Shown here piece after piece: positions 1 to 64,000 of a stretch of DNA of 64,000 nt. Numbering within the stretch: position 1 is the stretch's first letter; every line of letters begins with the position of its first letter. The position numbers and the translations under genes were made by a program. Source of the DNA: an uncultured Candidatus Binatia bacterium (GTDB lineage Bacteria > Desulfobacterota > Binatia > Bin18); the NCBI GenBank assembly GCA_965214605.1, contig OZ243961.1:1216001-1280000 (forward strand), read 5' to 3'. The notes beneath the pieces were generated by a model. The model searched no databases and was not told where the DNA came from. It was given only the letters and a program-made list of their open reading frames with translations.

Positions 1-240
1 GCCGACCTCTCGCTCGCAGACCTTGTCCGGCGTAAGCTGAGCGCCTATTTTCAACACCACGCCTCGCTCGACACCTGTGATTTGTATGAGGTCATTCTTG
101 CCCAGGTCGAAAAGCCCCTGATTGAGCTGACTCTGGAGCATACCTCTGGCAATCAGCTCAAGGCGGCCGAGCTGCTGGGCATTAATCGCAACACGCTGCG
201 CAAAAAGATGGCCAGCCTGAAGATCAATCTCAAGAAATAA
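1..240 (+). CDS. 3' end of a sigma54-dependent (NtrC-type) regulator, Fis-type HTH; 5'-truncated by the window
   Basis: Frame +1 is open from base 1 and reads ...LYEVILAQVEKPLIELTLEHTSGNQLKAAELLGINRNTLRKK..., with TAA at 238-240. GNQxxAAxLLGINRNTLRKK is the Fis/NtrC HTH signature. Confidence 0.85.
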   Translation, partial: ADLSLADLVRRKLSAYFQHHASLDTCDLYEVILAQVEKPLIELTLEHTSGNQLKAAELLGINRNTLRKKMASLKINLKK

Positions 241-882
241 ATGCCCCCTTTCTCTTTTCCAAGTCCGCTGTACGCCATCGCCGATACGCTGGGCCGAGCG
301 GAGCTGCCGTGGCTTGAACTGACACGCCAGATGTGTGCCGGCGGAGCCCAGCTGATACAGCTGCGCTTCAAGGAGCAATCGGCCCGAAACTTTCTGCACC
401 TTGCCCGGCAGGCACGGACCATCTGCCAGCAACACGGCTGCCTGCTGATCATCAACGACCGGGCCGACATCGCCCGATCGGTTGACGCCGACGGGCTCCA
501 TATCGGCCAAGACGATCTGCCCTACGCCGCGGCCCGTCGCGTGCTCGGGCGGGACAAAATCATCGGCGTCTCAACCCATGACCTGGCTCAAGCTGTGGCG
601 GCTGAGCGCGAGGGGGCAGATTATATCGGCTTTGGACCGTTGTTCGGCACCCAGACCAAGGCGACCGGCTATAGTGCACGGGGACTCGCTCAACTGCGCG
701 AGATACGTGCCCGGACCAGCCTGCCAATTGTGGCCATTGGCGGCATCAGCGCCGAACGGGCCCCCGCCGTTCTGGCCGCGGGAGCCAACGCCGTAGCCAT
801 GATCAGCGATATTGTCTTGAGTCAACAGGTGGAGGCAAAAGTCCGCCACATCCTCCGCGATCTGTCTCCGGCCAGGGGGTAA
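241..882 (+). CDS. thiE: Thiamine-phosphate synthase
   Basis: Motifs QLRFK, IINDRADIA, GLHIGQDD, GVSTH, GPLFGTQTK and AIGGI. Confidence 0.95.
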   Translation: MPPFSFPSPLYAIADTLGRAELPWLELTRQMCAGGAQLIQLRFKEQSARNFLHLARQARTICQQHGCLLIINDRADIARSVDADGLHIGQDDLPYAAARRVLGRDKIIGVSTHDLAQAVAAEREGADYIGFGPLFGTQTKATGYSARGLAQLREIRARTSLPIVAIGGISAERAPAVLAAGANAVAMISDIVLSQQVEAKVRHILRDLSPARG

Positions 883-1465
883 TAGCCGCCATTCCCGCAC
901 CCGCGCCCAATGCCAAGCCGCTACTCCTGTGCGTCGTTTGCACCCCGGAGTACGGTCCCCCTTGGAACATTCTTCCGGCTCAATGGAAGACAGAGCGCTT
1001 TCGGATGGAATGGATGCTGCTTATTCCCTGCCCGAAGCCCGGTTTTTATTCATCGGCACCATTCTCTCTCCCGCGGTATCGCTCTCGGCTTGTAGAAAAC
1101 GGGAGTCGCGTGACGACCCTGGCAGAGGAGGATGGACATGAGGAGGTCTTCATAGGGTTTTGAGAGGCTGACGGTTGGAAGCACTAGACCGCTGCACTTC
1201 AGGATCTCGCCAGCGTTTGAATGCCCTCCAGAGAGAGGCTAGATGCACCGAACACCAAAATCCGCCCGAGACGGACTTTTGGCGGCGTAAATCCCCCAAC
1301 GGGGGAGAGGCAGGCCGCGTCCGCTCATATTTGACCAACGCGACGACTAGCCTGACCGCCACACCCATCATTGAGCCGCGTCATCCGCGTCTCCCTCTCC
1401 TTGTCGAGTGTAGCTCAGATTGGCTTCCGCCTCCTTACGGAGTCTGCTCTGCAGTCAGCTTCTCG

Positions 1466-2833
1466 TCAGTCACTGTCGCCTTCCCCCCCTTCTTGCCCGT
1501 CCTGGACCAGATTCTCAAAGCGTGTATATTCACGGCGGAAGGCCAGCCGGACAGTGCCGGTCGGGCCGTTACGCTGCTTGCTGATGATCACTTCAGCTAC
1601 CCCTTCGTCTTGCGAGTCTGCTGTATACACCTCATCCCGGTAGATGAACATGATAACGTCGGCGTCTTGCTCAATGCTACCGCTCTCACGGATGTCGGAC
1701 ATGACCGGTCGCTTATCGCCGCGTCTTTCAACCTCGCGGTTGAGCTGCGAGAGGGCCAAAACAGGCAGGTTGAGTTCTTTAGCCAGCCCTTTCAGTCCCC
1801 GGGAGATCTCGGACAGCTCCTGATTGCGGTTTTCCTCAGCGGTCAGGCCACGCATCAGCTGGAGGTAGTCAATAATGATGAGCCCGACGTCGACCTCGCG
1901 TTTGAGCCGGCGCGCCTTAGCCCGCACTTCCAGCACGTTTTGCGCCGCGGTATCGTCAATAAAAATCCGTGTCTCAGACAAGCGGCTGGCGGCCATTACC
2001 AGGCGCGGAAAGTCGCGCTCGTCCAGATGACCGGTACGGACTTTGGTCAGATCAACCCGAGCCTCAGAGCACAACATGCGCTGGACGATCTGCTCTTTTG
2101 ACATCTCCAGCGAATACACGCCGACTGCCACTTGATGATGGATAGCGACATACTGGGCAATGTTGAGCGCGAAACTCGTTTTGCCCATACTGGGCCGTGC
2201 ACCAATAATGACCAGATCGGAGGGCTGGAAGCCAGCGGTTTTGCGGTCCAAATCCAAGAACCCAGTCGGCACGCCGGTGACCAGCTCTTTGCGCTCGTAG
2301 AGCTGGTCCACAGTCTTGAGGGTGTCCATCATCATGTCGCCGACCCTGGTGAAGGCCGGGCGGATACGCTGCTCGGATACGTCAAAGATAAGGCGCTCGG
2401 CTTCGTCGAGGAAGGCTTCTATATTGTCTTGGTCGGTATGGCAGCGAGCGGCAATTTCGCGGGATACGTCGAGCAGACGGCGGAGCACGGCCTTTTCTCG
2501 GATGATCCGAGCATAGGAGGCGATACGAGCAGCACTCGGGACACGGTCCAGTAGTTCGGCCAAGTAAGTCGCCCCACCCATATCGGCCAACTCCCCCCGG
2601 CTGCGGAGGGTATCGGTCAGAGTAATAAGATCGATGGGTTCGGCTTTGTCGCTCAGACTGAGCATGGCACGGAAGATTTTACGGTGTGACTCGCGGTAAA
2701 AATCGGCCTCGCCCATGATCTCAATGACCCGGTCGAGGCCGGTAGCGTCGGTGAGGATACCGCCCAAGACGGACTGCTCGGCTTCGAGGTTCTGGGGAGG
2801 GACGGAGCGCAGGGAGTCCTCAGCGCGGGCCAT
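1466..2833 (-). CDS. dnaB: Replicative DNA helicase
   Basis: PPQNLEAEQSVLG N-terminus, Walker A GARPSMGKT, IDYLQLM, SQLNR, SGSIEQDAD and KQRNGPTG. Start set at the ATG of MARAEDS. No intein is visible. Confidence 0.97.
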   Translation of the reverse strand: MARAEDSLRSVPPQNLEAEQSVLGGILTDATGLDRVIEIMGEADFYRESHRKIFRAMLSLSDKAEPIDLITLTDTLRSRGELADMGGATYLAELLDRVPSAARIASYARIIREKAVLRRLLDVSREIAARCHTDQDNIEAFLDEAERLIFDVSEQRIRPAFTRVGDMMMDTLKTVDQLYERKELVTGVPTGFLDLDRKTAGFQPSDLVIIGARPSMGKTSFALNIAQYVAIHHQVAVGVYSLEMSKEQIVQRMLCSEARVDLTKVRTGHLDERDFPRLVMAASRLSETRIFIDDTAAQNVLEVRAKARRLKREVDVGLIIIDYLQLMRGLTAEENRNQELSEISRGLKGLAKELNLPVLALSQLNREVERRGDKRPVMSDIRESGSIEQDADVIMFIYRDEVYTADSQDEGVAEVIISKQRNGPTGTVRLAFRREYTRFENLVQDGQEGGEGDSD

Positions 2834-2837
2834 TGGC

Positions 2838-3671
2838 TTAATCGTCCAGGGCCGCGCGCACAGTGGCAAACAGGCGGCCGAGCTGCGTCAAGCCGTCCGC
2901 AATCCGTGGCCCATACCAACACAACGCCATTCCGTCGACGCAGTAGAGATGACCCATTTTCCCGGCGACCGTTTCGGCCAACGGTTTCAGATGGACGAAA
3001 TGTTTGGTGGTAAACGGATAGGGTTCGCTCGGCAGCACCACGACCTGCGGGTCAGCCGTCGCCACCTCGTCCAGGCTGACAGTTGGGTAGCGCTCGGCCT
3101 TGGCCCGAAAAATATTTTCTCCGCCACACGTCCGCAGCATATCGTCAATATAGGTCTGGTCGTTAAACGACATCCAGGGCTTGCGCCAGATTGGGCAGAA
3201 GACGCGTAAGCGGGGGTGGTATTCGAGGTCTGCTGTCAGCCGGTCAGCCTGCTGGCGCAGGGCGTGCGCCAACATCTGGCCGTCTTCCAAATGGCCGACA
3301 AGTTGCCCTAGCCGCTCGATCATATCGATCCCCTCCCTGACCGTTCTGGGCGCGGTCACATACACGCACAAACCGTGCTCCTTCAGCCAGACGAAATCTT
3401 CATGCCGGTTTTCCTCTTCGTTCAGGATAACCACATCGGGCTGCAGACGCAGTATGGCTTCCAGCTCCGGATTTTTGGTCCCACCGACCTTGGTAAGACC
3501 AGCAACCTGCTCGGGGGGATGAGTGCAGAAGCGGGTCACTCCAATGACAGACGCACCGGCGCCAAGGGCGAACAGAGTTTCGGTGATACTCGGCACCAGT
3601 GACACAATCCGCCGCGGATAGGCGGGAAGCGAAACCAGGCGCTGGAGTTCGTCAACACAGTCCATACACAC
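2838..3671 (-). CDS. Helical-backbone metal receptor / cobalamin-binding (BtuF-like) protein
   Basis: RIVSLVPSITETL, GVTRFCTHP, VGGTKNP, EEN and WYGPR motifs of the periplasmic binding protein type 2 family. Confidence 0.8.
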   Translation of the reverse strand: MCMDCVDELQRLVSLPAYPRRIVSLVPSITETLFALGAGASVIGVTRFCTHPPEQVAGLTKVGGTKNPELEAILRLQPDVVILNEEENRHEDFVWLKEHGLCVYVTAPRTVREGIDMIERLGQLVGHLEDGQMLAHALRQQADRLTADLEYHPRLRVFCPIWRKPWMSFNDQTYIDDMLRTCGGENIFRAKAERYPTVSLDEVATADPQVVVLPSEPYPFTTKHFVHLKPLAETVAGKMGHLYCVDGMALCWYGPRIADGLTQLGRLFATVRAALDD

Positions 3672-3680
3672 CCCGCTGTC

Positions 3681-3977
3681 CTAACGGTTTTCGGGATCCA
3701 AAATAGCCTCTAACTGCCGCTTCTCGTCAGGCGTATAGTCTCCCTCGAGCGGGGTAAGCGGGGTGGCTGGGGCAGCATCTTGGCTCGCCCAGGGCTGAAA
3801 AATTCCCATCCGACGCGCCTCTTTGTCAAGAAACATGACGATCCCAAGGAAACCGAGTAAGACCACACAGCCAAGGATGAGCAGAAACTTGGGCAGCAAC
3901 CAGCGTCGCTTTTTCGGCGCAGCTTTTTTTCTGCGGACAGGTGTCTTGCGGGTGGGTGTCTTTTTCCGGTCAGCCAT
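3681..3977 (-). CDS. Small bitopic membrane protein, hypothetical
   Basis: ATG preceded by AGGGGAAG. Basic N-terminus followed by one hydrophobic helix (LLILGCVVLLGFLGIVMFL). Lies within a minus-strand gene run. Confidence 0.65.
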   Translation of the reverse strand: MADRKKTPTRKTPVRRKKAAPKKRRWLLPKFLLILGCVVLLGFLGIVMFLDKEARRMGIFQPWASQDAAPATPLTPLEGDYTPDEKRQLEAILDPENR

Positions 3978-3988
3978 TCTCTTTCCCC

Positions 3989-5200
3989 TCAACGCCGGCT
4001 TAACGGTAGGTCTGAAGGGGCGTGTAACACCGCCCGGACGGCCTCCCAGCCGCTGCGCTGATGCCATCCCTCAACCCCATTGTACCACTTGAGCCCAACC
4101 GACTGAAGACGCTGGCTACGGGCGGCTAGACCGAACCAAAAGCGCCAGGCTGGTCCGTAGAACAGCCTGGTTGTCACCGCCAAACGGAAGAGTTTTTTGC
4201 CGACTCTGGAGCGGGCAAAGCGTTCGGTATAGCCGCTAAAATCGCCGCGCTGGCTGCTGAGGAGCGCCGACAGAATTTCCTGAGCCGCAAACTTCCCGTA
4301 TTCGAACGCAAAAGAGATGCCCTCGCCCATCAACGGCTCGGCCCCGGCCGCATCGCCTACCAACACCACACGCTGGCCGGCCAGGGCTCGGCGAGGATGA
4401 TAGCCACAGATAGGAAAAGCTCGCAAGCGATACGCCGTCTGGCAGTCGGCCTGTCCGGTCAGCGCGGCAACCTCAGCACCGAGCAGATGTCGCAGCTCGG
4501 CGTTGCTCAGGCGGGTCCGACCCAAGGCATAGATGCCGATATTCACGTGTGGCATTCCACCGATGAGGCATGGAAAGGCCCATAGATAGCCCTGTAAGCC
4601 ATGGCAAACAGGGAGAAAGTTAAAATCGTAGCGGCGCCGACCAAACCCCTCCCAGTTGGTGTCGGCCACAGGCACATCACACATCACCGCCCTGCCAAAC
4701 GGCAAGGTCGGTGACCCGACCAGCCGCCGTCGCACCCGGCTGCCCGAACCGTCAGCCCCCACAACGACTCGGGCCCGATAGGTCTGTTTATCGGTGACAA
4801 CGCGTACGCTAGCTGCCTCTCGCACCACGTCAATAAGCTTCTCAGACTGACGAATTTCGGCTCCTCGCTCCTCAGCGGCGCGAACCAATAAAAAGTCAAA
4901 TTCGTTGCGCCGAACAACCGAACACAGGCCGCCATCCTCACACACGACCTGCCGATTGGGCGGGACACGAACGAAAGCTCGGTCAACCGTGACGTGGGGA
5001 ATACTGAGCGGGACATCAAGCTCATCAAGACAGTTGATGGTATGGGGGATGAGTCCCCCGGCACAGATCTTCTCGCGGGGGTGGAGCGCCTTATCAATCA
5101 ACAGAATATTGCCGCTCAGCCTCGGCTCAGCCTTGAGCAGAGACAGAGCTGTGGCCGTTCCGGCTGGCCCTGCCCCGACAATCGCGACATCATAGGCCAC
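3989..5200 (-). CDS. Geranylgeranyl-reductase-family FAD-dependent oxidoreductase
   Basis: DVAIVGAGPAG, PREKICAGG, VGADG and LVGDAAG...GEGI motifs. Confidence 0.85.
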   Translation of the reverse strand: MAYDVAIVGAGPAGTATALSLLKAEPRLSGNILLIDKALHPREKICAGGLIPHTINCLDELDVPLSIPHVTVDRAFVRVPPNRQVVCEDGGLCSVVRRNEFDFLLVRAAEERGAEIRQSEKLIDVVREAASVRVVTDKQTYRARVVVGADGSGSRVRRRLVGSPTLPFGRAVMCDVPVADTNWEGFGRRRYDFNFLPVCHGLQGYLWAFPCLIGGMPHVNIGIYALGRTRLSNAELRHLLGAEVAALTGQADCQTAYRLRAFPICGYHPRRALAGQRVVLVGDAAGAEPLMGEGISFAFEYGKFAAQEILSALLSSQRGDFSGYTERFARSRVGKKLFRLAVTTRLFYGPAWRFWFGLAARSQRLQSVGLKWYNGVEGWHQRSGWEAVRAVLHAPSDLPLSRR

Positions 5201-5203
5201 GCC

Positions 5204-5620
5204 TCAGACCACCCCGGCCCGTGGCTCCACATTTTCGTGAATCCAGTCCACAATCATCTGCGTACTCGCCCCAGGCGTAAAAATTTCTTTGACTCCAGCC
5301 TCTTTGAGCTGAGGGATATCATCATCGGGCACGATCCCACCGCCAAAAACCGCAATATCGTCAGCCCCCCGCTCATCCAGCGCACTCAGAATGGCCGGAA
5401 AGAGCGTCATGTGCGCCCCAGACAGAATGCTCAGCCCGATGGCATCGACATCTTCTTGGACAGCAGCCTCGGCAATCATCTCCGGCGTCTGGTGGAGTCC
5501 GGTATAGACCACCTCAAAACCCGCGTCACGCAGGGCGCGGGCAATAATCTTGGCTCCCCTATCGTGGCCGTCCAAGCCGGCTTTCGCCACTAGAATACGT
5601 AATACTTTCTTGTCGAACAC
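5204..5620 (-). CDS. Acyl-CoA mutase small (cobalamin-binding) subunit, IcmB-like
   Basis: DGHDRG B12-binding motif, GLSILSGAH and GGG. Confidence 0.92.
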
Positions 5621-5651
5621 AGAAATCCTCCGTCATAGCCAAGCATCAACG

Positions 5652-7292
5652 CTACAACCAGGCCGGGTCCCGATACACGCCAAACACGTCACGGTAGATA
5701 TCCGAGATTTCGCCCAGCGTGCAGGAGGCTTTGACCGCCTCAATCAGCGGTGGCATCAGATTGGTGCCATTGCGGGCCGCAGCGTGCACTCGACCAAGAT
5801 GTTCGCTGACCGTTGCCTGGTCGCGTTCAGCCTTGATCTTTTTGATACGCTCAATCTGACTACGCTCTACCTCGGGTTCGATTTTCAGGATCTCAAGTGG
5901 GCGCTCTTCGGGCGGAACCTGATACTTATTCACGCCAACAATAATCTTTTCACCGGCATCGAGCTGCTGCTGGTAGCGGTAGGCGGAGTCGGCAATCTCC
6001 TTCTGCGGATAGCCGATATTAATGGCGTTGATAATCCCGCCCAATTCATCAATTCGCTTGATGTAGGCAAACGCTTCTTGCTCAATCCGGTCGGTCAGGG
6101 CCTCAATCGCCCAGCTACCGCCCAGGGGGTCAATCGTGTTGGTCACACCACTCTCTTCAGCAAGGATCTGCTGCGTTCTCAGGGCCACCATCACCGCCTG
6201 CTCGGTCGGCAGGGCCAGGGTCTCATCCATTGAGTTGGTATGCAGCGACTGGGTTCCACCCAGCACCCCAGCCAAGGCCTGGATGGCTACCCGGACGACA
6301 TTATTCATCGGCTGCTGGGCGGTCAGACTCACTCCGGCCGTCTGGCAGTGAGTGCGTAGCAACAGCGACTTGGGCTGTTTGGCGCCAAACCGCTCCTTCA
6401 TAATCTTGGCCCACATGCGCCGGGCCGCCCGGAGTTTGGCAATCTCCTCAAAGAAGTCGTTGTGCAGGTCAAAGAAAAAAGACAGCCGGGCCGCAAACTC
6501 ATCAACATCCAAACCACGTTCTATGGCCGACTGTACATAGCCGATACCGTCGGCCAAGGTAAAGGCCAGCTCCTGCACCGCGGTCGCCCCAGCCTCACGA
6601 ATATGGTAGCCGGAGATCGACACCGCGTGCCAACGCGGGACCTGTTTGACACAGAATTCTACCATATCGGTTACAATCCGTACCGCTGGCTCAGGAGGGC
6701 AGATCCACTCTTTCTGGGCGATATACTCTTTGAGCATATCGTTTTGGATCGTTCCCCCCAGCTGATCGCGCGGCACGCCCTGTTTATCGGCCACCGCAAT
6801 ATACATGGCCAGAATAATGCTGGCCGTACAGTTGACGGTCATCGAGGTGGTGACCTTGTCAAGCGGAATACCGTCAAACAGGCGTTCCATATCGTCCAGG
6901 GTTGAGACTGACACGCCCTCGCGACCGACCTCGCCCAGTGAGCGGGAATTATCGGCGTCGTAGCCCATCAGAACCGGCATATCAAAGGCGGTTGACAGGC
7001 CGTTCTGGCCCTCCGCCAGAAGGAGCTTGAAGCGCTGATTCGTATCCTCAGGCGTCCCGAAACCGGCAAACTGGCGCATAGTCCAGAACTTACCGCGGTA
7101 CATATTCGGATACACTCCACGGGTATACGGATATTCGCCTGGCAGGCCGATCGCCTGCTCATAATCCACCCCGTTCTTGTCCTCAAGAGTATATAGCGGA
7201 GCTATCTCCATATCGGAGATGGTCGAAAAACGCTCTAGACGTTCACCCTGCTTGGGATACTTCTGGGCCAGCCATTCGTGTTTGTTCATCAA
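5652..7292 (-). CDS. Acyl-CoA mutase large subunit, probably isobutyryl-CoA mutase (IcmA-like)
   Basis: Mutase TIM-barrel motifs. Specificity positions read RQFAGF (Phe) and KEYIAQKEW (Gln), not the Tyr/Arg pair of methylmalonyl-CoA mutase. Confidence 0.85.
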
Positions 7293-7880
7293 TCCTCCTT
7301 AAGGCGGGAAGTCGGCTTAATCTGGTCGGTATGGCAAATACAGCTTGCCCGGACCACAATCGTGACAAACGCCTCTCCGATGCAGCTATCTTAAACTTTT
7401 GGGCTCAGAGATCAACTGTCAGAGGGAGAGTAGCAGCCACCACAGGACAGCTCAAAGCTGTCCTCGCCTCCACGACAAAGAAAGATATACTGAGCAAAAA
7501 TTACTGGTCAGTGCGCGGTAGGTCCGAGAGATTTCCCCCAAGCATGCCACCACGCTAGCGAGAAGACGCGGCCAAGTTTCTCTACGAGTGAACAAACGGG
7601 CGTAAGCGCTGCTCTGACTGAGGAGAATGAGAAATGGCGCTGTTTGATTGGAGGTTATTGCTCGTCGCGATTATCGCCTTCATTGGAACTTCTGTGACAT
7701 ACACGTCCGCCCCCACTCACACAAATAGCCAACGTTCTCGTACACGGCGAAACGATACTGCAACGCCATACTCACCTCTTTCAAACCAGCTTGTAAAACA
7801 GGGGGCTCTCGTCTTCCTAGGCAGAGAGCGAGAAGAGCGCGCACATCGTGGGCATTCCTCCCCAGGGACGATCTAATCGC

Positions 7881-8663
7881 TTACTTGCCCGTAAACTTGG
7901 CCTCGCGTTTTTCCAGAAACGCCGTCATGCCCTCTTTTTTGTCCTCGGTCGCAAAGGTCATGGCAAATGCCTCGGCCTCAAAACGGCTAGCGTTGGCGAT
8001 GTCCATGTCAATTCCCGAATTAATCGCCGCCTTGGCCTGGCGGATGGCTATGGCCGGCTTAGTCGCGATTTTTTGGGCCAGAGCTTTGGCCTCGGTCATT
8101 AAATCGGCCAAGGGCACAACGCGATTGACCAGACCGTGGCGCAGCGCGGTCTCGGCATCGATCATGTCCCCGGTATAGATTAGCTCACGGGCCAGAGGAA
8201 GACCGATCCGGCGGGGCAAACGCTGGGTGCCGCCAAAGCCCGGAATCACGCCCAGGTTGATTTCGGGCTGACCGAACCTGGCTTTGTCAGCGGCAATGAT
8301 CAGGTCACAGGCCAGGGCCAGCTCGGTTCCCCCGCCCAGGGCAAAGCCGTTGACCGCGGCAATCACCGGAATAGGAAATTCTTCTAGTACTCGGCCTACA
8401 TTTAGACCGCTATTAGCAAACGCCTTGCCCTCCAGCGGCGTCATATCGACCATGGCTGAGATATCGGCCCCGGCCACAAACGCCCGCTCGCCCGCGCCCG
8501 TAATAATCAGACACCGGACCAAAGCGTCCCCACGCACCTCTTCGAGGCAAGTCGCAATTTCCCGCACGGTGGCTGGATTGAGCGCGTTGAGGCTTTTGGG
8601 CCGATTGACAGTTAGAATACCAACTGCGTCGTCTTTTTCAAAGACAATGTTCTTGTAAGCCAT
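7881..8663 (-). CDS. Enoyl-CoA hydratase / crotonase
   Basis: NRPKSLNALN, FVAGADI, GFALGGGTELALACD and FGQPEINLGVIPGFGGTQRL motifs. Confidence 0.92.
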   Translation of the reverse strand: MAYKNIVFEKDDAVGILTVNRPKSLNALNPATVREIATCLEEVRGDALVRCLIITGAGERAFVAGADISAMVDMTPLEGKAFANSGLNVGRVLEEFPIPVIAAVNGFALGGGTELALACDLIIAADKARFGQPEINLGVIPGFGGTQRLPRRIGLPLARELIYTGDMIDAETALRHGLVNRVVPLADLMTEAKALAQKIATKPAIAIRQAKAAINSGIDMDIANASRFEAEAFAMTFATEDKKEGMTAFLEKREAKFTGK

Positions 8664-8664
8664 C

Positions 8665-9621
8665 TTAATATTCCGGGTATTCATCGAAATGGTGAAAGGT
8701 CTCTAATAGGCGCAGGGTCCGGGTCTCAGAACGCAGCACGACCGAGTTGGTCATCGCTCCGCCGCTGTAGAAGCGCACGCCTTTGAGATAGCTACCGGTC
8801 GTCACCCCGGTAGCGGCAAAAATGACATTCCCTCCAGCCATCTCTTCAGTGCTATACTTCTTGCCAAAGTCGTAGATGTCTAAGTCGTGCAGTTGCTTGG
8901 CCTCGTCCTGATTACGGGGCCGAAAACGTCCCTGGATTTCTCCGCCAATACAGCGCAGCGCAGCTGCAGTGAGAATGCCCTGGGCCGCTCCGCCGGTCCC
9001 CATCAGCAAATCAACTCCGGCCGGCTCATGGGTGGTGGCCAATGCGGCCGACAGGTCGCCGTCGCTGATCAGTTTAACCCGGATACCGAGTCGGCGCAGC
9101 TCGCTACTCAGCCCTTCGTGGCGGGGCCGATCCAGCACGACTACGGTCAGGTTAGAGACGGGCACCTTCTTGGCTTTGGCCACTGCTACCAAATTTTCTT
9201 CAACCGACTTGTCCAGGTCAATCTCGCCCTTGCCCTCCGGCCCAACCGCAATCTTGTCCATGTGACAGTTAGGCGGGCAGCGTAGAAAGCCGCCCGGCTC
9301 AGCGGCCGCAATGACCGAAATGGCGTCTGGCGAACCGGTTGCACACGAGGTCGCACCTTCCAGAGCGTCGAGCGCCAGCTCAATCGGTGGCCCGGCACCG
9401 TTTCCCAGCTTTTCGCCGACGTATAGCATTGGGATCGCCTCTTCCTCGCCTTCGCCAATGACAATCTGGCCGTCGCACTCAACGGCCGAAAACAGGCTAT
9501 GCATGGCTTCAGCTGCGGCGTAATCGGCCTCAACTTCATCCCCGCGGCCCATCAGTCTTGCAGACGCCAGAGCTGCGGCTTCGGTGACCCGGACCATTTC
9601 GAGAGCGAGGTTGCGTTCCAT
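8665..9621 (-). CDS. glpX: Class II fructose-1,6-bisphosphatase
   Basis: MERNLALEMVRVTEAAA, VIGEGE, LDRPRH, DGD and FAATGVT motifs. Confidence 0.9.
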   Translation of the reverse strand: MERNLALEMVRVTEAAALASARLMGRGDEVEADYAAAEAMHSLFSAVECDGQIVIGEGEEEAIPMLYVGEKLGNGAGPPIELALDALEGATSCATGSPDAISVIAAAEPGGFLRCPPNCHMDKIAVGPEGKGEIDLDKSVEENLVAVAKAKKVPVSNLTVVVLDRPRHEGLSSELRRLGIRVKLISDGDLSAALATTHEPAGVDLLMGTGGAAQGILTAAALRCIGGEIQGRFRPRNQDEAKQLHDLDIYDFGKKYSTEEMAGGNVIFAATGVTTGSYLKGVRFYSGGAMTNSVVLRSETRTLRLLETFHHFDEYPEY

Positions 9622-9640
9622 AGCGGCGTGGCTCCCGGCC

Positions 9641-10870
9641 TTAGGAATCCGAACCAATGGCCTGGCCGTGAATGAATTGGGGCATGATCCGCCAAGCTTC
9701 GGGCACGACCAGTCCGGTCTGTTTGGCGCTAGACTCATTATAGGCCAGAGCCCGTGGGGTGGCGTTTTGCCATTCGTGTGACGACAGCACGGCAAACGGT
9801 ACCGGGTCGTCAGAGTGGGTCTTTATTGCAACCGGTGTCGCGTGATCGGGCATTAGCAACAAACGCCATTCGCCAAAGCAATCGAGCCCCTTCAGGATGG
9901 TTCCAACAACCTTGTGGTCAAAATCTTCAAGCGCCTGAACCTTCTTGTCGGCCGCCCCCATATGACCGGCCTCGTCGGTGGCCTCGACGTGCAAAAACAG
10001 AAAGTCTTTGTGGGTGAGTGCCTCCAAACCATACTCGGCTTTGCCCAGATAATTGGTGTCCAGAAAGCCGGTCGCGCCAGGCACTAGAATCACCTCCAGA
10101 CCGGCCAGCACGCCGAGGCCACGGACTAAATCGACGGCCGAGATAACCGCGCCGTGGAGTCCGAACTGTTCGTGCAGAGTGGGCACCGCCGGTCGCCGAC
10201 CCTGTCCCCACAGCCAAATGCTCGAGGCCGGATTTTTCCCCTGTTCTCGCCGCCGCAGGTTGACCGGATGCTCGGCAAAAATCTCGCGTGAGCGTTCCAT
10301 CAAGGCGCACAGCCACTCGGCTCCTTCCCCGTGGGGAAAATGACCGGCGAGCGGCTTGTCGGTGATATCGTGAGGTGGGGTGGTGTGCATGCCTTCTTTG
10401 CCCTGATGCCAGACCAGCAGGTGCCGATAGCTCACCCCGGGATAAAAGCGCAACTCGGTTCCGCCGAGTTTGGCATTCAGCGCGCCGATCAGCTCGGCCG
10501 CTTCTTCGCTCGAAATATGGCCCGCCGTAAAGTCGAGCATCACCTCGCTGCTGTCATCCTGAGTAGCAAAGCTCACCAGATTACACCGAAAGGCAATATC
10601 GGTCGGTGCCAACTCCACCCCCATACTAGCTGCCTCAATTGGCGAACGGCCGGTATGATAGTGACGTGGATCAAAGCCGAGTAGGCTCATCGTACCCACA
10701 TCGCTGCCGGGCGGATAGCCTTTGGGAATCGTATGGGTCAATCCCAGCCTGCCGTAGGCGGCAATCCGATCCATATGGGGGGTATGCGCATACTCAAGCG
10801 GCGTTTTATTGTCCAACTCGGGTACCGGCCAATCGGCCATTCCATCACCTTGCAGCACGACGTATTTCAT
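9641..10870 (-). CDS. apgM: ApgM-family cofactor-independent phosphoglycerate mutase homolog (proposed homoserine kinase subgroup)
   Basis: GDGMAD, TPLE, PGSD, HVEATDEAGH and PDHATP..KTH motifs. Located after hom-thrC. Confidence 0.85.
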   Translation of the reverse strand: MKYVVLQGDGMADWPVPELDNKTPLEYAHTPHMDRIAAYGRLGLTHTIPKGYPPGSDVGTMSLLGFDPRHYHTGRSPIEAASMGVELAPTDIAFRCNLVSFATQDDSSEVMLDFTAGHISSEEAAELIGALNAKLGGTELRFYPGVSYRHLLVWHQGKEGMHTTPPHDITDKPLAGHFPHGEGAEWLCALMERSREIFAEHPVNLRRREQGKNPASSIWLWGQGRRPAVPTLHEQFGLHGAVISAVDLVRGLGVLAGLEVILVPGATGFLDTNYLGKAEYGLEALTHKDFLFLHVEATDEAGHMGAADKKVQALEDFDHKVVGTILKGLDCFGEWRLLLMPDHATPVAIKTHSDDPVPFAVLSSHEWQNATPRALAYNESSAKQTGLVVPEAWRIMPQFIHGQAIGSDS

Positions 10871-10945
10871 ACCAGATTCCTCACTCTGGGGTGGTTGGTT
10901 CCCCTCACACCCGTTGTTCAAGAAGGAGTCGATAATCTCATCTGG

Positions 10946-12343
10946 TCAGGTGGTCATCATTGACTTCCTTGTTTCCAGGGTACGAAAAATCGCGTCCCGA
11001 GCTCGTCCATAGTCGGCTGGCAGCTCAACAGGCCGGTTGGCATGCCGAGAGGCGATACCCCGCAGCTTGCCCTCGTGGTAGCGACGTTTGAAATCAGTAA
11101 ACTTCAGGCCGTGGGCGGTGGAGATAATAATGACGCGTTGGCGAGCAGTGATCTCTCCTCGGTCGAGCAGCTTGAATAAGACGGCCAGCCCAACCCCGGT
11201 GTGGGGGCAGTTGAACAGGCCGGTCCGATCGGCCAGGGCCGCAGCATCGGCCAGCTCTTCCTCAGTCGCCTGCTCAACAATACTGTCAAACGCTTTCAGA
11301 ATCTTGATCGCCTTATGCACGCTGACCGGATCGCCAATCTGAATAGCCGAGGCCAGAGTTTTTTTGGCCCGTACCGGTCGATACGACTCAAAACCTTGGA
11401 CGTAACTCCGGTACAGCGGGTTGGCCCGAGCCGCCTGGGCGCACACCAAACGTGGCAACCGATTAATCATACCAACATCTCGCATCAGCAGAAATCCGCG
11501 ACCGACGGCCGTGATATTACCCAGGTTACCGCCCGGCACGATCACGACGTCGGGCACTTCCCAGTCAAACTGCTGAACGATCTCCAGCGAAATGGTCTTC
11601 TGGCCCTCCAGACGTAGACTATTCATGGAGTTGGCCAGATAGATATTTTCCTTGGTACACAGCTCGCGCACGACCCGCATACAGCCGTCAAAGTCGGTAT
11701 CCAAGGAGAGGGTCAGAGCGCCGTTGGCCATGGGTTGAATCAGCTGTGCGGTCGAGACCTTGTTCCGGGGCAAAATGACGATCGCTGGAATGCCGGCCGC
11801 GGCACAATAGGCGGCCAGAGCGGCCGAGGTATCGCCGGTCGAGGCGCACGCCACCGCCGGAATATGGGTGCCCTCGGCAATCATCTGCTTGACCATTGAG
11901 ATCAGGACGGTCATGCCCAGGTCTTTGAACGATCCGGTATGGGCGGTCCCACACTGCTTAACCCACAGGTCGTCAAGCCCGATCTGATGGCCCAGCCGTT
12001 CGGCCCAAAACAGGTTGGAGCCACCCTCGTAGGTGGATACGACATTATTGTTGTCCACTGCCGGACACACCATTTCCTTCTTGCCCCACACCCCACTGCC
12101 GTACGGATAGGTGGTGCGTCGGTAGCGATCGTCAAACAGCTGCTTCCACCGCTCGGCCGAGCGGGTTCTCAGCGCCTCCAGATTGTGCCGGACGTCGAGC
12201 AGACTCCCGCATTTGGGACAATAATAAATAATCTGATTGAGCGGCCACTGTCCGCTGCAGCCGGACGCACACCCAAACCAGGCCCGAAATGGGGGAGGTG
12301 TCGGCGATGGAGCCAGAGGTTCAGCAAACGCGCCGGCAGTCAT
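10946..12343 (-). CDS. thrC: Threonine synthase
   Basis: [13 protein letters not shown]-lysine motif, [16 protein letters not shown] and TAHGLKF. Confidence 0.95.
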
Positions 12344-12373
12344 AAGACGTCTCCCTCCTTATCTCCAAGGCCG

Positions 12374-13693
12374 CTAGCCTAAATTTTCTTCAATGCGGAC
12401 ACACACCGCCTGGCCCTGGACAACAGAGAGCTGATTCACCTGCCGCAGAGCGGCTTTGAGATTGCGCTCACCCGCGGCATGAGTACGGATGACCAGGGGA
12501 ACAGACGCGTCCCCATTGCTGCGCCCGCGCTGAATGACGGAAGCGATGCTAATCGACTGCTCAGCTAAGAGACCGGCAATTGCGGCCAAGACCCCGGGTC
12601 GGTCGGCAACCTGAAAGCGCACGTAATACTCGCTCACCACCTCGTCTATAGGGCGAATCGGCACACTGCGCAACTCTTTCCAGGCATAGCCCAGACCGGG
12701 GAGCTGGTAGGCTGAGGCGAGGCCGTAGGTCCGGGTTGCCTCCATAATATCCGACACCACTGCCGCCGCAGTCGGCAGGCTGCCCGCTCCGCTACCAAAA
12801 TACAGCGATGACCCAAGTGCCCGACCCTGAACAAAAATCGCGTTATAGGCGCCGCCCACCCCGGCCAGCAGACTGCGCTGGGGCACCATAGTTGGATGGA
12901 CTCGCAGCTCAACCGCCCCGTCCTCTTGCTTAGCAATCGCCAGCAGCTTGATCTCGTAGCCGAATTCTCTGGCAAACAGGATATCAGTTTGGCTCAGCCG
13001 GCGGATACCCTCGGTGTAGACCGCATCAAAGGGGACCCGTACGCCAAAAGCCAGCATGGCCAGCAGGGTCAACTTCTGAGCCGCATCAATGCCGTCAATA
13101 TCAAAACTGGGATCGGCCTCGGCCAAACCGTTGTCCTGGGCGCTGCGTAGGGCCGTCTCAAACTCGGCATCCTGCTCCCGCATCATGGTCAAAATATAGT
13201 TGCAGGTGCCGTTCACAATCCCGAACAGGGCATGGTTGCGATCGGCCGCCAAACTCTCGCGCAGGGTACGCAGAATAGGGATCCCACCGGCCACGCTGCC
13301 CTCAAAGCCGAGCGACACGCCGCGCTCTTCGGCCGCCGAAAAAATCTCGTCGCCGTGTAACGCCAGCAGGGCTTTATTGGCGGTCACCACCGCCTTGCCA
13401 TCCTCAATGGCGGCCAGGAGCAAGGAGCGGGCCGGCTCAGTACCGCCGATCAGTTCGATCAGCAGATCAACCTCGGGGTCGTGAACCACCACCCAGGGAT
13501 CTGTTGACAGACGGACATCACCCAGGTCGGGGTGTGGTTTGGTATGAATGCTCCGGCTGGCCACGTGGACAAGCCGCAGACGGCAATGCCGTTTGCGGGC
13601 CAGCGCCTCGGCGTCCTGCTTCAGCAGGCGAACAACGCCGCTGCCCACCGTTCCTAGGCCGATGAGACCCAGCTTCAGCTCGTCCGCTGCCAC
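12374..13693 (-). CDS. hom: Homoserine dehydrogenase with C-terminal ACT domain
   Basis: [31 protein letters not shown] and ACT motif DRPGVLA. Confidence 0.95.
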
Positions 13694-14901
13694 ATCGCCC
13701 CCGCGCTCGCGTCATGGACGTCAAGGTTGCCCACTCCGCCAAAGGCCTTTCGGATACCCCGGATGGCTTGGCGGGTACGATGCTCATTCTCAATCAGGGC
13801 AAAACGGACAAAGTCATCCCCATACGGCCCAAAACCGATACCCGGTGAGACCGATACCTTGGCCTCGGTCAGTAAAAATTTGGCAAAGTCCAGAGATCCC
13901 ATGTCGCGGAACGGCTCGGGCACCGGGGCCCAGACGAACATCGTGCCCTTGGGCTTTGGGATATGCCAGCCTACCCGTTCCAGCCCCTCAATCAGCGTAT
14001 CGCGTCGCAGCAGATAGCGCCGGCGAATTTCTTCAACGCAGTCCTGGGGTCCGTTCAGGGCGCAAATAGATGCGATCTGGATGGGTTGGAAAATACCGTA
14101 GTCAAAATAACTCTTCAGGCGGCTAAGCGCGGTCAGGACTTCGGAATTGCCACAGGCAAATCCGACCCGCCAGCCCGGCATATTGTACGATTTAGACAGG
14201 GTAAAAAATTCAACTCCTATATCCTTTGCGCCCGGCACCTGAAGAAAGCTCGGCGGGGTGTAGCCGTCAAAAAAGAGGTCGGCGTAAGCAAAATCATGCA
14301 CCACAAACAGATTATTATCCCGTGCAAAATCGACCACGCGCTCAAAGAACTCCAAGTCCACTACCGCGGTGGTTGGATTATGGGGAAAGTTGATCAACAG
14401 CATCTTTGGTTTCGGCCAGCACTGACGCACGGTTTCCTGCAGCGAGGCAAAGAAGTCTTCGCCGGGGATCAGCGGCACGACTCGCAGGTCGGCGTTGGCC
14501 ATCACAATCGAATACTGGTGGATGGGATAGGTTGGGCTGGGACAGATCGCGACCTCGCCCGGTCCCAGGATCGCTAGGGCTAGGTGCGACAGTCCCTCTT
14601 TTGAGCCGATCGTCACCACCGCTTCGGAGTCCGGATCGAGCTCAATATGAAAGCGGCGCTTGTACCAGTCACAAATCGCCAAGCGCAGCTTATAGATGCC
14701 ACGCGAGCTGGAGTAGCGGTGGTTCTGAGGTTTGTTGGCCGCCTCAACCAATTTATCCACCACGTGTTGAGGAGACGGTTGGTCGGGGTTACCCATGCCA
14801 AAATCAATAATATCCTCGCCTGCCCAGCGGGCCTCCATCTTCATCCTATCGAGGGTGGCGAACAGGTACGGCGGCAATCGTTTGATGCGGGGAAATTCCA
14901 T
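13675..14901 (-). CDS. alaC: Class I/II PLP aminotransferase, AlaC-like
   Basis: [25 protein letters not shown] and [12 protein letters not shown] motifs. Upstream of hom. Confidence 0.8.
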
Positions 14902-15092
14902 GCGGGTTCAACCCACCTTTGTGTAAAACCTTTGAGTCTGAGCGATCTTAAGTACGCCCCGCGGCGTGCGTTGACGGTCTGTATGGGTATAGTTGATTTC
15001 AGGCACAGGGTCAAACACGCTCAGAATTGAACCACCCGATCTGACACCCTACGATCGTCTGGAAAGCAACGCCCACCAACCTAAACGAGTAG

Positions 15093-15170
15093 GCTGCCAC
15101 GGTCGGCTATGTGGCGTGTGGTCGACGCGCTGCGGGGTAGTGTGGACCCGCTCCGGTACCGAGACAAATC
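15093..15170 (+). pseudogene. hsdM: Remnant of the type I R-M methyltransferase HsdM N-terminus
   Basis: Reads AATVGY / (frameshift) WRVVDALRGSVDPLRYRD, resembling the HsdM N-terminal pattern ATVGYExxLWxxADALRGSMDxxEY. The rest of the gene is missing. Confidence 0.6.
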
Positions 15171-15719
15171 GCAAGCCCTAAGGTTCACGAATCGGTCACG
15201 CCCATCAACACCGCCCATACTGAGGCGCTGGCCGACGGGCGGGGGGCGGCATTCCGCACCCTGGCTGGCGGCGATTCGCAGGCGGGGACGCCGTCCGCTC
15301 GCGCGTCGTCAGCGTCAAGGAGGGGGCACGCGGGCCGGAAGAGAGCGAAGCCCGTGGCGCAGCCGGCCCCCCGAGGGCGCTAGGAACCGCCCCCCTGCAG
15401 GACCCTCTTCCGTTCGGCTGCCAAGACCTGTTGCCGCCGGCGCAGGGGCGTTGCGACTTCTGACGACCGATCCGGCGGGAAGCCCCGGCGCTGGCCACCA
15501 GAGGGGCACCGCCGAGAGCTGGGGACTGCGGGGGTCGGGTGGCCCGGGCCCTCCCGGCAATGCCATCCGACCCATTGACCGTTTCGTCCTGCAGGATTCC
15601 CCGAGTTCTTTGCTGAGCGAAACGTGCGTCTGGGGAGCGTGGCTGCTGCAGAGCTTGCCCTCCGAGACAGAGCGGACGCTATGGAGTGGAGGAATGAAGA
15701 AGAAGCGGGGTGGAACAGG

Positions 15720-16810
15720 CAAGGGATCCGAGCATGACGTCAAGGCGATTAGGAGGACTAGGACGCTTGGAATAGACGCGGGATACCCCGCCAAAAGGAT
15801 ACGGAGCCGGCCTGTTCAGAGATACCGTTTGGTCGTGCGAGAAACATCAAGAAGAGTTTTCAATGTGACGGCACTAATTGTTTCCCAGAAACGAACGTTA
15901 ATCGTCCACGAGACAAGATAAGCGAGTCTAGGCACCCTTGTTTTCTTGTTGATAAGGAACTGTGGGATGATTTGCCTTTGTCCAAAAAGATATGCCCTGT
16001 CGGTTTATTCTCCGCGGTTGTGTTTCCGGAGGTCGCTGGACCACAGACTGATTGATCCTCGCTTCCTGTTCTTCTAGATGTCTGGTCGCGAACTTCTCTT
16101 TCAATTCAAGGAAGTCGGAGGGAAAACAGACTATGGCTGCATAGGTCAGCCTTCAGGATCAGCGTCATATGGCCCCTTCCCTCCCCACCTCTCTCCAAAC
16201 AACGCGCCCTCATCCATCTCTTGGGCACCCTCGACGACAAATTGAACCGGCAGATGAACAAAACCCTAGAAGAAGTGGCTTGAGTGCTGTTCACCTCCTA
16301 GTTTGTCACGTTTGACCTGGTCTCTACCAAAGCCATGGGCTCAAGGGAATGGAGCTGGAGAGGTGACGGTGGGAGACGCGTAGCCGTGCCTATCTGGATC
16401 GTATAGACGAGCCGCATTGCGGCCCTGTTCCCGGCACGACCATGTCGGCTGGCATGATGAGCCGTTCATCCGAGGATCGAGCATCATTATGGGCTATGAG
16501 GAGAATCCGGGAACGGTTATCTGGGCCGCCAGCGCTTGCTTTTTCCCATCGACACGCCCTCTGTCGTTCCCAAGGACCGTACAGCCTGCCCTTTCTGGGC
16601 TACGCCTTAAGGACAAGGACTACCCTCTACTACTGTGAAGTCCGCGGTGCCCGGCTTGAACCGGAACCGAGCCTAGCTGAACAAATAGGTGACGCCCCTC
16701 TTTGTGCGTCGGCATAGCCTAGTAGGAAGAGAGCCATACCTTGGCTGCCCTGCCGGATACACTGCTGCCTAAGCTAGTATTGGGGGAGGTGCGGGGAAAG
16801 GGCAGATACT
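15720..16810 (+). pseudogene. hsdS: Decayed type I R-M specificity subunit HsdS with multiple stops and frameshifts
   Basis: From 16191: LSKQRALIHLLGTLDDKLNRQMNKTLEEVA*VLFTS*FVTFD (central conserved region). Near 16440: VGWHDEP...NPGTV...FFPIDT. Near 16640: SAVPGLNRN. At 16726-16800: EESHTLAALPDTLLPKLVLGEVR (C-terminal conserved region). Confidence 0.85.
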
Positions 16811-17122
16811 CTCATGCTGCTGGCTTTCTGATTCGTATGCTCTGTCGGCTGGGCGGAAGGGCTTTTTTATGATGTCGGCCCTATCTCGAGACCAAATCCT
16901 CAGCCCGTTAATACAGCACACGTTACCTAGGACATCTATATTGTCAGGTTCTGTCACAGTGTCGCGCGCACGATATCTCTAGTTCAACCAGAAATCCGTC
17001 ATCCTCAGCTCAGCGTAGTTATAAGCAACTCTCTCATTTTCTTGTGAGCAAAAAAACTGACAATCTGAGGAAGATAGAGAGACGGGAATGATAAAGTAGG
17101 GCGCATGCGCTTAGGAGGCGAT

Positions 17123-17250
17123 GTGACCGTCTTCACCGAATCCACTGCCGAACAGACTGCCCCCGGCTGGCTGGAAAGTCTGGTATGGAGCGTGGCTGGC
17201 GTCGCCTCCACTCCATCGCACCCAGGCGACCATCTCGACGTGGCCTTGTA
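17123..17250 (+). pseudogene. hsdR: Remnant of the type I R-M endonuclease HsdR N-terminus
   Basis: AGGAGG plus GTG, then TVFTESTAEQTAPGWLESLVWSVA, matching the HsdR start pattern FTESxVEQAALxWLESLGW. Truncated. Confidence 0.65.
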
Positions 17251-17291
17251 TTCCTCGACAAGCTCAAGAAGACCCATGATGGCCGCCTTCG

Positions 17292-18140
17292 CTATTTCTT
17301 CATCCGCAGGCCCAATGCATAGACCTCCCGCTTGGGCCGGCTGTAGCGCTCGCTCAGCAGCTTGGCGATGTCTTTGAGCGGCAGGCCAGTAGCGGCCAGC
17401 CGGTCGATCTCGTGGCTGAGGGTCTGCTCGTCGGGCGGAGGCTGGGGCTCGGAACAGCCAGCGATCAGCAGAGCCACTTCACCCTTGATGGGCCGGTCGC
17501 GCAGCCGCGCTTGCAGCTCGCTCAGTCGGCCGCGTAGCACTTCTTCAAAGCGCTTGGTCAGCTCGCGACCAATGACGGCCCTGCGGTCGCCGAAAATATC
17601 GCACAGGTCGGTCAGGCTTTCGGCGAAACGGTGGGGGGATTCAAAGACCACAATAGTGCGGGTTTCGGACTGTAAACGCTGCAAGGCTTTGCGCCGCTGG
17701 GCCGGTCTAGCCGGCAGGAAACCTTCAAAGACGCAGCGGTCGGTCGGCAGGCCGCCTATGCTTAGCAGGGCGGTCAGGATGGACGGGCCGGGCAGCGGAA
17801 CTACCGCAACACCGGCCTGCCAGGCGGCCCGCACCAGGCGGTAGCCGGGGTCAGCAATACCGGGCGTACCGGCGTTGCTGACCAGAGCGAGGGACTGGCC
17901 GGCCAGTAGCTTGGCGATCAGGGCCGGCGCTTTAGCGTGTTCAATCTGATCGTAGTAGCTAGTCAGCGGCGTGGCAACGTGATAGCGGCTCAGCAACCTG
18001 CGGGTATGACGGGTATCCTCAGCTGCAATCAGGTCAACTTCTTTGAGGACGCGCAGCGCACGCAGGGTGATGTCTTCCAGATTGCCGATAGGCGTGGCCA
18101 CCACATACAGGGCGCCCGGCTTGGGGGGCTGAGGGTTCAC
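17292..18140 (-). CDS. rsmI: 16S rRNA (cytidine1402-2'-O)-methyltransferase
   Basis: LYVVATPIGNLEDIT, AEDTR, AGTPGIADPG, FESPHR and RELTKRFEE motifs. Confidence 0.95.
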   Translation of the reverse strand: MNPQPPKPGALYVVATPIGNLEDITLRALRVLKEVDLIAAEDTRHTRRLLSRYHVATPLTSYYDQIEHAKAPALIAKLLAGQSLALVSNAGTPGIADPGYRLVRAAWQAGVAVVPLPGPSILTALLSIGGLPTDRCVFEGFLPARPAQRRKALQRLQSETRTIVVFESPHRFAESLTDLCDIFGDRRAVIGRELTKRFEEVLRGRLSELQARLRDRPIKGEVALLIAGCSEPQPPPDEQTLSHEIDRLAATGLPLKDIAKLLSERYSRPKREVYALGLRMKK

Positions 18141-18145
18141 CCGGC

Positions 18146-18928
18146 CTAGCCCATTAGGCCCTGATTTGCTCCGCCGTCAATAGTGATGTTCGCCCCGTGA
18201 ATAAATGCCGCTCGGTCTGAGGCCAGGAACAGGATCAGGTCAGCGACTTCTTCGGGCTGGCCGACCCGACCGATGGGGGTCATCTTTTGCAGGGCTTCTT
18301 CCGGGCTACCACTCTTGGGGCTAAAGGTCGAAATGAAGCGCTGTAAGCGCTCGGTTAAGATGGGACCTGGGTTCACCCCGACTACCCGGACCTTGCTTCT
18401 GGACCCTTCATCGGCCAAGGCCTTGGTAAAATGGTTGAGCGCAGCGTTGGCCGCTCCGCCGATCATATAGCTTCCCATCGGCTTGAGCGCTCCGGTGCCA
18501 ATGACATTGATAATCACCCCGCTCTGCTGTTGCTGCATATGCGGCAAGACCGCCCGGGCCATACGCATATAGCCAAAAAATTTGAGCGTCCAATCGTCCA
18601 GCCAGGCTTCATCGGAGAGCTTTAAAAAATCCCCCGGACGGGCGCTGCCGGCATTATTGACCAAAATATCAATCCGACCGAACTCCTGGATGCAGCGCGC
18701 CGCCACCGTCTTGATCACATCGCCCTGCGTCAGGTCGGCCTGCATGGCGAGAAGCCTCCCCGCGCCCTGCGCACCGACTAGCCTGCCCGTCTCATCCAAG
18801 GCTTCTTGCCCCCGCGCGCACACCAGGACCGACGCACCTTCGGCAATAAAGCTGAGTGCCGTGGCCCGCCCAATGCCTTTACTGCCGCCGGTCACAATAG
18901 CGACTTTCCCCTCTAGATTGAGTTGCAT
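18146..18928 (-). CDS. Short-chain dehydrogenase/reductase
   Basis: TGGSKGIG, LVNNAG and NPGPI motifs. The catalytic YxxxK is not evident, so this may be an atypical SDR. Confidence 0.85.
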   Translation of the reverse strand: MQLNLEGKVAIVTGGSKGIGRATALSFIAEGASVLVCARGQEALDETGRLVGAQGAGRLLAMQADLTQGDVIKTVAARCIQEFGRIDILVNNAGSARPGDFLKLSDEAWLDDWTLKFFGYMRMARAVLPHMQQQQSGVIINVIGTGALKPMGSYMIGGAANAALNHFTKALADEGSRSKVRVVGVNPGPILTERLQRFISTFSPKSGSPEEALQKMTPIGRVGQPEEVADLILFLASDRAAFIHGANITIDGGANQGLMG

Positions 18929-18936
18929 ATGACCTC

Positions 18937-19347
18937 CTACACGGGCCTGAACTTGGGAATATACACGTCGGGCTCGTGCTCTTCGAACACCACTTCGACC
19001 GGCATGCCGATGGTGATGGCGTCGTTCTGCACGTCCTCCAGACTGCTGACCATGATGAGTTCGGGGTCTTCGTCAAGCTGGACCTGGACCACGTTATACG
19101 GCACCTTGTCCCTGGCCGCCGGATGAATTGGATGAGTGATAATCGTGTACGAATAGACCTTGCCCCTGCCGCTGACCCTGACCCACTCGCGTCCCAAGAC
19201 CTGACACGGCCCAAACAGGTTTGGCGGATACCACTGCCCGGACTCCTTGTGCCGCTGCATCCATAACTCGCTGCGTTTACAGCCGTCCCAGTATTCCTGG
19301 GCGTCAAAGCTAGGAATGGGACGGGGAAAGTTCGGAGTGTCTGCCAT
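18937..19347 (-). CDS. DUF35 / ChsH2-like Zn-ribbon OB-fold protein
   Basis: SGRGKVYSYT, VPY.VVQVQLDEDP and IGMPVEVVF motifs. Confidence 0.85.
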   Translation of the reverse strand: MADTPNFPRPIPSFDAQEYWDGCKRSELWMQRHKESGQWYPPNLFGPCQVLGREWVRVSGRGKVYSYTIITHPIHPAARDKVPYNVVQVQLDEDPELIMVSSLEDVQNDAITIGMPVEVVFEEHEPDVYIPKFRPV

Positions 19348-19403
19348 GGCGTGTGTCCTCCTTAATGATGAACCTCTCCTTTATCGCATCGGTCGGGATG
19401 TCT

Positions 19404-20831
19404 CTAGTCATGTCTATCCGTGGCCAAGCGCCGGACACAGTCTTTGAACAGCCGGCCGCGTTCTTCGTAATCTTTGAACAGCCCAAAACTCGGAGAAGCC
19501 GGAGAGTGTAAACAGATTTTACCCGGCTCAGTATACGCATAGGCCAGGCGGACGGCCTGTTCCATACTGTCAACAAAGAAGGCCCGAGGACTTCGGCTCG
19601 ACATCTCGTCCCGGTGGACGCAGATAGTCCTCCAGATCCGCTGGCCGCTAGCTGGAAACAGAATCAAGTTCTTGACCCGGCCGCTGACCAATCTACCGGC
19701 TAGCTCGGAGAAGTCCACATGTCGGTCATGGCCGCCCAACAGGACCGTTTGCACGTCCGGACCAAGAGTGTCGAGGTGGGCCAGAGTTGCCTCGGGGACA
19801 GTCGCCAGCGGGGCGTTATAAAAGGTGATGCCACGGTAGGGTCCGAGCAACTCAAAGCGATGCTCAAGGGGTTGGAAGTTGCGTATGGCCCCGATTACAT
19901 GGTCGGTCTTGACGCCTAATAACCGACCCGTTGCCACCGCCGCCAGTACGTTGGGCAGATTAAAGTGACCCGGCAGGAGAATGTCTTTGACCGCCAGTAG
20001 CGGTTCTTCTCGACCCATGGCTGAACGGAACACAATCTTGTCCGATGACACAAAATAGCCCTGCTCTAATCGCTGCTGGGCAGAAAAAGGGACGGTCTGA
20101 GCGCTGGAGTCGGCCGCCGCTCGACTCAACCGGGCGGATTCGGCGTTATAGACCAGATAATCCCCAGCCGACTGGTAGCGGGCCATATTCAGCTTGGCCC
20201 GCACATAGTGCTCAAAGCTCGGGTAGTAATCCAGATGATCGGGCATGATATTCAGCAACACGGCAATATGTGGCCCCTGCCGGAGGCCCTCCAACTGGTG
20301 CGAAGACAGCTCATACACAAAAATGGTCCGGGCATCGGTGTCGGAGAAGATGTCCAGCGGCGGTCGGCCAATGTTGCCGACTAGGCGGGCGTCGATTCCG
20401 CCGCTGCGTAGGATGGCGTGGGTGAGCGCAGCGGTCGTGCTCTTGCCCTTGGTGCCAGTAATGCCGATAACTGTCCCGCTGCAGTTGCTGAAGAACAGCG
20501 CGGTGTGTGAAGTCAGCTTGCCCAGCGCCCCGGCCCGCTGAATAGCAGGCTGGGTAGGAGGAATACCGGGGGATTTGATAATGACGTCATAGTCGTCCAG
20601 GCTGTTCAGATAATTCGCCCCCAGGTGAAGACGCAACCGCCCGGACTGCGCGCGTATCAGATCCTTGACCTGGGCGCTTAGCCCATCAAACTCAGTCCGA
20701 TCGGCCAGACCGAAGCGTTTGTTGGGAAAGCGGCGGCACAAAAAGCCGAGCGTCGACAGCCCCTCTTGGCCGAGCCCCAGAATGAGGACTGACAACGGTC
20801 CGAGTGCCGCAAACTTCATCGTTCGGCTCAC
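19404..20831 (-). CDS. murD: UDP-MurNAc-L-Ala--glutamate ligase (MurD, probably L-Glu-adding MurD2)
   Basis: KSPGIP, GITGTKGKSTT, GNIG, ELSS, DHLDY, HRFE and SPASPSFGLFKDYEERG motifs. Overlaps murL. Confidence 0.88.
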   Translation of the reverse strand: MSRTMKFAALGPLSVLILGLGQEGLSTLGFLCRRFPNKRFGLADRTEFDGLSAQVKDLIRAQSGRLRLHLGANYLNSLDDYDVIIKSPGIPPTQPAIQRAGALGKLTSHTALFFSNCSGTVIGITGTKGKSTTAALTHAILRSGGIDARLVGNIGRPPLDIFSDTDARTIFVYELSSHQLEGLRQGPHIAVLLNIMPDHLDYYPSFEHYVRAKLNMARYQSAGDYLVYNAESARLSRAAADSSAQTVPFSAQQRLEQGYFVSSDKIVFRSAMGREEPLLAVKDILLPGHFNLPNVLAAVATGRLLGVKTDHVIGAIRNFQPLEHRFELLGPYRGITFYNAPLATVPEATLAHLDTLGPDVQTVLLGGHDRHVDFSELAGRLVSGRVKNLILFPASGQRIWRTICVHRDEMSSRSPRAFFVDSMEQAVRLAYAYTEPGKICLHSPASPSFGLFKDYEERGRLFKDCVRRLATDRHD

Positions 20832-22246
20832 GCTTCCTGGGCATCCGGACCGACGGCGTGGCCGAACTCCTGGTCAAGACGATGACGCAGTAGCTCCACA
20901 TACGCACCGGGCAGGCCATGGCGCTCGCCCCAGCCACCCAGCAGCGCATTGGTCGTCTGGGCCACGTCGGGAGACCGGGGCATGATCTCGGCGGCCACAT
21001 AGCGTAACACCGCCGGTAGCGATGTCGGCTTAGTCTTGCTGATACTTAAATACAGCGCAGCCAAGACTTCGCGGCTCGTCCCAACGCACTCAAATGGCCT
21101 GTGTTCATAAAAACCGAGCAGCTGGCGGATAATGCCAATCAAGCGCTCGTCGGCAAACAGGTCACGACCAAAAATACTCCGCAGCTCTTCGGCTCCGAGA
21201 AAGGGGTGTAAGGCGATGAAAACAAAGACGCACTTAGCGCAGGTGCCGCACCAGGTATCTTCTTTGAGGTTACGATTACAGCTTTTAAACACCCTAAAAT
21301 ACTCGGGATAGCGGGCAAACAGACGGGTAATCTGAAGTTCATACAGAGGACGTAACAGACTAAAATAGTACGCCTGGCTGGCCAAATACCGACGGCTATA
21401 CCACTGAAAGGCGCGTTCAAAACGGAGCGTCTTTGAGTATTGGTGGTTCACCCCACTGCCCAGAAACTGGGCCGAAGCTTCCTCACTGCCACGCTCGTTG
21501 GCGGCCACAATCCGGCGGTAGTTGCCCACTACCGCGGCTAGCAGCCCGAGCATGGCCAGATAGGCCGAAAACGGAGTGTGCCCGTTTAAATAGCCGGCGG
21601 CGTTGAGCTGGAGCAGCTTAGGGTCAATATCCCGGCTAACAATAATTGGCGCTGAACAGGCGGCTCTGGCAGCCAAGGTACGCGCAGCCGGAGCCGGATT
21701 CAACAGAATGGCGTTGAACGGCCTCCGGCCCTCTCGCAACAGCTGCACGCTGAGCGCGGAGTCTTTGCCGCCGCTCAACAGCACCAGATCCCGCTCATCC
21801 TGTAGAACTGGGGAGTAGACCGGTTTTCTGCTGGGCGGCGTGTGGTCGGAACTCAGCCGCACAAAATCTTTTTGCTTGTAGTTAATACGATTGCGGTAAA
21901 AGAACTCCCGCATCCCGTGCAGCAGCAAATCTTTCCACCAGTCAATCTGTCGGGCGTCCAAATAGCCAGCCTGGACAAAGATGTGGGGTGAGCAGGTGGC
22001 TTTCCAATAACTCAGCATTTCAATCAGGCCAAGATGAAAGACGAGGTTGTTCAGCACCGGCGGCTCAAGGCTATCAAACCGTTGGGGATCGACCGATTCG
22101 AGGCTGAGTTTGGGTCGGAAGACAATATCCGGCTCAACGACAAATTGGAAACGCAGTTGCAAGCGCTGCCCACAACGGGTGTAGGAGCAGGCTTCATACC
22201 TAAATTGCGGATAGCGGCTACGCAGCTGCTCAAGGGGGATAGTCAT
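20828..22246 (-). CDS. murL: UDP-MurNAc-L-Ala-L-Glu epimerase
   Basis: SYWKA, SGGKDS, NGHTP, NERGS, VNHQYSK, LRPL.EL, SCN, WCGTCAKC and PFECVG motifs. Adjacent to murD. Confidence 0.85.
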   Translation of the reverse strand: MTIPLEQLRSRYPQFRYEACSYTRCGQRLQLRFQFVVEPDIVFRPKLSLESVDPQRFDSLEPPVLNNLVFHLGLIEMLSYWKATCSPHIFVQAGYLDARQIDWWKDLLLHGMREFFYRNRINYKQKDFVRLSSDHTPPSRKPVYSPVLQDERDLVLLSGGKDSALSVQLLREGRRPFNAILLNPAPAARTLAARAACSAPIIVSRDIDPKLLQLNAAGYLNGHTPFSAYLAMLGLLAAVVGNYRRIVAANERGSEEASAQFLGSGVNHQYSKTLRFERAFQWYSRRYLASQAYYFSLLRPLYELQITRLFARYPEYFRVFKSCNRNLKEDTWCGTCAKCVFVFIALHPFLGAEELRSIFGRDLFADERLIGIIRQLLGFYEHRPFECVGTSREVLAALYLSISKTKPTSLPAVLRYVAAEIMPRSPDVAQTTNALLGGWGERHGLPGAYVELLRHRLDQEFGHAVGPDAQEA

Positions 22247-22247
22247 C

Positions 22248-23186
22248 CTATACACAACCCAGCGCCGCCTGGGCACTCCCCCACGACAGAGTCACCCCTG
22301 CTCCGCCGTGGCCGTAATTATGGACGATACGCCGCCCGTTGCGCTCTTCGGCGGCAATCCGGATGCCGCCCTCCCGATACGGACGCAGCCCAGCAAACGT
22401 CCGGCGGGCGGAAGTCAGCTCCAGACTGGGCAGAATGCGTTTGTTGCCGCTAATGATGAGGTGCAACGCCCCACTGTCGACCGTTTCGGTATCCACATTT
22501 CTCTCAGTCGTTCCTCCCAGTAAGGTCTCGGTTTTCCTCGGATAGACGTAAAAGCCGTCGGCGTTGATCGACCAGTCCATGTCTGGCTGGGGGCCAACGA
22601 CCACGACCTGGCCCTTGATCGGTATGAGCTGCGGGTCGTGACACAGCTGTTGTGATCCCAAGCCGGTACAGTTGAAAACAATATCGGCTGGCAGGCTGGC
22701 CAGCTGCTCTAGGTCGGTGAATTTCTGCTCAATGACCACAACGCGCCCGTTGTTTTTCTCAAACTGGGCCATCAACCACGGCAGGTACACCGGCATGTCG
22801 ATAAAAAAGCTCACATATTTCCAGCCAAAGGCGTATCCGCCCGGCACCTTGGGCCGTTCTAGGATACACACCTGCTGCATCACCGACAAATAGTCGGCCC
22901 TTGGTCTGGACGCGCTGCTGGCCTCCCAGTGAATGTGTTTCCGCACGCCCGCTGCCGCGCCGGCCTGGGCAAGCACTTTCTCAAAGGCGGCCCAGCTGTC
23001 TTCAAGCAGACGCTGGGTTTGCTCATTATAATCCACCGCATGGGGCTTAAAACTGGCCGCGGCTTTGACCGAGGTTGTACGCAGCGGCAGGCGATCGGTA
23101 TACAGGGTGACGGTCCAGCCACACTGCTGGGCGACAAGAGCCGTGCTCAAGCCAACTACACCAGAGCCGAGGACTGCAGCATGCAT
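22248..23186 (-). CDS. D-amino-acid oxidase family flavoprotein
   Basis: GSGVVGLSTA, NCTGLG, PIKGQ, GLRPYR and HNYGHGGAGVTLSWG motifs. Confidence 0.9.
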   Translation of the reverse strand: MHAAVLGSGVVGLSTALVAQQCGWTVTLYTDRLPLRTTSVKAAASFKPHAVDYNEQTQRLLEDSWAAFEKVLAQAGAAAGVRKHIHWEASSASRPRADYLSVMQQVCILERPKVPGGYAFGWKYVSFFIDMPVYLPWLMAQFEKNNGRVVVIEQKFTDLEQLASLPADIVFNCTGLGSQQLCHDPQLIPIKGQVVVVGPQPDMDWSINADGFYVYPRKTETLLGGTTERNVDTETVDSGALHLIISGNKRILPSLELTSARRTFAGLRPYREGGIRIAAEERNGRRIVHNYGHGGAGVTLSWGSAQAALGCV

Positions 23187-23271
23187 GGCGTTTTTCCTCG
23201 GGTCGGACAATGCTCCGCCCGCTGCTCGCAGGAAGCGGGAGACACAGGGCCTGCAGTTCCCGGCCGCGTGG

Positions 23272-23787
23272 CTAGTGGGAGTGGGCCCCGGCAACAGAGG
23301 AGGGGCCCTTGGTGTGGCTGTGATCGTGCGAGTGGGCGTGACGGCGGAAATTATGGCTTGGTGTGTTCGTCTTCTTGTGGTCCGGACCGTGGCTGTGACC
23401 ATGCGAGGGCGGCGCATACTTGGGTTCCGGCAGACCGTGCTGCTTGCGGACCCCGGCCGCTCTGGCTACCTTGTCGTCAAATTCTTTACCCCGGCCAACG
23501 CTGTGGGCAGCAAAGCGTTTGACCGAGTACTCGTCCATATGGCACGACAGTGGCACTTGCGGATAGCGCATGCACAGGGGCCGCTGGTTTTGATTCTGGG
23601 GAGTGGGTCGGGGCTGTTGTCCGGCGTGGACATCGACCGCGCCAGAACCAATGGCAAAGGCCGACACAATCCGCGGGGCCCGTTTGCCACAGCTCGGACA
23701 GGTCTTCTTGTTGTTGGACTCACGTATTGAGCTTAATTCTTCGAAGGTAAGCTGACAGGCGACACAGTGGTATTCGTACAGCGGCAT
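23272..23787 (-). CDS. FmdB-family zinc-ribbon protein with His-rich C-terminal extension
   Basis: MPLYEYHCVAC...FE...CPSCG; tail HGHSHG...HAHSHDHSH...HSH. Confidence 0.8.
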   Translation of the reverse strand: MPLYEYHCVACQLTFEELSSIRESNNKKTCPSCGKRAPRIVSAFAIGSGAVDVHAGQQPRPTPQNQNQRPLCMRYPQVPLSCHMDEYSVKRFAAHSVGRGKEFDDKVARAAGVRKQHGLPEPKYAPPSHGHSHGPDHKKTNTPSHNFRRHAHSHDHSHTKGPSSVAGAHSH

Positions 23788-23807
23788 AGGTCTTCTCCCA
23801 GTGTTGC

Positions 23808-24593
23808 CTATTCGATCGGCGTGGGCGCGTGCGGAAACTCGGCCCAGTCCTCGGGATCGTGCGAAATCCAGACGCTGGCCTCGTGCAGATCGCGGAGAGC
23901 TTTGATACGCTGGATCGATAGGGAAGACTGAATCGGATCGGTGTCCAGCGGCATACCGGCCAGGGTATCGAACTGCATCCGAAGGTGGAGCGTATCGCCA
24001 ACGAGCAGGATGGAACGGTTGGGCAAGTGGACGTACAGCGAGCTTTCGCCCGGCGTGTGGCCCGGCGTTTTCAGCAAGTGCAGGCTGCTGTCGCCAAACA
24101 CGTCGAAATCGCCTTGCAGCTCCAGCCAGTCGAAGTTCCGAGTCGGCACGATATCTTTGAACACAAACACATCCCGCAGATGCGTATCCGGCCAGTAGGC
24201 GTAGCGCAACTCATTTTCCATGATCAGGAATTTGGCGTTCGGAAAGGCGTGCAGATAACCGGTGTGGTCAAGATGCAGGTGGGAAACGATCACGTATTTG
24301 ATGTCATCCATCTTGTAGCCCAGAGCCTGAATCTGTCGGTCGAGCAAGAGCTCTTTCGGGTAGTTGATCTGCAGGGCTTCGGCAAACGGACCCCAGTGGC
24401 CAACCGGGTCATCAGCCGCAGCCGGATGGCAACCGGTATCAAACAGGACTAGCCCCTTGGGATGTTCGATCAAATAGGCTGGGCACGGAATTTCCACCAG
24501 CTCATCAGACCCGCCGTGGGCCAGAAGACTCTGCGGCACGGTCAGAGTGGCGTTGGGCAAGGCCCACATCTTGGTTGCCGTTCCATTCGCCAT
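23808..24593 (-). CDS. N-acyl-homoserine-lactonase-family metallo-beta-lactamase fold hydrolase
   Basis: LFDTG, SHLHLDH, DVFGD, TPGHTPG, GD and terminal HD motifs. Confidence 0.85.
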   Translation of the reverse strand: MANGTATKMWALPNATLTVPQSLLAHGGSDELVEIPCPAYLIEHPKGLVLFDTGCHPAAADDPVGHWGPFAEALQINYPKELLLDRQIQALGYKMDDIKYVIVSHLHLDHTGYLHAFPNAKFLIMENELRYAYWPDTHLRDVFVFKDIVPTRNFDWLELQGDFDVFGDSSLHLLKTPGHTPGESSLYVHLPNRSILLVGDTLHLRMQFDTLAGMPLDTDPIQSSLSIQRIKALRDLHEASVWISHDPEDWAEFPHAPTPIE

Positions 24594-24682
24594 AGCTTCC
24601 TCCTGGTTTGTGGTCGGCCGGAATCGTCCGGAACGGCCCGCATGCTAATCCAAGCCGCTCCCCAGTGTCAAGCGTTCGACCC

Positions 24683-25870
24683 CTAGCGTGCCTTTGGCAG
24701 CCCCAGGACACGCTCGCCGATCACCCCGCGCAAAATTTCGTTCGTCCCGGCAGCAATCGTTCCGCCCCGCGCGCTCAGCATCCGATACGACCAGCGGGCC
24801 TGATCCATGGCAAACGGCGAACCCTTGGCCAGAATCGAATACGGCCCCAGCAACTCCATCGCAAAGTCAACGATCCGCATGTTCAGCTCACTTGACATGA
24901 TTTTGGAAAACGACCCCTCGGGTCCCGGCGGCTGGCCCTGGAGTTGACGGGTCAGCCGGCGCAGGTCGTTGTACTTGATGGCTTGAGCCTCAATCGAAAA
25001 CTGGGCGAGTTTTTGACGTACGGCCTCGTCATCAATCGCTGGACGACCGTTCAGTTCAAGCTGTCGGGCCAGTTCGTACAGTTGGGGCAGGATCTTCTCA
25101 AATCTGTAAAAGCTGCCACTCGATACTCGCTCAAACATGAGGGTGGTAATCGCCACCATCCAGCCCTGATTGAGGTCCCCGACCAAATTCTCTTTGGGTA
25201 CCCGCACATCCTCAAAAAAGACCTCGTTAAACTCCGAATCGCCATTGATCTGAACCAGGGGCCGGACCGTCACACCAGGGCTGTGCATATCGACCAGAAT
25301 ATAGCTGATTCCCTTATGTTTGGGAGCCTCGGGATCCGTTCGCACCAACACAAAACACCAATCCGAGTACTGTGCCCAACTCGTCCATACCTTCTGACCG
25401 TTGATCACAAAATGGTCGCCATCTTCAACCGCCCGGGTCTGTATTGAGGCCAGGTCAGAACCCGAGCCCGGCTCGGAATAGCCTTGGCACCAAATGTGTG
25501 CAGCCGGCAGGATCTTAGGCAGAAAGCGTTCCTTTTGCGCCTCGGTTCCCCAGTGCATCAGGGTCGGCCCCAGCAGCGAAATACCGCTCAGATTCACCCC
25601 CTGCGACACCCCGAGGCGACTCATTTCTTCAGTAAAGATCGCCTGTTCAATCAGCGATGCCCCACGCCCGCCGTACTCCTCGGGCCACCACAGGCCGACC
25701 CAGCCACCCTCGTGGAGTTTCTTGTGCCAATCAAGCCCACGCCGCCAGCGTTCTTCGGGGTCTAGGTCTTCATCTTTGCCGCCCCGCAGGTCGTCCGGCA
25801 CATTGGCGTCCATCCAGGTCTGGACTTCCCCACGGAATTGTTCTTCTTCCGATGAATAGCTAAAATCCAT
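24683..25870 (-). CDS. Acyl-CoA dehydrogenase
   Basis: WCQGYSEPGSGSDLAS, NGQKVWTS, FNEVFFEDV and IAAGTNEI motifs. Confidence 0.93.
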   Translation of the reverse strand: MDFSYSSEEEQFRGEVQTWMDANVPDDLRGGKDEDLDPEERWRRGLDWHKKLHEGGWVGLWWPEEYGGRGASLIEQAIFTEEMSRLGVSQGVNLSGISLLGPTLMHWGTEAQKERFLPKILPAAHIWCQGYSEPGSGSDLASIQTRAVEDGDHFVINGQKVWTSWAQYSDWCFVLVRTDPEAPKHKGISYILVDMHSPGVTVRPLVQINGDSEFNEVFFEDVRVPKENLVGDLNQGWMVAITTLMFERVSSGSFYRFEKILPQLYELARQLELNGRPAIDDEAVRQKLAQFSIEAQAIKYNDLRRLTRQLQGQPPGPEGSFSKIMSSELNMRIVDFAMELLGPYSILAKGSPFAMDQARWSYRMLSARGGTIAAGTNEILRGVIGERVLGLPKAR

Positions 25871-26079
25871 ATTTGGCTCCTGACTCCTTCCAAGAGAAGA
25901 CTCATCGCTTCCCCCATGAGCGCGAGTTCCTCAGTATCTTATAGCCCACTCCTGCCAAAAAAGCGAAACACGCAAGCCGGAGGTGTCCCTCTCTAAGTAT
26001 ATCTTGCGCCTCCCTCTCCTGCTCAGTACCATGCGCACACTTGTCCGCCAGATTTGTTCACATTGATGAGAGGAGCGCC

Positions 26080-27234
26080 ATGGAATTCGCCTTCAGTGAA
26101 GAGCAACGCCTGCTCCAAGGCAGCCTGCGCCAGTACGCTAAGGAAAAACTGCTGCCCAAGTATGCCCACTGGGATAGGGGTCACACGATTAGCCGCGAGG
26201 AACTGCGGGAGGCGGCCAAACTGGGCATCTTTGGGCTACGGGTCCCGGAAAAGTTCGGTGGCCAAGAGGTCGACTATGTCACCTGCGGCCTGATGACTGA
26301 GGAGCTGTCACGGGGGGACTTTAACTATAGCCTGTATATCCAGCTGGGCCTGATCGCTTCAGAGCTACTGGCCGACTACGCCCACCCTGAGGTCCAGGCC
26401 GAGTGGCTGCCCCGGCATGTCATGGGTGATGCGGTTATCGCTTTTGGTCTGACCGAGCCGAGCGCCGGCTCAGACGCTGCCCACATCACGACCCGGGCCC
26501 AAAAGATAGGCGATGCCTACATCATTAACGGGGAAAAAGCCTCAATTACCTTTGCCGGCTATGCTGACGCGTGCATTGTCTTTGCCCGAACCGGTGAGCA
26601 GGGGGCCCGCGGCCTGTCCGCGTTTTTGGTCCCTCTCGACAGCCCAGGTGTCAGCCGCCAGGTTTACAAGAGCCCGGGCGAACGTTTAACCCAGCGCGGC
26701 TCGCTGTTTTTTGACGGGGTCCAGGTGCCGGCTCGCAATCGGGTCGGCGATGAGAGCCGAGGCTTTCAGCAGGCCATGGTCGCTTTTGATTTTAACCGGG
26801 CGATTATCGGCTTGGCCTGTATCGGCGCTGCCCAACAGTCGCTTGACGAGACCATCGAGTATACCAAGGGACGGACCGTGTTCGACAAACCCTTGGCCAA
26901 ATTTGAGGGCGTGGCGTTTCAGATTGCCGAACATCTGAGCCTGCTCGAAGCGGCGCGTCTGGTGTCCTACAAGTGTTTGTGGCTCAAAGATCAAGGACGC
27001 AAACATACAAAAGAGGCGGCGATGGCCAAGTGGATGGGCCCCAAGTTCTCAGCTGAGGCGATTCATACCTGCATCATTTTACACGGCCATTACGGCTACA
27101 GCATGGACGCGCCGCTAGAGCAACGCTGGCGGGATGTGCTCGGCCTGGAAATCGGCGACGGCACGCCGGAGATTATGAAGGGCATTGTTGCCCGCGAAGC
27201 GTTTGGACGAGAGTATACTGCGTACCGAGATTAG
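26080..27234 (+). CDS. Acyl-CoA dehydrogenase (cyclohexanecarboxyl-CoA dehydrogenase-like)
   Basis: LTEPSAGSDA, NGEKASIT, HGHYGY and EIGDGTPEIMK motifs. SD GAGGAG. Confidence 0.88.
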   Translation: MEFAFSEEQRLLQGSLRQYAKEKLLPKYAHWDRGHTISREELREAAKLGIFGLRVPEKFGGQEVDYVTCGLMTEELSRGDFNYSLYIQLGLIASELLADYAHPEVQAEWLPRHVMGDAVIAFGLTEPSAGSDAAHITTRAQKIGDAYIINGEKASITFAGYADACIVFARTGEQGARGLSAFLVPLDSPGVSRQVYKSPGERLTQRGSLFFDGVQVPARNRVGDESRGFQQAMVAFDFNRAIIGLACIGAAQQSLDETIEYTKGRTVFDKPLAKFEGVAFQIAEHLSLLEAARLVSYKCLWLKDQGRKHTKEAAMAKWMGPKFSAEAIHTCIILHGHYGYSMDAPLEQRWRDVLGLEIGDGTPEIMKGIVAREAFGREYTAYRD

Positions 27235-27292
27235 CGCCTCAGGCCAGCCGAGGACGGAAGGACCCCCCTCGGCCGGGCTCACAACGACTGTG

Positions 27293-28087
27293 CTAGGCCA
27301 AAAAGCGCCGTATCCGCTCAACAAAGGCGTCGGTCTGCTCAATCTCGGGCCGGTGGCCGCAGTTGTCGAACACGACTAGTTCAGAGCCGGGAATCGCCTT
27401 ATTATAGGCTTGACCAGCGCTGAGGGGCACCACCTCATCGTCTCTACCCCAGATGATAAGAGTGGGCAGCTCTTTTGCCCCGGCCAGCAGCGGACCTAGG
27501 CTGGGGTAGAACATATAGGGCTCCCAGGCGATGCGGGCGGTCTCAGCCCGCGCGTCTTCCCAGGCTTCGTACTGCTCGGGAGTTTGCTCGCCGCCGTACA
27601 GTTTGGCGAATTCCGGGGTGTTTTCCATGTCGGTGACGCTGGCGTCGAGATAAGCACGTGCCGTCACCACAAACATATCTTTGATCTCGCCCTCGGGAGG
27701 CCGAAGACCCGCTGCGCCGATCAGCACTAGACGCCGGAACTGAGCAGCGTTGGCGGCCGCCATTTCAGCCGCAACCCAGCCTCCCAGCGAAAAGCCAATG
27801 ACGTTCGCCGGAACCAGACTCTGGTCCTGGAGCACCTGGGAGTAGAAACCGGCTAAGTCGCGCACACTGTTGATCCACTCAACCCTGGGGGATTTGCCAA
27901 AGCCCGGGTGGTGTGGAATCACCACCGTGTGGGTTCGAGCCAACTCTTCATGCCAACTGGTGATGCCTGGATGTCCTAGCTCCTCATGTAACACGAGCAA
28001 CGTGGGGCCGGATCCCCCTCGAGTCACTACTAACTCGGTACCGGCGGTCTGTACTGTGTCGTCTTGCCATCCTTGTGTTTCTGCCAA
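27293..28087 (-). CDS. Alpha/beta hydrolase
   Basis: PGFGKS, GFSLGG nucleophile elbow, IWGRDD and CGH motifs. TTG start after AGGAGG. Confidence 0.85.
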   Translation of the reverse strand: MAETQGWQDDTVQTAGTELVVTRGGSGPTLLVLHEELGHPGITSWHEELARTHTVVIPHHPGFGKSPRVEWINSVRDLAGFYSQVLQDQSLVPANVIGFSLGGWVAAEMAAANAAQFRRLVLIGAAGLRPPEGEIKDMFVVTARAYLDASVTDMENTPEFAKLYGGEQTPEQYEAWEDARAETARIAWEPYMFYPSLGPLLAGAKELPTLIIWGRDDEVVPLSAGQAYNKAIPGSELVVFDNCGHRPEIEQTDAFVERIRRFLA

Positions 28088-28743
28088 TGGATGTCCTCCT
28101 TTCTGAGCTGTTTAATTTGGTGATGGGGTGTAGGGCGACGGCGATCACGCCGAAAGGCTTCGATCTCCGTCCGGGTGAAGACGGCTAGGACCGGCAGATC
28201 CGGGCCAAGGGCGGTCTGGATGGTGTGCAGCCCGTCATCCTCTTCGCGGTCAACGAGTACGGCGGCTCCCCGGACGTCTAAGCCACCTTCCCGACAGGCA
28301 TGAATCGCTTTTATGGTCGAGCCGCCGGTTGTGACTACGTCGTCAAGCACAAAGACCCGATCGCCTGGACTGGCGCAGCCCTCAATCCAACGCCGCGCGC
28401 CGTGCGTTTTGAGATCTTTGCGGACACTGAAGGCCTGGATCGGATCACCCTGCCCGGCGCTATAGTAAGCGAGCGCCAAGGCCAAGGGATCTGCGCCCTG
28501 GGTCAACCCCCCGCAGGCCACCGCCCGACCTTTGATCCTCTCATACAGCAGCCGACCGACAAGCGGCAGGCTGTGGGCCTGAAAGGTCGTGAGCTTGCAG
28601 TCGAGATAATAGTCGCTCAGCCGACCTGAAGCCAAGCGGAATTTCTTGGCTGGATCCCAACGGTAGGATTGCTCAACCAAGGCTGCTAATAACTGCTGTC
28701 GTGCATCTTGCATGGCTGTCTCGCTCCACCGAGCAAGATCCAT
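28030..28743 (-). CDS. pyrE: Orotate phosphoribosyltransferase
   Basis: FRLASGRLSDYYLDC, RKDLKTHG, VLDDVVTTGGS and VDREE motifs. Exact start uncertain. Confidence 0.9.
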   Translation of the reverse strand: MDLARWSETAMQDARQQLLAALVEQSYRWDPAKKFRLASGRLSDYYLDCKLTTFQAHSLPLVGRLLYERIKGRAVACGGLTQGADPLALALAYYSAGQGDPIQAFSVRKDLKTHGARRWIEGCASPGDRVFVLDDVVTTGGSTIKAIHACREGGLDVRGAAVLVDREEDDGLHTIQTALGPDLPVLAVFTRTEIEAFRRDRRRPTPHHQIKQLRKEDIHWQKHKDGKTTQYRPPVPS

Positions 28744-28919
28744 ATGTCACAAACCTTGCCCCTAGGCTGTAGGCTCTAGCGTAAACCGCGTCTCCCATCA
28801 ATAGGGCATCGGAATAAGGCGCATCAAGTGAGGCCCGAAGCATGGCTCCCGGTCGGCGAATTTTTCTAAAGGGGTCGACGTGGAAATCTCTCGGGAAATA
28901 GGATACATAACACTCGACC

Positions 28920-29966
28920 GTGACTACCCTGCCGCCTCTTCGCGTCGATAGTCCACAGCGCATTTTGATTGTGCTGCTGGGAGCGATCGGCGATGTCACT
29001 AGAGCCCTGCCGCTATTGATGCGGGTCCGTCGTGCCTATCCCCACGGCCATATTGCCTGGGCGGTCGAGCCAGCTGCGGCTCCGCTCCTTGACTATCATC
29101 CGGCCCTCAACGACATCCTGATCTACCACCGGGCACACGGCCTGCGAGCCTTCCTCCCTTTTCTGCGCATGGTTCGACGCCAGAATTTTGATCTGGTGCT
29201 CGACCTGCAGCGGCACGCCAAAAGCGGTCTGGTCAGTTGGTGGTCGGCCGCACCAACCCGTCTAGGTTTCCACCGGGTGAATACCAAAGAGGGCAACTGG
29301 CTGTTCAATACCCACAGCATCGAACCGGTGGCCAATTTTTCGCTCAAGCTGGGCCAGTATCTCAAGTTTACCAAGCGCCTGGGGCTCGAAGGCCAAGAAG
29401 GGGCGCAGGCTGTAGAGTTCGGGCTGCGTCTCCGCCCCCAGGAGGAGCAACGGGTGGGGCGCCTGCTGATGAACACGCCACAGCCGTTTGCGGCGTTTTT
29501 TCTGGGTTCGCGCTGGCCGAGTCGGTTTTGGTTTGCTGAACAGACTGCTCAGGTGGCACGGATGCTAAGGACCGAGCATAATCTAGGGGTCGTTCTGCTC
29601 GGGGGCCCAGGCGAGGTAGCGTTTGCACGGGCAATCAGGCAGGCGGGTGGTCCGGGGATCACCGATCTGAGTGGACAGACTAGTCTGCGCGATCTGATTG
29701 GGATCTTCTCGCGCTGTCAAGTCGCCATTGGGCCCGACTCGGGACCAATGCATATCGCGGCCGCAACCGGCACGCCGGTTGTCTCGCTGTGGGGGGCAAC
29801 CAGCCCGATTCGCTCGGTGCCGTGGGGTTCGGAGGAGCTCGTGATCGCCGGGCCGGCGGCGTGTAGCCCGTGTTATGCGCGGCGATGCCGTATCGGGCGC
29901 CGGTGTATGCAACGCATTCAACCGGCCCAGGTTCTTGAGGTTATTGAGCAGGCCCTCAGCAGCTGA
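28920..29966 (+). CDS. GT9 LPS heptosyltransferase (WaaC/WaaF-like)
   Basis: GAIGDV, DLQ..KS and DSGPMHIAAA.GTP motifs. Confidence 0.9.
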   Translation: MTTLPPLRVDSPQRILIVLLGAIGDVTRALPLLMRVRRAYPHGHIAWAVEPAAAPLLDYHPALNDILIYHRAHGLRAFLPFLRMVRRQNFDLVLDLQRHAKSGLVSWWSAAPTRLGFHRVNTKEGNWLFNTHSIEPVANFSLKLGQYLKFTKRLGLEGQEGAQAVEFGLRLRPQEEQRVGRLLMNTPQPFAAFFLGSRWPSRFWFAEQTAQVARMLRTEHNLGVVLLGGPGEVAFARAIRQAGGPGITDLSGQTSLRDLIGIFSRCQVAIGPDSGPMHIAAATGTPVVSLWGATSPIRSVPWGSEELVIAGPAACSPCYARRCRIGRRCMQRIQPAQVLEVIEQALSS

Positions 29967-29982
29967 TAGCTGATAGCGGTAC

Positions 29983-31227
29983 ATGAGGTCACAGCCAAAC
30001 ATTCTTGTCCTACTCATTGACTGCTTACGGGCCGACGCGCTCTTTGGCCAGCGCCGAAGCTGCCAAACCCCGACCTTAGACCGTCTGACTCGCTCGGGAG
30101 TCAGCTGTACTCAGGCCATTTCATCCGCCTCTTCGACCACGCCGTGCGTGGCCAGTCTGCTGACTGGCACGTATTCCTTTGTGCACGGTATCCGCTCTAT
30201 TTTTGGACTCAAACTCAGCCCCCAGGCGTCCTCTTTGGTCGAGGTCTTTAAGGCTCACGGCTATCACACCTATGCCGAAGTGAGCGGTCCGTTGTTTCCC
30301 GAAACTCGACTTGACCGAGGTTTTGACACCTACAATTTTCGCGATGGTCCCGCCTATCTTTCCACCCCGTGGGGGACAGACTTTCGGCACCGTCTGCAGA
30401 CCGCCTATCAGCGGCCGTGGTTTCTGTTGTTACACCTGTGGGAACTGCACCACCATCGACATATCCTGCCCCGGTTCCGCAGTCGGGCCTACGGTCGCAA
30501 CCGGTATGAGCGGGCACTGTCGTGTCTGGACACCCAACTGGCGACGGTGATCGACACGGTCCCACCAAATACGATTGTCGTCGTGCACGGCGACCACGGC
30601 GAGAAACTGGTTAAGACGGATATTGGCTATCGGACTTATCGTCTATTTCGCGACATCTTCGGCTCGTCAATATCCAAACGCGAGGGACACGAGATGGACG
30701 TGTATGAGGACCTCATTCGGGTGCCGCTCGTTTTCTCGTTCATCGGTCCCACCGCCCATCCCCAGCTCCCAGTAGGAAAAACCGTCACTCAACCGGTACG
30801 GCAGATCGATGTCCTGCCAACCCTGCTCGAGCTGGCCGGGTTGACACCGCCGAGCCATATCCACGGCCAGAGCCTCGTCCCAGCCCTGCACGCAGACACG
30901 CCGCTCAAACTCGAAGCCTACCTCGAAGCCTTCTTGCGTATCCACTCCGATCCACGCGACCGACGGGTCGGCTGGCGGACGGCGGAGTGGAAATATATCT
31001 ATGCACCGGAAAATCCCGAGCTGCCCGAAGAACTGTATCATTTGGCGTCCGATCCGCGTGAACGACACAACCTCATCAACACCCAACCCGAGGTTAGGAC
31101 GAGACTCCGCCAGCAGATTGAGGGCATCCAAAACGGGCCGCTGGCCGCCAGTCCCGGCCAGCACATGAGTGTTGAAGAGCAGCGTGCGCTTGAGAAGCGT
31201 ATGGCGGATTTGGGCTATCTGTCATAG
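29983..31227 (+). CDS. Sulfatase-like (alkaline phosphatase superfamily) enzyme
   Basis: PNILVLLIDCLRAD, SLLTG, GDHGE, VPL, DVLPTLL and ELYHL..DP.E motifs. Lacks the canonical C/SxPxR. Confidence 0.8.
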   Translation: MRSQPNILVLLIDCLRADALFGQRRSCQTPTLDRLTRSGVSCTQAISSASSTTPCVASLLTGTYSFVHGIRSIFGLKLSPQASSLVEVFKAHGYHTYAEVSGPLFPETRLDRGFDTYNFRDGPAYLSTPWGTDFRHRLQTAYQRPWFLLLHLWELHHHRHILPRFRSRAYGRNRYERALSCLDTQLATVIDTVPPNTIVVVHGDHGEKLVKTDIGYRTYRLFRDIFGSSISKREGHEMDVYEDLIRVPLVFSFIGPTAHPQLPVGKTVTQPVRQIDVLPTLLELAGLTPPSHIHGQSLVPALHADTPLKLEAYLEAFLRIHSDPRDRRVGWRTAEWKYIYAPENPELPEELYHLASDPRERHNLINTQPEVRTRLRQQIEGIQNGPLAASPGQHMSVEEQRALEKRMADLGYLS

Positions 31228-31250
31228 CCTCGGCATGCGAATCCTGTTGC

Positions 31251-32912
31251 GTGGAGCAGTCTATTGTGGCACCTTCTCCTCTCTCACCCGTCTTTTGTGT
31301 TGTGGACAGACCGGACCTGATCGAGCGCTTGCCGACCGCCCCGCAGGAGTGGGGGCCGAGCCGGATTCTGAAACACGACAAGAACACGACCGTGCGCTTA
31401 GTTCGCTTGCCCCTCGGTCCGGTGGTGACCAAGCATTACCGTTTGCAGCGCTGGAGCCAGATCGGCGACGCGTTTCTGCACGGCTCACCGGCTCGACGTT
31501 CCTGGCAGGGAGCAAATCTGCTCCATGAACACGGATTCTGTGCGCCGCGCCCCCTGGCCGTGCTGGAGCGATGGCGGGGCGGGCTGATACGGGAGAGTGT
31601 GTATGTCAGTCAGGGACTGGTCAGCCAAGTCGGTTTGGATCAATATTGGCAGGAACGCCACACCGCTTGGTCGCCCGCCCAGCAGCGTCGTTTCTTGACC
31701 GCCCTGGCCGATTTTTTGCGGCACTTTCATACCGCAGGTTTATATGCTGGGGACATGAAAGACGCCAATCTCCTTGTTGAGACGATCAGTGACACGGAGT
31801 GGCGTTTTTATCTGGTTGATCTTGACCGGGTGCATCACTTCCCGGCTCTCAGCCTCAAGCGACGGCTCAAGAATCTGGTCCAGTTGGAGCGAACGCTTGG
31901 TCAACGCGTCCGCTTGAGTCAGCGTGTCTCCTTTTTGTATCGCTATTTGGACACCCCTCTGCCTCCAGCCCAGCATCGCCGGGAGCTGCTGCGCCAACTC
32001 GTCAGGCTACGTGACAAAAAGGATAGAGAGTACACCCGCCGCCGGGCGCGCCAGCCTAGGCGGTCAAACGTGCCCCCCCTTTCCATGCTGCAGGACGCGG
32101 GCCTATCGGCCATACCCCGCCGGGCGCCGATCTCGTGCTGTATTGTGTGCTTTAATGAGGCCGCCAACATACGCCGCTGTCTGGAAAGCGTCAAATGGTG
32201 CGATGAGATTATCGTTGTCGATTCCTTCTCAACCGATCAAACCGTGCGGATCTGTCGGGAGTACACTCCCCATATTATCCAGCGCACCTGGCCCGGTTAT
32301 GTCGAGCAAAAGCGCTTTGCGCTGAGCCAAACCAGTTACGAATGGGTGTTGAATATTGATGCTGATGAGGAAGTTTCGCCGGCCCTACAACAAGACATTG
32401 TGGCGATCTTAGCCCGCAATGATCCAGCGGTTGACGGCTTTTACATCCCCCGTTTAGTCCATTACCTTGGCCGCTGGTGGTGGCGCGGCTGGTATCCCAG
32501 CTATCGGCTGCGTTTATTCCGCAAGCCGAAGGTGCGATGGGGCGGGGTTGACCCGCACGAAAAAGTCTTACTACGCGGTCAAGCCGACCGGTTATCGAGC
32601 AATATCTATCACTACACGTATGATGACATTACGGACCACCTGCGGACGGTGAACGATTTGACCGATGTTGCCTCACAACAGTTGGCCCAGCGCGGCATAC
32701 CGGTCCACGTGTGGGACCTCCTGTCTCGTCCCCTATGGCGCTTTGTGCGTTTCTATGTGCTGAGCGGCTGTATCTGGTACGGACGGGCAGGTTTCTTTGT
32801 GTCGGTCACCGCCTCCTTTTACACCTTTCTCAAATACGCCAAGCTGTGGGAATGCACGCTGGGCAAGCCACACCATGAACAGACTCGACAGGCGGGCCGT
32901 TTTGCATGTTGA
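31251..32912 (+). CDS. Fusion of an LPS kinase (Kdo/WaaP-like) and a GT2 glycosyltransferase (WaaE/KdtX-like)
   Basis: N-half has GDMKDANLL and LVDLD. C-half has FNEAANI, VDSFSTD, IDADE and HE..L. Confidence 0.8.
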   Translation: MEQSIVAPSPLSPVFCVVDRPDLIERLPTAPQEWGPSRILKHDKNTTVRLVRLPLGPVVTKHYRLQRWSQIGDAFLHGSPARRSWQGANLLHEHGFCAPRPLAVLERWRGGLIRESVYVSQGLVSQVGLDQYWQERHTAWSPAQQRRFLTALADFLRHFHTAGLYAGDMKDANLLVETISDTEWRFYLVDLDRVHHFPALSLKRRLKNLVQLERTLGQRVRLSQRVSFLYRYLDTPLPPAQHRRELLRQLVRLRDKKDREYTRRRARQPRRSNVPPLSMLQDAGLSAIPRRAPISCCIVCFNEAANIRRCLESVKWCDEIIVVDSFSTDQTVRICREYTPHIIQRTWPGYVEQKRFALSQTSYEWVLNIDADEEVSPALQQDIVAILARNDPAVDGFYIPRLVHYLGRWWWRGWYPSYRLRLFRKPKVRWGGVDPHEKVLLRGQADRLSSNIYHYTYDDITDHLRTVNDLTDVASQQLAQRGIPVHVWDLLSRPLWRFVRFYVLSGCIWYGRAGFFVSVTASFYTFLKYAKLWECTLGKPHHEQTRQAGRFAC

Positions 32913-34008
32913 CCCAGAACGGGGCTGGGGCGGCGGTGAAACCCAGGTCTTGGGCTTGACCCGCTATCTGCACAGAGCCGGCCATCGGTCCGTTGTTGCC
33001 GTGGCGCCACACGGCGCTCTGTGCCGCCACCTCAACCAGGCCGCCCTGCCCTCCTGCGGGCTGTGGGTGCGGAACGATTTCGACGCGCTGGCCGGTCTGC
33101 GTCTCCGCCACCTGGTTCAGACCGGCGGCTATGAGCTCGTCCATTTTCATACCGCCCGCGCCCACGCTCTCAGCCCGTGGCTACACGGGTTAGGGGTCAA
33201 ACGGGTCGTCACCCGTAGAATGGACTATCCGCTGAAGCGGGGAAGCTGGCAGCGTTTTTTGTACCGTAGCGGCGTTGATGCGGTGGTAGCAATTTCTCAT
33301 CGTGTGGAGTCGGCTCTGATTGAGGGAGGTGTCTCGTCAGCCCGGATCCGTCTCATTCCGAGCGGGATTGATACCGCCCGCTTTGTGCCGGACCCGCGGG
33401 CCAGAGAGCGGATTCGTCACCGCTATGGCCTGGACAGTAGGGAAATCCTTATCGTGTCAGTCGGGGCGCTGGTCGAACGCAAGGCCCAGGCGAGCCTGAT
33501 TGAAGCCGCGGCTCAGCTTCACCGCCAGGGACTTCGGTTGTCGTATATGGTCTGCGGCGAGGGTCCCCAGCGGATGGTGCTAGAGGCGCAGGCACGGGCC
33601 GCCGGTTTGGGCGAACAAGTTTATTTCCCGGGGTTTTGTAGCGATGTCCCAGCCTATCTGGCAGCCGCCGACGTGTTTGTTCACGTTCCGCTGTGGGAGG
33701 GCTTGGGAGTGGCTGTTATTGAGGCACTTGCGGCCGGCCGACCTATTATTGCCAGCCGGGTCGGGGGGCTTCCTGAGCTGATTGAGGATCGTCATACCGG
33801 CCTGCTCATCCCACCTCAAGCGCCGGACGCGCTGGCCGCCGCCGTGGCCCAACTCGTCCACAACCCGACCTTGGCCGCCAGCCTCGGACGGGCTGGACAG
33901 CACAGGGCACAAACACATTTTGATGTCCAGGCTATGGCACGGGCGAACGCCGTGCTGTATGACGAGTTGCTCGCCCCCCGACAAAGGAGATCGACGCTGA
34001 TCCCCTGA
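32875..34008 (+). CDS. GT4 glycosyltransferase
   Basis: WGGGE, SGID, EGLGVAVIEA and SRVGGLPE motifs. Confidence 0.9.
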   Translation: MNRLDRRAVLHVDPERGWGGGETQVLGLTRYLHRAGHRSVVAVAPHGALCRHLNQAALPSCGLWVRNDFDALAGLRLRHLVQTGGYELVHFHTARAHALSPWLHGLGVKRVVTRRMDYPLKRGSWQRFLYRSGVDAVVAISHRVESALIEGGVSSARIRLIPSGIDTARFVPDPRARERIRHRYGLDSREILIVSVGALVERKAQASLIEAAAQLHRQGLRLSYMVCGEGPQRMVLEAQARAAGLGEQVYFPGFCSDVPAYLAAADVFVHVPLWEGLGVAVIEALAAGRPIIASRVGGLPELIEDRHTGLLIPPQAPDALAAAVAQLVHNPTLAASLGRAGQHRAQTHFDVQAMARANAVLYDELLAPRQRRSTLIP

Positions 34009-34049
34009 TCCAGATGAGATCACCGCCCCCCTCTGCATCAAGGAAAGAC

Positions 34050-35078
34050 ATGACCCGACACTCGCCCGCAAGACCTGACCTCCAGCCCGTCCCGGATATC
34101 CGAGCCGTGCTGGAGCGCTTTTCCGGGGTGCGCGTTTTGGTAGTCGGAGACATGATGCTGGACCGCTACATCTGGGGTCAGGTTGAGCGGATTTCTCCCG
34201 AAGCACCAGTTCCGATCGTGCGAGTCACCGACGAGAGCCTGCGCGCCGGCGGAGCCGGCAATGTCATCACCAATATCCGGGCCCTCGGCGGCCAGGTCAT
34301 CGCCGGTGGCCTGATCGGCCAAGATCAAGCCGGACAACGCCTAGTCCGAGAACTGGCCACCAGTGGGGCCGAGGTCAGCGGTATCCTGCTCAGTCAGAGC
34401 ATGGAAACGATCAGCAAGACGCGGATTATTGCCCATAGCCAACAGGTCGTTCGGCTTGACCGTGAGCCACGCCACGCCATCGACAGCCGGGTCCGGACCC
34501 GGCTGCGCACCTTCGTGCATAACCATATTAACGGGTGTGATGTTGTGGTGGTTTCGGACTACGGTAAAGGGACGATTGACGCCGAGCTGCTCGGTCTGTT
34601 GGCCGAGTTACGCCGTCAGCACCGTTTTGTGTATCTGATTGATCCCAAACCGCCCAACTTTGCTCATTATCGAGAGGCGAGTTTGGTCAAACCCAATCTA
34701 GCAGAAGCCAGCCAAGCCGCCGGTCTAGCCATCCATAACGAGGCCAGTCTGGTCGAGGCGGGTGCCCGACTGCTCGAGCGCTGGAAAACCCCGGCCGTTC
34801 TTATCTCGCGCGGCGAAGGTGGTCTGAGCCTGTTTCAGGCGGGTGGATCGGTCCGCCATTTTCCGACCATGGCCCGTGAGGTTTTTGACGTCACCGGAGC
34901 TGGGGACACCGTTCACGCCACCTGTGCGCTGGCCCTTGGGGCTGGCACCTCTCTTGAAACGGCGACCATCTTTGCCAACCATGCGGCCGGGGTCGTGGTA
35001 GGAAAAGTCGGCACTGCCACCGTCAACTCGGCAGAGCTCCGAACAGTCCTCAACGAGACATACCCATGCGAAGTATGA
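34050..35078 (+). CDS. rfaE1: D-glycero-beta-D-manno-heptose-7-phosphate kinase
   Basis: GDMMLDRY, RISPEAPVP, SDYGKG and DVTGAGDT motifs. Confidence 0.93.
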   Translation: MTRHSPARPDLQPVPDIRAVLERFSGVRVLVVGDMMLDRYIWGQVERISPEAPVPIVRVTDESLRAGGAGNVITNIRALGGQVIAGGLIGQDQAGQRLVRELATSGAEVSGILLSQSMETISKTRIIAHSQQVVRLDREPRHAIDSRVRTRLRTFVHNHINGCDVVVVSDYGKGTIDAELLGLLAELRRQHRFVYLIDPKPPNFAHYREASLVKPNLAEASQAAGLAIHNEASLVEAGARLLERWKTPAVLISRGEGGLSLFQAGGSVRHFPTMAREVFDVTGAGDTVHATCALALGAGTSLETATIFANHAAGVVVGKVGTATVNSAELRTVLNETYPCEV

Positions 35079-35941
35079 CAGGCTACGGAAGCGGCAGCGC
35101 GAGCTTTCGCGGCGGACGGGTGAGTGCTGAAATACGGACGGTCAACCACCGCTTTTTAGAGATAAAAATGTCGCTCCCGCGCCTCTTCCTGCCCTGGGAG
35201 GACGAGTTCCGGCGGCAGCTGAGCGCCGAGGTCGGTCGTGGCCGGCTTGAGCTGTCGCTGAATCTGAGCGGGCGGGCGCCGCATACCTATACGGTCTCCC
35301 TCAACCGTGATCTGGCCCAGGCCTACCGCCAGGCATTTGGTGATCTGCAAAAAGAACTCGACATCGACACCCCACTCGATCTGCGGATGTTCGCCTCATG
35401 GCCGGATCTGTTCCAGGTCAGCGCCCAGCCGCAACTCAGCCAGACCGAACTTCAGACGGCTAAAAAAGCGGTCAGTAAGGCGCTGCGGAGCCTGGAAAGC
35501 CAGCGCAGCCGGGAGGGCAGATATCTGCGGCGCGAACTGCGGAGCCGGGTTTCCACCTTGAGCAAGATCAGACGGGCGGCCAATCGTCGCACCGGCCGGG
35601 TCCAAGCGGCCGCCCGTCAGCGGCTGGCCGAACGGGTCCAAATCTTTCTGGCCGACACTCAACTCGACCAGTCACGCCTCCTTCAGGAGGTGGTGGCGGC
35701 CACCCAGAAAAGTGATATCACGGAGGAACTCGTCCGTTTACAGAGTCATTTGGAAACCATGACAGATCTCATCACCACTCACGAACCGGTTGGCAAACGG
35801 CTGGATTTTCTGCTTCAAGAGATCAATCGCGAAGTCAATACGATCGGGGCCAAGGTCGATGACGCCCCGATCCGCCATTTAGTCGTCGAGGCAAAAGAGG
35901 AGGTAGAGAAATTGCGCGAACAAGTGCAGAATATAGAGTAA
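35066..35941 (+). CDS. yicC: YicC/YloC endoribonuclease family protein
   Basis: MRSMTGYG, VNHRFL, DITEELVRL and GKRLDFLLQEINREVNTIGAK motifs. Confidence 0.93.
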   Translation: MRSMTGYGSGSASFRGGRVSAEIRTVNHRFLEIKMSLPRLFLPWEDEFRRQLSAEVGRGRLELSLNLSGRAPHTYTVSLNRDLAQAYRQAFGDLQKELDIDTPLDLRMFASWPDLFQVSAQPQLSQTELQTAKKAVSKALRSLESQRSREGRYLRRELRSRVSTLSKIRRAANRRTGRVQAAARQRLAERVQIFLADTQLDQSRLLQEVVAATQKSDITEELVRLQSHLETMTDLITTHEPVGKRLDFLLQEINREVNTIGAKVDDAPIRHLVVEAKEEVEKLREQVQNIE

Positions 35942-35945
35942 CTGT

Positions 35946-36641
35946 ATGTCGCACCAGGCTCACTGTTTTTGCTTCCCCCGCCGGGGAGTGCTCTTTCTCC
36001 TATCGGCTCCGTCCGGAACGGGCAAAACCACCTTGGCCCAGCGGTTGCTGGCCGGCGTTGCTCAGCTGTCCGCCTCAGTCTCGTATACCACCCGCCAACC
36101 TCGCTCTGGAGAGGTCGATGGGCAGGCCTATCACTTTGTGACCGAAGCCGAGTTTGAGCGCTTACGTAAAGTCGACACCTTTGTTGAATGGGCCCAGGTC
36201 CACGGCGCGCTGTACGGCACCGCCCATGCCGTCCTAGACGACGCTCTGGCTCGCGGTCGAGACCTGCTCCTGGAGATAGACGTCGAGGGGGCGCGGCAGA
36301 TCAAAAACCGCTATCCGCAGGCCGTGGCGATTTTTATTCTGCCGCCGTCGTGGCAGGAGCTTGAGAGACGGTTGCGCGGACGCGGCACCGATTCAGCCCA
36401 GACCATTGCCGAACGCCTCCGCCGTGGACGGTACGAGGCCCGTCAGCTGGCGGGCTATGACTACTGTGTGGTGAACGAGCGACTCGAAGAAGCCGAAGCC
36501 GATCTGCTCGCCATTATTCGGGCCGAGCGGGCTCGGATTTCCCGCTTCACCCACTCACCGACGCTGCAGAGTCTGCTGAGTCCGCAGTCGGACCGCTCCT
36601 TCGCTACCACAGTCCCCGCTCGGCCTGCCGGACAAGAATAG
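35946..36641 (+). CDS. gmk: Guanylate kinase
   Basis: SAPSGTGKTT, TTRQPRSGE.DG, YGT and LEIDVEGA motifs. Confidence 0.95.
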   Translation: MSHQAHCFCFPRRGVLFLLSAPSGTGKTTLAQRLLAGVAQLSASVSYTTRQPRSGEVDGQAYHFVTEAEFERLRKVDTFVEWAQVHGALYGTAHAVLDDALARGRDLLLEIDVEGARQIKNRYPQAVAIFILPPSWQELERRLRGRGTDSAQTIAERLRRGRYEARQLAGYDYCVVNERLEEAEADLLAIIRAERARISRFTHSPTLQSLLSPQSDRSFATTVPARPAGQE

Positions 36642-36643
36642 CC

Positions 36644-38800
36644 ATGACACCCCAGCAGCTGATTCACACCATTCAGACCTACCAGCCAGATGCCAACACT
36701 GCCCTGCTGACCCAGGCCTACGAGTTCTCAGAACGCGTCCATCGAGGGCAGAGGCGCCGTTCTGGAGAGCCGTACTTTGTCCATCCGGCTGAAGTCGCCA
36801 AAATCCTGACCGATATGAAGCTGGACGTGCCAACGATCATCACCGGTCTGTTGCACGACACGGTCGAGGATACTTTGATCACGCTGAAAGAGGTTGAGCA
36901 GCAGTTTGGGACAGAAGTGGCTTACCTCGTTGATGGGGTCACCAAGATCAGCCGGATCCATTTCACTAGCCACGAAGAGCGCCAAGCCGAAAATTTTCGC
37001 AAAATGATTCGGGCCATGGATCGCGATATCCGGGTGGTGTTAGTCAAGCTGGCTGACCGGGCCCACAACATGCGGACCTTGTCGTATCTGTCTGCGGACA
37101 AACAGCGTGAGATTGCCAGAGAAACCCTGGACATTTATGCTCCCTTAGCCCATCGCCTGGGGATTTACTGGCTCAAAAGCGAGTTGGAAGACAACGCTCT
37201 ACGTTATCTCCACCCCGAGGTCTATGAACAGCTTAAACGCGATATCGCCCAGAAAAAAACCGAACGAGCGGCCTACATCGACAAAGTCATCAGCATTCTG
37301 AAAAACAAGCTCGACCAGGCCCAGATTTCGGCTCAGATTCACGGTCGCCCTAAGCACTTCTACTCCATCTATCAAAAAATGGAGTCCCATAACCTACTGT
37401 TTGATCAGATCTACGATCTGGTCGCGTTTCGCATCATCGTCGATTCGATCAGCGAATGTTATGGCGTCCTCGGCATTGTCCATAGTCACTGGAAGCCGGT
37501 TCCCGGCCGCTTCAAAGACTATATCGCCTTGCCCAAGGCGAACAGGTATCGCTCCCTGCACACCACGGTGATTGGTCCATACGGCGATCGTATCGAGGTT
37601 CAGATTCGGACCCACGAGATGCACCGTACCGCCGAGGAGGGCATTGCCGCTCACTTGACATATAAAGAGAGTTGTCGAGTGATGGAGGAAGATCAACGCT
37701 TCTCCTGGCTCCACCAGCTCTTAGAGTGGCAGCAGCAGGTCCAAGATCCAAACGAATTTCTGCGCACGGTCAAGGACGATCTGCTCACCAATGAAGTGTC
37801 GGTGTTCACTCCAAAGGGCGATTTACACAATTTTCCGCAGGGGGCTTCGGTCGTGGACTTTGCCTATCGCGTTCACTCTGAGGTCGGCAATCACTGTACC
37901 GGAGGGCGGGTAAACGGTCGTCTAGTACCGCTCCGTTACCAGCTATGCGATGGCGATACGGTTGAGATTTTGACCAAACCGGATCAGACGCCGAGTAAAG
38001 ACTGGCTCAAAATTGTCAAAACGCCCAAAGCCAAGACGCGGATTCGGCAGTGGGTCAAAGCCCAGGAGCGTCAGTGGAGCATTACCCTGGGCCGCGGACT
38101 GCTGGAACTCGGCTTGGCCCGCCACCAGCTTGATGTGACCGTACTGCGCAAACAGGGAAAACTTGAGGCTGCCATCAGGGCCCTAGGCTATAAGGGGGAA
38201 GAAGCCTTGCTGGCCGCTCTGGGTTACCGTCGCCTGACCGTTCGAAATCTGCTGCCCCATTTGCTGTCGCCCAACGACACCAAACAGTGGCAAACCCAGG
38301 ATGAGGCCGAACTCGCCAAGCTCCTCAATCGACCGGTCTGCGAAGACGGCGGGCGGAGCGGGGTCCAGGTCGGGCGCATCGGAGATAACCTGGTTCGCTT
38401 TGGGCGCTGCTGTAATCCTCTCCCTGGAGAGCGGATTCGGGGGGTGCTCACCCGTGACAAAGGCGTGACCGTGCACGAGGTGGAGTGTCAGTGCTTACTG
38501 GAAAGCGACCCGCAGCGGCATGTCGAGGTCAGCTGGGACAATGCCGACGACTTCACCCGCACGGTCACAGTCGAAGTCCTATCGGAAGATCGCCCTGGCC
38601 TGTTGGCCGCCATGAGCGAGGCCATCAGTTCGGTCGAGGTGAATATCACGAGTGCCAATGTCCGCACTTTGTCCGACAACCGCGCGCTCAACCGCTTTGC
38701 AGTCATGGTCCGCAGCGCAGAAGACTTTAAGCGGGTCATCAACAGTCTGGACAAGGTCCGCGGTGTCGTCAAAGTCCGTGAGGTTCGCCAACGTCAATAA
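36644..38800 (+). CDS. spoT: Bifunctional (p)ppGpp synthetase/hydrolase (Rel/SpoT)
   Basis: HD domain (LLHDTVED), KLADRAHNMRTL, GRPKH, EVQIRT, plus TGS and ACT domains. Confidence 0.95.
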   Translation: MTPQQLIHTIQTYQPDANTALLTQAYEFSERVHRGQRRRSGEPYFVHPAEVAKILTDMKLDVPTIITGLLHDTVEDTLITLKEVEQQFGTEVAYLVDGVTKISRIHFTSHEERQAENFRKMIRAMDRDIRVVLVKLADRAHNMRTLSYLSADKQREIARETLDIYAPLAHRLGIYWLKSELEDNALRYLHPEVYEQLKRDIAQKKTERAAYIDKVISILKNKLDQAQISAQIHGRPKHFYSIYQKMESHNLLFDQIYDLVAFRIIVDSISECYGVLGIVHSHWKPVPGRFKDYIALPKANRYRSLHTTVIGPYGDRIEVQIRTHEMHRTAEEGIAAHLTYKESCRVMEEDQRFSWLHQLLEWQQQVQDPNEFLRTVKDDLLTNEVSVFTPKGDLHNFPQGASVVDFAYRVHSEVGNHCTGGRVNGRLVPLRYQLCDGDTVEILTKPDQTPSKDWLKIVKTPKAKTRIRQWVKAQERQWSITLGRGLLELGLARHQLDVTVLRKQGKLEAAIRALGYKGEEALLAALGYRRLTVRNLLPHLLSPNDTKQWQTQDEAELAKLLNRPVCEDGGRSGVQVGRIGDNLVRFGRCCNPLPGERIRGVLTRDKGVTVHEVECQCLLESDPQRHVEVSWDNADDFTRTVTVEVLSEDRPGLLAAMSEAISSVEVNITSANVRTLSDNRALNRFAVMVRSAEDFKRVINSLDKVRGVVKVREVRQRQ

Positions 38801-38898
38801 AGTCGTCGGGGCTCCGCTCTGGTGATTCTCTTGGGCAGTCGGCATCTGATGGAGAACACCCTACTCTACGGGTTCTGTCGAACAACGGGGGAGCAGTC

Positions 38899-39564
38899 AT
38901 GAGTCGTATGATCGCGGGCACAGTCATCCTCATGGTATGGGCTCTCGCCTCCCCGGCTCACCCGCAGCCGTCCGGGCAAGCCTCCGTCACCGACGGCGAT
39001 ACGCTTGAGATCGCCGGCGAACGTGTCCGACTACACGGCATCGACGCGCCGGAGCGAGAGCAGCCCTGCCACGCGGACGGGCGGCCGTGGCAGTGCGGGC
39101 AGGCCGCAACGCAGGCACTCCAGAGACGCATCGGCGGCCAAGCCGTCACCTGCACGCCGCGTGATCGCGACCGCTACGGGCGGGTCGTCGCCGTATGCGA
39201 AACAGCTGGAGGGAGCCTCAACGCCTGGCTGGTGGCGCAAGGCTGGGCGCTGGCCTACCGGCGGTACTCGACGGCCTACGTGGACGAGGAACGGGCGGCC
39301 AAGCGGGGGGTTTGGCGGGGGCAGCTCGTCCCGCCCTGGGAGTGGCGGCGCGGCAAGAGGCTGGCCGCGCCGGCGAGGGCTTCGGTCAAGGCGAACGGCG
39401 GGTGCCGCATCAAGGGCAACATCGGTCGCAACGGCAAGCGCATCTACCACATGCCCGGCGACAGGTACTATGAGCGCACGGTCATCAATAGCGCCACAGG
39501 CGAGCGGTGGTTCTGCTCCGAAGACGAAGCACAGGCGGCAGGATGGCGGCGGACCAAGCGCTGA
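38899..39564 (+). CDS. Secreted thermonuclease (SNase-like) with ExoI-type C-terminal domain
   Basis: Signal peptide, DGDT, RLHGIDAPE and DRYGR motifs. C-terminal CRIKGNI...IYHMPG..YY...GERWFCSEDEAQAAGWR. Confidence 0.88.
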   Translation: MSRMIAGTVILMVWALASPAHPQPSGQASVTDGDTLEIAGERVRLHGIDAPEREQPCHADGRPWQCGQAATQALQRRIGGQAVTCTPRDRDRYGRVVAVCETAGGSLNAWLVAQGWALAYRRYSTAYVDEERAAKRGVWRGQLVPPWEWRRGKRLAAPARASVKANGGCRIKGNIGRNGKRIYHMPGDRYYERTVINSATGERWFCSEDEAQAAGWRRTKR

Positions 39565-40513
39565 ACTCCGAGGAAAGGGCACCGTGCTGAAGAGCGCGTC
39601 CCTCGGTCGGCCGTCGCCGAGAAGCCGGAGGCTCCTCGGGCCGGACAGTGCCCCACCCGCAGGATCGGACAGCGCCACAGGGGAAGGAGGACGGACGCGC
39701 AGAGCGCAAAGGACGGGGGCGACAGTCCCCACACGAATGGTGAAGGAAGCCCCACGGGGGGACGAACACCCTACACTGCGGGCATGGCGAGCCAGAGGAC
39801 GGAAGGGGTGACGGGACCCTGCGGATCCGGCAGGAATACTGGGCGGAGTGGGAACGGGCAGGAATGCAGGCAAAGCTGCCGGATTTCGTGCAGTTGCCCA
39901 GTCGTGCGGTTGGGCCGGCACCACTGGTTCACATCGAGGCGGACGGGGCCGAGGACGCCGTGAAGGGCTCCATCAAGGCGCTGCGGGGGCCTGGGGGATT
40001 GGACGGAGGGCCTGGGCGAGTTCAGCGCATTCCCATACGTCGAATACCGCCGAGGCGTTTGATGCTGTTGAAACTTCTCTCTCCCCTCCCACACTAGCCC
40101 CACCAAGTATCTCCAGTGTTCAGGGACCGGATTTTACCTTCTTTGTGTATTGGGACAACCGGCGTACTGGACAGTTCAGGCCGATGTATTTCTCCATATA
40201 GGAGAACGCTGAGGGTTTAGTGCTTCCGAGTCCCGGCCCGGTCTGAAGACTGCTTGATTTCCAGCAGCATCCATCTCTCGCGCCCACATAGCCCGAGACT
40301 CGCCCACGAGGGTCTGTGATTCTCGCTGCCGGCGAGTAGAGTCTCACTCAGGCAACATCGAGGTTGCCCAAGCGGGTTGGTCTGCTTCAGCAGTACTTTA
40401 TCGTTTTTTGGATGAGCTTCCCCATCTTCTTGCGGCTGTTGGTTTGGCTGGCTGCTAGGCATTTGCCTCTTTTGCCTACTGAGGTCTCACCGTACACGAT
40501 TCCTGCTCAAAAA

Positions 40514-40588
40514 CGCGCCCTGGAGGATTCGAACCTCCGACCTACAGATTCGTAGTCTGCCGCTCTATCCGGACTGAGCTAAGGGCGC
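40514..40588 (-). tRNA. tRNA-Arg(ACG)
   Basis: Reverse strand GCGCCCTTAGCTCAGTCCGGATAGAGCGGCAGACTACGAATCTGTAGGTCGGAGGTTCGAATCCTCCAGGGCGCG forms a cloverleaf with anticodon ACG. CCA is not encoded. Confidence 0.96.
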
Positions 40589-40767
40589 ATATACGGGGTG
40601 GGAGTAAAGATATCACGAATCGGAGCAAAAACGCTTGCTCGGGACGTGCTTTAAGCCCTCTCTCTGTATCATACACATATAATATTAACAAGCGCGGAGA
40701 GAAACGACCGCCCTGACTTGCAATCCAATCTTGCCACCACGCCGTGCGGTCACACGGCTCTGCGGGA

Positions 40768-40855
<88 letters not shown>

Positions 40856-40936
40856 ACAGCGTTGAGTTCGGGTTTGGCTTACAGGAATCCTACCGTTTTT
40901 GCCGGAACTGCGCAACGACTTTTTTCGTCTCAGGCC

Positions 40937-40972
40937 TTGACAAGTGAAATTGAAAATGATTTTCAATTTCAC
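40937..40972 (+). promoter_or_regulatory. TTGACA -35 element followed by a perfect Fur-box-like palindrome
   Basis: TTGACA at 40937-40942. GTGAAATTGAAAAT-G-ATTTTCAATTTCAC at 40944-40972 is a 14-1-14 inverted repeat with a TGAAAATGATTTTCA core. Confidence 0.85.
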
Positions 40973-40974
40973 CC

Positions 40975-41184
40975 ATGAGTATCCAAGATACATCTCCCCT
41001 CTCGGTCCATGTCCAAGAGAGCCGCTGCCGCTGTGGGAACCTGTTAGCACGACTGCGTCCAAACGGCGTAGAACTCAAATGTCGACGCTGTAAACGAATT
41101 GTGCTCATTCCATGGACTGCGGCCTCCCTGTGGCATGACAGGGCATTTGAGTGGCAGCAAACACAACAGGAAGGAGAGAACTGA
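40975..41184 (+). CDS. Small Cys4 finger protein resembling the phage Mu Com family
   Basis: RCRCGNLLARLRPNGVELKCRRCKR (CxC-x15-CxxC) matches the Com-like pattern RC..C.+LLA......IKCPRC. First gene after the Fur box. Confidence 0.72.
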   Translation: MSIQDTSPLSVHVQESRCRCGNLLARLRPNGVELKCRRCKRIVLIPWTAASLWHDRAFEWQQTQQEGEN

Positions 41185-41210
41185 ACCTAGTACACTGATG
41201 GAAACGATTC

Positions 41211-41247
41211 AGCATGCGAGAGGCCAGCGGTCCCACACCCAGAGCCC
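41211..41247 (+). repeat. Conserved leader motif, copy A
   Basis: AGCATGCGA-GAGGCCAGCGGTC-CC-ACACCCAGAGCCC. The 28-nt core (41220-41247) is 26/28 identical to 45977-46004. Confidence 0.85.
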
Positions 41248-41287
41248 TGTTATGATTCACCTCATATACGGAAGAAGGAGAGTTAAC

Positions 41288-42676
41288 ATGGCACGAAGGT
41301 TGGCTGTCGCCCTAGCAATAATACTCGGCGGCATAATAGGGGCTCCTCAGAAGGTCGAGGCGGTCGATAGCGCTCGCATCCAACAGCTTGAACAGCAAAT
41401 GAGAGCGATGCAACAAGAATTGACGGCTCTTAAAGCCGAGCAAAAAGAGGAACAGGAAGAGGCAGATCGGCGCACCAATTTGCTGGCCGAGGAGTTTGAA
41501 AACCTCCGTACTCAGCTGACGATCCCCGAGGAGATTGAGCTCAAGAGTATGTATGGTTTGGGGCCCGCCGCCTCAAAAATCTATCAAATTGAGCGCGGGG
41601 TCTCAATCGGGGGCTATGGGGAAGCATTCTACCGCAAAGACGTCGGCGATAAAACATCAAGCGATATTGATACGGCAGATTTTCTACGTTTTGTCTTATA
41701 CACTGGCTACAAATTCAGCGATTGGCTTCTATTGAACGCAGAGTTGGAATTTGAACACGCCTCAACCAGCACAGGGGGCTCGGTCTCCGTCGAATTTGCC
41801 TATCTGGACTTCCTGCTCTCGGAGAAGCTCAATGTCCCGCTGAATGTCCGCATGGGAATGCTGCTGGTTCCTCTGGGGATTGTGAACGAGTTACACGAGC
41901 CGGTCTTCTTTAACGGGGTTGAGCGGCCAGAGCTGGAGCGCCGAATTATTCCTACGACCTGGCGGGAGAACGGCATTGGTATCTGGGGCGAGCTCCTTCC
42001 GGGGTTGGAGTACCGCCTCTATGCGGTCAACGGTCTGGACGGGGAAGACTTTAAGGACAACGGCTTTCGGAGTGGACGACAAAAGGGAGGCGAGGTTCGG
42101 GCCGAAGATATTGCCATAGCCGCGCGATTTGATTACCGCCTAGGACTAGGTGTGACCTTGGGAGCCTCGGTCTATCACGGCAATTCCGGCCAGGGCCGGG
42201 AGTTCACCATTCCCGACCCCACAGCGCCGGGGGGGGAGCGCCAAGACAAGCTGGACCTCAGCACCACGATTTGGGAGATACACGGCCTGTACAACCGGGC
42301 TGGACTGGAAATGCGCGGGCTGTTTGCCATGTCGTATCTGGGCGATGCCGCGGCGCTGTCGCGGGCCAAAAACAGGAATGTAGCTCAGAACATGTTGGGA
42401 GGTTATTTCGAGCTGGCCTACAACGTGCTGCCCTGGATCTTGCCGGGTACGGAAATGGCGCTGGCACCATTTCTGCGCTTCTCCTATCTGGATCTACAAC
42501 ACAAGATGCCGGCAGGCTTCAGTGCCATGGGCAATCGTACCTACCGCATCTGGACTCCAGGTCTGTCGTTTAAGCCACATCCACAAGTTATCCTGAAAGT
42601 AGACTATCGCAATTTCAACCCGCGACAGGGTCGCCGGGCTCAAGAGGTGAATTTTGGTGTGGGGTTTGTGTTCTAG
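41288..42676 (+). CDS. Outer-membrane porin (OprO/P-like) with N-terminal coiled coil
   Basis: Signal peptide, coiled coil (QQLEQQMRAMQQEL), IGGYGE, ELEFEH, VEFAYLDF, NELHEP and IIPTTWRE motifs, terminal Phe (GVGFVF). SD GAAGGAG. Confidence 0.82.
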   Translation: MARRLAVALAIILGGIIGAPQKVEAVDSARIQQLEQQMRAMQQELTALKAEQKEEQEEADRRTNLLAEEFENLRTQLTIPEEIELKSMYGLGPAASKIYQIERGVSIGGYGEAFYRKDVGDKTSSDIDTADFLRFVLYTGYKFSDWLLLNAELEFEHASTSTGGSVSVEFAYLDFLLSEKLNVPLNVRMGMLLVPLGIVNELHEPVFFNGVERPELERRIIPTTWRENGIGIWGELLPGLEYRLYAVNGLDGEDFKDNGFRSGRQKGGEVRAEDIAIAARFDYRLGLGVTLGASVYHGNSGQGREFTIPDPTAPGGERQDKLDLSTTIWEIHGLYNRAGLEMRGLFAMSYLGDAAALSRAKNRNVAQNMLGGYFELAYNVLPWILPGTEMALAPFLRFSYLDLQHKMPAGFSAMGNRTYRIWTPGLSFKPHPQVILKVDYRNFNPRQGRRAQEVNFGVGFVF

Positions 42677-43235
42677 CGTAGTCGGGCTGCTCGTGGGCGG
42701 GCTGGTGCTCGCCGCCCCCGCCCCCGCAGCGGCCACCGTCTTGTATGCCAAACGGGAAGCCCTGGCCGTGGCGTTTCCCGAGGCGGAGGTGGTCGAGCCG
42801 CAGAGTTTTTTTCTGACGGACGCCCAACGCGCGCGCGTCCAAACCCTGGCCCACGCCCCGCTGGCGGCCAAGGTGGTGACCTTCTACGTCGGCCGCGCCG
42901 GAGAGCGGGTGCTGGGCTATGGGTTTATCGAGACCCTGATCGTGCGCACCCTGCCGGCGACCTTTCTGATTGTGGTCTCGCCGGCCGGGCAGGTGGCGCG
43001 GATCCTGACCCTGGCCTTCTATGAGCCGCTGGAGTACCGGCCGGCCCCGGGGTGGCTGGCGCAGTTTGGGGGGCGGGGGCTGCCGGCCGAGCTGCAGCGG
43101 CCCTGGGCGATTCACGGGATTGCGGGGGCGACACTGACGGCGCGGGGGGTCACGCGGGGGGTGCGCAAAGTGTTGGCGCTCTTTGAGGTGGTGCTCGGCC
43201 GGCCGGAGGGTGGGGAGCGCGCATGCGGTTTGTGA
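42654..43235 (+). CDS. Exported FMN-binding (flavinylation substrate) protein
   Basis: Signal peptide, LAFYEP.EY and WLAQF motifs, flavinylation-like motif HGIAGATLTA. Upstream of apbE. Confidence 0.75.
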   Translation: MVWGLCSSVVGLLVGGLVLAAPAPAAATVLYAKREALAVAFPEAEVVEPQSFFLTDAQRARVQTLAHAPLAAKVVTFYVGRAGERVLGYGFIETLIVRTLPATFLIVVSPAGQVARILTLAFYEPLEYRPAPGWLAQFGGRGLPAELQRPWAIHGIAGATLTARGVTRGVRKVLALFEVVLGRPEGGERACGL

Positions 43236-43795
43236 TCACGGGCGAGTGGTCCCACAATCGGCTCCTGCAACTGATCATCGTGCTGTTCGTGGTGTATGTG
43301 GCGGGGCTGTGGCTGACCAACGCGTTGCTGTATTTCCAGAAGATGAGTCTGAGCTACAGTTCGGTGACGGCGTACTACCTGGGGGCGGAGGAGCGGTTCC
43401 TGCTGCCGCGGACGTATCAGGGGATGCTGGAGGTGACGCACTTTCACCTGTTTGCGATGGGGTTGTTACTGCTGACGCTGACCCATCTGATGCTGTTCGT
43501 GCCGCTGGGGCCGCGGCTGAAGGCGGGGTGTATTGTGATTCCGTTTGGGGCGGCGCTGGTGGACGAGGGGAGTGGGTGGCTGGTGCGGTTTGTGCATCCG
43601 GGGTTTGCGTATCTGAAGATTGGGGGGTTTGTGCTGTTGGAGGTGAGTTTGGCGGCGTTGATAGGGCTGACCTTATGGACGGTGGTCGGGGGCTCGCAGC
43701 GGCAGTACCGCCGGGCGGGGGCGCCCCGGCCCCCGACGCCCGGGGCGGGGGCGTCCAGGCTTGCAGAGGGCCAAGGAGAAGACCCCCGAAGCTAG
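43223..43795 (+). CDS. Polytopic membrane protein with conserved His residues (possible cytochrome-b-like partner)
   Basis: About four hydrophobic helices with LEVTHFHLFAMG and LTHL. Translationally coupled between the FMN-binding gene and apbE. Confidence 0.65.
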   Translation: MRFVITGEWSHNRLLQLIIVLFVVYVAGLWLTNALLYFQKMSLSYSSVTAYYLGAEERFLLPRTYQGMLEVTHFHLFAMGLLLLTLTHLMLFVPLGPRLKAGCIVIPFGAALVDEGSGWLVRFVHPGFAYLKIGGFVLLEVSLAALIGLTLWTVVGGSQRQYRRAGAPRPPTPGAGASRLAEGQGEDPRS

Positions 43796-43799
43796 GACG

Positions 43800-44792
43800 A
43801 TGCTACGCTTGGTTATCTATGTCATGGGCTGTCTGCTCCTACTGAACCTGCCAAGTCCGGCCGCGCCCCTCTCATGTCTGAGCGATGGCCGCTATGTCAT
43901 GGGCACCGTCTTGGAGCTAACGCTGTGTGGAACCGATGCCGCCCATAATCGCCGCACCAGTGAGAGCCTGTTTCACACCGCAGTTCGTCTGGATAGGCTG
44001 CTGACAACCTATGCGCCCAACAGTCCGGTCAGCCGTCTCAACGCTACGGCTGGCCAAGGCCCTATGCCGGTTCCTGCCGAGGTCATGGACGCGCTGTCGG
44101 TGTCTATTCGTTACTGGGAACTGACCGGAGGTACGTTTGATATCACTGTTGGTCCGCTGATAGCGTTATGGGAAAATGCACCTCATCTGCCCTCCCCCGA
44201 AACGGTGCAGCAGACCCTCTCCCGGATAGGCAGCCATAAAATTGTCTTCTCTCCACAGGGCATGGTTGGCCTGGCTCACAAAGACATGACGCTCGACCTC
44301 GGAGGCATCGGCAAGGGCTTCGCCCTTGATCGTATGGTCAAGTTGCTCAAGGAGCAGCAGGTGACGCGCGCTCTGCTCGATTTTGGCCAAAGCACCCAGT
44401 GGGCCTTGGGAACACCGCCCAACGCAGAAGGCTGGCGACTGCTAGTACGCCTCCCGGACGGCACAAACGCAGGGGTTATCACCTTACAAAATCAGGCACT
44501 TTCGGTTTCAGGCAGTCTGGGCCACAGCTTTACTGTTGAGGGTCAATACTATGGACATGTGATTGACCCCCGTACCGGACAGCCCATTCAGCGCGATCTA
44601 CTAGCCTGCGTTGTCGCCACCAGCGCAACCCAGGCCGAAGCCTTGAGCACGGCATTTTTAATTCTCGGTGAATCAGAAGGGATAGCGCTTCTAGAGCGTT
44701 TGTCGGACGTAGAAGGAATGTTACTTGAAGCAAACGGGCAACGGTGGGAAACCACGGGCTGGCGGCAAGCGGTCGCCTTTGTTCCGTTTTAA
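43800..44792 (+). CDS. apbE: FAD:protein FMN transferase
   Basis: MGT, GTFDITVGPL, LDLGGIGKGFALD, SVSG, HVIDPRTG and AEALSTA motifs. Confidence 0.92.
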   Translation: MLRLVIYVMGCLLLLNLPSPAAPLSCLSDGRYVMGTVLELTLCGTDAAHNRRTSESLFHTAVRLDRLLTTYAPNSPVSRLNATAGQGPMPVPAEVMDALSVSIRYWELTGGTFDITVGPLIALWENAPHLPSPETVQQTLSRIGSHKIVFSPQGMVGLAHKDMTLDLGGIGKGFALDRMVKLLKEQQVTRALLDFGQSTQWALGTPPNAEGWRLLVRLPDGTNAGVITLQNQALSVSGSLGHSFTVEGQYYGHVIDPRTGQPIQRDLLACVVATSATQAEALSTAFLILGESEGIALLERLSDVEGMLLEANGQRWETTGWRQAVAFVPF

Positions 44793-44820
44793 GCGAAGTA
44801 TACGCGCGAAGGAGAAAAGC

Positions 44821-45132
44821 ATGTCAGACGGACAATTGCTAGGCACAGTTGAGACGGATGATGGGCATAGCCGTCTAGAGGTCGTCCTCAGCCCGAATGA
44901 TAAGGGGAAATCAGCGCTCGAACTACGTCGTCTGTCTTGGGGTAGAGGCGTAGGCTGGTATCGGCAGCATACACTCCGTCTTGATCCAACAGAAGCTGAG
45001 GTGCTGCTGCACACCTTGCGCACCAGCCGCCGTACCTGGCGCGAAGTCCGTCAAGCGCCTAGCGGTAATAAGGTCATCCCCTTTCCGACTGGGCAACACA
45101 AGCAGGAAGGACAACAGCGTCAGCTTGTATGA
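44821..45132 (+). CDS. Small hypothetical protein
   Basis: SD AAGGAG and ATG at 44821. Core sequence LELRRLSWGRGVGWYRQHTLRLDPTEA. Confidence 0.65.
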   Translation: MSDGQLLGTVETDDGHSRLEVVLSPNDKGKSALELRRLSWGRGVGWYRQHTLRLDPTEAEVLLHTLRTSRRTWREVRQAPSGNKVIPFPTGQHKQEGQQRQLV

Positions 45133-45232
45133 GGTTGGGTCGAGAACCGGGTCCGCAGGCGCAAAAACGGATGGTCTATTTTTCTGAGCCATCCGTTCAA
45201 ACGGCACGGCCCGAGGCGTGCATATCTAGCGC

Positions 45233-45694
45233 TTAGCTCACCCGCTGCAGATTAATTTCGCGCTCAAGTCCGCTTGTTTGTACCATGCCGAGATACATTT
45301 CCAGCCCTTCGATGTCTTCCTGTTCAGCCTCAATCTGGTTCTCCAGCATGACGCGCAGTGGAAGATTATCCTCGGCCAGCTCATGGGCCTCCATGTATGC
45401 TTGCAGAGCGGCCCGTTCGAGGTCCAGATCTTGGTTCAGCATCTCTTCGAGATCAATCGACTGGCGAATTGGCGCTCCCAACTCAACCGTCGGGATACCG
45501 CCCAGCACGACGATCTTTTGGCCAAATTTATGGGCATGCTCAAGAGCATTCTCACTCTGGTCGCTGAGGAAGCCCTCGTATTCCTTCCGCCACAACCCTC
45601 TCACCAACAGAGCGTGTTGTTTGTATTGCATGACCGCAGTATGTTCAAGAGCAACGGCTCTGTTAAGCGCCTCAATCACCTTTTGGGTATCCAT
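45233..45694 (-). CDS. Ferritin-like / bacterioferritin-family protein
   Basis: LNRAVALEHTAVMQY, EHAH, DLDLE..A..AY and EQED four-helix di-iron pattern. SD AAGGAG. Confidence 0.85.
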   Translation of the reverse strand: MDTQKVIEALNRAVALEHTAVMQYKQHALLVRGLWRKEYEGFLSDQSENALEHAHKFGQKIVVLGGIPTVELGAPIRQSIDLEEMLNQDLDLERAALQAYMEAHELAEDNLPLRVMLENQIEAEQEDIEGLEMYLGMVQTSGLEREINLQRVS

Positions 45695-45805
45695 TATGAA
45701 CTCCTTTCCGTGGAAGACATACAAAACGCTGTATAAATTTAAAATAAGAGTTTCGAGCCGTAATGTCAAGGCAACTTCTTTTCTAAGTTACTAATTTTAT
45801 TGAAT

Positions 45806-45914
45806 AAAATGATTTTGAAAATCATTTTCGATTAGAAGGAAAAGCGATTTTGAAAATCATTTTCGATTAGAGTACCTATTTTTGAACTGATATTGAAAAC
45901 CATTTTCATCTAGA
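45806..45914. promoter_or_regulatory. Three tandem Fur-box-like operators in the divergent promoter region
   Basis: GATTTTGAAAATCATTTTCGATTAGA occurs exactly at 45811-45836 and 45846-45871, with a degenerate third copy at 45889-45914. Palindrome AAAATGATTTT-G-AAAATCATTTT at 45806-45828. Confidence 0.85.
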
Positions 45915-45963
45915 ACCAGGAAGGAGAAAAACATGGTGTCATAATCCGTAGCTACCGCAACCA

Positions 45964-46036
45964 GAGCTGAGCATTCGAGGCCAGCGGTCATACACCCAGA
46001 GCCCGTGGAGATACCGTCTTCACGGGCTCTTTTTTT
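45964..46036 (+). terminator. Leader motif copy B overlapping an intrinsic terminator (attenuator-like)
   Basis: GAGCTGAGCATTC-GAGGCCAGCGGTC-AT-ACACCCAGAGCCC. Stem AGAGCCCGTGGAGA / TCTTCACGGGCTCT (45998-46030) followed by a T run. Confidence 0.85.
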
Positions 46037-46070
46037 GCCGTTTATCTTCTTAAGGGAGGAGGAAAAACAG

Positions 46071-46286
46071 ATGGAAAAGATTCAGGACAACGATACCGTC
46101 CTTTTTGTGAACCACCGTGGGCTTTCTACCCGGATCTGTCCACGCGGCAGTGTGGCCTTATGCATTGGTCATACGTGTGTCTCCCTACGCAAAACGGATT
46201 TTCTCGATCTTGCAGAAGTTATTACCGCCACTCAACAACATCTGCTCAAACATCGGAGCTTTGAGCACGATCAGACAAAGCATTGA
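46071..46286 (+). CDS. Small Cys/His-containing hypothetical protein (paralog of 50323-50526)
   Basis: Strong SD GGAGGAGG. Sequence ICPRGSVALCIGHTCVSLRKTDFLDLA. Confidence 0.65.
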   Translation: MEKIQDNDTVLFVNHRGLSTRICPRGSVALCIGHTCVSLRKTDFLDLAEVITATQQHLLKHRSFEHDQTKH

Positions 46287-46381
46287 GTCAGCCACAAGGG
46301 ATTCCCCCTCCACACCTGGCAGAGTTGGAGAAACGCTTGGGAACATATGGCTGGGGGGAAAGTCATAACCAGGAGATTAGT

Positions 46382-48016
46382 ATGAAAAAGGCAATCGTTT
46401 TTGGAGCACTATTTATCTCACTTTTCTTTACCTCTCTTCCCACGTTGGCAACAATTCGGGTCAACCTAGAAAACCCCGGCAATGGGACGAGCGTAAACGG
46501 AGTCACTGCTATTTCCGGCTGGGCCTTCAGCGATACACCAGGGACCGCGGTCAGCGTGTGGTTACGCCTCAACGGCAAAACCACTACTACCCAAATTCCC
46601 TGCTGTGGGTCGCGTTCTGATGTGCAGAACGCCTATTCAGCCGCCCCGCTCAACAGCAGCTTCGGCCTCCTGTGGAACTATGGAGACTTACCCTCAGGTG
46701 TCCACACCATAGGCGTCGAGGTCAGAGCCGAGGGTGAGAAGACAATGACGGTGGACAGCAGTGTCACTGTGGTCCGGCCAGCGGATGCTGCGTTTCTCAG
46801 TGCGCTGTCAATCGAAGATGCTACCGTCACAATAGACGACGACACGATCGTCATTACCGGAGCCGAAGCCACTCCCAACGTGGACCAAGCCATGTCAGTA
46901 AGCACAACACTGACCCTGGCCTATAGCACGGCCGCTCAGGCGTTCAGTATTATTCTCGCACAGGATGATCGTGGTCAGGCGCAGTCCCCCTACGATGCGT
47001 CGCCACTGCTGACTGATGTAGCCGAGGCTATTTTTGACACCTATAACGAACTGCATGAGCGGGCAGAGGATGTCCAGTCAGCCGTAATTAGCACCTTGAT
47101 GGCCGGAGACCGAGCCAGGATTATTGAGGGTCTGTCCAACGTCCATAGCGCCTGGCGGAATGCCCGTGTCCCTTGGGAACAGAGCGAAGCTTTTCTGTTT
47201 GGGCCAGTCAGTGATGACGAGCACGACCCCGCGCTGGACTCCTGGCCGCTTAATACGATCGACCTGGAAAACATCATCGCTTCCGACCGAGACATTGCCA
47301 GTCTGACTTTTGCAGATGACGTCAAAGGTTTCCACGCCCTGGAATACCTTCTGTTCCGTGACCAGGCCGGCAACACGGATCCAGCGTCGATTGTGACCTC
47401 TCTACTCAACGCAGACAGCCGTACTCCGTCCCGTAGACAGAGCTATGTACTGGCGGTGCTGACCGCATTGCTTAGCAACACCGAAACGCTCCGCGACGCT
47501 TGGGACCCTGAAGAGGGGAATTTTGTGTACCAGCTGGCTATGGCTGGCAAAGGCAGTACAGCCTACACCAGCCAAAAAGCCGCAGTACAAGAACTGGTCA
47601 ACGGTATGATCGGTATTGCCGATGAGGTGGCCAACGCCAAATTAGCTGTCCCGCTTAATGACCGCAGTACCGCAGAAGAAGAATCTCGCTTCAGCAATAA
47701 TTCCAGGCGTGACTTTATCGACAATCTGCGCAGTATCAACAACATCTATGAGGGCCGCTTTGACCAGACTGACAGCACCCCAATGGGTGTGACGGACTTT
47801 GTCACCAACCAAGACCCCGAACTGGACGGCCAGGTCCGGGCCGCGCTGCGAGATGCCATGGCGGCGGTCATCGCCATCCCTGAGCCCTTTGGCCAGAGCA
47901 TTATGGATGACGATGCCCGCACGACTGTCCAGGCAGCTGTGACTGCAGTACAGAACTTGCACGAGACCCTCGCAGCCATCCTCCCTGTTGTCGAGGCGGC
48001 TCGTTTTACCTCCTGA
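46382..48016 (+). CDS. Imelysin-family (IrpA-like) iron-regulated protein with an extra N-terminal beta domain
   Basis: Signal peptide, AWRNARVPWEQSEAFLFGPV, LDSWP, KGFHALEYLLF (HxxE), EVANAK and ESRFS.NS motifs. Confidence 0.88.
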   Translation: MKKAIVFGALFISLFFTSLPTLATIRVNLENPGNGTSVNGVTAISGWAFSDTPGTAVSVWLRLNGKTTTTQIPCCGSRSDVQNAYSAAPLNSSFGLLWNYGDLPSGVHTIGVEVRAEGEKTMTVDSSVTVVRPADAAFLSALSIEDATVTIDDDTIVITGAEATPNVDQAMSVSTTLTLAYSTAAQAFSIILAQDDRGQAQSPYDASPLLTDVAEAIFDTYNELHERAEDVQSAVISTLMAGDRARIIEGLSNVHSAWRNARVPWEQSEAFLFGPVSDDEHDPALDSWPLNTIDLENIIASDRDIASLTFADDVKGFHALEYLLFRDQAGNTDPASIVTSLLNADSRTPSRRQSYVLAVLTALLSNTETLRDAWDPEEGNFVYQLAMAGKGSTAYTSQKAAVQELVNGMIGIADEVANAKLAVPLNDRSTAEEESRFSNNSRRDFIDNLRSINNIYEGRFDQTDSTPMGVTDFVTNQDPELDGQVRAALRDAMAAVIAIPEPFGQSIMDDDARTTVQAAVTAVQNLHETLAAILPVVEAARFTS

Positions 48017-48133
48017 GCAGGTCTGGCACTCCTGTTATGACTGGATAGAGGAGAAACTACCCTGAGTGACTCATCACGGACAAAACATGCTCTCCTTCCA
48101 GCTAAGCCTCTTCAGTCGAAAGTGAGAAGAGCC

Positions 48134-50008
48134 ATGTCAGTATGGTATCGTGCATGTATCTTAGGTGTTTTGTTGCTGTGGCCGGCGGTCAGTCCGGCCA
48201 CCATCACTGCCGTCCTAGAGAACCCTGGCCAGAGTAACAGTGTGTCAGGGCTGACAGTCATTTCCGGCTGGGCTTTCTCAGATAGTGGCGCGCCCATTAC
48301 GGTGGAGCTTCGTATCAATGGTGAGTCCGTCAGTCCTGTCCCATGCTGTAGTCCGCGCCAGGATGTGAGGGACACCATTCCTGGCGCACCGCTGAAGACC
48401 GGCTTTGGGCTGCTGTTCCATTATGGCCTGCTCGAAGCGGGCGTTCACACAATTGGGGTGGAGGTCAAGGCAGCAGTGGACGAACCGGTCATCACAGAAC
48501 ATATAGTAAGGGTGGTGAAGCCAGGCGGGGCTGAGTTCATTGAGGAGCTTGATCTTAGCCAGGCAAGCGCCGCCATTGAAGGTAATGAACTCCTAGTGTC
48601 CAGGGTACGGACGCGCTCCAGTCGCGGCACGAGCAGCGTTGATCTGCGCGTAGGCTACAGCCTGAGTACTCAATCTCCCATTATCTTGGCCGCCCCCGAC
48701 AGCCTTCCAATCGGCACTCACAGCACAGCCCTATCAGGAGGAGAGACCACTATTTTTGACGCCACCAGCCAGGCGTTTGAAATGCCGGCACCCAACCTGA
48801 CCGGGACGCGTCTAGAGAAACATCTTGAGGGCGACGCCACCTTTGGAAACACATTTGTGACAGCCCCTGCTCCAGTCTTCAGCGGCTTAGGTCCGATCTT
48901 CAACAATAATGGTTGCGTCAGCTGTCATCCGAAAAACGGCCGGGGTCGCCCGCCGCGAGAGGATGAGCAGCTGGAGTCCATGTTTCTGCGGGTCAGCATC
49001 CCAGGTGTCGATGCCGTGACCCTCGGCCCCCTCCCCGTCCCAGGTATGGGAACGCAGCTGCAACATCGAGCCGTCTTTGGCATTCCACCAGAGGCAGACG
49101 TGACCATGACTCAAACTGAGCATCTTGAGACCTTTGCCGATGGCGAGAGCATTCGGCTGCGGACCCTGCATTTTGCTATTGAGGATGCTGCTGTACCTCT
49201 CCCCGCCCAAGTCCTGACTTCGCCGCGCACAGCCCTGCCCGTGTTTGGACGCGGCCTGCTGGAAGCTATTAACCAAGAGACCATCCTAGCCTTAGCCGAT
49301 GAGTTTGACGCCGATGGAGACGGAATTTCTGGTCGGCCTAATATGGTCTGGGACACCATTGCCGGGGCAACTCGGCTGGGCCGCTTTGGCTGGAAAGCCA
49401 ATAATCCAAGCCTGTTCCAGCAGACCTTTAGCGCCTATCAGCAAGACATCGGCATTACCAATCCGGTCTTGCCGACTGAAAGCGCCGCCGACCAGCTCCA
49501 GGCTGACGGGCTGCCGGACGACCCTGAGATAGATACGGAAACCCTGGAGGTAACGACCTTTTACGTTCAAACGCTTGCCGTTCCAGCCCGGCGCCGGATG
49601 CATGACCCGCGAGTGCGAAGAGGCGAGGAGTTATTTAGCGCTGCCGGCTGCGCGGCCTGCCATACCCCGACGCTGAGAACAGGAGTTTTAGTCGGGGTGC
49701 CGGAGGTATCACATCAAACGATTCACCCCTATACCGACATGCTACTCCACGACATGGGTGAAGGATTAGCCGACAACCGGCCCGACTTTCTGGCTACAGG
49801 CCGGGAATGGCGGACACCACCATTGTGGGGCATTGGCCTCGCCCTGCGTGTCCAGGGCCATACCTTGTTCCTGCACGATGGGCGAGCCCGTAATCTCATA
49901 GAAGCGATCATGTGGCACGGTGGGGAAGCGGTTCAGGCCCGCGAGGCCGTACGTGCGATGGTTAGAGAAGACCGAGAAGCGCTCATCGCTTTTTTGGAGT
50001 CGCTGTAA
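48134..50008 (+). CDS. Di-heme oxidoreductase (DHOR/IrpB-like) with the same extra N-terminal domain
   Basis: Two CxxCH motifs (CVSCH, CAACH), plus GLGP.FN, DADGDGISGRPN, GRFGWKA, TPPLWGIG and HDGRA. Confidence 0.9.
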   Translation: MSVWYRACILGVLLLWPAVSPATITAVLENPGQSNSVSGLTVISGWAFSDSGAPITVELRINGESVSPVPCCSPRQDVRDTIPGAPLKTGFGLLFHYGLLEAGVHTIGVEVKAAVDEPVITEHIVRVVKPGGAEFIEELDLSQASAAIEGNELLVSRVRTRSSRGTSSVDLRVGYSLSTQSPIILAAPDSLPIGTHSTALSGGETTIFDATSQAFEMPAPNLTGTRLEKHLEGDATFGNTFVTAPAPVFSGLGPIFNNNGCVSCHPKNGRGRPPREDEQLESMFLRVSIPGVDAVTLGPLPVPGMGTQLQHRAVFGIPPEADVTMTQTEHLETFADGESIRLRTLHFAIEDAAVPLPAQVLTSPRTALPVFGRGLLEAINQETILALADEFDADGDGISGRPNMVWDTIAGATRLGRFGWKANNPSLFQQTFSAYQQDIGITNPVLPTESAADQLQADGLPDDPEIDTETLEVTTFYVQTLAVPARRRMHDPRVRRGEELFSAAGCAACHTPTLRTGVLVGVPEVSHQTIHPYTDMLLHDMGEGLADNRPDFLATGREWRTPPLWGIGLALRVQGHTLFLHDGRARNLIEAIMWHGGEAVQAREAVRAMVREDREALIAFLESL

Positions 50009-50074
50009 GCTGCTCTTGGTCTGGTCTTGCCAAACAAGAAGAAGTGGTGTATAGAATAGCTTCAATCGATAATT

Positions 50075-50143
50075 GAGCTGAGCGGCCCGCAGCGATACAG
50101 TTCAGAGCCCGCCATGAAGAAGTGTTCCTGGCGGGCTTTTTTT
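50075..50143 (+). terminator. Leader motif copy C (diverged) overlapping an intrinsic terminator
   Basis: GAGCTGAGC-GGCCCGCAGCGATACAGTTCAGAGCCC. Stem AGAGCCCGCCA / TGGCGGGCTTT followed by a T run. Possible promoter upstream (TTGCCA 50027, TATAGA 50050). Confidence 0.75.
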
Positions 50144-50322
50144 GTGTGCGGGCAACGACAAGAAAACGGCAATGAAGAAACAGGGGGGACCGGCATCCCG
50201 TCCAGGAGTCACGGCAGTCCGCTCAGAACTGAGAGGAAGTTTTATGAAGCGGACATTCGATTGTGCCCACTCCCCCCTACTGGTGCCTGAGAGCAGCTCA
50301 TTACACAGATAAAGAGGAGCAT

Positions 50323-50526
50323 ATGAACAGCACAGGTTTTTGGCACACGAGAGAACACCAGATCAGCATCTCACAGTGCCCGGAAGGCTGTATTCATCTC
50401 GTGGTCGGACGGGCAATCATCAAAATGACGCGAGAAGAATTTCTGGTCCTAGCCAAGCTAACCAATACTGCCAACCGGGAGATATCCCTGGCAGAGCCAC
50501 GGCTGGTGTCTAAACTCGGGCACTGA
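50323..50526 (+). CDS. Small Cys/His-containing hypothetical protein (paralog of 46071-46286)
   Basis: SD GAGGAG. Sequence ISQCPEGCIHLVVGRAIIKMTREEFLVLA. Confidence 0.65.
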   Translation: MNSTGFWHTREHQISISQCPEGCIHLVVGRAIIKMTREEFLVLAKLTNTANREISLAEPRLVSKLGH

Positions 50527-50809
50527 CTCCTACTCACAGCTCTCCCCTGTCAGAAGGGGGAGAAAGGGAAAGTCGGGATGTCCTCAAAGAGATGTTGCCA
50601 GCGCTGGTGGATGGGCTGCCAGCGTCAGATGTCCCGCTTTCCCTGTTCTCTTCCGCTGTACACAAGGACAGCAAAACATGTCAGATCGGGGAAGATACTG
50701 GTCCACACTTGGCGTCATCCTCTTGTGAGGATGTGTCCTGCGGTCGGCCGCTGCCCCCGATTTTTCGGTTTCGGTCCAGGATGGGATAGGCCGTCATATC
50801 AGCCTAGCT

Positions 50810-51440
50810 CAACCAGCCGAACGCGTTATCGCTCTGAGCCAAGGCAGCCTGGATATTGTCCAAACCCTGGGCGGTCGGCTGGTCGAGCATCCGAACATAG
50901 GCGAGTGTGACACTGCCCGAGGAATTCCAGTCTTTGCCAGCGGTGAGCAACGCGGTGGTGCCGAATCTTGAGGCAGTTGTGGACGCTATCCAGATCTGCT
51001 TATTGCACCAACCCGGGCTTACGGCGGTGTCGCGCAACGCTTACAGATGGTGCAGACCGCACGATATCTGTGGCAAGCGTACAGCGTGACCGACGTCGTC
51101 CAGGTCAGTCATAACATTGGCACGCTGCCCGGTCGCCAAGATCAGGCTGCGGCCCTCAGCCAAGTTTCGTCCCAAAAGCTGGGCCGAGGTGAGAAGCGGC
51201 CTGCCCGGCAGTCCCCGCCCGACGATTTTGCTGTTCGGGACCACCCAAACCTTTCTGGTCATTGCTCCGTGGACGTATGCTGGCGACTTGTTGTACTTGG
51301 TCGAAGGAAAAAATCTGCCCGTCGACATTGCCTCCGGCTACCCGCACGATCCTGGCTATGAACTGCTCCCTCTCAGTCTTGAGAAACTACTCGTCACCAA
51401 ACCGAAAGTCATCTGGTCGGCCACGGCGATCCCAGACGGT
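50810..51440 (+). pseudogene. Frameshifted iron-complex ABC transporter substrate-binding protein
   Basis: Successive frames give QPAERVIALSQGSLDIVQTLG / LPAVSNAVVPNLEAVV / PDLLI...SVTDVVQVSHNIGTL.GRQDQA / LFGT.QTFLV...TYAGDLL..V.GKN...PLSLEKLL.TKP.VI. Confidence 0.72.
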
Positions 51441-51539
51441 GAACGCTGCCCCCAACCAAGAACTCAACAGCCATCCAGCCCGGTAAGGACTCAGCGCCGT
51501 TCAACGTGCTCGGGTGATGGAAGATATAATCTGCCGGGG

Positions 51540-51725
51540 CAACAAGCCGGAGCAGACCCATAACCTGGAGTTGGGGGCAACATGGAGCCTACTGAACGAC
51601 AAACTACTACTGACAGCCGAGATCTTTAAGGACGACGTGATGGAAAACATGAAGAACGGGAGCCCCTCAGCACGCTCAACGCGAGCAAGAACCGGGTCAG
51701 AGGGCTGGAGTTCTCTCTGGCAACA
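51540..51725 (+). pseudogene. Internal fragment of a TonB-dependent receptor beta-barrel
   Basis: KPEQTHNLELGATWSLLNDKLLLTAEIF, then after a frameshift KNRVRGLEFSL. These are typical TBDR strands (PE...YELG.K...L.L.AA.F; RV.G.E). Confidence 0.6.
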
Positions 51726-51827
51726 CTTGCGACCGACCTCGGCGGACTGATGGTATTCTTGATGCTGGTGTTTTTCGTTTAGGATTGCCAGAACCAGAAA
51801 GTTTTTGCAGAAAATCCGGCTTCCCCC

Positions 51828-51891
51828 TTGACAGAACAAAGAAGCCCCACTAGTTTCCTTAAATTGAAATTGATTATCAATTTCAATTTAA
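51828..51891 (+). promoter_or_regulatory. Sigma70-type promoter with a perfect 16-1-16 Fur-box-like palindrome
   Basis: TTGACA (51828-33), 17 bp, TAGTTT (51851-56). TTAAATTGAAATTGAT-T-ATCAATTTCAATTTAA at 51859-51891. Confidence 0.88.
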
Positions 51892-52066
51892 TGTACGAGC
51901 GACCCTGAGCAAAACCGCCCAGCTACCGCTTCAGGAGTCACGGAAAGCAAAAATTACGGCCACCGGTCGTTAATCAGAACACCAGTGTGGTAGGAGAAAA
52001 TCGGTGCTCCTGCCATTTGCCCCGGGGTAGTCTCCCTCCTGATTGCCCCGGGGCATCCGTTTTATT
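51863..52066 (+). ncRNA. Candidate Fur-repressed small RNA or structured leader
   Basis: Promoter and operator with no credible ORF. Three hairpins; the last is a 15-bp stem (52018-52055) with loop TCCCTCCT, followed by GTTTTATT. Confidence 0.55.
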
Positions 52067-52219
52067 GAACTTCTTGGCTAAAGTCCTGTGTTGTCGGGAC
52101 AGAGAAGCCGAGCACTACCCCTGTCTATCCCGACGCAGTCATTGTCAAGAAAGGGGAGTCGTCATCAGGATCACAATCCTAGTACCGATATATTTCTGAA
52201 CTGAAACGGTCCTCTGTAG

Positions 52220-52242
52220 TTGAATTTGAAAATCAATTTCAC
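52220..52242 (+). promoter_or_regulatory. Fur-box-like site upstream of feoA
   Basis: TTGAATTTGAAAATCAATTTCAC shares the TGAAAATCA core with the other operators. Confidence 0.7.
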
Positions 52243-52248
52243 TACCAT

Positions 52249-52491
52249 ATGGGGATGCAGAAAACCCTGGCAGAACTCGGCCCCTCAGAGCATGGAGAGA
52301 TCCACACCATTCATGGCACGGACGGCATATCACGCCGTCTGGCAGAACTCGGCTTCACCCCGGGCCAGACGGTCGAGGTTCTCCGTTTTGCCCCTTTGGG
52401 TGATCCCATGCAGATCCGTATCCGCGGCTATCAACTCGCCCTCCGTCGTCAAGAAGCGGCCCGCGTCCTGCTAGTCTCCTCCGGCATATAA
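52249..52491 (+). CDS. feoA: Ferrous iron transport protein A
   Basis: RRLAELGFTPG...APLGDPM.I.IRGYQLALRRQEA. Confidence 0.95.
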   Translation: MGMQKTLAELGPSEHGEIHTIHGTDGISRRLAELGFTPGQTVEVLRFAPLGDPMQIRIRGYQLALRRQEAARVLLVSSGI

Positions 52492-52505
52492 GAAAACACC
52501 ACGCT

Positions 52506-54665
52506 ATGGTTCCCCCTCCCGTTCCAGATGCTGTTGACCCGTCTCTCGCTACCGAACGTCGCTACAGAGTGGCAGTGGTCGGCAACCCCAACACGGGCAA
52601 GACCACCCTGTTCAACGCTCTCACCGGTCTGAGCCAACACACTGGAAATTATCCCGGCGTCACAGTAGAGAGCGCCTTGGGAGAGTTCCGGGAAGGCCAG
52701 GATCGCTTTCTGGTGGTTGACCTACCCGGCACCTACTCGCTGGCCGCCCGTGCTCCGGACGAAATGGTTGCTGTGTCGGTGCTACTAGGTCATGGCAAAG
52801 GGGTTGCCCAGCCAGATGTGATTGTGTGTGTGGTCGATGCTACTAATCTCGACCGTAACTTATACCTGACGACCCAGGTCATTGATATTGGCCGACCGCT
52901 AGTCATTGCTCTAACCATGACAGACCTGGCCGACAAACAGGGGCTCCGCCTCAACCTCCCTGTACTCGAACACCGTCTAGGCGTGCCAATTATTGCCGTG
53001 CATGCGGCACGGCGCAGCGGGCTGACAGCGCTGCGCCAGGCGATTCGGACCGCAGCCGGTACGCCGTCCAGGCCACCGCGGCCGGTCCGCCTCCCCACCC
53101 TTATCGAGCGCGAGCTCAAGACGCTCGACGCCACCCTGTCGCCACACCATCTCCCTCCCATCTTCCTCGAACGCGCTCTGCTTGACGTCGACGGGTTGAT
53201 AGAGCGTGACCTGATCGGCGCGTTGGGCAGTCCTGCCCTGACTGAACTTCAGGCCGCCCGCACCCGTCTAGTCACCGTCGGGTTGCGCGTACCACAAGTT
53301 GAGGTTGAGCGACGCTATGAGTGGATTGCCCAAACCGTTGCCGCCAGCCTTGAGCCGCCTGCCGAGCCGAGCGGTCCACGGCCTGCCAGCTGGACCGACC
53401 GGATTGACGCCCTGGTCATGCACAGAGTCTGGGGGATGGTGATCTTCCTGCTGACCATGGCGGTGACGTTTCAGTCAATCTTTTCGTGGGCCGTGCCGAT
53501 CATGGACACTATTGATGGGCTGTTTTCAGGTCTCGGCACCTGGGTCGGCAGCCTCCTACCCGAGGGACCGGTCCAAAGTCTGATAGTTAACGGTATTATC
53601 GGCGGGGTGGGAGCTGTAGTGGTCTTTGTCCCTCAAATCGCCATTTTATTCGGACTCATTGCTCTGCTCGAAGACTCTGGGTATATGGCTCGGGCAGCGT
53701 TTTTGATGGACCGCCTGCTCGCCGGATTTGGCCTGTCGGGGCGGAGTTTTATTCCGCTCCTGTCTTCCTTTGCATGCGCGGTGCCGGGCATTATGTCGGC
53801 CCGTACGATTGAGAATCAACGTGATCGGATCGCTACCATTCTCATTGCGCCGCTGATGAGCTGTAGTGCTCGTTTACCGGTCTATGTGTTGTTGATCTCG
53901 GCCTTTATTCCGGCTCAGACCATGTGGGGGGTTGTTGGTCTTCAGGGGTTGACTCTCTTTACGATGTACCTAATCGGGCTGATTGTCGCCCCCCCCGTCG
54001 CCCTGATGCTCAAGCGAACGATATTAGCGGGCGAGCCCGTCCCATTTCTGATAGAACTGCCGGTGTTTAAGGTTCCGGCCTGGCGTGTCGTTGTCTTCCG
54101 TATGTATGAACGCAGCCTGGCTTTTCTAAAGCGGGCGGGCACGATCATCTTAGCCACTACCATCCTGGTCTGGGCTTTGTCGTACTACCCGTACTCCGAT
54201 CAGACCGCTGAACAGGATGGCTCAGCGGTTGTAGAGGCTGGTGAGCGCTTACGCCAGAGTTATCTGGGCCGGGCCGGCCGGGCGATTGAGCCGTTCGTTG
54301 AGCCACTCGGCTGGGACTGGAAAATCGGGATAGCGACCTTAGCCAGCTTTCCCGCCCGCGAGGTGATCATTGCCGCCCTGGGCACGATCTACAACCTGGG
54401 CAGCGAACAGGACGAGACCAGTCTTGAGCTACGTGACGCCATGCGCGCCGAACGCCGACCGGACGGCCGCCCGGTCTATACTCCGCTGGTTGCGCTGTCG
54501 GTCATGGTCTTTTTTGCCTTATGCTGCCAGTGTGGAGCCACCCTGGCAACGATTAAACGTGAAACCAACTCGTGGGGCTATCCGGTGTTTACCTTTGTGT
54601 ATATGACGAGTTTGGCCTATCTTGGCGCCCTGGGGATATATCAGATCGGGAGTCGGATAGGCTAG
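52506..54665 (+). CDS. feoB: Ferrous iron transport protein B
   Basis: GNPNTGKTTLFNALTG, NYPGVTVE, DLPGTYSL, LEDSGYMAR, FACAVP and MSCSARLPVY motifs. Confidence 0.97.
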   Translation: MVPPPVPDAVDPSLATERRYRVAVVGNPNTGKTTLFNALTGLSQHTGNYPGVTVESALGEFREGQDRFLVVDLPGTYSLAARAPDEMVAVSVLLGHGKGVAQPDVIVCVVDATNLDRNLYLTTQVIDIGRPLVIALTMTDLADKQGLRLNLPVLEHRLGVPIIAVHAARRSGLTALRQAIRTAAGTPSRPPRPVRLPTLIERELKTLDATLSPHHLPPIFLERALLDVDGLIERDLIGALGSPALTELQAARTRLVTVGLRVPQVEVERRYEWIAQTVAASLEPPAEPSGPRPASWTDRIDALVMHRVWGMVIFLLTMAVTFQSIFSWAVPIMDTIDGLFSGLGTWVGSLLPEGPVQSLIVNGIIGGVGAVVVFVPQIAILFGLIALLEDSGYMARAAFLMDRLLAGFGLSGRSFIPLLSSFACAVPGIMSARTIENQRDRIATILIAPLMSCSARLPVYVLLISAFIPAQTMWGVVGLQGLTLFTMYLIGLIVAPPVALMLKRTILAGEPVPFLIELPVFKVPAWRVVVFRMYERSLAFLKRAGTIILATTILVWALSYYPYSDQTAEQDGSAVVEAGERLRQSYLGRAGRAIEPFVEPLGWDWKIGIATLASFPAREVIIAALGTIYNLGSEQDETSLELRDAMRAERRPDGRPVYTPLVALSVMVFFALCCQCGATLATIKRETNSWGYPVFTFVYMTSLAYLGALGIYQIGSRIG

Positions 54666-54682
54666 CTCCAAAGAGAAGCCGT

Positions 54683-54826
54683 ATGGATATACAGACTTTG
54701 CTCATCCTGCCCATCGTTACCCTTGCTACAGTGTATGTTGGCTGTCGGCTGTGGCCCCGCCGTAAGGATAAGGTCGGCTGTGGGAGCTGTCCCCAGAATC
54801 GGAATCGGACCAATGACTATGCCTGA
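54683..54826 (+). CDS. FeoB-associated Cys-rich membrane protein
   Basis: 47 aa with one TM helix then GCGSCP, directly after feoB. Confidence 0.75.
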   Translation: MDIQTLLILPIVTLATVYVGCRLWPRRKDKVGCGSCPQNRNRTNDYA

Positions 54827-54937
54827 CAACGACACGACTCGCGCTCGCTTGACATCTTACACACCGGCAAGATAATGGCTTGGTGCGGGGAAAAGTTTAC
54901 TCAAGAAGACGTCGGCGATGCGTTTAGAGGAGGGGAA

Positions 54938-55486
54938 ATGGATCAGGAGCGACAGGCTGAAACACAAAAACCCTTACTCTCTTTGACCGCCGAAGCGGTC
55001 AAAATGATCAGGCGGACTCTCGCCCGAAAAGGAGTCGATAACTGGGGATTACGCATGACCGTCTCCGGTGGAGGGTGCAAAGGCTTCCAGTACAGGCTCA
55101 ACTTTGAGCAATCCGCTCGTAACGACGATCAAATTGTCGTCCAGGACGGCATAAAAACCTATCTTGATCCGACCAGCGCAATACACCTGAGGGGAACCCG
55201 GCTGGACTATGTGACCAATCGGCACGGCACCGGATTTCATTTTTTCGGGCTCGACGTGGAACGCACCATTGGCTGTGGTTCGCCCGTCCTGCTGCGTGGC
55301 TGCGTTAAGAATAACACCCGCACCGAAGGCTGTGTGCTGTGTGCCCAGAGACCCCTGATGGAAATAGACCTGAATACAGCTACCGCATTTGTCGATCCCC
55401 GACAGAGTATCTCTCACCCAGGTCTGACGCCAATGCAAAAGTGTGAAAAGTGCTGCTTTGTCATCTGTCAGTGTGACAAAGCCTAG
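54938..55486 (+). CDS. Atypical HesB/IscA-family Fe-S carrier with Cys-rich C-terminal extension
   Basis: LRMTVSGGGCKGFQY, LRGTRLDY and GFHF motifs. IGCGS replaces CGCGxS. Tail has CVLC and CEKCCFVICQC. Confidence 0.75.
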   Translation: MDQERQAETQKPLLSLTAEAVKMIRRTLARKGVDNWGLRMTVSGGGCKGFQYRLNFEQSARNDDQIVVQDGIKTYLDPTSAIHLRGTRLDYVTNRHGTGFHFFGLDVERTIGCGSPVLLRGCVKNNTRTEGCVLCAQRPLMEIDLNTATAFVDPRQSISHPGLTPMQKCEKCCFVICQCDKA

Positions 55487-55514
55487 ATGGACCAGGCTCT
55501 ATATCTGCCACTCG

Positions 55515-56735
55515 CTATAAGAGCTGGCTCTTTTCCTGGTCGATAATGCGCAGCCATTGCCTAGCCTGCTTGGCAACTCGGCTATGGCTTGTGGCGCTCG
55601 TGAAGGCATCTTTGCTGGCGGCCAGTTTTCCAGAGCGATACTCTGCAATGCCCAGCAGAATATAGGCCTGTCCGGTGTCTTCAAGGCCCCCTTTTTTCAG
55701 CGCTAGGTCAGCAGCGGCGGCGGCATCCGGCCAGCGTTCTAACTGGACCAACAGTTCGGCTCGGCGGATATCAAGGCGTCCGGTCTCGGCGCTCTGAGCG
55801 CTACGCGCCAGGGCGTCCAAAGCACGTTGATACTCTTTGGCATGCAGCCAACAGGTCACCAGTAATTCTCGATGGCGCGGAGTGTCGGCGACGACCTGGG
55901 CTGCCAGGCCCTCGTGCAGGATATCGCCGGCTTTATACGGCAGGCCGAGATGCAGATAGGACTGGACGACATAGAGGACTTCCTGCTCTTCAAGAAGTCC
56001 GAGTTTGTGGGCCAGAGCCAGGGCCGAAGCCGCCCGGCTCTGCTTTTCGGTTTCGAGATACATCTGTGAGAGCTGCAACCAGTAGGTTTTTTTGTGCGGC
56101 AATCGGTTGAGCAGTTGGTGCAACACCCCGGCTGCCTGAGACCATTTTTGCTGTTCAACATACACAAACAGGAGAAACTGATACCACTCTTCACGGAATG
56201 TGGCGGCCTGGCCGATCGCCTGCTGAATGTTCTGCTCTGCTTCACTATAGCGCTTGAGCTGGCCATAGACCTGGGCCAGGGAGGCTCGGGCTTGGGGCTT
56301 GGGCTGAGCCTCTTCGGCCAGCCAGATTTCCAACAGGCGGGCCCCTTCTTCATAGTGCTGGGCGGCGATCAGGATCTGGGCCAGATTATAACGCACGGTC
56401 TGTACCCGATTGAGAGGGAGGGCCTGACTGGTCAGGCTTTGCCGAAAGGCGTCGGCAGACTGCACGAACTGCCCCAGTGCGGCGTAGACATGACCCAAGG
56501 TTTGCTGAACGATGGCCGTCTCATAGAGGCTGAGCTCGGGATCTTGTGACAGGGCTTGGAGCTGACCGAGGGCTTCCCGGTTACGCTCCTGCAGGGCCAT
56601 CTCTTGGGCCTGAATGAGTTGATCGTAGACTTTTTGTGAGAGAGCTTGTTCTTCAGCACCAACCGCGGTCGCGCCCAGAAGAAGGAACGCTAGTCCTAAG
56701 CCGCGGATATTCCAGAGCTGCCATGTGCTGCCCAT
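55515..56735 (-). CDS. TPR protein (TtpD-like) of a TonB2-type system
   Basis: Signal peptide, TPR helices, YWLQLS and PYKAG motifs. Downstream of tonB. Confidence 0.8.
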   Translation of the reverse strand: MGSTWQLWNIRGLGLAFLLLGATAVGAEEQALSQKVYDQLIQAQEMALQERNREALGQLQALSQDPELSLYETAIVQQTLGHVYAALGQFVQSADAFRQSLTSQALPLNRVQTVRYNLAQILIAAQHYEEGARLLEIWLAEEAQPKPQARASLAQVYGQLKRYSEAEQNIQQAIGQAATFREEWYQFLLFVYVEQQKWSQAAGVLHQLLNRLPHKKTYWLQLSQMYLETEKQSRAASALALAHKLGLLEEQEVLYVVQSYLHLGLPYKAGDILHEGLAAQVVADTPRHRELLVTCWLHAKEYQRALDALARSAQSAETGRLDIRRAELLVQLERWPDAAAAADLALKKGGLEDTGQAYILLGIAEYRSGKLAASKDAFTSATSHSRVAKQARQWLRIIDQEKSQLL

Positions 56736-56736
56736 G

Positions 56737-57378
56737 TCAACTGCCCCTGAGAGCAAAGTCGATCCGTTGCGAAGCGCGGGAGTCAACCGCACGGCCGTCT
56801 TGGGTGCGGGGTTTGAATTTCCATTGGACAATGGCCCGCAAAGCGGCCCGGTCAAAGACCTTGGAAGGAGAGGATTCAATCACGACTGGATCACGGACAC
56901 TTCCGTCTTTGGTAATCGTAAACTCAACCGTGACAAATCCTTCAATTTGCATACGCGAAGCGCGTGAAGGATAGCGCGGGGGAACACGTACCAGGGCGAT
57001 CAGTTCCTGGTCCATCATTGCCGGGCCTTGCGATGGAGCGGCCGGTGGCGACAGCGGACCCATGTTGAGCAAAGGGCCCTGGCCAGTTGTTGCTGTCATC
57101 TCAATCTTTGGCGCTGCCAGCCTAGGTTGAGAGGTTGGCGATGAGGTCAGGCTCGGGGTTACCGGCGGAGTCTCAGGGGGGGGGGGCTCCTTGGGAGGCG
57201 TGCGTCTAGTCGGCGGTGGCGGAGCTTCGCGGGCCAGACGGACAAAATCAATAATCGGATAGGAATCCCGGTGCAGGGCGGTACTAGGTGGGCCTGATAT
57301 CAGTGTTTGCATGAAGAAAAAAATCAGGATGCCGACCACCAGCCCGGCCACTCCCGATACCGCAATCCGCTTCAGCAC
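56737..57378 (-). CDS. tonB: Energy transducer TonB
   Basis: N-terminal TM, Pro-rich linker, and PRYP..A...IEG.V.VEFTI..G and FDRAALRAI..WKFKP motifs. Confidence 0.93.
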   Translation of the reverse strand: MLKRIAVSGVAGLVVGILIFFFMQTLISGPPSTALHRDSYPIIDFVRLAREAPPPPTRRTPPKEPPPPETPPVTPSLTSSPTSQPRLAAPKIEMTATTGQGPLLNMGPLSPPAAPSQGPAMMDQELIALVRVPPRYPSRASRMQIEGFVTVEFTITKDGSVRDPVVIESSPSKVFDRAALRAIVQWKFKPRTQDGRAVDSRASQRIDFALRGS

Positions 57379-57381
57379 CGT

Positions 57382-57786
57382 CTAGCTCTCCTGTCGGGCG
57401 GCGACGGCAATAGTGCTCACACCAGCCAAACGGGCCTGATCCATGACCTGCACCAACAGGCCCGTTTGGGCCGAAGCATCTGCCAGGACAATTACATCGG
57501 CCTCTGGATTGTCGGCCAGCATACGTTCAACATTTGCCCGGACCGCTCGCACATCAATGCGCCGCCGCTCCATCCATATTTCTCCTCTGGCTGACAGGGC
57601 GATATGGATTGTGCCGCGCTCTTTGGTCTGGGTCGTCCGGGCAACAGGCCGGTTGACATCAATCCCAGCTTCCTTGACAAACGAGGCGGTCACCAGAAAA
57701 AAGATGAGTAGAATAAACACCATATCAATCAATGGGGTCAGATTGACTTGGCTGTCAGCCGGGACCCTGGCGCGGCGACGTTTCAT
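57382..57786 (-). CDS. exbD: Biopolymer transport protein ExbD
   Basis: NLTPLIDMVFILLIFFLVTASF motif. Confidence 0.95.
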   Translation of the reverse strand: MKRRRARVPADSQVNLTPLIDMVFILLIFFLVTASFVKEAGIDVNRPVARTTQTKERGTIHIALSARGEIWMERRRIDVRAVRANVERMLADNPEADVIVLADASAQTGLLVQVMDQARLAGVSTIAVAARQES

Positions 57787-57804
57787 GGCAGCCTCCTCAA
57801 CATC

Positions 57805-58410
57805 TCAACGGTCACCGGCGCGTTTCTGAGCCTCCACTTGGGCATGGATCCACAACAGGCCCGGATTGCCGAACTCGTCCTCGAGTTGCAGCAGAGCGGT
57901 GAGTTTCTGCACTTCTACTTGGGCCCGATTGGTTAGGCTCGACCCAAGGTACAGCCCGGGCAGGGCGCACACCAGCCCAGCCATGGTTGTTACCAGCGCT
58001 TCAGAAATCCCGTTGGCCATACCGTTGACGTTGCCCGTCCCGAACAGCTGCATTACGGTAAAGGTAGAAATCATGCCGTTGACGGTCCCTAGCAGTCCTA
58101 GAATCGGGAGCACCACGGTTAGGGAGCGAATGAACGGTAAGGAACGGCGTAGCTGATAGTCAGCCTCAGCAATCTCCATGCGGCGCTGTTGACGGGCGTA
58201 CCAGGAGTGCCGCTCACTGCGCGCCTGCCAGCGGGAGACCAGGTCCTGCACCATGGTCTGATAGCCGGTATGCAGGAAGACATAGCGCTCAACAATGAGC
58301 GTCGCCAGCACGACCGTCACGACCAGAATAATCCACAGTACCGGCCCACCAACCGCCAGAAATTGCCGCAACTGATCAAGCAGATTCTGGAGAAGTGCGA
58401 GAAGATTCAT
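57805..58410 (-). CDS. exbB: MotA/TolQ/ExbB proton channel
   Basis: GGPVLW, PILGLLGTVNGMI and GISEALVTTMAGL motifs. Confidence 0.9.
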   Translation of the reverse strand: MNLLALLQNLLDQLRQFLAVGGPVLWIILVVTVVLATLIVERYVFLHTGYQTMVQDLVSRWQARSERHSWYARQQRRMEIAEADYQLRRSLPFIRSLTVVLPILGLLGTVNGMISTFTVMQLFGTGNVNGMANGISEALVTTMAGLVCALPGLYLGSSLTNRAQVEVQKLTALLQLEDEFGNPGLLWIHAQVEAQKRAGDR

Positions 58411-59761
58411 TCTGCTGCTCCGCGAGCCGGGCGACCATGCCAGCCCCCTGTTCATCGAGCACCTGAACAAGTCGGTTGCTCGTCCCCGATACGATCGTAT
58501 GCAGGAGGACAATCGGAATCGCCACGCTCAGCCCCATCTGGGTCGTGACCAGGGCTTGTGAAATTCCGCTTGACATGGTGCGCGGGTCACCTGTCCCAAA
58601 CAGGGTAATGGACTGAAAGGTATCAATCATCCCGACGACTGTGCCGAGCAGCCCCAGCAACGGGGCGACCCCGGCCAGGATGCCAATCGTGGACAGGCCG
58701 CGTTCGAGCCGTGGGATCTGATTGAGGATGACTTCATCGAGGCGGGCCTCCAGAGTGGTCACATCTTGATCTGTATCGTTGTGATAGACGAGCATCACCC
58801 GGCCTAGCGCGTTGTCAGTCTGTGGGGCGTCAGTCTGGCGTTGGGCGTTGATACGCCGGCCTTCCAACCACAGGTAGCCGATGCGTTCCAGGCTCAACAC
58901 CAGGGCGAACAGGCCGATGGCGAGGATGATATAGCCAATGACGCCGCCCTGTTCCAGACGTTCCCATACATCTGGAGTCTGGACGAGCGCGGCTAAAATA
59001 GCCCCCCGCGACGGATCTACGCCGAACGTGCTGTAGCCTTCTGTGATCTGTTCAAGATCTTGGGCGGCGCTCTGGTACTGCTGCTCTGGCTGGCGCGTCA
59101 ACTCTACGAGTTGACGCGTCTCTGGCACATAGCGCAGATATTTCCCCTGCGAGATCGTGTTAAATGCACCAACCCGGACAACCTCACGATCTGACTGCTC
59201 GCCATTGGCGTCAACGATCGTCGCCGGGAATTTCACCACCCGCCCAGACTGCGCCATCTCTTCCAGCAGTGTGATCCACAACTGTTCGAGCTTTTCCAGC
59301 GAGGGCAGCTCTTTGCTCTCGCCTACGGCGTAGAGGAAGTCCGCACGGTCACCAAGCTGGGCGGACACGAGTGAGCTGTCGAGCAAGCCGGCGGTATCAC
59401 GGGCTACCTGCCGGACTACGCCAAACAGTTCGCCGAGTGAGGCTGCCCGCTCATCGAGCTGGGTGCGTAGCTCTTCCAAACGGTCTTCGTTCTGCTCAAA
59501 AGTCGTCCGCTTTTGCTCGCTCTGGCGCTGTATCTGGCCAAGGTCCGCCCTGGCCTGTTGGAGACGCTGCTGCTGCTTGTCACGCTCTGCCACAAAACGG
59601 GCTTCACGTTCAGCGTGTAGCTTGGAATCGGCCTGCCGCTCGGCCTGAACGCGCTCAATCAATTCCTCAAGCGAACTCGGAGCCTCTTGAGCAGCAGGGC
59701 TTGACCACCCGGGCAGAGCCAGGAATACAAGCCACACCGTATGCCAGTATATTCTCCTCAC
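58376..59761 (-). CDS. Long ExbB-like protein (TtpC-type)
   Basis: Signal peptide, coiled coil, GELFGVVRQ, VRVGAFN and DPSRG motifs, then an ExbB domain (PLLGLLGTV.GMI; GISQALVTT). Confidence 0.88.
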   Translation of the reverse strand: MRRIYWHTVWLVFLALPGWSSPAAQEAPSSLEELIERVQAERQADSKLHAEREARFVAERDKQQQRLQQARADLGQIQRQSEQKRTTFEQNEDRLEELRTQLDERAASLGELFGVVRQVARDTAGLLDSSLVSAQLGDRADFLYAVGESKELPSLEKLEQLWITLLEEMAQSGRVVKFPATIVDANGEQSDREVVRVGAFNTISQGKYLRYVPETRQLVELTRQPEQQYQSAAQDLEQITEGYSTFGVDPSRGAILAALVQTPDVWERLEQGGVIGYIILAIGLFALVLSLERIGYLWLEGRRINAQRQTDAPQTDNALGRVMLVYHNDTDQDVTTLEARLDEVILNQIPRLERGLSTIGILAGVAPLLGLLGTVVGMIDTFQSITLFGTGDPRTMSSGISQALVTTQMGLSVAIPIVLLHTIVSGTSNRLVQVLDEQGAGMVARLAEQQNESSRTSPESA

Positions 59762-60534
59762 CGTGTCCCCTCATCTGGAGCGGAGACAGGCAGTGTGAGC
59801 AGCTGTGGGGTCGATTGTTTCTGGGCAACGAGCAGGCCACGCGCAATGGCAGGCTGGTAGGTCTGAGGTAGGGACTCCCACTGTCCAACACTCTGATTCC
59901 ACTGCCCGACCTGTCGGCCGTCCAGACTCTGGTAGAGCAGCGCCAGCCGGCCAACCCGTAAGAAATCGACTGTCCGTTCCTGACCGTCCAGGGTCAGCCC
60001 TCCTCGATATGCCTCAATCGTCCGACCGTATTCCATCTCAACCTGATAGGCTTCCATGATGCGGCGATATTTTTCGGCAACCACCAGGTCAGGCTGGTCA
60101 AGCCAGCCCCGCAGACTGACCAGACGCGCCTGGCGCTCTTCGGATAGAAAGGGAATGTCCAGGGCGACAAACTGTTCAAGGCGGTCCAGCATACGGACCA
60201 GCAGAGGCACGATCTCGCGTTGCGTAACTTCAATTTCCTGCAGCTGCACCCCGAGGGAGACGACTTCCTGCTCCTGGGCAACGAGCATGCGGTCGAGTTG
60301 TTCAACATATATCCGGAGGCTCTCGGTCTGCTGGACAATCCCTCGATAGGAGTTGAGCAAACGCTGGGTTTCGTCATCTAATCGATCAATCTTTTCCTGA
60401 GAGCGAATGCCAGCTTGCGTTGCTTCGGTCTGGGCCTTGAGGGACGACTCCAGGACTTGGGCTGCTGGCAGCCCTGTCCAGCTCACCAGGCCCATCCATA
60501 TCAACAGCCATAGCAAACAGATCCTAGGCACCAT
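59758..60534 (-). CDS. DUF3450 family protein (TtpB-type)
   Basis: Coiled coil, DIPFL.EER, EKYRRIMEAYQVE.EYGRTIEAY and VDFLRVGR motifs. Confidence 0.88.
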   Translation of the reverse strand: MVPRICLLWLLIWMGLVSWTGLPAAQVLESSLKAQTEATQAGIRSQEKIDRLDDETQRLLNSYRGIVQQTESLRIYVEQLDRMLVAQEQEVVSLGVQLQEIEVTQREIVPLLVRMLDRLEQFVALDIPFLSEERQARLVSLRGWLDQPDLVVAEKYRRIMEAYQVEMEYGRTIEAYRGGLTLDGQERTVDFLRVGRLALLYQSLDGRQVGQWNQSVGQWESLPQTYQPAIARGLLVAQKQSTPQLLTLPVSAPDEGTR

Positions 60535-60632
60535 ACGTTCTCCCGCTCGCCAGGAGAAATACCTGAATTCCACCGCAAAAGAAAGAGCCTTGTCAGACAA
60601 GCTCAGAGGGCAAAACTGTCTCGAAGCGATCC

Positions 60633-62765
60633 CTACCCCACTCGGGCCAGCTCCAGGCGTCCGGCCCACCGATCCTCAAGAATCGCCCGTATCCGACGTG
60701 AGGCTGGTGAGGTCAACTCAGGATCTTTTTCTAACCACGCTTGGGCTTCCTGCCGGGCGGTTTCGAGGATACGGCTATCACGGACGATGTTGGCAACCCG
60801 AAAATCGGGCAGACCAGATTGGCGCGTGCCGAGAAATTCCCCAGGTCCCCGAAAGGCTAAATCAGCCTCGGCAATCCGAAAACCATTGTTGGACTCGGCC
60901 ATGATCTGAAGACGCCGGATGGATTCGTCCGCCGGTGTATATTGGGCTAATAAAATACACAAGGACTCGGCCTGTCCGCGACCAACTCGTCCGCGGAGCT
61001 GGTGGAGCTGCGAGAGGCCAAACCGCTCGGCATGTTCAATCAGCATGACCGTAGCGTTGGGTACATCAATGCCGACCTCGATGACGGTCGTCGAAACGAG
61101 CAGTTGATAGTCTCCGTTTTGAAAACGGCTCATAATCTCGTCTTTGGCGTCACTCTTCATGCGACCGTGGAGGAGAGCCACGGCATAATCCCGAAAGACA
61201 CCGGTAGCTAATTCCTCGGCCATGCTCGTCGCGGCTTTGAGCTCTAATTTCTCTGATTCTTCGACCAACGGGTAGACCACATAGGCCTGATGGCCACGGT
61301 CGAGATGGTCTTTGAGCAGTCGATACACCTGTTGGCGTTCGCCCTCATGAAAGACACGGGTAGTGACCGGTTTCCGGCCGGGCGGTAACTCGTCAATCAT
61401 CGATACCTCAAGATCCCCGTAGATGGTGAGCGCCAGCGTGCGTGGAATCGGGGTTGCGGTCATGAGCAGCATGTCTGGATTGGCGCCGCGTCGCTTTAAG
61501 GCGGCGCGTTGCATCACCCCAAACCGGTGCTGCTCATCCACAATGGCTAAGCCGAGCTGACGAAAGCTTACCCCCTCTTGGATGAGCGCGTGGGTACCGA
61601 CGACGATCTCAATCTCGCCCCGCTCCAGCATATCGTACACTTCACGTTTGCGTTTGGTATCGCCGGTCAACAGCGCGATAGATACCTGGAGCATGTGAGC
61701 CAAAGGGCTGAGGGTACGAAAATGCTGTTCGGCCAGAAGTTCAGTCGGGGCCATAAAGGCGACCTGGAAGCCACTGTCGAGGGCTGCCATCGCGGCGCTA
61801 AAGGCGACTATGGTTTTACCCGAACCGACATCACCCTGGACCAAACGGTTCATCGGATGGGGAGCGGCCATATCGCGATGGATGGCCTCTAACACACGCT
61901 CTTGAGCAGCGGTCAGATGAAAGGGTAAGGCCTCGCGCAGACGGGTCGAGAGGATACCTGGCACGATGGACAAACCGTCCTCTTTGACTAGACTCCGGCG
62001 CCGCAGCGCCATGCCTAGCTGGAGGTAGAACAGTTCGTCAAAGACAACCGCTCGATGCGCCTCAGACGTCACCTTGTTGAGCGACCTGAGGTCGGCATCG
62101 GCCGGCGGCAGGTGCAGGTAGCGCAGAGCGTCGCTCAATTCCATCAGGCCTAAACGTGCGCTGCACTCGGGAGGTATGCCTGTGGGCACCAGATTGGCGT
62201 ACGCCTCGACCACGCCGTGCACGAGGCGACGCATGGCCACGGTCGTCATCTCGGTTGTTTTGTTGTAGATGGGGAGGATGCGCGCCGTCTGATCCTCTTG
62301 GTCGACTAGCTCGATATCCGGGTGAATCATCCACTTACCACCCTTGAGGCCCAGATCGACTTTACCAAACAGCAGGACGCGCTGACCAACTTGATATTTC
62401 TGCTGGAAATAGCGGTGTTGGTGATACCACATCAGAAACAGAAATCCGGTCTCGTCCTGAACCACCCCTTCGAGCACCCAGCGGCGGCGCTTACCCATAA
62501 AGCGCCGACCCATGCGGACTAATCGACCCACCGTTGCCTCCTCCTCACCAGCGGCCAGGTCGCGAATCGTCTTCAGCTCGCGGCGGTCCTGATAGCGAAA
62601 CGGAATGTGGTAGAGTAGATCCTCAACCGTGTGGATACCAAGCCGCGCCAGCTGTTGAGCACGCTTTGGTCCAACCCCTTTCACATACTGGGCAGATTTT
62701 TTCAGTGCTGGAGCGGCACGGAAGGAAGAAGACCGAACGGTTTGCGGGGCGAAACGCTCGGTCAT
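60633..62765 (-). CDS. recG: ATP-dependent DNA helicase RecG
   Basis: QGDVGSGKT, DEQHRFGV, MTATPIPRTL and QLHQLRGRVGRG motifs. Confidence 0.97.
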   Translation of the reverse strand: MTERFAPQTVRSSSFRAAPALKKSAQYVKGVGPKRAQQLARLGIHTVEDLLYHIPFRYQDRRELKTIRDLAAGEEEATVGRLVRMGRRFMGKRRRWVLEGVVQDETGFLFLMWYHQHRYFQQKYQVGQRVLLFGKVDLGLKGGKWMIHPDIELVDQEDQTARILPIYNKTTEMTTVAMRRLVHGVVEAYANLVPTGIPPECSARLGLMELSDALRYLHLPPADADLRSLNKVTSEAHRAVVFDELFYLQLGMALRRRSLVKEDGLSIVPGILSTRLREALPFHLTAAQERVLEAIHRDMAAPHPMNRLVQGDVGSGKTIVAFSAAMAALDSGFQVAFMAPTELLAEQHFRTLSPLAHMLQVSIALLTGDTKRKREVYDMLERGEIEIVVGTHALIQEGVSFRQLGLAIVDEQHRFGVMQRAALKRRGANPDMLLMTATPIPRTLALTIYGDLEVSMIDELPPGRKPVTTRVFHEGERQQVYRLLKDHLDRGHQAYVVYPLVEESEKLELKAATSMAEELATGVFRDYAVALLHGRMKSDAKDEIMSRFQNGDYQLLVSTTVIEVGIDVPNATVMLIEHAERFGLSQLHQLRGRVGRGQAESLCILLAQYTPADESIRRLQIMAESNNGFRIAEADLAFRGPGEFLGTRQSGLPDFRVANIVRDSRILETARQEAQAWLEKDPELTSPASRRIRAILEDRWAGRLELARVG

Positions 62766-62805
62766 GAGAACGTCCTCAGTGGTGACCTTTGACTTTTGAC
62801 TTGAC

Positions 62806-64000
62806 TCACTCTCCCCACCCCGTCCCATGTGCAGTGCGCTGTTTACCCCGCATCACCCCCTGGGCGTGATATTCCTGCACCGGCTTCACGTCGAGTAGGC
62901 CATGGCGCAATCGGCTAATACCCTCAGCCGCCGCGTCGGCACCGGCCATGGTGGTGAAATACGGTACCCGACACTCTAGGGCGCTGCGGCGGATGGAAAA
63001 GGAGTCGGCCAGCGACCGCATGCCGTCGGTGGTATTGATGACCAGGGCAATCTTTCCGGCCTGTATGGCATCCACAATGTGGGGCGAACCTTCTTTGACC
63101 TTATTGACGCTGTCAACGCTGAGGCCGGCCTTGCGCAGATAAGCGGCGGTTCCTCGGGTCGCCATCAGCCGGAAGCCATTCCCGAGCAGACGCCGGGCGA
63201 TCGACAGGCTGGCGGCCTTATCCTGATCTCTGACACTGAGCAAGGCTTGGCCGTGCATCGGCAACGCCGTGCCGGCCGCGGTTTGGGCTTTGGCAAACGC
63301 CATACCAAATGCGGCGTCGATACCCATCACCTCGCCGGTTGATTTCATCTCTGGTCCCAGTACGGTATCGACGCCGGGAAACTTAATAAAGGGAAAAACC
63401 GCCTCTTTGACACTCACATGTTTGGGCACGATCTCGTGGGTATAGCCGAGTTCAGCCAAAGTTTTGCCGGCCATGATCCGGACGGCGGTCTTGGCCAGTG
63501 GCAGACCGATCGCCTTGCTGACAAACGGCACTGTGCGTGAGGCGCGCGGATTGACCTCCAGGACATAGACGGTCTGGTTCTGGACAGCAAACTGGATATT
63601 GATGAGGCCCACGACGCGCAGCTCGGTGGCCAACAGAACCGTCTGGCGCCGGATCTCGTTCTGGACCGTGGGGGATAAATTTCGGGGCGGCAGCGAGCAG
63701 GCGCTGTCTCCGGAGTGCACTCCAGCCAATTCAATGTGCTCCATAATGCCGCCGATAACCACGGTCTGGCCATCGCTGATCGCATCCACATCAACCTCGG
63801 TCGCATCGTCAAGAAACTTATCGATCAGGACCGGATGTTCAGGCGAGACCGAGACCGCCTCGCGCATATAGCGCTGCAGGCTGGCCTGGTCATACACAAT
63901 CTGCATGGCCCTCCCGCCCAACACGTAGGACGGCCGGACCAAGGTCGGATAGCTGATCTGCTCGGCAATACGTAAGGCCTCTTCGGCGGAGCGAGCACTC
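62806..64000 (-). CDS. carB: Carbamoyl-phosphate synthase large subunit, C-terminal part (5' end outside the window)
   Basis: RPSYVLGGRAM, HSGDS, EVNPRASRTVPF and LGPEMKSTGEVMG motifs, plus an MGS domain. Confidence 0.97.
   Translation of the reverse strand, partial: SARSAEEALRIAEQISYPTLVRPSYVLGGRAMQIVYDQASLQRYMREAVSVSPEHPVLIDKFLDDATEVDVDAISDGQTVVIGGIMEHIELAGVHSGDSACSLPPRNLSPTVQNEIRRQTVLLATELRVVGLINIQFAVQNQTVYVLEVNPRASRTVPFVSKAIGLPLAKTAVRIMAGKTLAELGYTHEIVPKHVSVKEAVFPFIKFPGVDTVLGPEMKSTGEVMGIDAAFGMAFAKAQTAAGTALPMHGQALLSVRDQDKAASLSIARRLLGNGFRLMATRGTAAYLRKAGLSVDSVNKVKEGSPHIVDAIQAGKIALVINTTDGMRSLADSFSIRRSALECRVPYFTTMAGADAAAEGISRLRHGLLDVKPVQEYHAQGVMRGKQRTAHGTGWGE

Follow-up and report, generated by a model that had tools for sequence, protein, structure and literature searches.

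A candidate two-part riboregulatory module of a Cys4 zinc-ribbon protein and a leader RNA hairpin in an iron-uptake island of a Binatia bacterium

Gene content of the iron island

The window analysed here is a 64,000-nucleotide stretch of a contig from an uncultured Candidatus Binatia bacterium, and it holds an iron-uptake island (Table 1). The first-pass annotation had described a 69-aa CxC-x15-CxxC gene, here called the finger gene, behind a perfect Fur-type palindrome, and both features were found. The palindrome spans 29 nt (40944-40972) with 14-nt arms around G40958 (14+1+14, Fur-type), downstream of TTGACA at 40937-40942. Its core, TGAAAATGATTTTCA at 40951, has 0 mismatches to the Fur-type box pattern used. 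The finger ATG (40975) lies 3 nt past the palindrome end and lacks a Shine-Dalgarno sequence before it, so the mRNA may be leaderless; the stop codon is at 41182-41184. Of 81 finger genes, 48 have a Fur-type box in the 200 nt before them; the background frequency of such boxes is 0.18 per kb. Two Fur-family proteins are encoded in the genome, and Fur would be the regulator acting on these boxes.

The operon behind the first RNA motif copy spans 41288..45132 (+), and that behind the copy-2 terminator spans 46071..50008 (+). The four Fur-type boxes lie between the divergent ferritin-like gene and the copy-2 leader. Copy 3 lies inside the row of genes, where it separates DHOR from the small gene that follows. 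Both terminators are followed by Shine-Dalgarno sequences and ORFs of an iron gene set that includes imelysin, DHOR, FeoA and FeoB. The family of the two small paralogues also follows terminator-type leaders in other lineages. Upstream neighbours of the island are RelA/SpoT, an SNase-like gene and two tRNAs, and downstream neighbours are FeoAB and an Fe-S biosynthesis gene. No phage genes were found near the island, in agreement with the earlier remark that phage context is absent.

Table 1. Positions of the features of the iron island in the window
Feature	Position	Strand	Basis or remark
Promoter-like TTGACA and Fur-type palindrome	40937..40972	+	sequence reading; core TGAAAATnATTTTCA
Com-like Cys4 zinc-ribbon gene, 69 aa	40975..41184	+	ORF with C18-x-C20-x15-C36-x2-C39
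Motif copy 1	41218..41248	+	hairpin 41222-41246, -4.3 kcal/mol; E 1.0e-6 genome-wide
Porin-like outer-membrane protein, N-terminal coiled coil	41288-42676	+	no Pfam family
FMN_bind-like	42654-43235	+	FMN_bind 0.0016, below cut-off
Membrane protein	43223-43795	+	operon downstream of copy 1
ApbE flavin transferase	43761-44792	+	ApbE 1.5e-65
Small protein with ELRRLSWG motif	44821-45132	+	operon downstream of copy 1
Ferritin-like gene	45233-45769	-	Ferritin 1.5e-21
Four Fur-type boxes	starts 45804, 45816, 45851, 45894 (45804..45908)	.	box pattern match
Motif copy 2	45977-46006, terminator to 46037	+	pattern match, covariance model, z -3.97
71-aa small protein	46071-46286	+	first in operon behind copy-2 terminator
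Imelysin-like protein	46283/46382-48016	+	Imelysin 2.2e-61
Di-haem oxidoreductase DHOR	48122-50008	+	DHOR 8.8e-106
Motif copy 3, diverged	50080-50111, terminator to 50143	+	covariance models, z -3.13
67-aa paralogue of the 71-aa small protein	50323..50526	+	no family; first ORF after copy-3 terminator

The leader RNA motif and its overlap with terminators

The pattern GAGGCCAGCGGTCNNACACCCAGAGCCC was searched in the window and, allowing as many as 3 mismatches, across all 4.37 Mb of the genome. It matched at 41220-41247 and 45977-46004 (0 of 100 shuffles gave any match), and the genome-wide search returned only these copies 1 and 2. They differ only at NN positions and are therefore identical at 26 of 28 nucleotides. 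The diverged third copy was detected by both covariance models (E 0.0019; E 1.6e-4 genome-wide), and the next-best match in the genome-wide covariance scan has an E of 0.28. The three copies reported in the first-pass annotation are thus present, two by pattern and one by covariance models, and they are the only copies of the ~31-nt motif in the genome, all in the iron island and at most 9 kb downstream of the finger gene. Copy 1 begins 33 nt after the finger stop codon (36 nt for the pattern match), ends 39 nt before the porin-like gene and has no terminator after it.

The consensus, cAG(C/A)GGCC(A/C)G(C/A)GGU-N4-8-ACCCAGAGCCC, folds into a weak hairpin with two 3-bp helices around a 4x4 internal loop (median -4.4 kcal/mol alone, 53 sequences). 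An alignment of 53 distinct rows was made with a sequence-only model, and 99.4% of its cells are paired, compared with 5-65% in slid controls. The inner helix shows compensatory changes at all 3 pairs (GC/AU/GU, UA/CG/UG), and the covariation score was reached by 0 of 500 shuffles. The outer helix is almost invariant and is therefore barely tested by covariation; in the wider set, one of its pairs switches from GC to AU in 2 sequences.

At copy 2, AGAGCCC opens a 15-bp hairpin (45998-46030, -25.6 kcal/mol) that precedes a T-run at 46030-46036; at copy 3, GAGCCC opens a hairpin (50105-50139, -22.0 kcal/mol) with a T-run at 50137-50143. This confirms the earlier claim that AGAGCCC is the 5' arm of a hairpin and T-run ahead of iron genes, and the overlap is general: the terminator 5' arm begins at the A of CAGAGCCC in all 28 aligned terminator-type leaders, whose terminator stem carries compensatory changes in 7 of 18 pairs. 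Since the 3' strand of the motif hairpin, (A)GAGCCC, doubles as the base of the terminator 5' arm, the layout points to an antiterminator/terminator choice. In copies without a terminator, the (A)GAGCCC strand lies 30-60 nt ahead of a start codon. No conserved inhibitory structure was found at these copies, including copy 1, where a conserved hairpin occluding the ribosome-binding site was not established.

A leader of this kind might instead be one or more small RNAs controlled by Fur-type boxes, base-pairing in trans through the conserved single-stranded core, with the finger protein as a chaperone or unrelated. FsrA with FbpA/B/C in Bacillus subtilis is a comparable case of small RNA and chaperone. 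Copy 2, about 70-160 nt past the four Fur-type boxes and with a strong terminator, would give a discrete transcript of ~100 nt, and a TTGACA-17-TATACG promoter in five loci would start a few nt before the motif and give a 60-80-nt product. The invariant 8-mer is typical of a seed, and terminated leaders could accumulate under low iron. However, the instances inspected usually show, within about 20-70 nt past the terminator, an ORF in the same orientation that has a Shine-Dalgarno sequence. Of 63 unique instances, 34 were not scored as having a clear terminator; these are located in 5' UTRs or within an operon, between its genes. The conserved core moreover pairs with itself and covaries, and the motif matches no Rfam family. 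We consider the small-RNA reading distinctly unlikely.

Partnership of finger gene and motif across genomes

The first-pass annotation proposed comparing the distribution of the motif with that of the finger gene and named independence of the two as refuting its idea. The genome comparison did not refute it: the motif distribution depends strongly on the finger gene. Among 61 relatives, 32 carried both, 8 the finger only, 20 neither and 1 the motif only, the last being an 84%-complete genome. A Myxococcota-order sample (81 genomes) included 6 with the motif and 22 with the finger; five of the six motif genomes have the finger, with the motif 15-81 nt downstream of the matched finger part on the same strand, and the sixth has a marginal 25-nt match. 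These two exceptions are the only cases of motif without finger in the 142 genomes searched with both queries. Whole-genome motif scans of four genomes gave 3 (this genome), 2, 1 and 1 copies, and in the other three genomes each copy is inside a finger locus.

We also compared 79 finger loci, none longer than 20 kb, from several phyla, with a motif threshold of E<=0.1. A match was found in 56 of the 79, and all 66 matches are on the strand of the finger gene; 37 of them begin 43-276 nt past the second zinc knuckle. A separate promoter lies between finger and motif in at least 5 loci. Among finger carriers, no motif was detected in 8 of 40 relatives, in 17 of the 22 Myxococcota-sample genomes and at the three Sorangium loci; the finger must therefore have another target or role there. 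Because kin are not independent and both parts share one iron island, co-inheritance inflates the co-occurrence.

In a relative without the finger (L162), the same tRNA-Ser-flanked locus leads from the same Fur-box promoter through a Shine-Dalgarno sequence directly into the porin gene, and the motif is absent from this locus. Eight genomes have the porin gene and lack both finger and motif. The porin gene of G016 has a Fur box but lacks the motif, and the finger, at another place in that genome, is followed by one; in both G016 and G030 the motif tracks the finger, not the porin gene.

These distributions bear on whether the motif could be a protein-independent small riboswitch or metal-sensing RNA, with the finger merely a neighbouring gene in the iron island. 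Aptamers of about 30-40 nt are known, and the conserved hairpin, invariant internal loop, terminator overlap and leader position match the layout of a transcriptional riboswitch. Against this stand the rarity of the motif without the finger, the shared strand of all copies, mostly directly behind the finger, and the joint loss of finger and motif in relatives that keep the regulated porin gene. The hairpin also has 6 base pairs only and is weak on its own. We regard a protein-independent RNA as highly improbable.

Relationship to phage Mu Com

The first-pass annotation likened the finger to phage Mu Com, and this resemblance held for part of the protein. Mu Com aligned to the 27-sequence finger family by hhalign with a probability of 89.8% (E 1.8e-6, 29 columns, 38% identity). 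The two most-matched PHROGs in all 27 members were phrog_6417 'translational regulator' and phrog_13819 'gpCom' (best E 4.6e-5 and 1.4e-4, respectively), and 'phage FluMu protein Com' is the JGI name of many homologues. However, no member of the 27 gave a match to the Pfam Com model at a threshold as loose as E<=10. The first knuckle reads CxC instead of CxxC, and the likeness is weak and confined to the zinc-ribbon core of ~29 residues. The HMM comparison, on which the idea could have failed, left it standing with a weak Com similarity. R17, C18, C20, G21, K35, C36, R37, R38, C39 and R41 are invariant across the family, and both zinc knuckles are flanked by invariant basic residues. Foldseek with the finger model (mean pLDDT 63.7) returned generic zinc ribbons only (E>=0.13). 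We read the finger as a distant cellular relative of Mu Com.

Another factor, such as an RNase, an Hfq/ProQ-type chaperone or apo-aconitase, could bind the motif, the linkage reflecting shared regulation only and the finger serving, for example, in DNA binding, metal handling or translational coupling to the porin gene. The many genomes with a finger and no motif would fit this, as would the functional diversity of zinc ribbons and the three loci in which the finger frame extends into or overlaps the porin gene. On the other hand, it is the finger and not the porin gene that the motif follows in G016 and G030. Strict constraints apply to strand and distance, and the best-scoring named families for the finger are RNA-binding translational regulators. 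Binding by another factor appears unlikely.

According to PMC6483171, the Com target is an unpaired 5'-CC(N)2-3GAG-3' next to a short stem, and the site is bipartite around a 3-4-nt stem with a crucial GA dinucleotide. CC(N)2-3GAG is present in 55 of 79 distinct motif sequences, and two CC(N)1-3G(A/C)G units flank the 3-bp inner stem in 72 of 79. In both systems, unpaired CC(N)xGAG elements are arranged around the stem, and a short hairpin site adjoins or overlaps an inhibitory hairpin. Our covariance model did not detect the Mu com-mom site, and the RNA resemblance is therefore limited to the five-letter consensus. By our rough, uncomputed estimate, this consensus would turn up by chance in about one of every ten GC-rich 31-mers.

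Like the finger, Mu Com is a small N-terminal Cys4 zinc ribbon whose core can be aligned and whose tail is less conserved. In both cases, the candidate RNA site follows directly on the protein's own gene and directly precedes the gene under control. Unlike Mu, the finger system is cellular, without phage or mom context, behind Fur-type boxes in iron-uptake islands, and it has several target sites per genome. An intrinsic terminator is the inhibitory structure in about half of the copies, so control would act there on transcription, not on translation as in Mu.

Proposed mechanism and related systems

The best explanation of these features is a two-part riboregulatory module of a Cys4 zinc-ribbon protein and a ~31-nt leader RNA under Fur-type-box promoters, which suggests an undescribed protein-controlled read-through switch for iron-uptake genes. 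We lean, with modest confidence, towards the finger protein binding the hairpin and so allowing read-through or translation of the iron-uptake operons. Low iron would free the Fur-type boxes, and the finger protein would be produced. It would bind and stabilise the hairpin during transcription, first at the copy behind its own gene. The bound hairpin would withhold GAGCCC from the terminator, RNA polymerase would enter the iron-uptake operons, and the porin/FMN/ApbE genes, imelysin/DHOR and the small proteins would be switched on; without the finger protein, the terminator would form. RNA binding by the finger, activation rather than repression, action of Fur on the boxes and feed-forward behaviour are predictions from sequence, and the Fe or Zn sensing by its cysteines suggested in the first-pass annotation is a conjecture.

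BglG/SacY/LicT act on RAT-type leader hairpins, and ANTAR regulators are further protein-dependent antiterminators. As in these systems, the 3' side of a weak candidate antiterminator hairpin overlaps the 5' arm of an intrinsic terminator, a dedicated RNA-binding protein would stabilise the hairpin, and one protein would serve several leaders. Unlike them, the finger has a zinc-ribbon fold, unrelated to theirs. Pfam detects neither a CAT/PRD nor an ANTAR domain in it, no phosphorylation or sensor domain is evident, and it is apparently controlled mainly through its own Fur-type-box promoter.

The binding of IRP and apo-aconitase to mRNA hairpins such as the IRE is likewise post-initiation control of iron genes through a small conserved hairpin, whose binding by protein is predicted here. 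The motif differs from the IRE in having an internal loop instead of a CAGUGN apical loop and a different candidate protein, one without evidence of iron sensing. RyhB/PrrF, and FsrA with the small basic proteins FbpA/B/C, are examples of Fur-regulated riboregulation. They share with the proposed module an RNA-level layer beneath Fur, with a small basic protein and short transcripts behind Fur-type boxes. In contrast to their trans repression of iron-using proteins, the motif is a cis element in uptake-gene leaders and would turn these genes on.

Motif copies and fold

The iron island opens with the gene for the finger, a 69-aa Cys4 zinc-ribbon protein, and carries three copies of a ~31-nt RNA motif (see table). 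The first-pass annotation had described a repeated 28-nt pattern at copies 1 and 2 and a diverged third copy, and both descriptions hold. None of 100 shuffles matches the repeat, and the pattern occurs nowhere else in the 4.37-Mb genome with up to 3 mismatches allowed. The third copy was found by both of our covariance models, the sequence-only R1 and the structured R2, and the best covariance-model match in the genome beyond the three copies has an E-value of 0.28.

Behind the finger genes of relatives, the motif has the consensus cAG(C/A)GGCC(A/C)G(C/A)GGU-N4-8-ACCCAGAGCCC. R1 gathered 65 instances, 53 of them distinct. The motif folds as GGC, a 4-nt loop strand and GGU, then a loop, then ACC, a 4-nt loop strand and GCC. 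Since R1 is sequence-only, its alignment is unbiased as to structure when the pairing is tested, and across its 53 distinct sequences the fold is preserved in 99.4% of cells; slid controls were paired in 5-65% only. The inner helix shows compensatory changes in all three pairs, with a covariation score reached by 0 of 500 shuffles. The outer helix has a compensatory GC-to-AU change in one pair (2 sequences of the R2 set) and is otherwise invariant, so covariation does not test it. The motif hairpin alone is weak, with a median of -4.4 kcal/mol.

Features of the iron island (window positions)
Feature	Position	Strand	Remark
tRNA-Arg and tRNA-Ser genes	40513-40855	-	directly upstream of the island
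TTGACA	40937-40942		upstream of finger gene
Fur-type palindrome	40944-40972		29 nt; core TGAAAATGATTTTCA
Finger gene	40975-41184	+	69 aa
Copy-1 leader	41185-41300
Motif copy 1	41218-41248	+	28-nt pattern at 41220-41247
Porin-like gene	41288-42676	+	462 aa; behind copy 1
Small protein with ELRRLSWGxGVGW stretch	44821-45132		last gene of first operon
9-mer AGCTACCGC	45950-45958		in copy-2 leader
Motif copy 2	45977-46006	+	28-nt pattern at 45977-46004
Small protein	46071-46286		71 aa
Motif copy 3	50080-50111	+	diverged
Small protein	50323-50526		67 aa
Overlapping ORFs, several frames	50578-51840		~1.3 kb
Candidate sRNA stretch	51829-52065
TTGACA	51829		candidate sRNA promoter
Overlapping Fur-type boxes	51865, 51871
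9-mer, same as at 45950	51921-51929
Strong hairpin	52018-52055		15 pairs; T-rich tail follows
Fur-type box of feoAB	52227

Leaders and terminators

Copies 2 and 3 had been proposed to be part of terminators, and they do lead into hairpins (-25.6 and -22.0 kcal/mol, respectively) with T-runs behind them. A clear intrinsic terminator follows at least 29 of the 63 unique motif instances, a count that combines a crude terminator finder, which both over- and under-called, with inspection of the folds. In all 28 terminator-type leaders aligned, the terminator 5' arm starts at the A of CAGAGCCC and contains the 3' strand of the motif hairpin (G28-C30). The hairpin 3' strand and the terminator base are thus mutually exclusive. 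The upper terminator stem covaries freely (7/18 pairs).

A rival reading, in which motif and terminator together form a trans-acting sRNA, agrees less well with the distribution. After the leaders inspected come a Shine-Dalgarno sequence and a co-oriented ORF, usually within ~20-70 nt, and copies 1 and 3 sit inside operons; both arrangements speak against such an sRNA. So does the Rfam 15 search of 40000-52500, in which no known sRNA family matched at E≤5. No family but tRNAs reached the gathering score there, and the weaker matches fall on tRNAs or are implausible chance matches. At five loci, a TTGACA-17-TATACG promoter places the predicted transcription start a few nucleotides before the motif, so that the whole leader would consist of motif, terminator and Shine-Dalgarno sequence. 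Four Fur-type boxes lie upstream of copy 2.

In the other motif instances, copy 1 included, a start codon follows 30-60 nt on, most commonly that of a porin-like gene. The copy-1 leader has a z-score of +0.79, and no conserved inhibitory fold was found at its ribosome-binding site. The remaining terminator-less leaders have folds that pair differently, with no common scheme and no conserved inhibitory structure. A variant occurs in the leaders of L091-L105, loci of genus g8, where the hairpin after the motif uses ACCCAGAG instead of AGAGCCC and has no U-run. These leaders precede a 93-100-aa protein starting MFRDPF, and predicted folds also allow pairing between codons 2-4 of its ORF and the motif 5' strand CCGCGG.

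Co-occurrence of finger and motif

The motif is strongly linked to the finger gene and not distributed independently of it. Among 61 relatives, 32 have both, eight the finger only, 20 neither and one the motif only, this last genome being 84% complete in 1250 contigs. A sample of 81 genomes from one Myxococcota order contains six with the motif and 22 with the finger. All but one of these six also have the finger, each with a motif 15-81 nt behind the matched protein part on the same strand; the remaining one has a marginal 25-nt match. Because the genomes are related, these co-occurrence counts overstate the number of independent cases. The motif without the finger is thus confined to 2 of 142 genomes, both doubtful. 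This near-absence, like the lack of an Rfam match, counts against a riboswitch that works independently of any protein, and such a riboswitch fits the distribution less well than a finger-motif partnership.

The position of the motif is also tied to the finger. In 79 finger loci from named records, all 66 R2 matches (E≤0.1) are on the strand of the finger, and 56 loci have at least one. Of these matches, 37 begin 43-276 nt past the second zinc knuckle; another 18 are 0.9-1.3 kb downstream, six still further downstream and five upstream. Whole-genome scans of three distant carriers gave 2, 1 and 1 motif copies, all within the finger locus. Two relatives separate the motif from the porin gene. 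L162, a locus from a relative without the finger, is the matching tRNA-Ser-flanked locus, and its Fur-box promoter is joined directly to the porin gene. In the genome G016, the porin gene has a Fur box and no motif, and a finger elsewhere in the genome carries the motif. By gene layout, these arrangements tie the motif to the finger and not to the porin gene, which eight genomes keep without finger or motif. The L162 layout makes it look as if the finger-motif module had been inserted, or lost, between the porin gene and a promoter that stayed in place. A tRNA-like sequence resembling the tRNA-Ser gene of the window stands directly upstream of the L162 Fur-box promoter.

Some genomes have the finger but no detectable motif: 8 of the 40 relatives with a finger, 17 of the 22 finger carriers in the Myxococcota sample, and those of the Sorangium loci. 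With filters off, R2 found nothing convincing in the Sorangium and Polyangiaceae finger loci (best E 0.2). Fingers in those genomes must have other targets or a diverged site. A different RNA-binding factor might read the motif while the finger does something else, which again fits the distribution less well than a finger acting through the motif. At L118 (delta proteobacterium) and L145 (Spirochaetales), the finger frame overlaps a porin-like gene, and the extended finger frame encloses the motif, which has the outer-helix variant GAC/GUC. At L129 (Deltaproteobacteria), the finger frame continues in frame into a porin-like gene.

The finger gene and its relation to Mu Com

The finger ORF has the described Cys4 arrangement, C18-x-C20, 15 residues and C36-x-x-C39, and directly before it lies the perfect Fur-type palindrome, whose core resembles the classical Fur box with its 7-1-7 consensus. 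The start codon lies 3 nt past the palindrome without a Shine-Dalgarno sequence, so the finger mRNA may be leaderless. Of 81 finger genes, 48 have a Fur-type box in the 200 nt upstream, with a background of 0.18 per kb. Two Fur-family genes are present in this genome, and which of their products acts on the boxes is something we infer.

A six-frame search found finger homologues in 40 of the 61 related genomes, and one peptide pattern alone retrieved 257 finger-encoding stretches in 185,579 species genomes. One homologue is listed by NCBI under Vulgatibacter incomptus. The record labels of finger loci include Binatia, Myxococcota, Methylomirabilota/Rokubacteria, Nitrospirota, Thermodesulfobacteriota and Planctomycetota. 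Residues R17, C18, C20, G21, L23, L24, A25, G31, K35, C36, R37, R38, C39, R41 and I45 are invariant in 27 aligned fingers, and the four cysteines form a putative metal site. In the AlphaFold model, a low-confidence helix comes after a three-stranded zinc ribbon, whose pLDDT is 78-86 over residues 21-50.

The proposed likeness to Mu Com was borne out by profile comparison and PHROGs but not by the Pfam Com model. An hhalign comparison of the finger family with the Mu Com ORF from the phage record gave a probability of 89.8% (E 1.8e-6, 29 columns). The most-matched PHROGs in 27/27 fingers are phrog_6417 'translational regulator' and phrog_13819 'gpCom control of modification', and many homologues are annotated by JGI as 'phage FluMu protein Com'. 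PF10122 Zn_ribbon_Com (COG4416), however, matched neither the window finger at E≤0.1 nor 27 family members at E≤10, and NCBIfam has no family for the finger. The knuckles of Mu Com are CxxC...CxxC, whereas the first knuckle of the finger is CxC, a difference that hhalign bridges with a one-residue gap. Foldseek of the finger model returned generic zinc ribbons only (best E 0.4 in PDB and 0.13 in BFVD), and the best match in a PDB sequence profile search was uS14 (E 0.062). With profile, PHROG and JGI likeness but blanks in Pfam and NCBIfam, the finger is best labelled by sequence comparison as a distant, cellular Com-like protein, not a formal Com family member. As had been noted, no phage genes lie near the finger, and the phage setting of Mu Com with its downstream mom-type modification gene has no counterpart here. 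The finger locus resembles Mu com-mom in that the protein is encoded just upstream of its candidate RNA site and the hairpin adjoins an inhibitory structure.

A Mu Com study describes the target as 5'-CC(N)2-3GAG-3', unpaired and beside a short stem, in a bipartite site around a 3-4-nt stem with a crucial GA dinucleotide (PMC6483171). The 3' loop strand of the motif is CC-CA-GAG, a fit to this consensus, in 55 of 79 distinct sequences, and two such units flank the 3-bp inner stem in 72 of 79. R2 did not match the Com target site in the Mu com-mom region, where its best match had E 1.8 and lay elsewhere. Since the consensus is short and R2 misses the Mu site, the apparent fit gives modest support.

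A proposed antitermination mechanism

We propose that the finger protein would bind and stabilise the weak motif hairpin. The stabilised hairpin would withhold GAGCCC from the terminator and transcription would continue; without the finger protein, the terminator would win by ~20 kcal/mol. With the finger gene and at least some leaders behind Fur-type boxes, the circuit would form a coherent feed-forward loop. We lean slightly towards the finger regulating the leaders through the motif, and hold the direction of control less firmly.

In antiterminators of the RAT/ANTAR type, a weak antiterminator overlaps the terminator. The motif hairpin covaries and, as in RAT/BglG and ANTAR leaders, is mutually exclusive with an intrinsic terminator. 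Unlike BglG and ANTAR regulators, the finger family has no CAT/PRD or ANTAR domain in Pfam, and unlike RyhB/PrrF/FsrA-type sRNAs, the motif-terminator is no stand-alone transcript of a known family by Rfam and gene layout. The finger-motif system is not a formal member of the Com or RAT/ANTAR families, and no description of it was found in Rfam 15 or the literature searched.

Descriptions of the Fur iron-starvation response usually combine simple de-repression with repressing sRNAs. The proposed mechanism, if true, would add an RNA-level activation step, possibly a feed-forward loop. It would also give a Com-type RNA-binding zinc finger its first role in cells rather than in phages, and make the finger the first zinc-ribbon protein known as a leader antiterminator. 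The module, a ~70-aa protein plus a 31-nt RNA, is compact, and its carriers belong mostly to uncultured soil/sediment phyla. Since it lends itself to direct tests in vitro or with E. coli reporters, it could also serve as a small orthogonal read-through switch.

We consider it improbable that the finger senses metal through its cysteines. In a broader and similarly doubtful version, the Cys4 site would be a sensor whose state (Zn, Fe(II), Fe-S cluster or oxidised) decides leader-hairpin binding, giving a second, independent iron or redox sensor on RNA beneath Fur. The module would then be a bacterial counterpart of IRE/IRP derived from a phage Com-type activator and spread over Binatota, Myxococcota, Nitrospirota, Methylomirabilota and other phyla.

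Island genes and side features

The genes around the finger are an iron-uptake set: porin-like, FMN_bind-like, ApbE, divergent ferritin-like, imelysin, DHOR and FeoA/FeoB. Finger-locus neighbours also include tRNAs and RelA/SpoT. In the 462-aa protein, the N-terminus is signal-like, a coiled coil spans ~50 aa, and the long C-terminal part resembles, by eye, a beta-barrel porin. The protein has no family in Pfam or NCBIfam and is conserved in 33 of the 61 relatives.

The 71-aa and 67-aa proteins are paralogous, and both are encoded by the first ORF after a terminator-type leader. Neither has a Pfam or NCBIfam family, and the ESM Atlas gave unnamed clusters only for the 71-aa protein (scores ≤0.84). 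In other lineages, a member of their family comes after at least 12 of the 63 motif instances. The protein with the conserved ELRRLSWGxGVGW stretch, also of no known family, is found in other lineages immediately behind either the finger gene, at L075 and L076, or a terminator-type leader, at L111:10252 and L121:10193.

The ~1.3 kb that separate the copy-3 operon from the candidate sRNA promoter contain overlapping ORFs only; none has a Pfam match, and the stretch may be a decayed gene. The next stretch, just upstream of the feoAB box, combines TTGACA, Fur-type boxes, ~150 nt with no recognisable ORF and a terminal hairpin, features that make it a candidate sRNA under Fur-type box control. It is 72-85% identical in five same-genus genomes, a sixth matches a 38-nt part only, and there is no match in a seventh or in the other family genera searched. 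Same-genus genomes have a weak extra motif match ~400-650 nt upstream of this conserved stretch. A 9-mer is common to the stretch and the copy-2 leader, perhaps by chance.

Follow-up and report, generated by a model that had tools for sequence, protein, structure and literature searches.

A candidate Fur-linked non-coding RNA with an anti-Shine-Dalgarno-like loop in the iron gene cluster of a Candidatus Binatia bacterium

Introduction

Does the stretch of about 200 nt that precedes feoA in an uncultured Candidatus Binatia bacterium encode a small RNA, and could such an RNA contribute to iron sparing? A handful of cultured lineages are known to use small RNAs for iron sparing, and these RNAs have several independent origins. 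C-rich single-stranded motifs that target ribosome-binding sites are also found in RoxS/RsaE. RoxS is described as nitric-oxide regulated. RoxS/RsaE are not Fur-regulated, unlike the candidate described below, which gave no Rfam match to them. Our literature search on small RNAs of Binatia/Binatota found no described regulatory RNA.

In this study, we analyzed a contiguous stretch of 64 kb from the Candidatus Binatia genome (hereafter, the window). The GC content of the host genome is 55-60%. The region of interest is surrounded by an iron cluster that includes a ferritin-like gene, an imelysin, a di-haem oxidoreductase, FeoA, FeoB, an IscA/ErpA-like protein and TonB-ExbD-ExbB, with FeoA and FeoB identified by Pfam. 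An initial annotation proposed that this region holds an undescribed iron-sparing sRNA. Our comparisons rest on the window and five Binatia-like loci around feoB (L001, L002, L003, L004, and L006); the remaining 13 of the 18 feoB loci that were fetched belong to other phyla. The closest relative is the Candidatus Binatia MAG L001, whose FeoB is 83% identical to that of the window, while the FeoB proteins of the other four Binatia-like records show 67-79% identity. Directly after feoB, the window contains a 47-aa Cys-rich hydrophobic small ORF (54683-54826), which had no match in an NCBIfam search. A mobile-element origin of the region was considered and rejected, as blastn searches of plasmid and phage collections gave no match to it.

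Results

The region carries a Fur-box-like operator, a palindrome of 33 bp that begins 2 nt after the candidate -10 hexamer (Table 1). The initial annotation had described it as the longest perfect operator in the window, and our inverted-repeat scan of the 64 kb bore this out: no other perfect short-range inverted repeat is longer, the runner-up being a 14-1-14 repeat at 40944-40972. When the 23-nt operator core was searched with up to three mismatches, three sites were found in the window (40950, 51864, and 52220) and none in 100 shuffles. By hand count, the palindrome agrees at 14/19 positions with the classical 19-bp Fur box. Moreover, an operator of the same type is located directly before feoA in all six Binatia-like loci (the window, L001, L002, L003, L004, and L006), and second operator sites lie nearby in L001, L004, and L006. 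The window operator is also a more perfect palindrome than its L001 counterpart. A Fur-type operator at the promoter and start site is one of the marks of Fur-repressed sRNAs, and the candidate region has it in the form of a predicted site.

Table 1. Positions of the features in and around the candidate region, numbered along the window.
Feature	Position	Strand	Basis
Candidate promoter: TTGACA (51828-51833), 17-nt spacer, TAGTTT (51851-51856)	51828..51856	+	Read from sequence
Fur-box-like operator, perfect 16-1-16 palindrome, core 51864-51886	51859..51891	.	Inverted-repeat scan
Poorly conserved 5' part with weak hairpin 1, CCTGAGC/GCTTCAGG (51904-51935)	51892..51985	+	Folding, alignment
Hairpin 2: 10-bp stem, 10-nt loop AAAAUCGGUG	51987..52016	+	Folding, alignment
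Hairpin 3: 15-bp CCCCGGGG-based stem, anti-Shine-Dalgarno-like loop UCCCUCCU (52033-52040)	52018..52055	+	Folding
T-run TTTTATT, possible intrinsic terminator tail	52060..52066	+	Terminator scan
Putative relic: former glnII leader, vestigial ribosome site, then 26-nt remnant of a minus-strand gene	52067..52189	+	Alignment to L001
Separate feoA operator, outside the candidate RNA	52220..52242	.	Core search

The core search also recovered the separate operator of feoA that the initial annotation had noted further down. The feoA start lies 7-16 nt downstream of this operator, no Shine-Dalgarno sequence is visible between the two, and the feoA operators of the window (52220-52260) and of L006 (2727-2765) each include a potential promoter, TTGAAT-17-TACCAT and TTGAAA-17-TATTGT, respectively. 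Hence, feoA may be leaderless. The third window operator, the perfect 14-1-14 repeat mentioned above (in the segment 40937-41098), has a TTGACA ahead of it, and a gap of 2 nt separates it from the start codon (ATG) of a 41-aa Cys-rich frame, which is followed by a 525-aa ORF without a Pfam family. Between the ferritin-like gene and the operon of a small ORF, the imelysin and the di-haem oxidoreductase (45790-46070), we observed three Fur-box-like palindromes of a second flavour, namely a perfect 11-1-11 repeat at 45806-45828 and repeats near 45846-45870 and 45890-45910. A strong terminator (45998-46030, followed by T7) is placed ~130 nt past these palindromes and ahead of the ribosome site of the small ORF (46071-46286). 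This segment may hold another Fur-linked short RNA or an attenuator.

The candidate promoter upstream of the operator matches the consensus at 6/6 positions of the -35 hexamer and at only 3/6 positions of the -10 hexamer. Its earlier description as near-consensus is therefore overstated: TTGACA stands, but TAGTTT does not, and a consensus promoter scan over 51000-53000 called no promoters. A TTGACA-17-TATTTT promoter was called ahead of the ferritin-like gene, so TAnTTT may be a usual -10 in this genome. A CTTGAC(A/G) box is also present upstream of the operator in L001, L006, and L004. Only in the window and L001 does a -10-like hexamer follow the TTGACA box at canonical spacing; in L006 and L004 the spacing is non-canonical. 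We also considered an alternative promoter embedded in the operator, TTGAAA-17-TTTAAT, with a start near 51899. The feoA operators of the window and of L006 accommodate this arrangement, but its -10 does not have the A of position 2 and is a poor one in L001, L006, and L004. It was not adopted.

Downstream of the operator, ~170 nt are devoid of a conserved ORF. The only reading frames that overlap the region are a 70-aa GTG frame (51987-52199) and a 35-aa frame on the minus strand. The former had no match in Pfam or NCBIfam and no homologue among predicted proteins of 38-123 aa. Furthermore, one-nucleotide indels between the window and L001 break every frame, and the loop motif of hairpin 3, CCCUCCU, falls in different frames in L006 and L004. 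These results agree with the original statement that ~200 nt contain no credible ORF, and the region appears to be non-coding. In L001 (3000-4562), no stop codon interrupts the glnII frame in the 184 codons that precede its ATG, a stretch that includes both hairpin modules described below; this may be due to chance or to an assembly artefact. A comparison with predicted proteins of 286-910 aa gave no homologue of this extension. The small protein encoded at 46071-46286 resembled, by eye, the inter-unit frame of L001 and a small frame of L004; BLASTP gave no alignment at E <=100, and a relationship is not claimed.

Folding recovered the three hairpins that had been proposed, but hairpin 1 turned out to be weak (-6.0 kcal/mol) and its pairing is not kept in L001. 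Hairpin 2, with arms TGGTAGGAG/CTCCTGCCA, folds at -14.7 kcal/mol, and hairpin 3 folds at -31.7 kcal/mol when considered alone. The 15-bp stem and 8-nt loop attributed to hairpin 3 were confirmed, and for each of three assumed transcript boundaries the loop TCCCTCCT came out unpaired with p = 1.0. Taken as a whole, the 204 nt fold at z = -5.96, and none of 200 shuffles folded as well. A terminator scan called hairpin 3 and the T-run, which begins 4 nt past the stem, terminator-like. This T-run is unique to the window, being absent behind the homologous hairpins of L001, L006, and L004; therefore, termination at hairpin 3 is not a conserved feature. Searches with the covariance models of Rfam 15, a collection of described and curated families only, gave no match in the region at the gathering threshold. 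At E <=10, we obtained only chance-level matches, all of them <=19 bits and far below the cut-offs, and no family matched L001-L004 or L006. Against Rfam 15, the term undescribed holds.

Of the six Binatia-like genomes, four carry a hairpin whose arms contain CCCCGGGG and whose loop is CCCUCCU; it was located in the window, in L001 (3393-3426), in L006 (2300-2332), and in L004 (5039-5010, minus strand). L001 carries two tandem units, one of which (L001a, proximal to the operator) holds a degenerate copy of the hairpin. In the four genomes, the elements keep a fixed order and orientation: the hairpin always lies on the strand leading away from an operator, and the distance from the operator centre to the hairpin is 145 nt in the window, 148 nt in L001a, 153 nt in L004, and 165 nt in L006. 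The module is absent within 6 kb of feoB in L002 and L003, and no other CCCCGGGG/CCCUCCU hairpin was found elsewhere in the window or in the 18 fetched loci. A search with the covariance model R1 gave no further convincing copies, only two weak L004 matches at 20-22 bits. These are located at 40-126 and 3982-4070 (20.3 and 21.9 bits), and the match at 40-126 corresponds to a hairpin of the form GGGUCCCUAGG...CCUAGGGACCC whose loop is C/U-rich, and lies upstream of the imelysin homologue. In the units that we term type A (L006 and L001a), hairpin 2 also has a CCCUCC loop. In addition, L006, L001a, and L004 show an earlier hairpin with a U-run 60-100 nt past the operator, which, if terminating, could cut the operator off from the CCCUCC hairpins. 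A wider family that would include window segments 45905-46070 and 50009-50160, based on terminator ends of the AGAGCCCG...CGGGCT type, was dropped; blastn revealed no similarity of the region to either segment, and its sole match, of 12 nt and terminator-like, was between segment 50009-50160 and L004.

The position of the unit relative to feoAB varies among these genomes. In L004, the unit has the opposite orientation to feoAB and is separated from feoA by a CDGSH iron-sulfur gene. In L001, it is found ~2 kb upstream of feoAB, with three genes in between, including glnII. In L006, a terminator and then a convergent gene separate the unit from feoA. Of note, a run of N (a scaffold gap, 2441-2560) lies inside this convergent gene, and part of the L006 locus is unseen. 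The units of L006 and L004 have no gene behind them and constitute stand-alone modules. A feoAB 5' UTR would be expected at a fixed position and orientation before feoA, which is not what L001, L004, and L006 show. Because of the inversion in L004, the intervening genes in L001, and the convergent gene in L006, the unit is not a simple feoAB 5' UTR. That the region makes nothing but a long feoAB 5' UTR had been named beforehand as an outcome fatal to the sRNA proposal.

The alignment between the window (51899-52165) and L001 (3273-3553) has 77.7% identity, unevenly distributed. Identity is 66-80%, near neutral, in the 5' third and the middle of the region (about 51890-51985), rises to 97% in hairpin 2 and 90% in hairpin 3, and falls to 66-70% downstream of hairpin 3. 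In this pair of genomes, identity at neutral sites amounts to 64-79% for third codon positions and to 53-68% for intergenic DNA. The two 3' hairpins exceed these levels and hence appear selectively conserved; they look as conserved as first and second codon positions, and the rest of the region looks neutral. Between the window and L001, four substitutions fall in the stems, and each of them leaves a standard pair in place (two U.G to C-G changes, one A-U to G.U, and one U-A to U.G). The single stem change of hairpin 2 is a U.G to C-G change, and the loops of hairpins 2 and 3 have no substitutions. Moreover, CCCUCCU is invariant in all four genomes that carry hairpin 3, so that a lack of loop conservation, also cited beforehand as grounds for abandoning the proposal, does not apply. 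Across five copies of hairpin 3, 95.4% of the cells are paired. The search for covariation in relatives gave a mixed answer: every stem change preserves pairing, but true covariation is thin, because 9/14 pairs never vary and only five copies are available.

Of the two L001 units, it is the second (L001b), and not L001a, that is orthologous to the window unit. L001b extends as far as the ribosome site and start codon (ATG) of glnII, whose product (3552-4562) was recognized as GlnII with 538.5 bits. In the window, glnII is absent, and the sequence beyond the T-run is 66-70% identical to L001 3440-3553, with an ATC (52164-66) at the position of the glnII ATG; the remnant of the next gene that follows matches L001 5427-5452 and L006 2576-2601. 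A location directly upstream of glnII on the same strand, as expected of a glnII 5' leader, is found for the L001 orthologue and not for the window unit. Besides, ~320 nt that lie between the operator and the unit in L001 are missing from the window. Deletions have set the window unit directly behind the operator and removed glnII. Further upstream, ~1.8 kb of the window (50000-51780) contain no ORF of more than 157 codons from stop to stop, and the L001 counterpart (1342-2076) is intact; window positions 50324-50857 are 81% identical to an intact 244-aa ORF of L001. The genes of this segment look like decayed genes. A pseudogene of a TonB-dependent receptor is not claimed for this upstream segment, as a single fragment matched at E = 0.03, below our cut-off.

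The loop of hairpin 3 has the properties of a seed: it is conserved in all four copies of the hairpin and is predicted to be fully single-stranded. The initial annotation had called for a prediction of target pairing, including pairing with the ferritin-like gene, and within the 64-kb window this prediction found no signal above shuffled loops. When the loop was scanned for duplexes with either strand of the window, the best non-self duplex reached -26.6 kcal/mol, within the range obtained with ten shuffled loops (-25.7 to -29.5 kcal/mol). The longest complementarity to the loop in the 64 kb, 11 nt, falls on the ribosome site of a gene for a PLP enzyme rather than for an iron protein. By eye, the ribosome site of the ferritin-like gene offers only ~5-6 nt of pairing. 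Favoured pairing with this or any other mRNA start was not found in the window.

Discussion

We consider that there is an even chance that the region encodes a non-coding RNA under the control of a Fur-type repressor, belonging to a new family of Binatia and working like IsrR or FsrA. Under iron-replete conditions, the repressor, presumably Fur, would occupy the 33-bp palindrome, which spans the predicted start site. Iron scarcity would allow the synthesis of a non-coding RNA of ~170-200 nt that would end at, or shortly after, the GC-rich hairpin 3. This hairpin would hold the invariant CCCUCCU loop fully single-stranded, and the loop would base-pair with the translation-initiation regions of other mRNAs. 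Such base-pairing in trans is the most likely action because the loop is complementary to ribosome-binding sites of the GGAGG type; the targets may include mRNAs whose silencing spares iron. The operator, the strong fold of an ORF-free region, the conserved C/U-rich loop, and the lack of an Rfam match speak for the iron-sparing sRNA that was originally proposed. Conversely, the weak -10, the poor conservation of hairpin 1 and the T-run, the orthology to a glnII leader, and the lack of a favoured target pairing speak against it.

The history of the locus raises an unlikely but substantial alternative, in which the window copy is an orphaned relic, that is, a Fur-controlled promoter joined to the remains of a leader or small-gene region that once preceded glnII. 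It would yield at most a functionless short transcript, and its conservation would stem from recent descent or past constraint. The alignment with L001, which ends precisely at the glnII start, the ATC in place of the ATG, the loss of glnII with a 26-nt remnant of the next gene after it, the adjoining 50000-51780 segment without intact genes beside its intact L001 counterpart, and the neutral identity of both the 5' third and the part that follows the hairpins are all in line with this explanation. It must be taken seriously because the locus is being remodelled through deletions and upstream gene decay, and since the surroundings of the window copy decay in this way, its conservation could reflect past rather than present function. 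However, a perfect 33-bp palindrome, better than that of L001, is unlikely in drifting DNA at such divergence. Besides, the distance of 145 nt between operator and hairpin resembles the 148-165 nt of the stand-alone units in other genomes, the L006 and L004 modules occur by themselves and are followed by no gene, and the window copy is the only one that gained a T-run behind the hairpin. A role in cis appears improbable to us. According to this explanation, the unit would be an additional Fur-controlled promoter further upstream, whose long structured 5' UTR would serve feoAB in the window and glnII in L001; the ribosome site downstream would be the cis target of the C/U-rich loop, or the hairpin would be an attenuator. 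Each L001 module is indeed followed by a ribosome site and a start codon (of the small frame at 3152 and of glnII at 3552), and with a T-run 4 nt off the stem, read-through to feoA, 190 nt further on, is possible. These observations are countered by the inversion of the unit relative to feoAB in L004, by the terminators and convergent genes behind the unit in L006 and L004, and by feoA itself, whose own operator 7-16 nt before its start leaves no visible Shine-Dalgarno sequence for the loop to mask.

That the conserved element acts as DNA is very improbable. The two CCCCGGGG octamers could be sites for a DNA-binding protein, or the hairpin a dispersed REP-like palindrome without RNA function; each octamer is itself palindromic, and the 9/14 invariant stem pairs are what a sequence-specific site would be expected to show. 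Yet CCCCGGGG occurs only three times in the 64 kb, against 2.6 occurrences expected, and two of the three belong to hairpin 3, so the hairpin is not a dispersed repeat and the REP-like option was rejected. The spacing between octamer starts also varies (26 nt in the window and L001b, 25 nt in L006, and 22 nt in L004), pairing in the inner stem survives changes on one side, and no part is more invariant than the loop that the octamers flank. We give hardly any credence to a coding role, either of the 70-codon GTG frame as a small protein or of the 184-codon open frame of L001 as a small protein or N-terminal extension. Apart from the existence of the window frame, this option has in its favour that a stretch of 184 codons without a stop before the glnII ATG would arise by chance at ~0.5% per frame, according to our own rough estimate. 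Against it, single-nucleotide indels shift the window frames relative to those of L001 on either side of the hairpins, the matching frame of L006 contains a stop, the GTG is not preceded by a ribosome site, and the stem substitutions fit RNA pairing and show no preference for synonymous sites. With the failure to find families or homologues for either frame, the coding reading is largely refuted, and it was rejected for both frames.

Returning to the preferred reading, a Fur-controlled RNA acting in trans, its closest counterpart is IsrR of Staphylococcus. IsrR is described as an RNA of ~174 nt made of stem-loops and a terminator, with Fur boxes at the promoter and immediately downstream of the start, and with conserved single-stranded C-rich loop regions that pair with Shine-Dalgarno regions (PMC9410917). 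The window candidate likewise has an operator over the predicted +1, a predicted length of ~170-200 nt, and a C/U-rich loop. Unlike IsrR, which has three C-rich loops, the window copy has one; it comes from a different phylum with a GC-rich genome and shows no sequence or covariance similarity in Rfam. The same source attributes the good discrimination of the IsrR seeds to the AT-rich genomes of staphylococci (PMC9410917). In a genome of 55-60% GC, a C-rich seed would by comparison be less discriminating. FsrA of Bacillus subtilis is described there as a Fur-repressed RNA that binds Shine-Dalgarno sequences via a C-rich motif and needs the FbpABC helpers (PMC9410917); the candidate shares with it a Fur-type operator and a C/U-rich loop, and differs in having no Rfam homology to it. 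RyhB and PrrF1-PrrF2 are presented as Fur-repressed sRNAs that underwent gene duplication in some species, are Hfq-dependent, and, in the account given by that source, do not bind Shine-Dalgarno sequences via a C-rich motif (PMC9410917). The two tandem units of L001 resemble such duplication. In contrast to RyhB and PrrF, the candidate presents a C-rich loop, and Rfam gave no match. Altogether, the recurrence and the selective conservation of the loop-bearing hairpins suggest that the region is a credible candidate for a known kind of regulator.

A broader and rather doubtful proposal is that Binatia carry a mobile, duplicating RNA module, a GC-clamped CCCUCCU hairpin that would mimic the anti-Shine-Dalgarno tail of the 16S rRNA and would have been wired repeatedly to Fur operators. 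It might serve as a stand-alone trans-acting RNA in L006 and L004 or as part of an mRNA leader in L001, where, on the same doubtful footing, the module acting as a leader would precede the small frame and glnII. The window would then record the conversion of a leader into an sRNA gene via two deletions and the gain of a T-run, and would represent a rare visible case of the birth of an sRNA from a 5' leader.

If the Fur-controlled RNA is real, it would constitute an independent case of a Fur-linked RNA with an anti-Shine-Dalgarno loop, from an uncultured phylum. It would also provide a concrete operator motif and an RNA model for annotating the iron regulons of Binatia. Moreover, the tandem copy of L001 and the deletion history of the window may offer a view of how sRNAs are gained from, or lost to, mRNA leaders.
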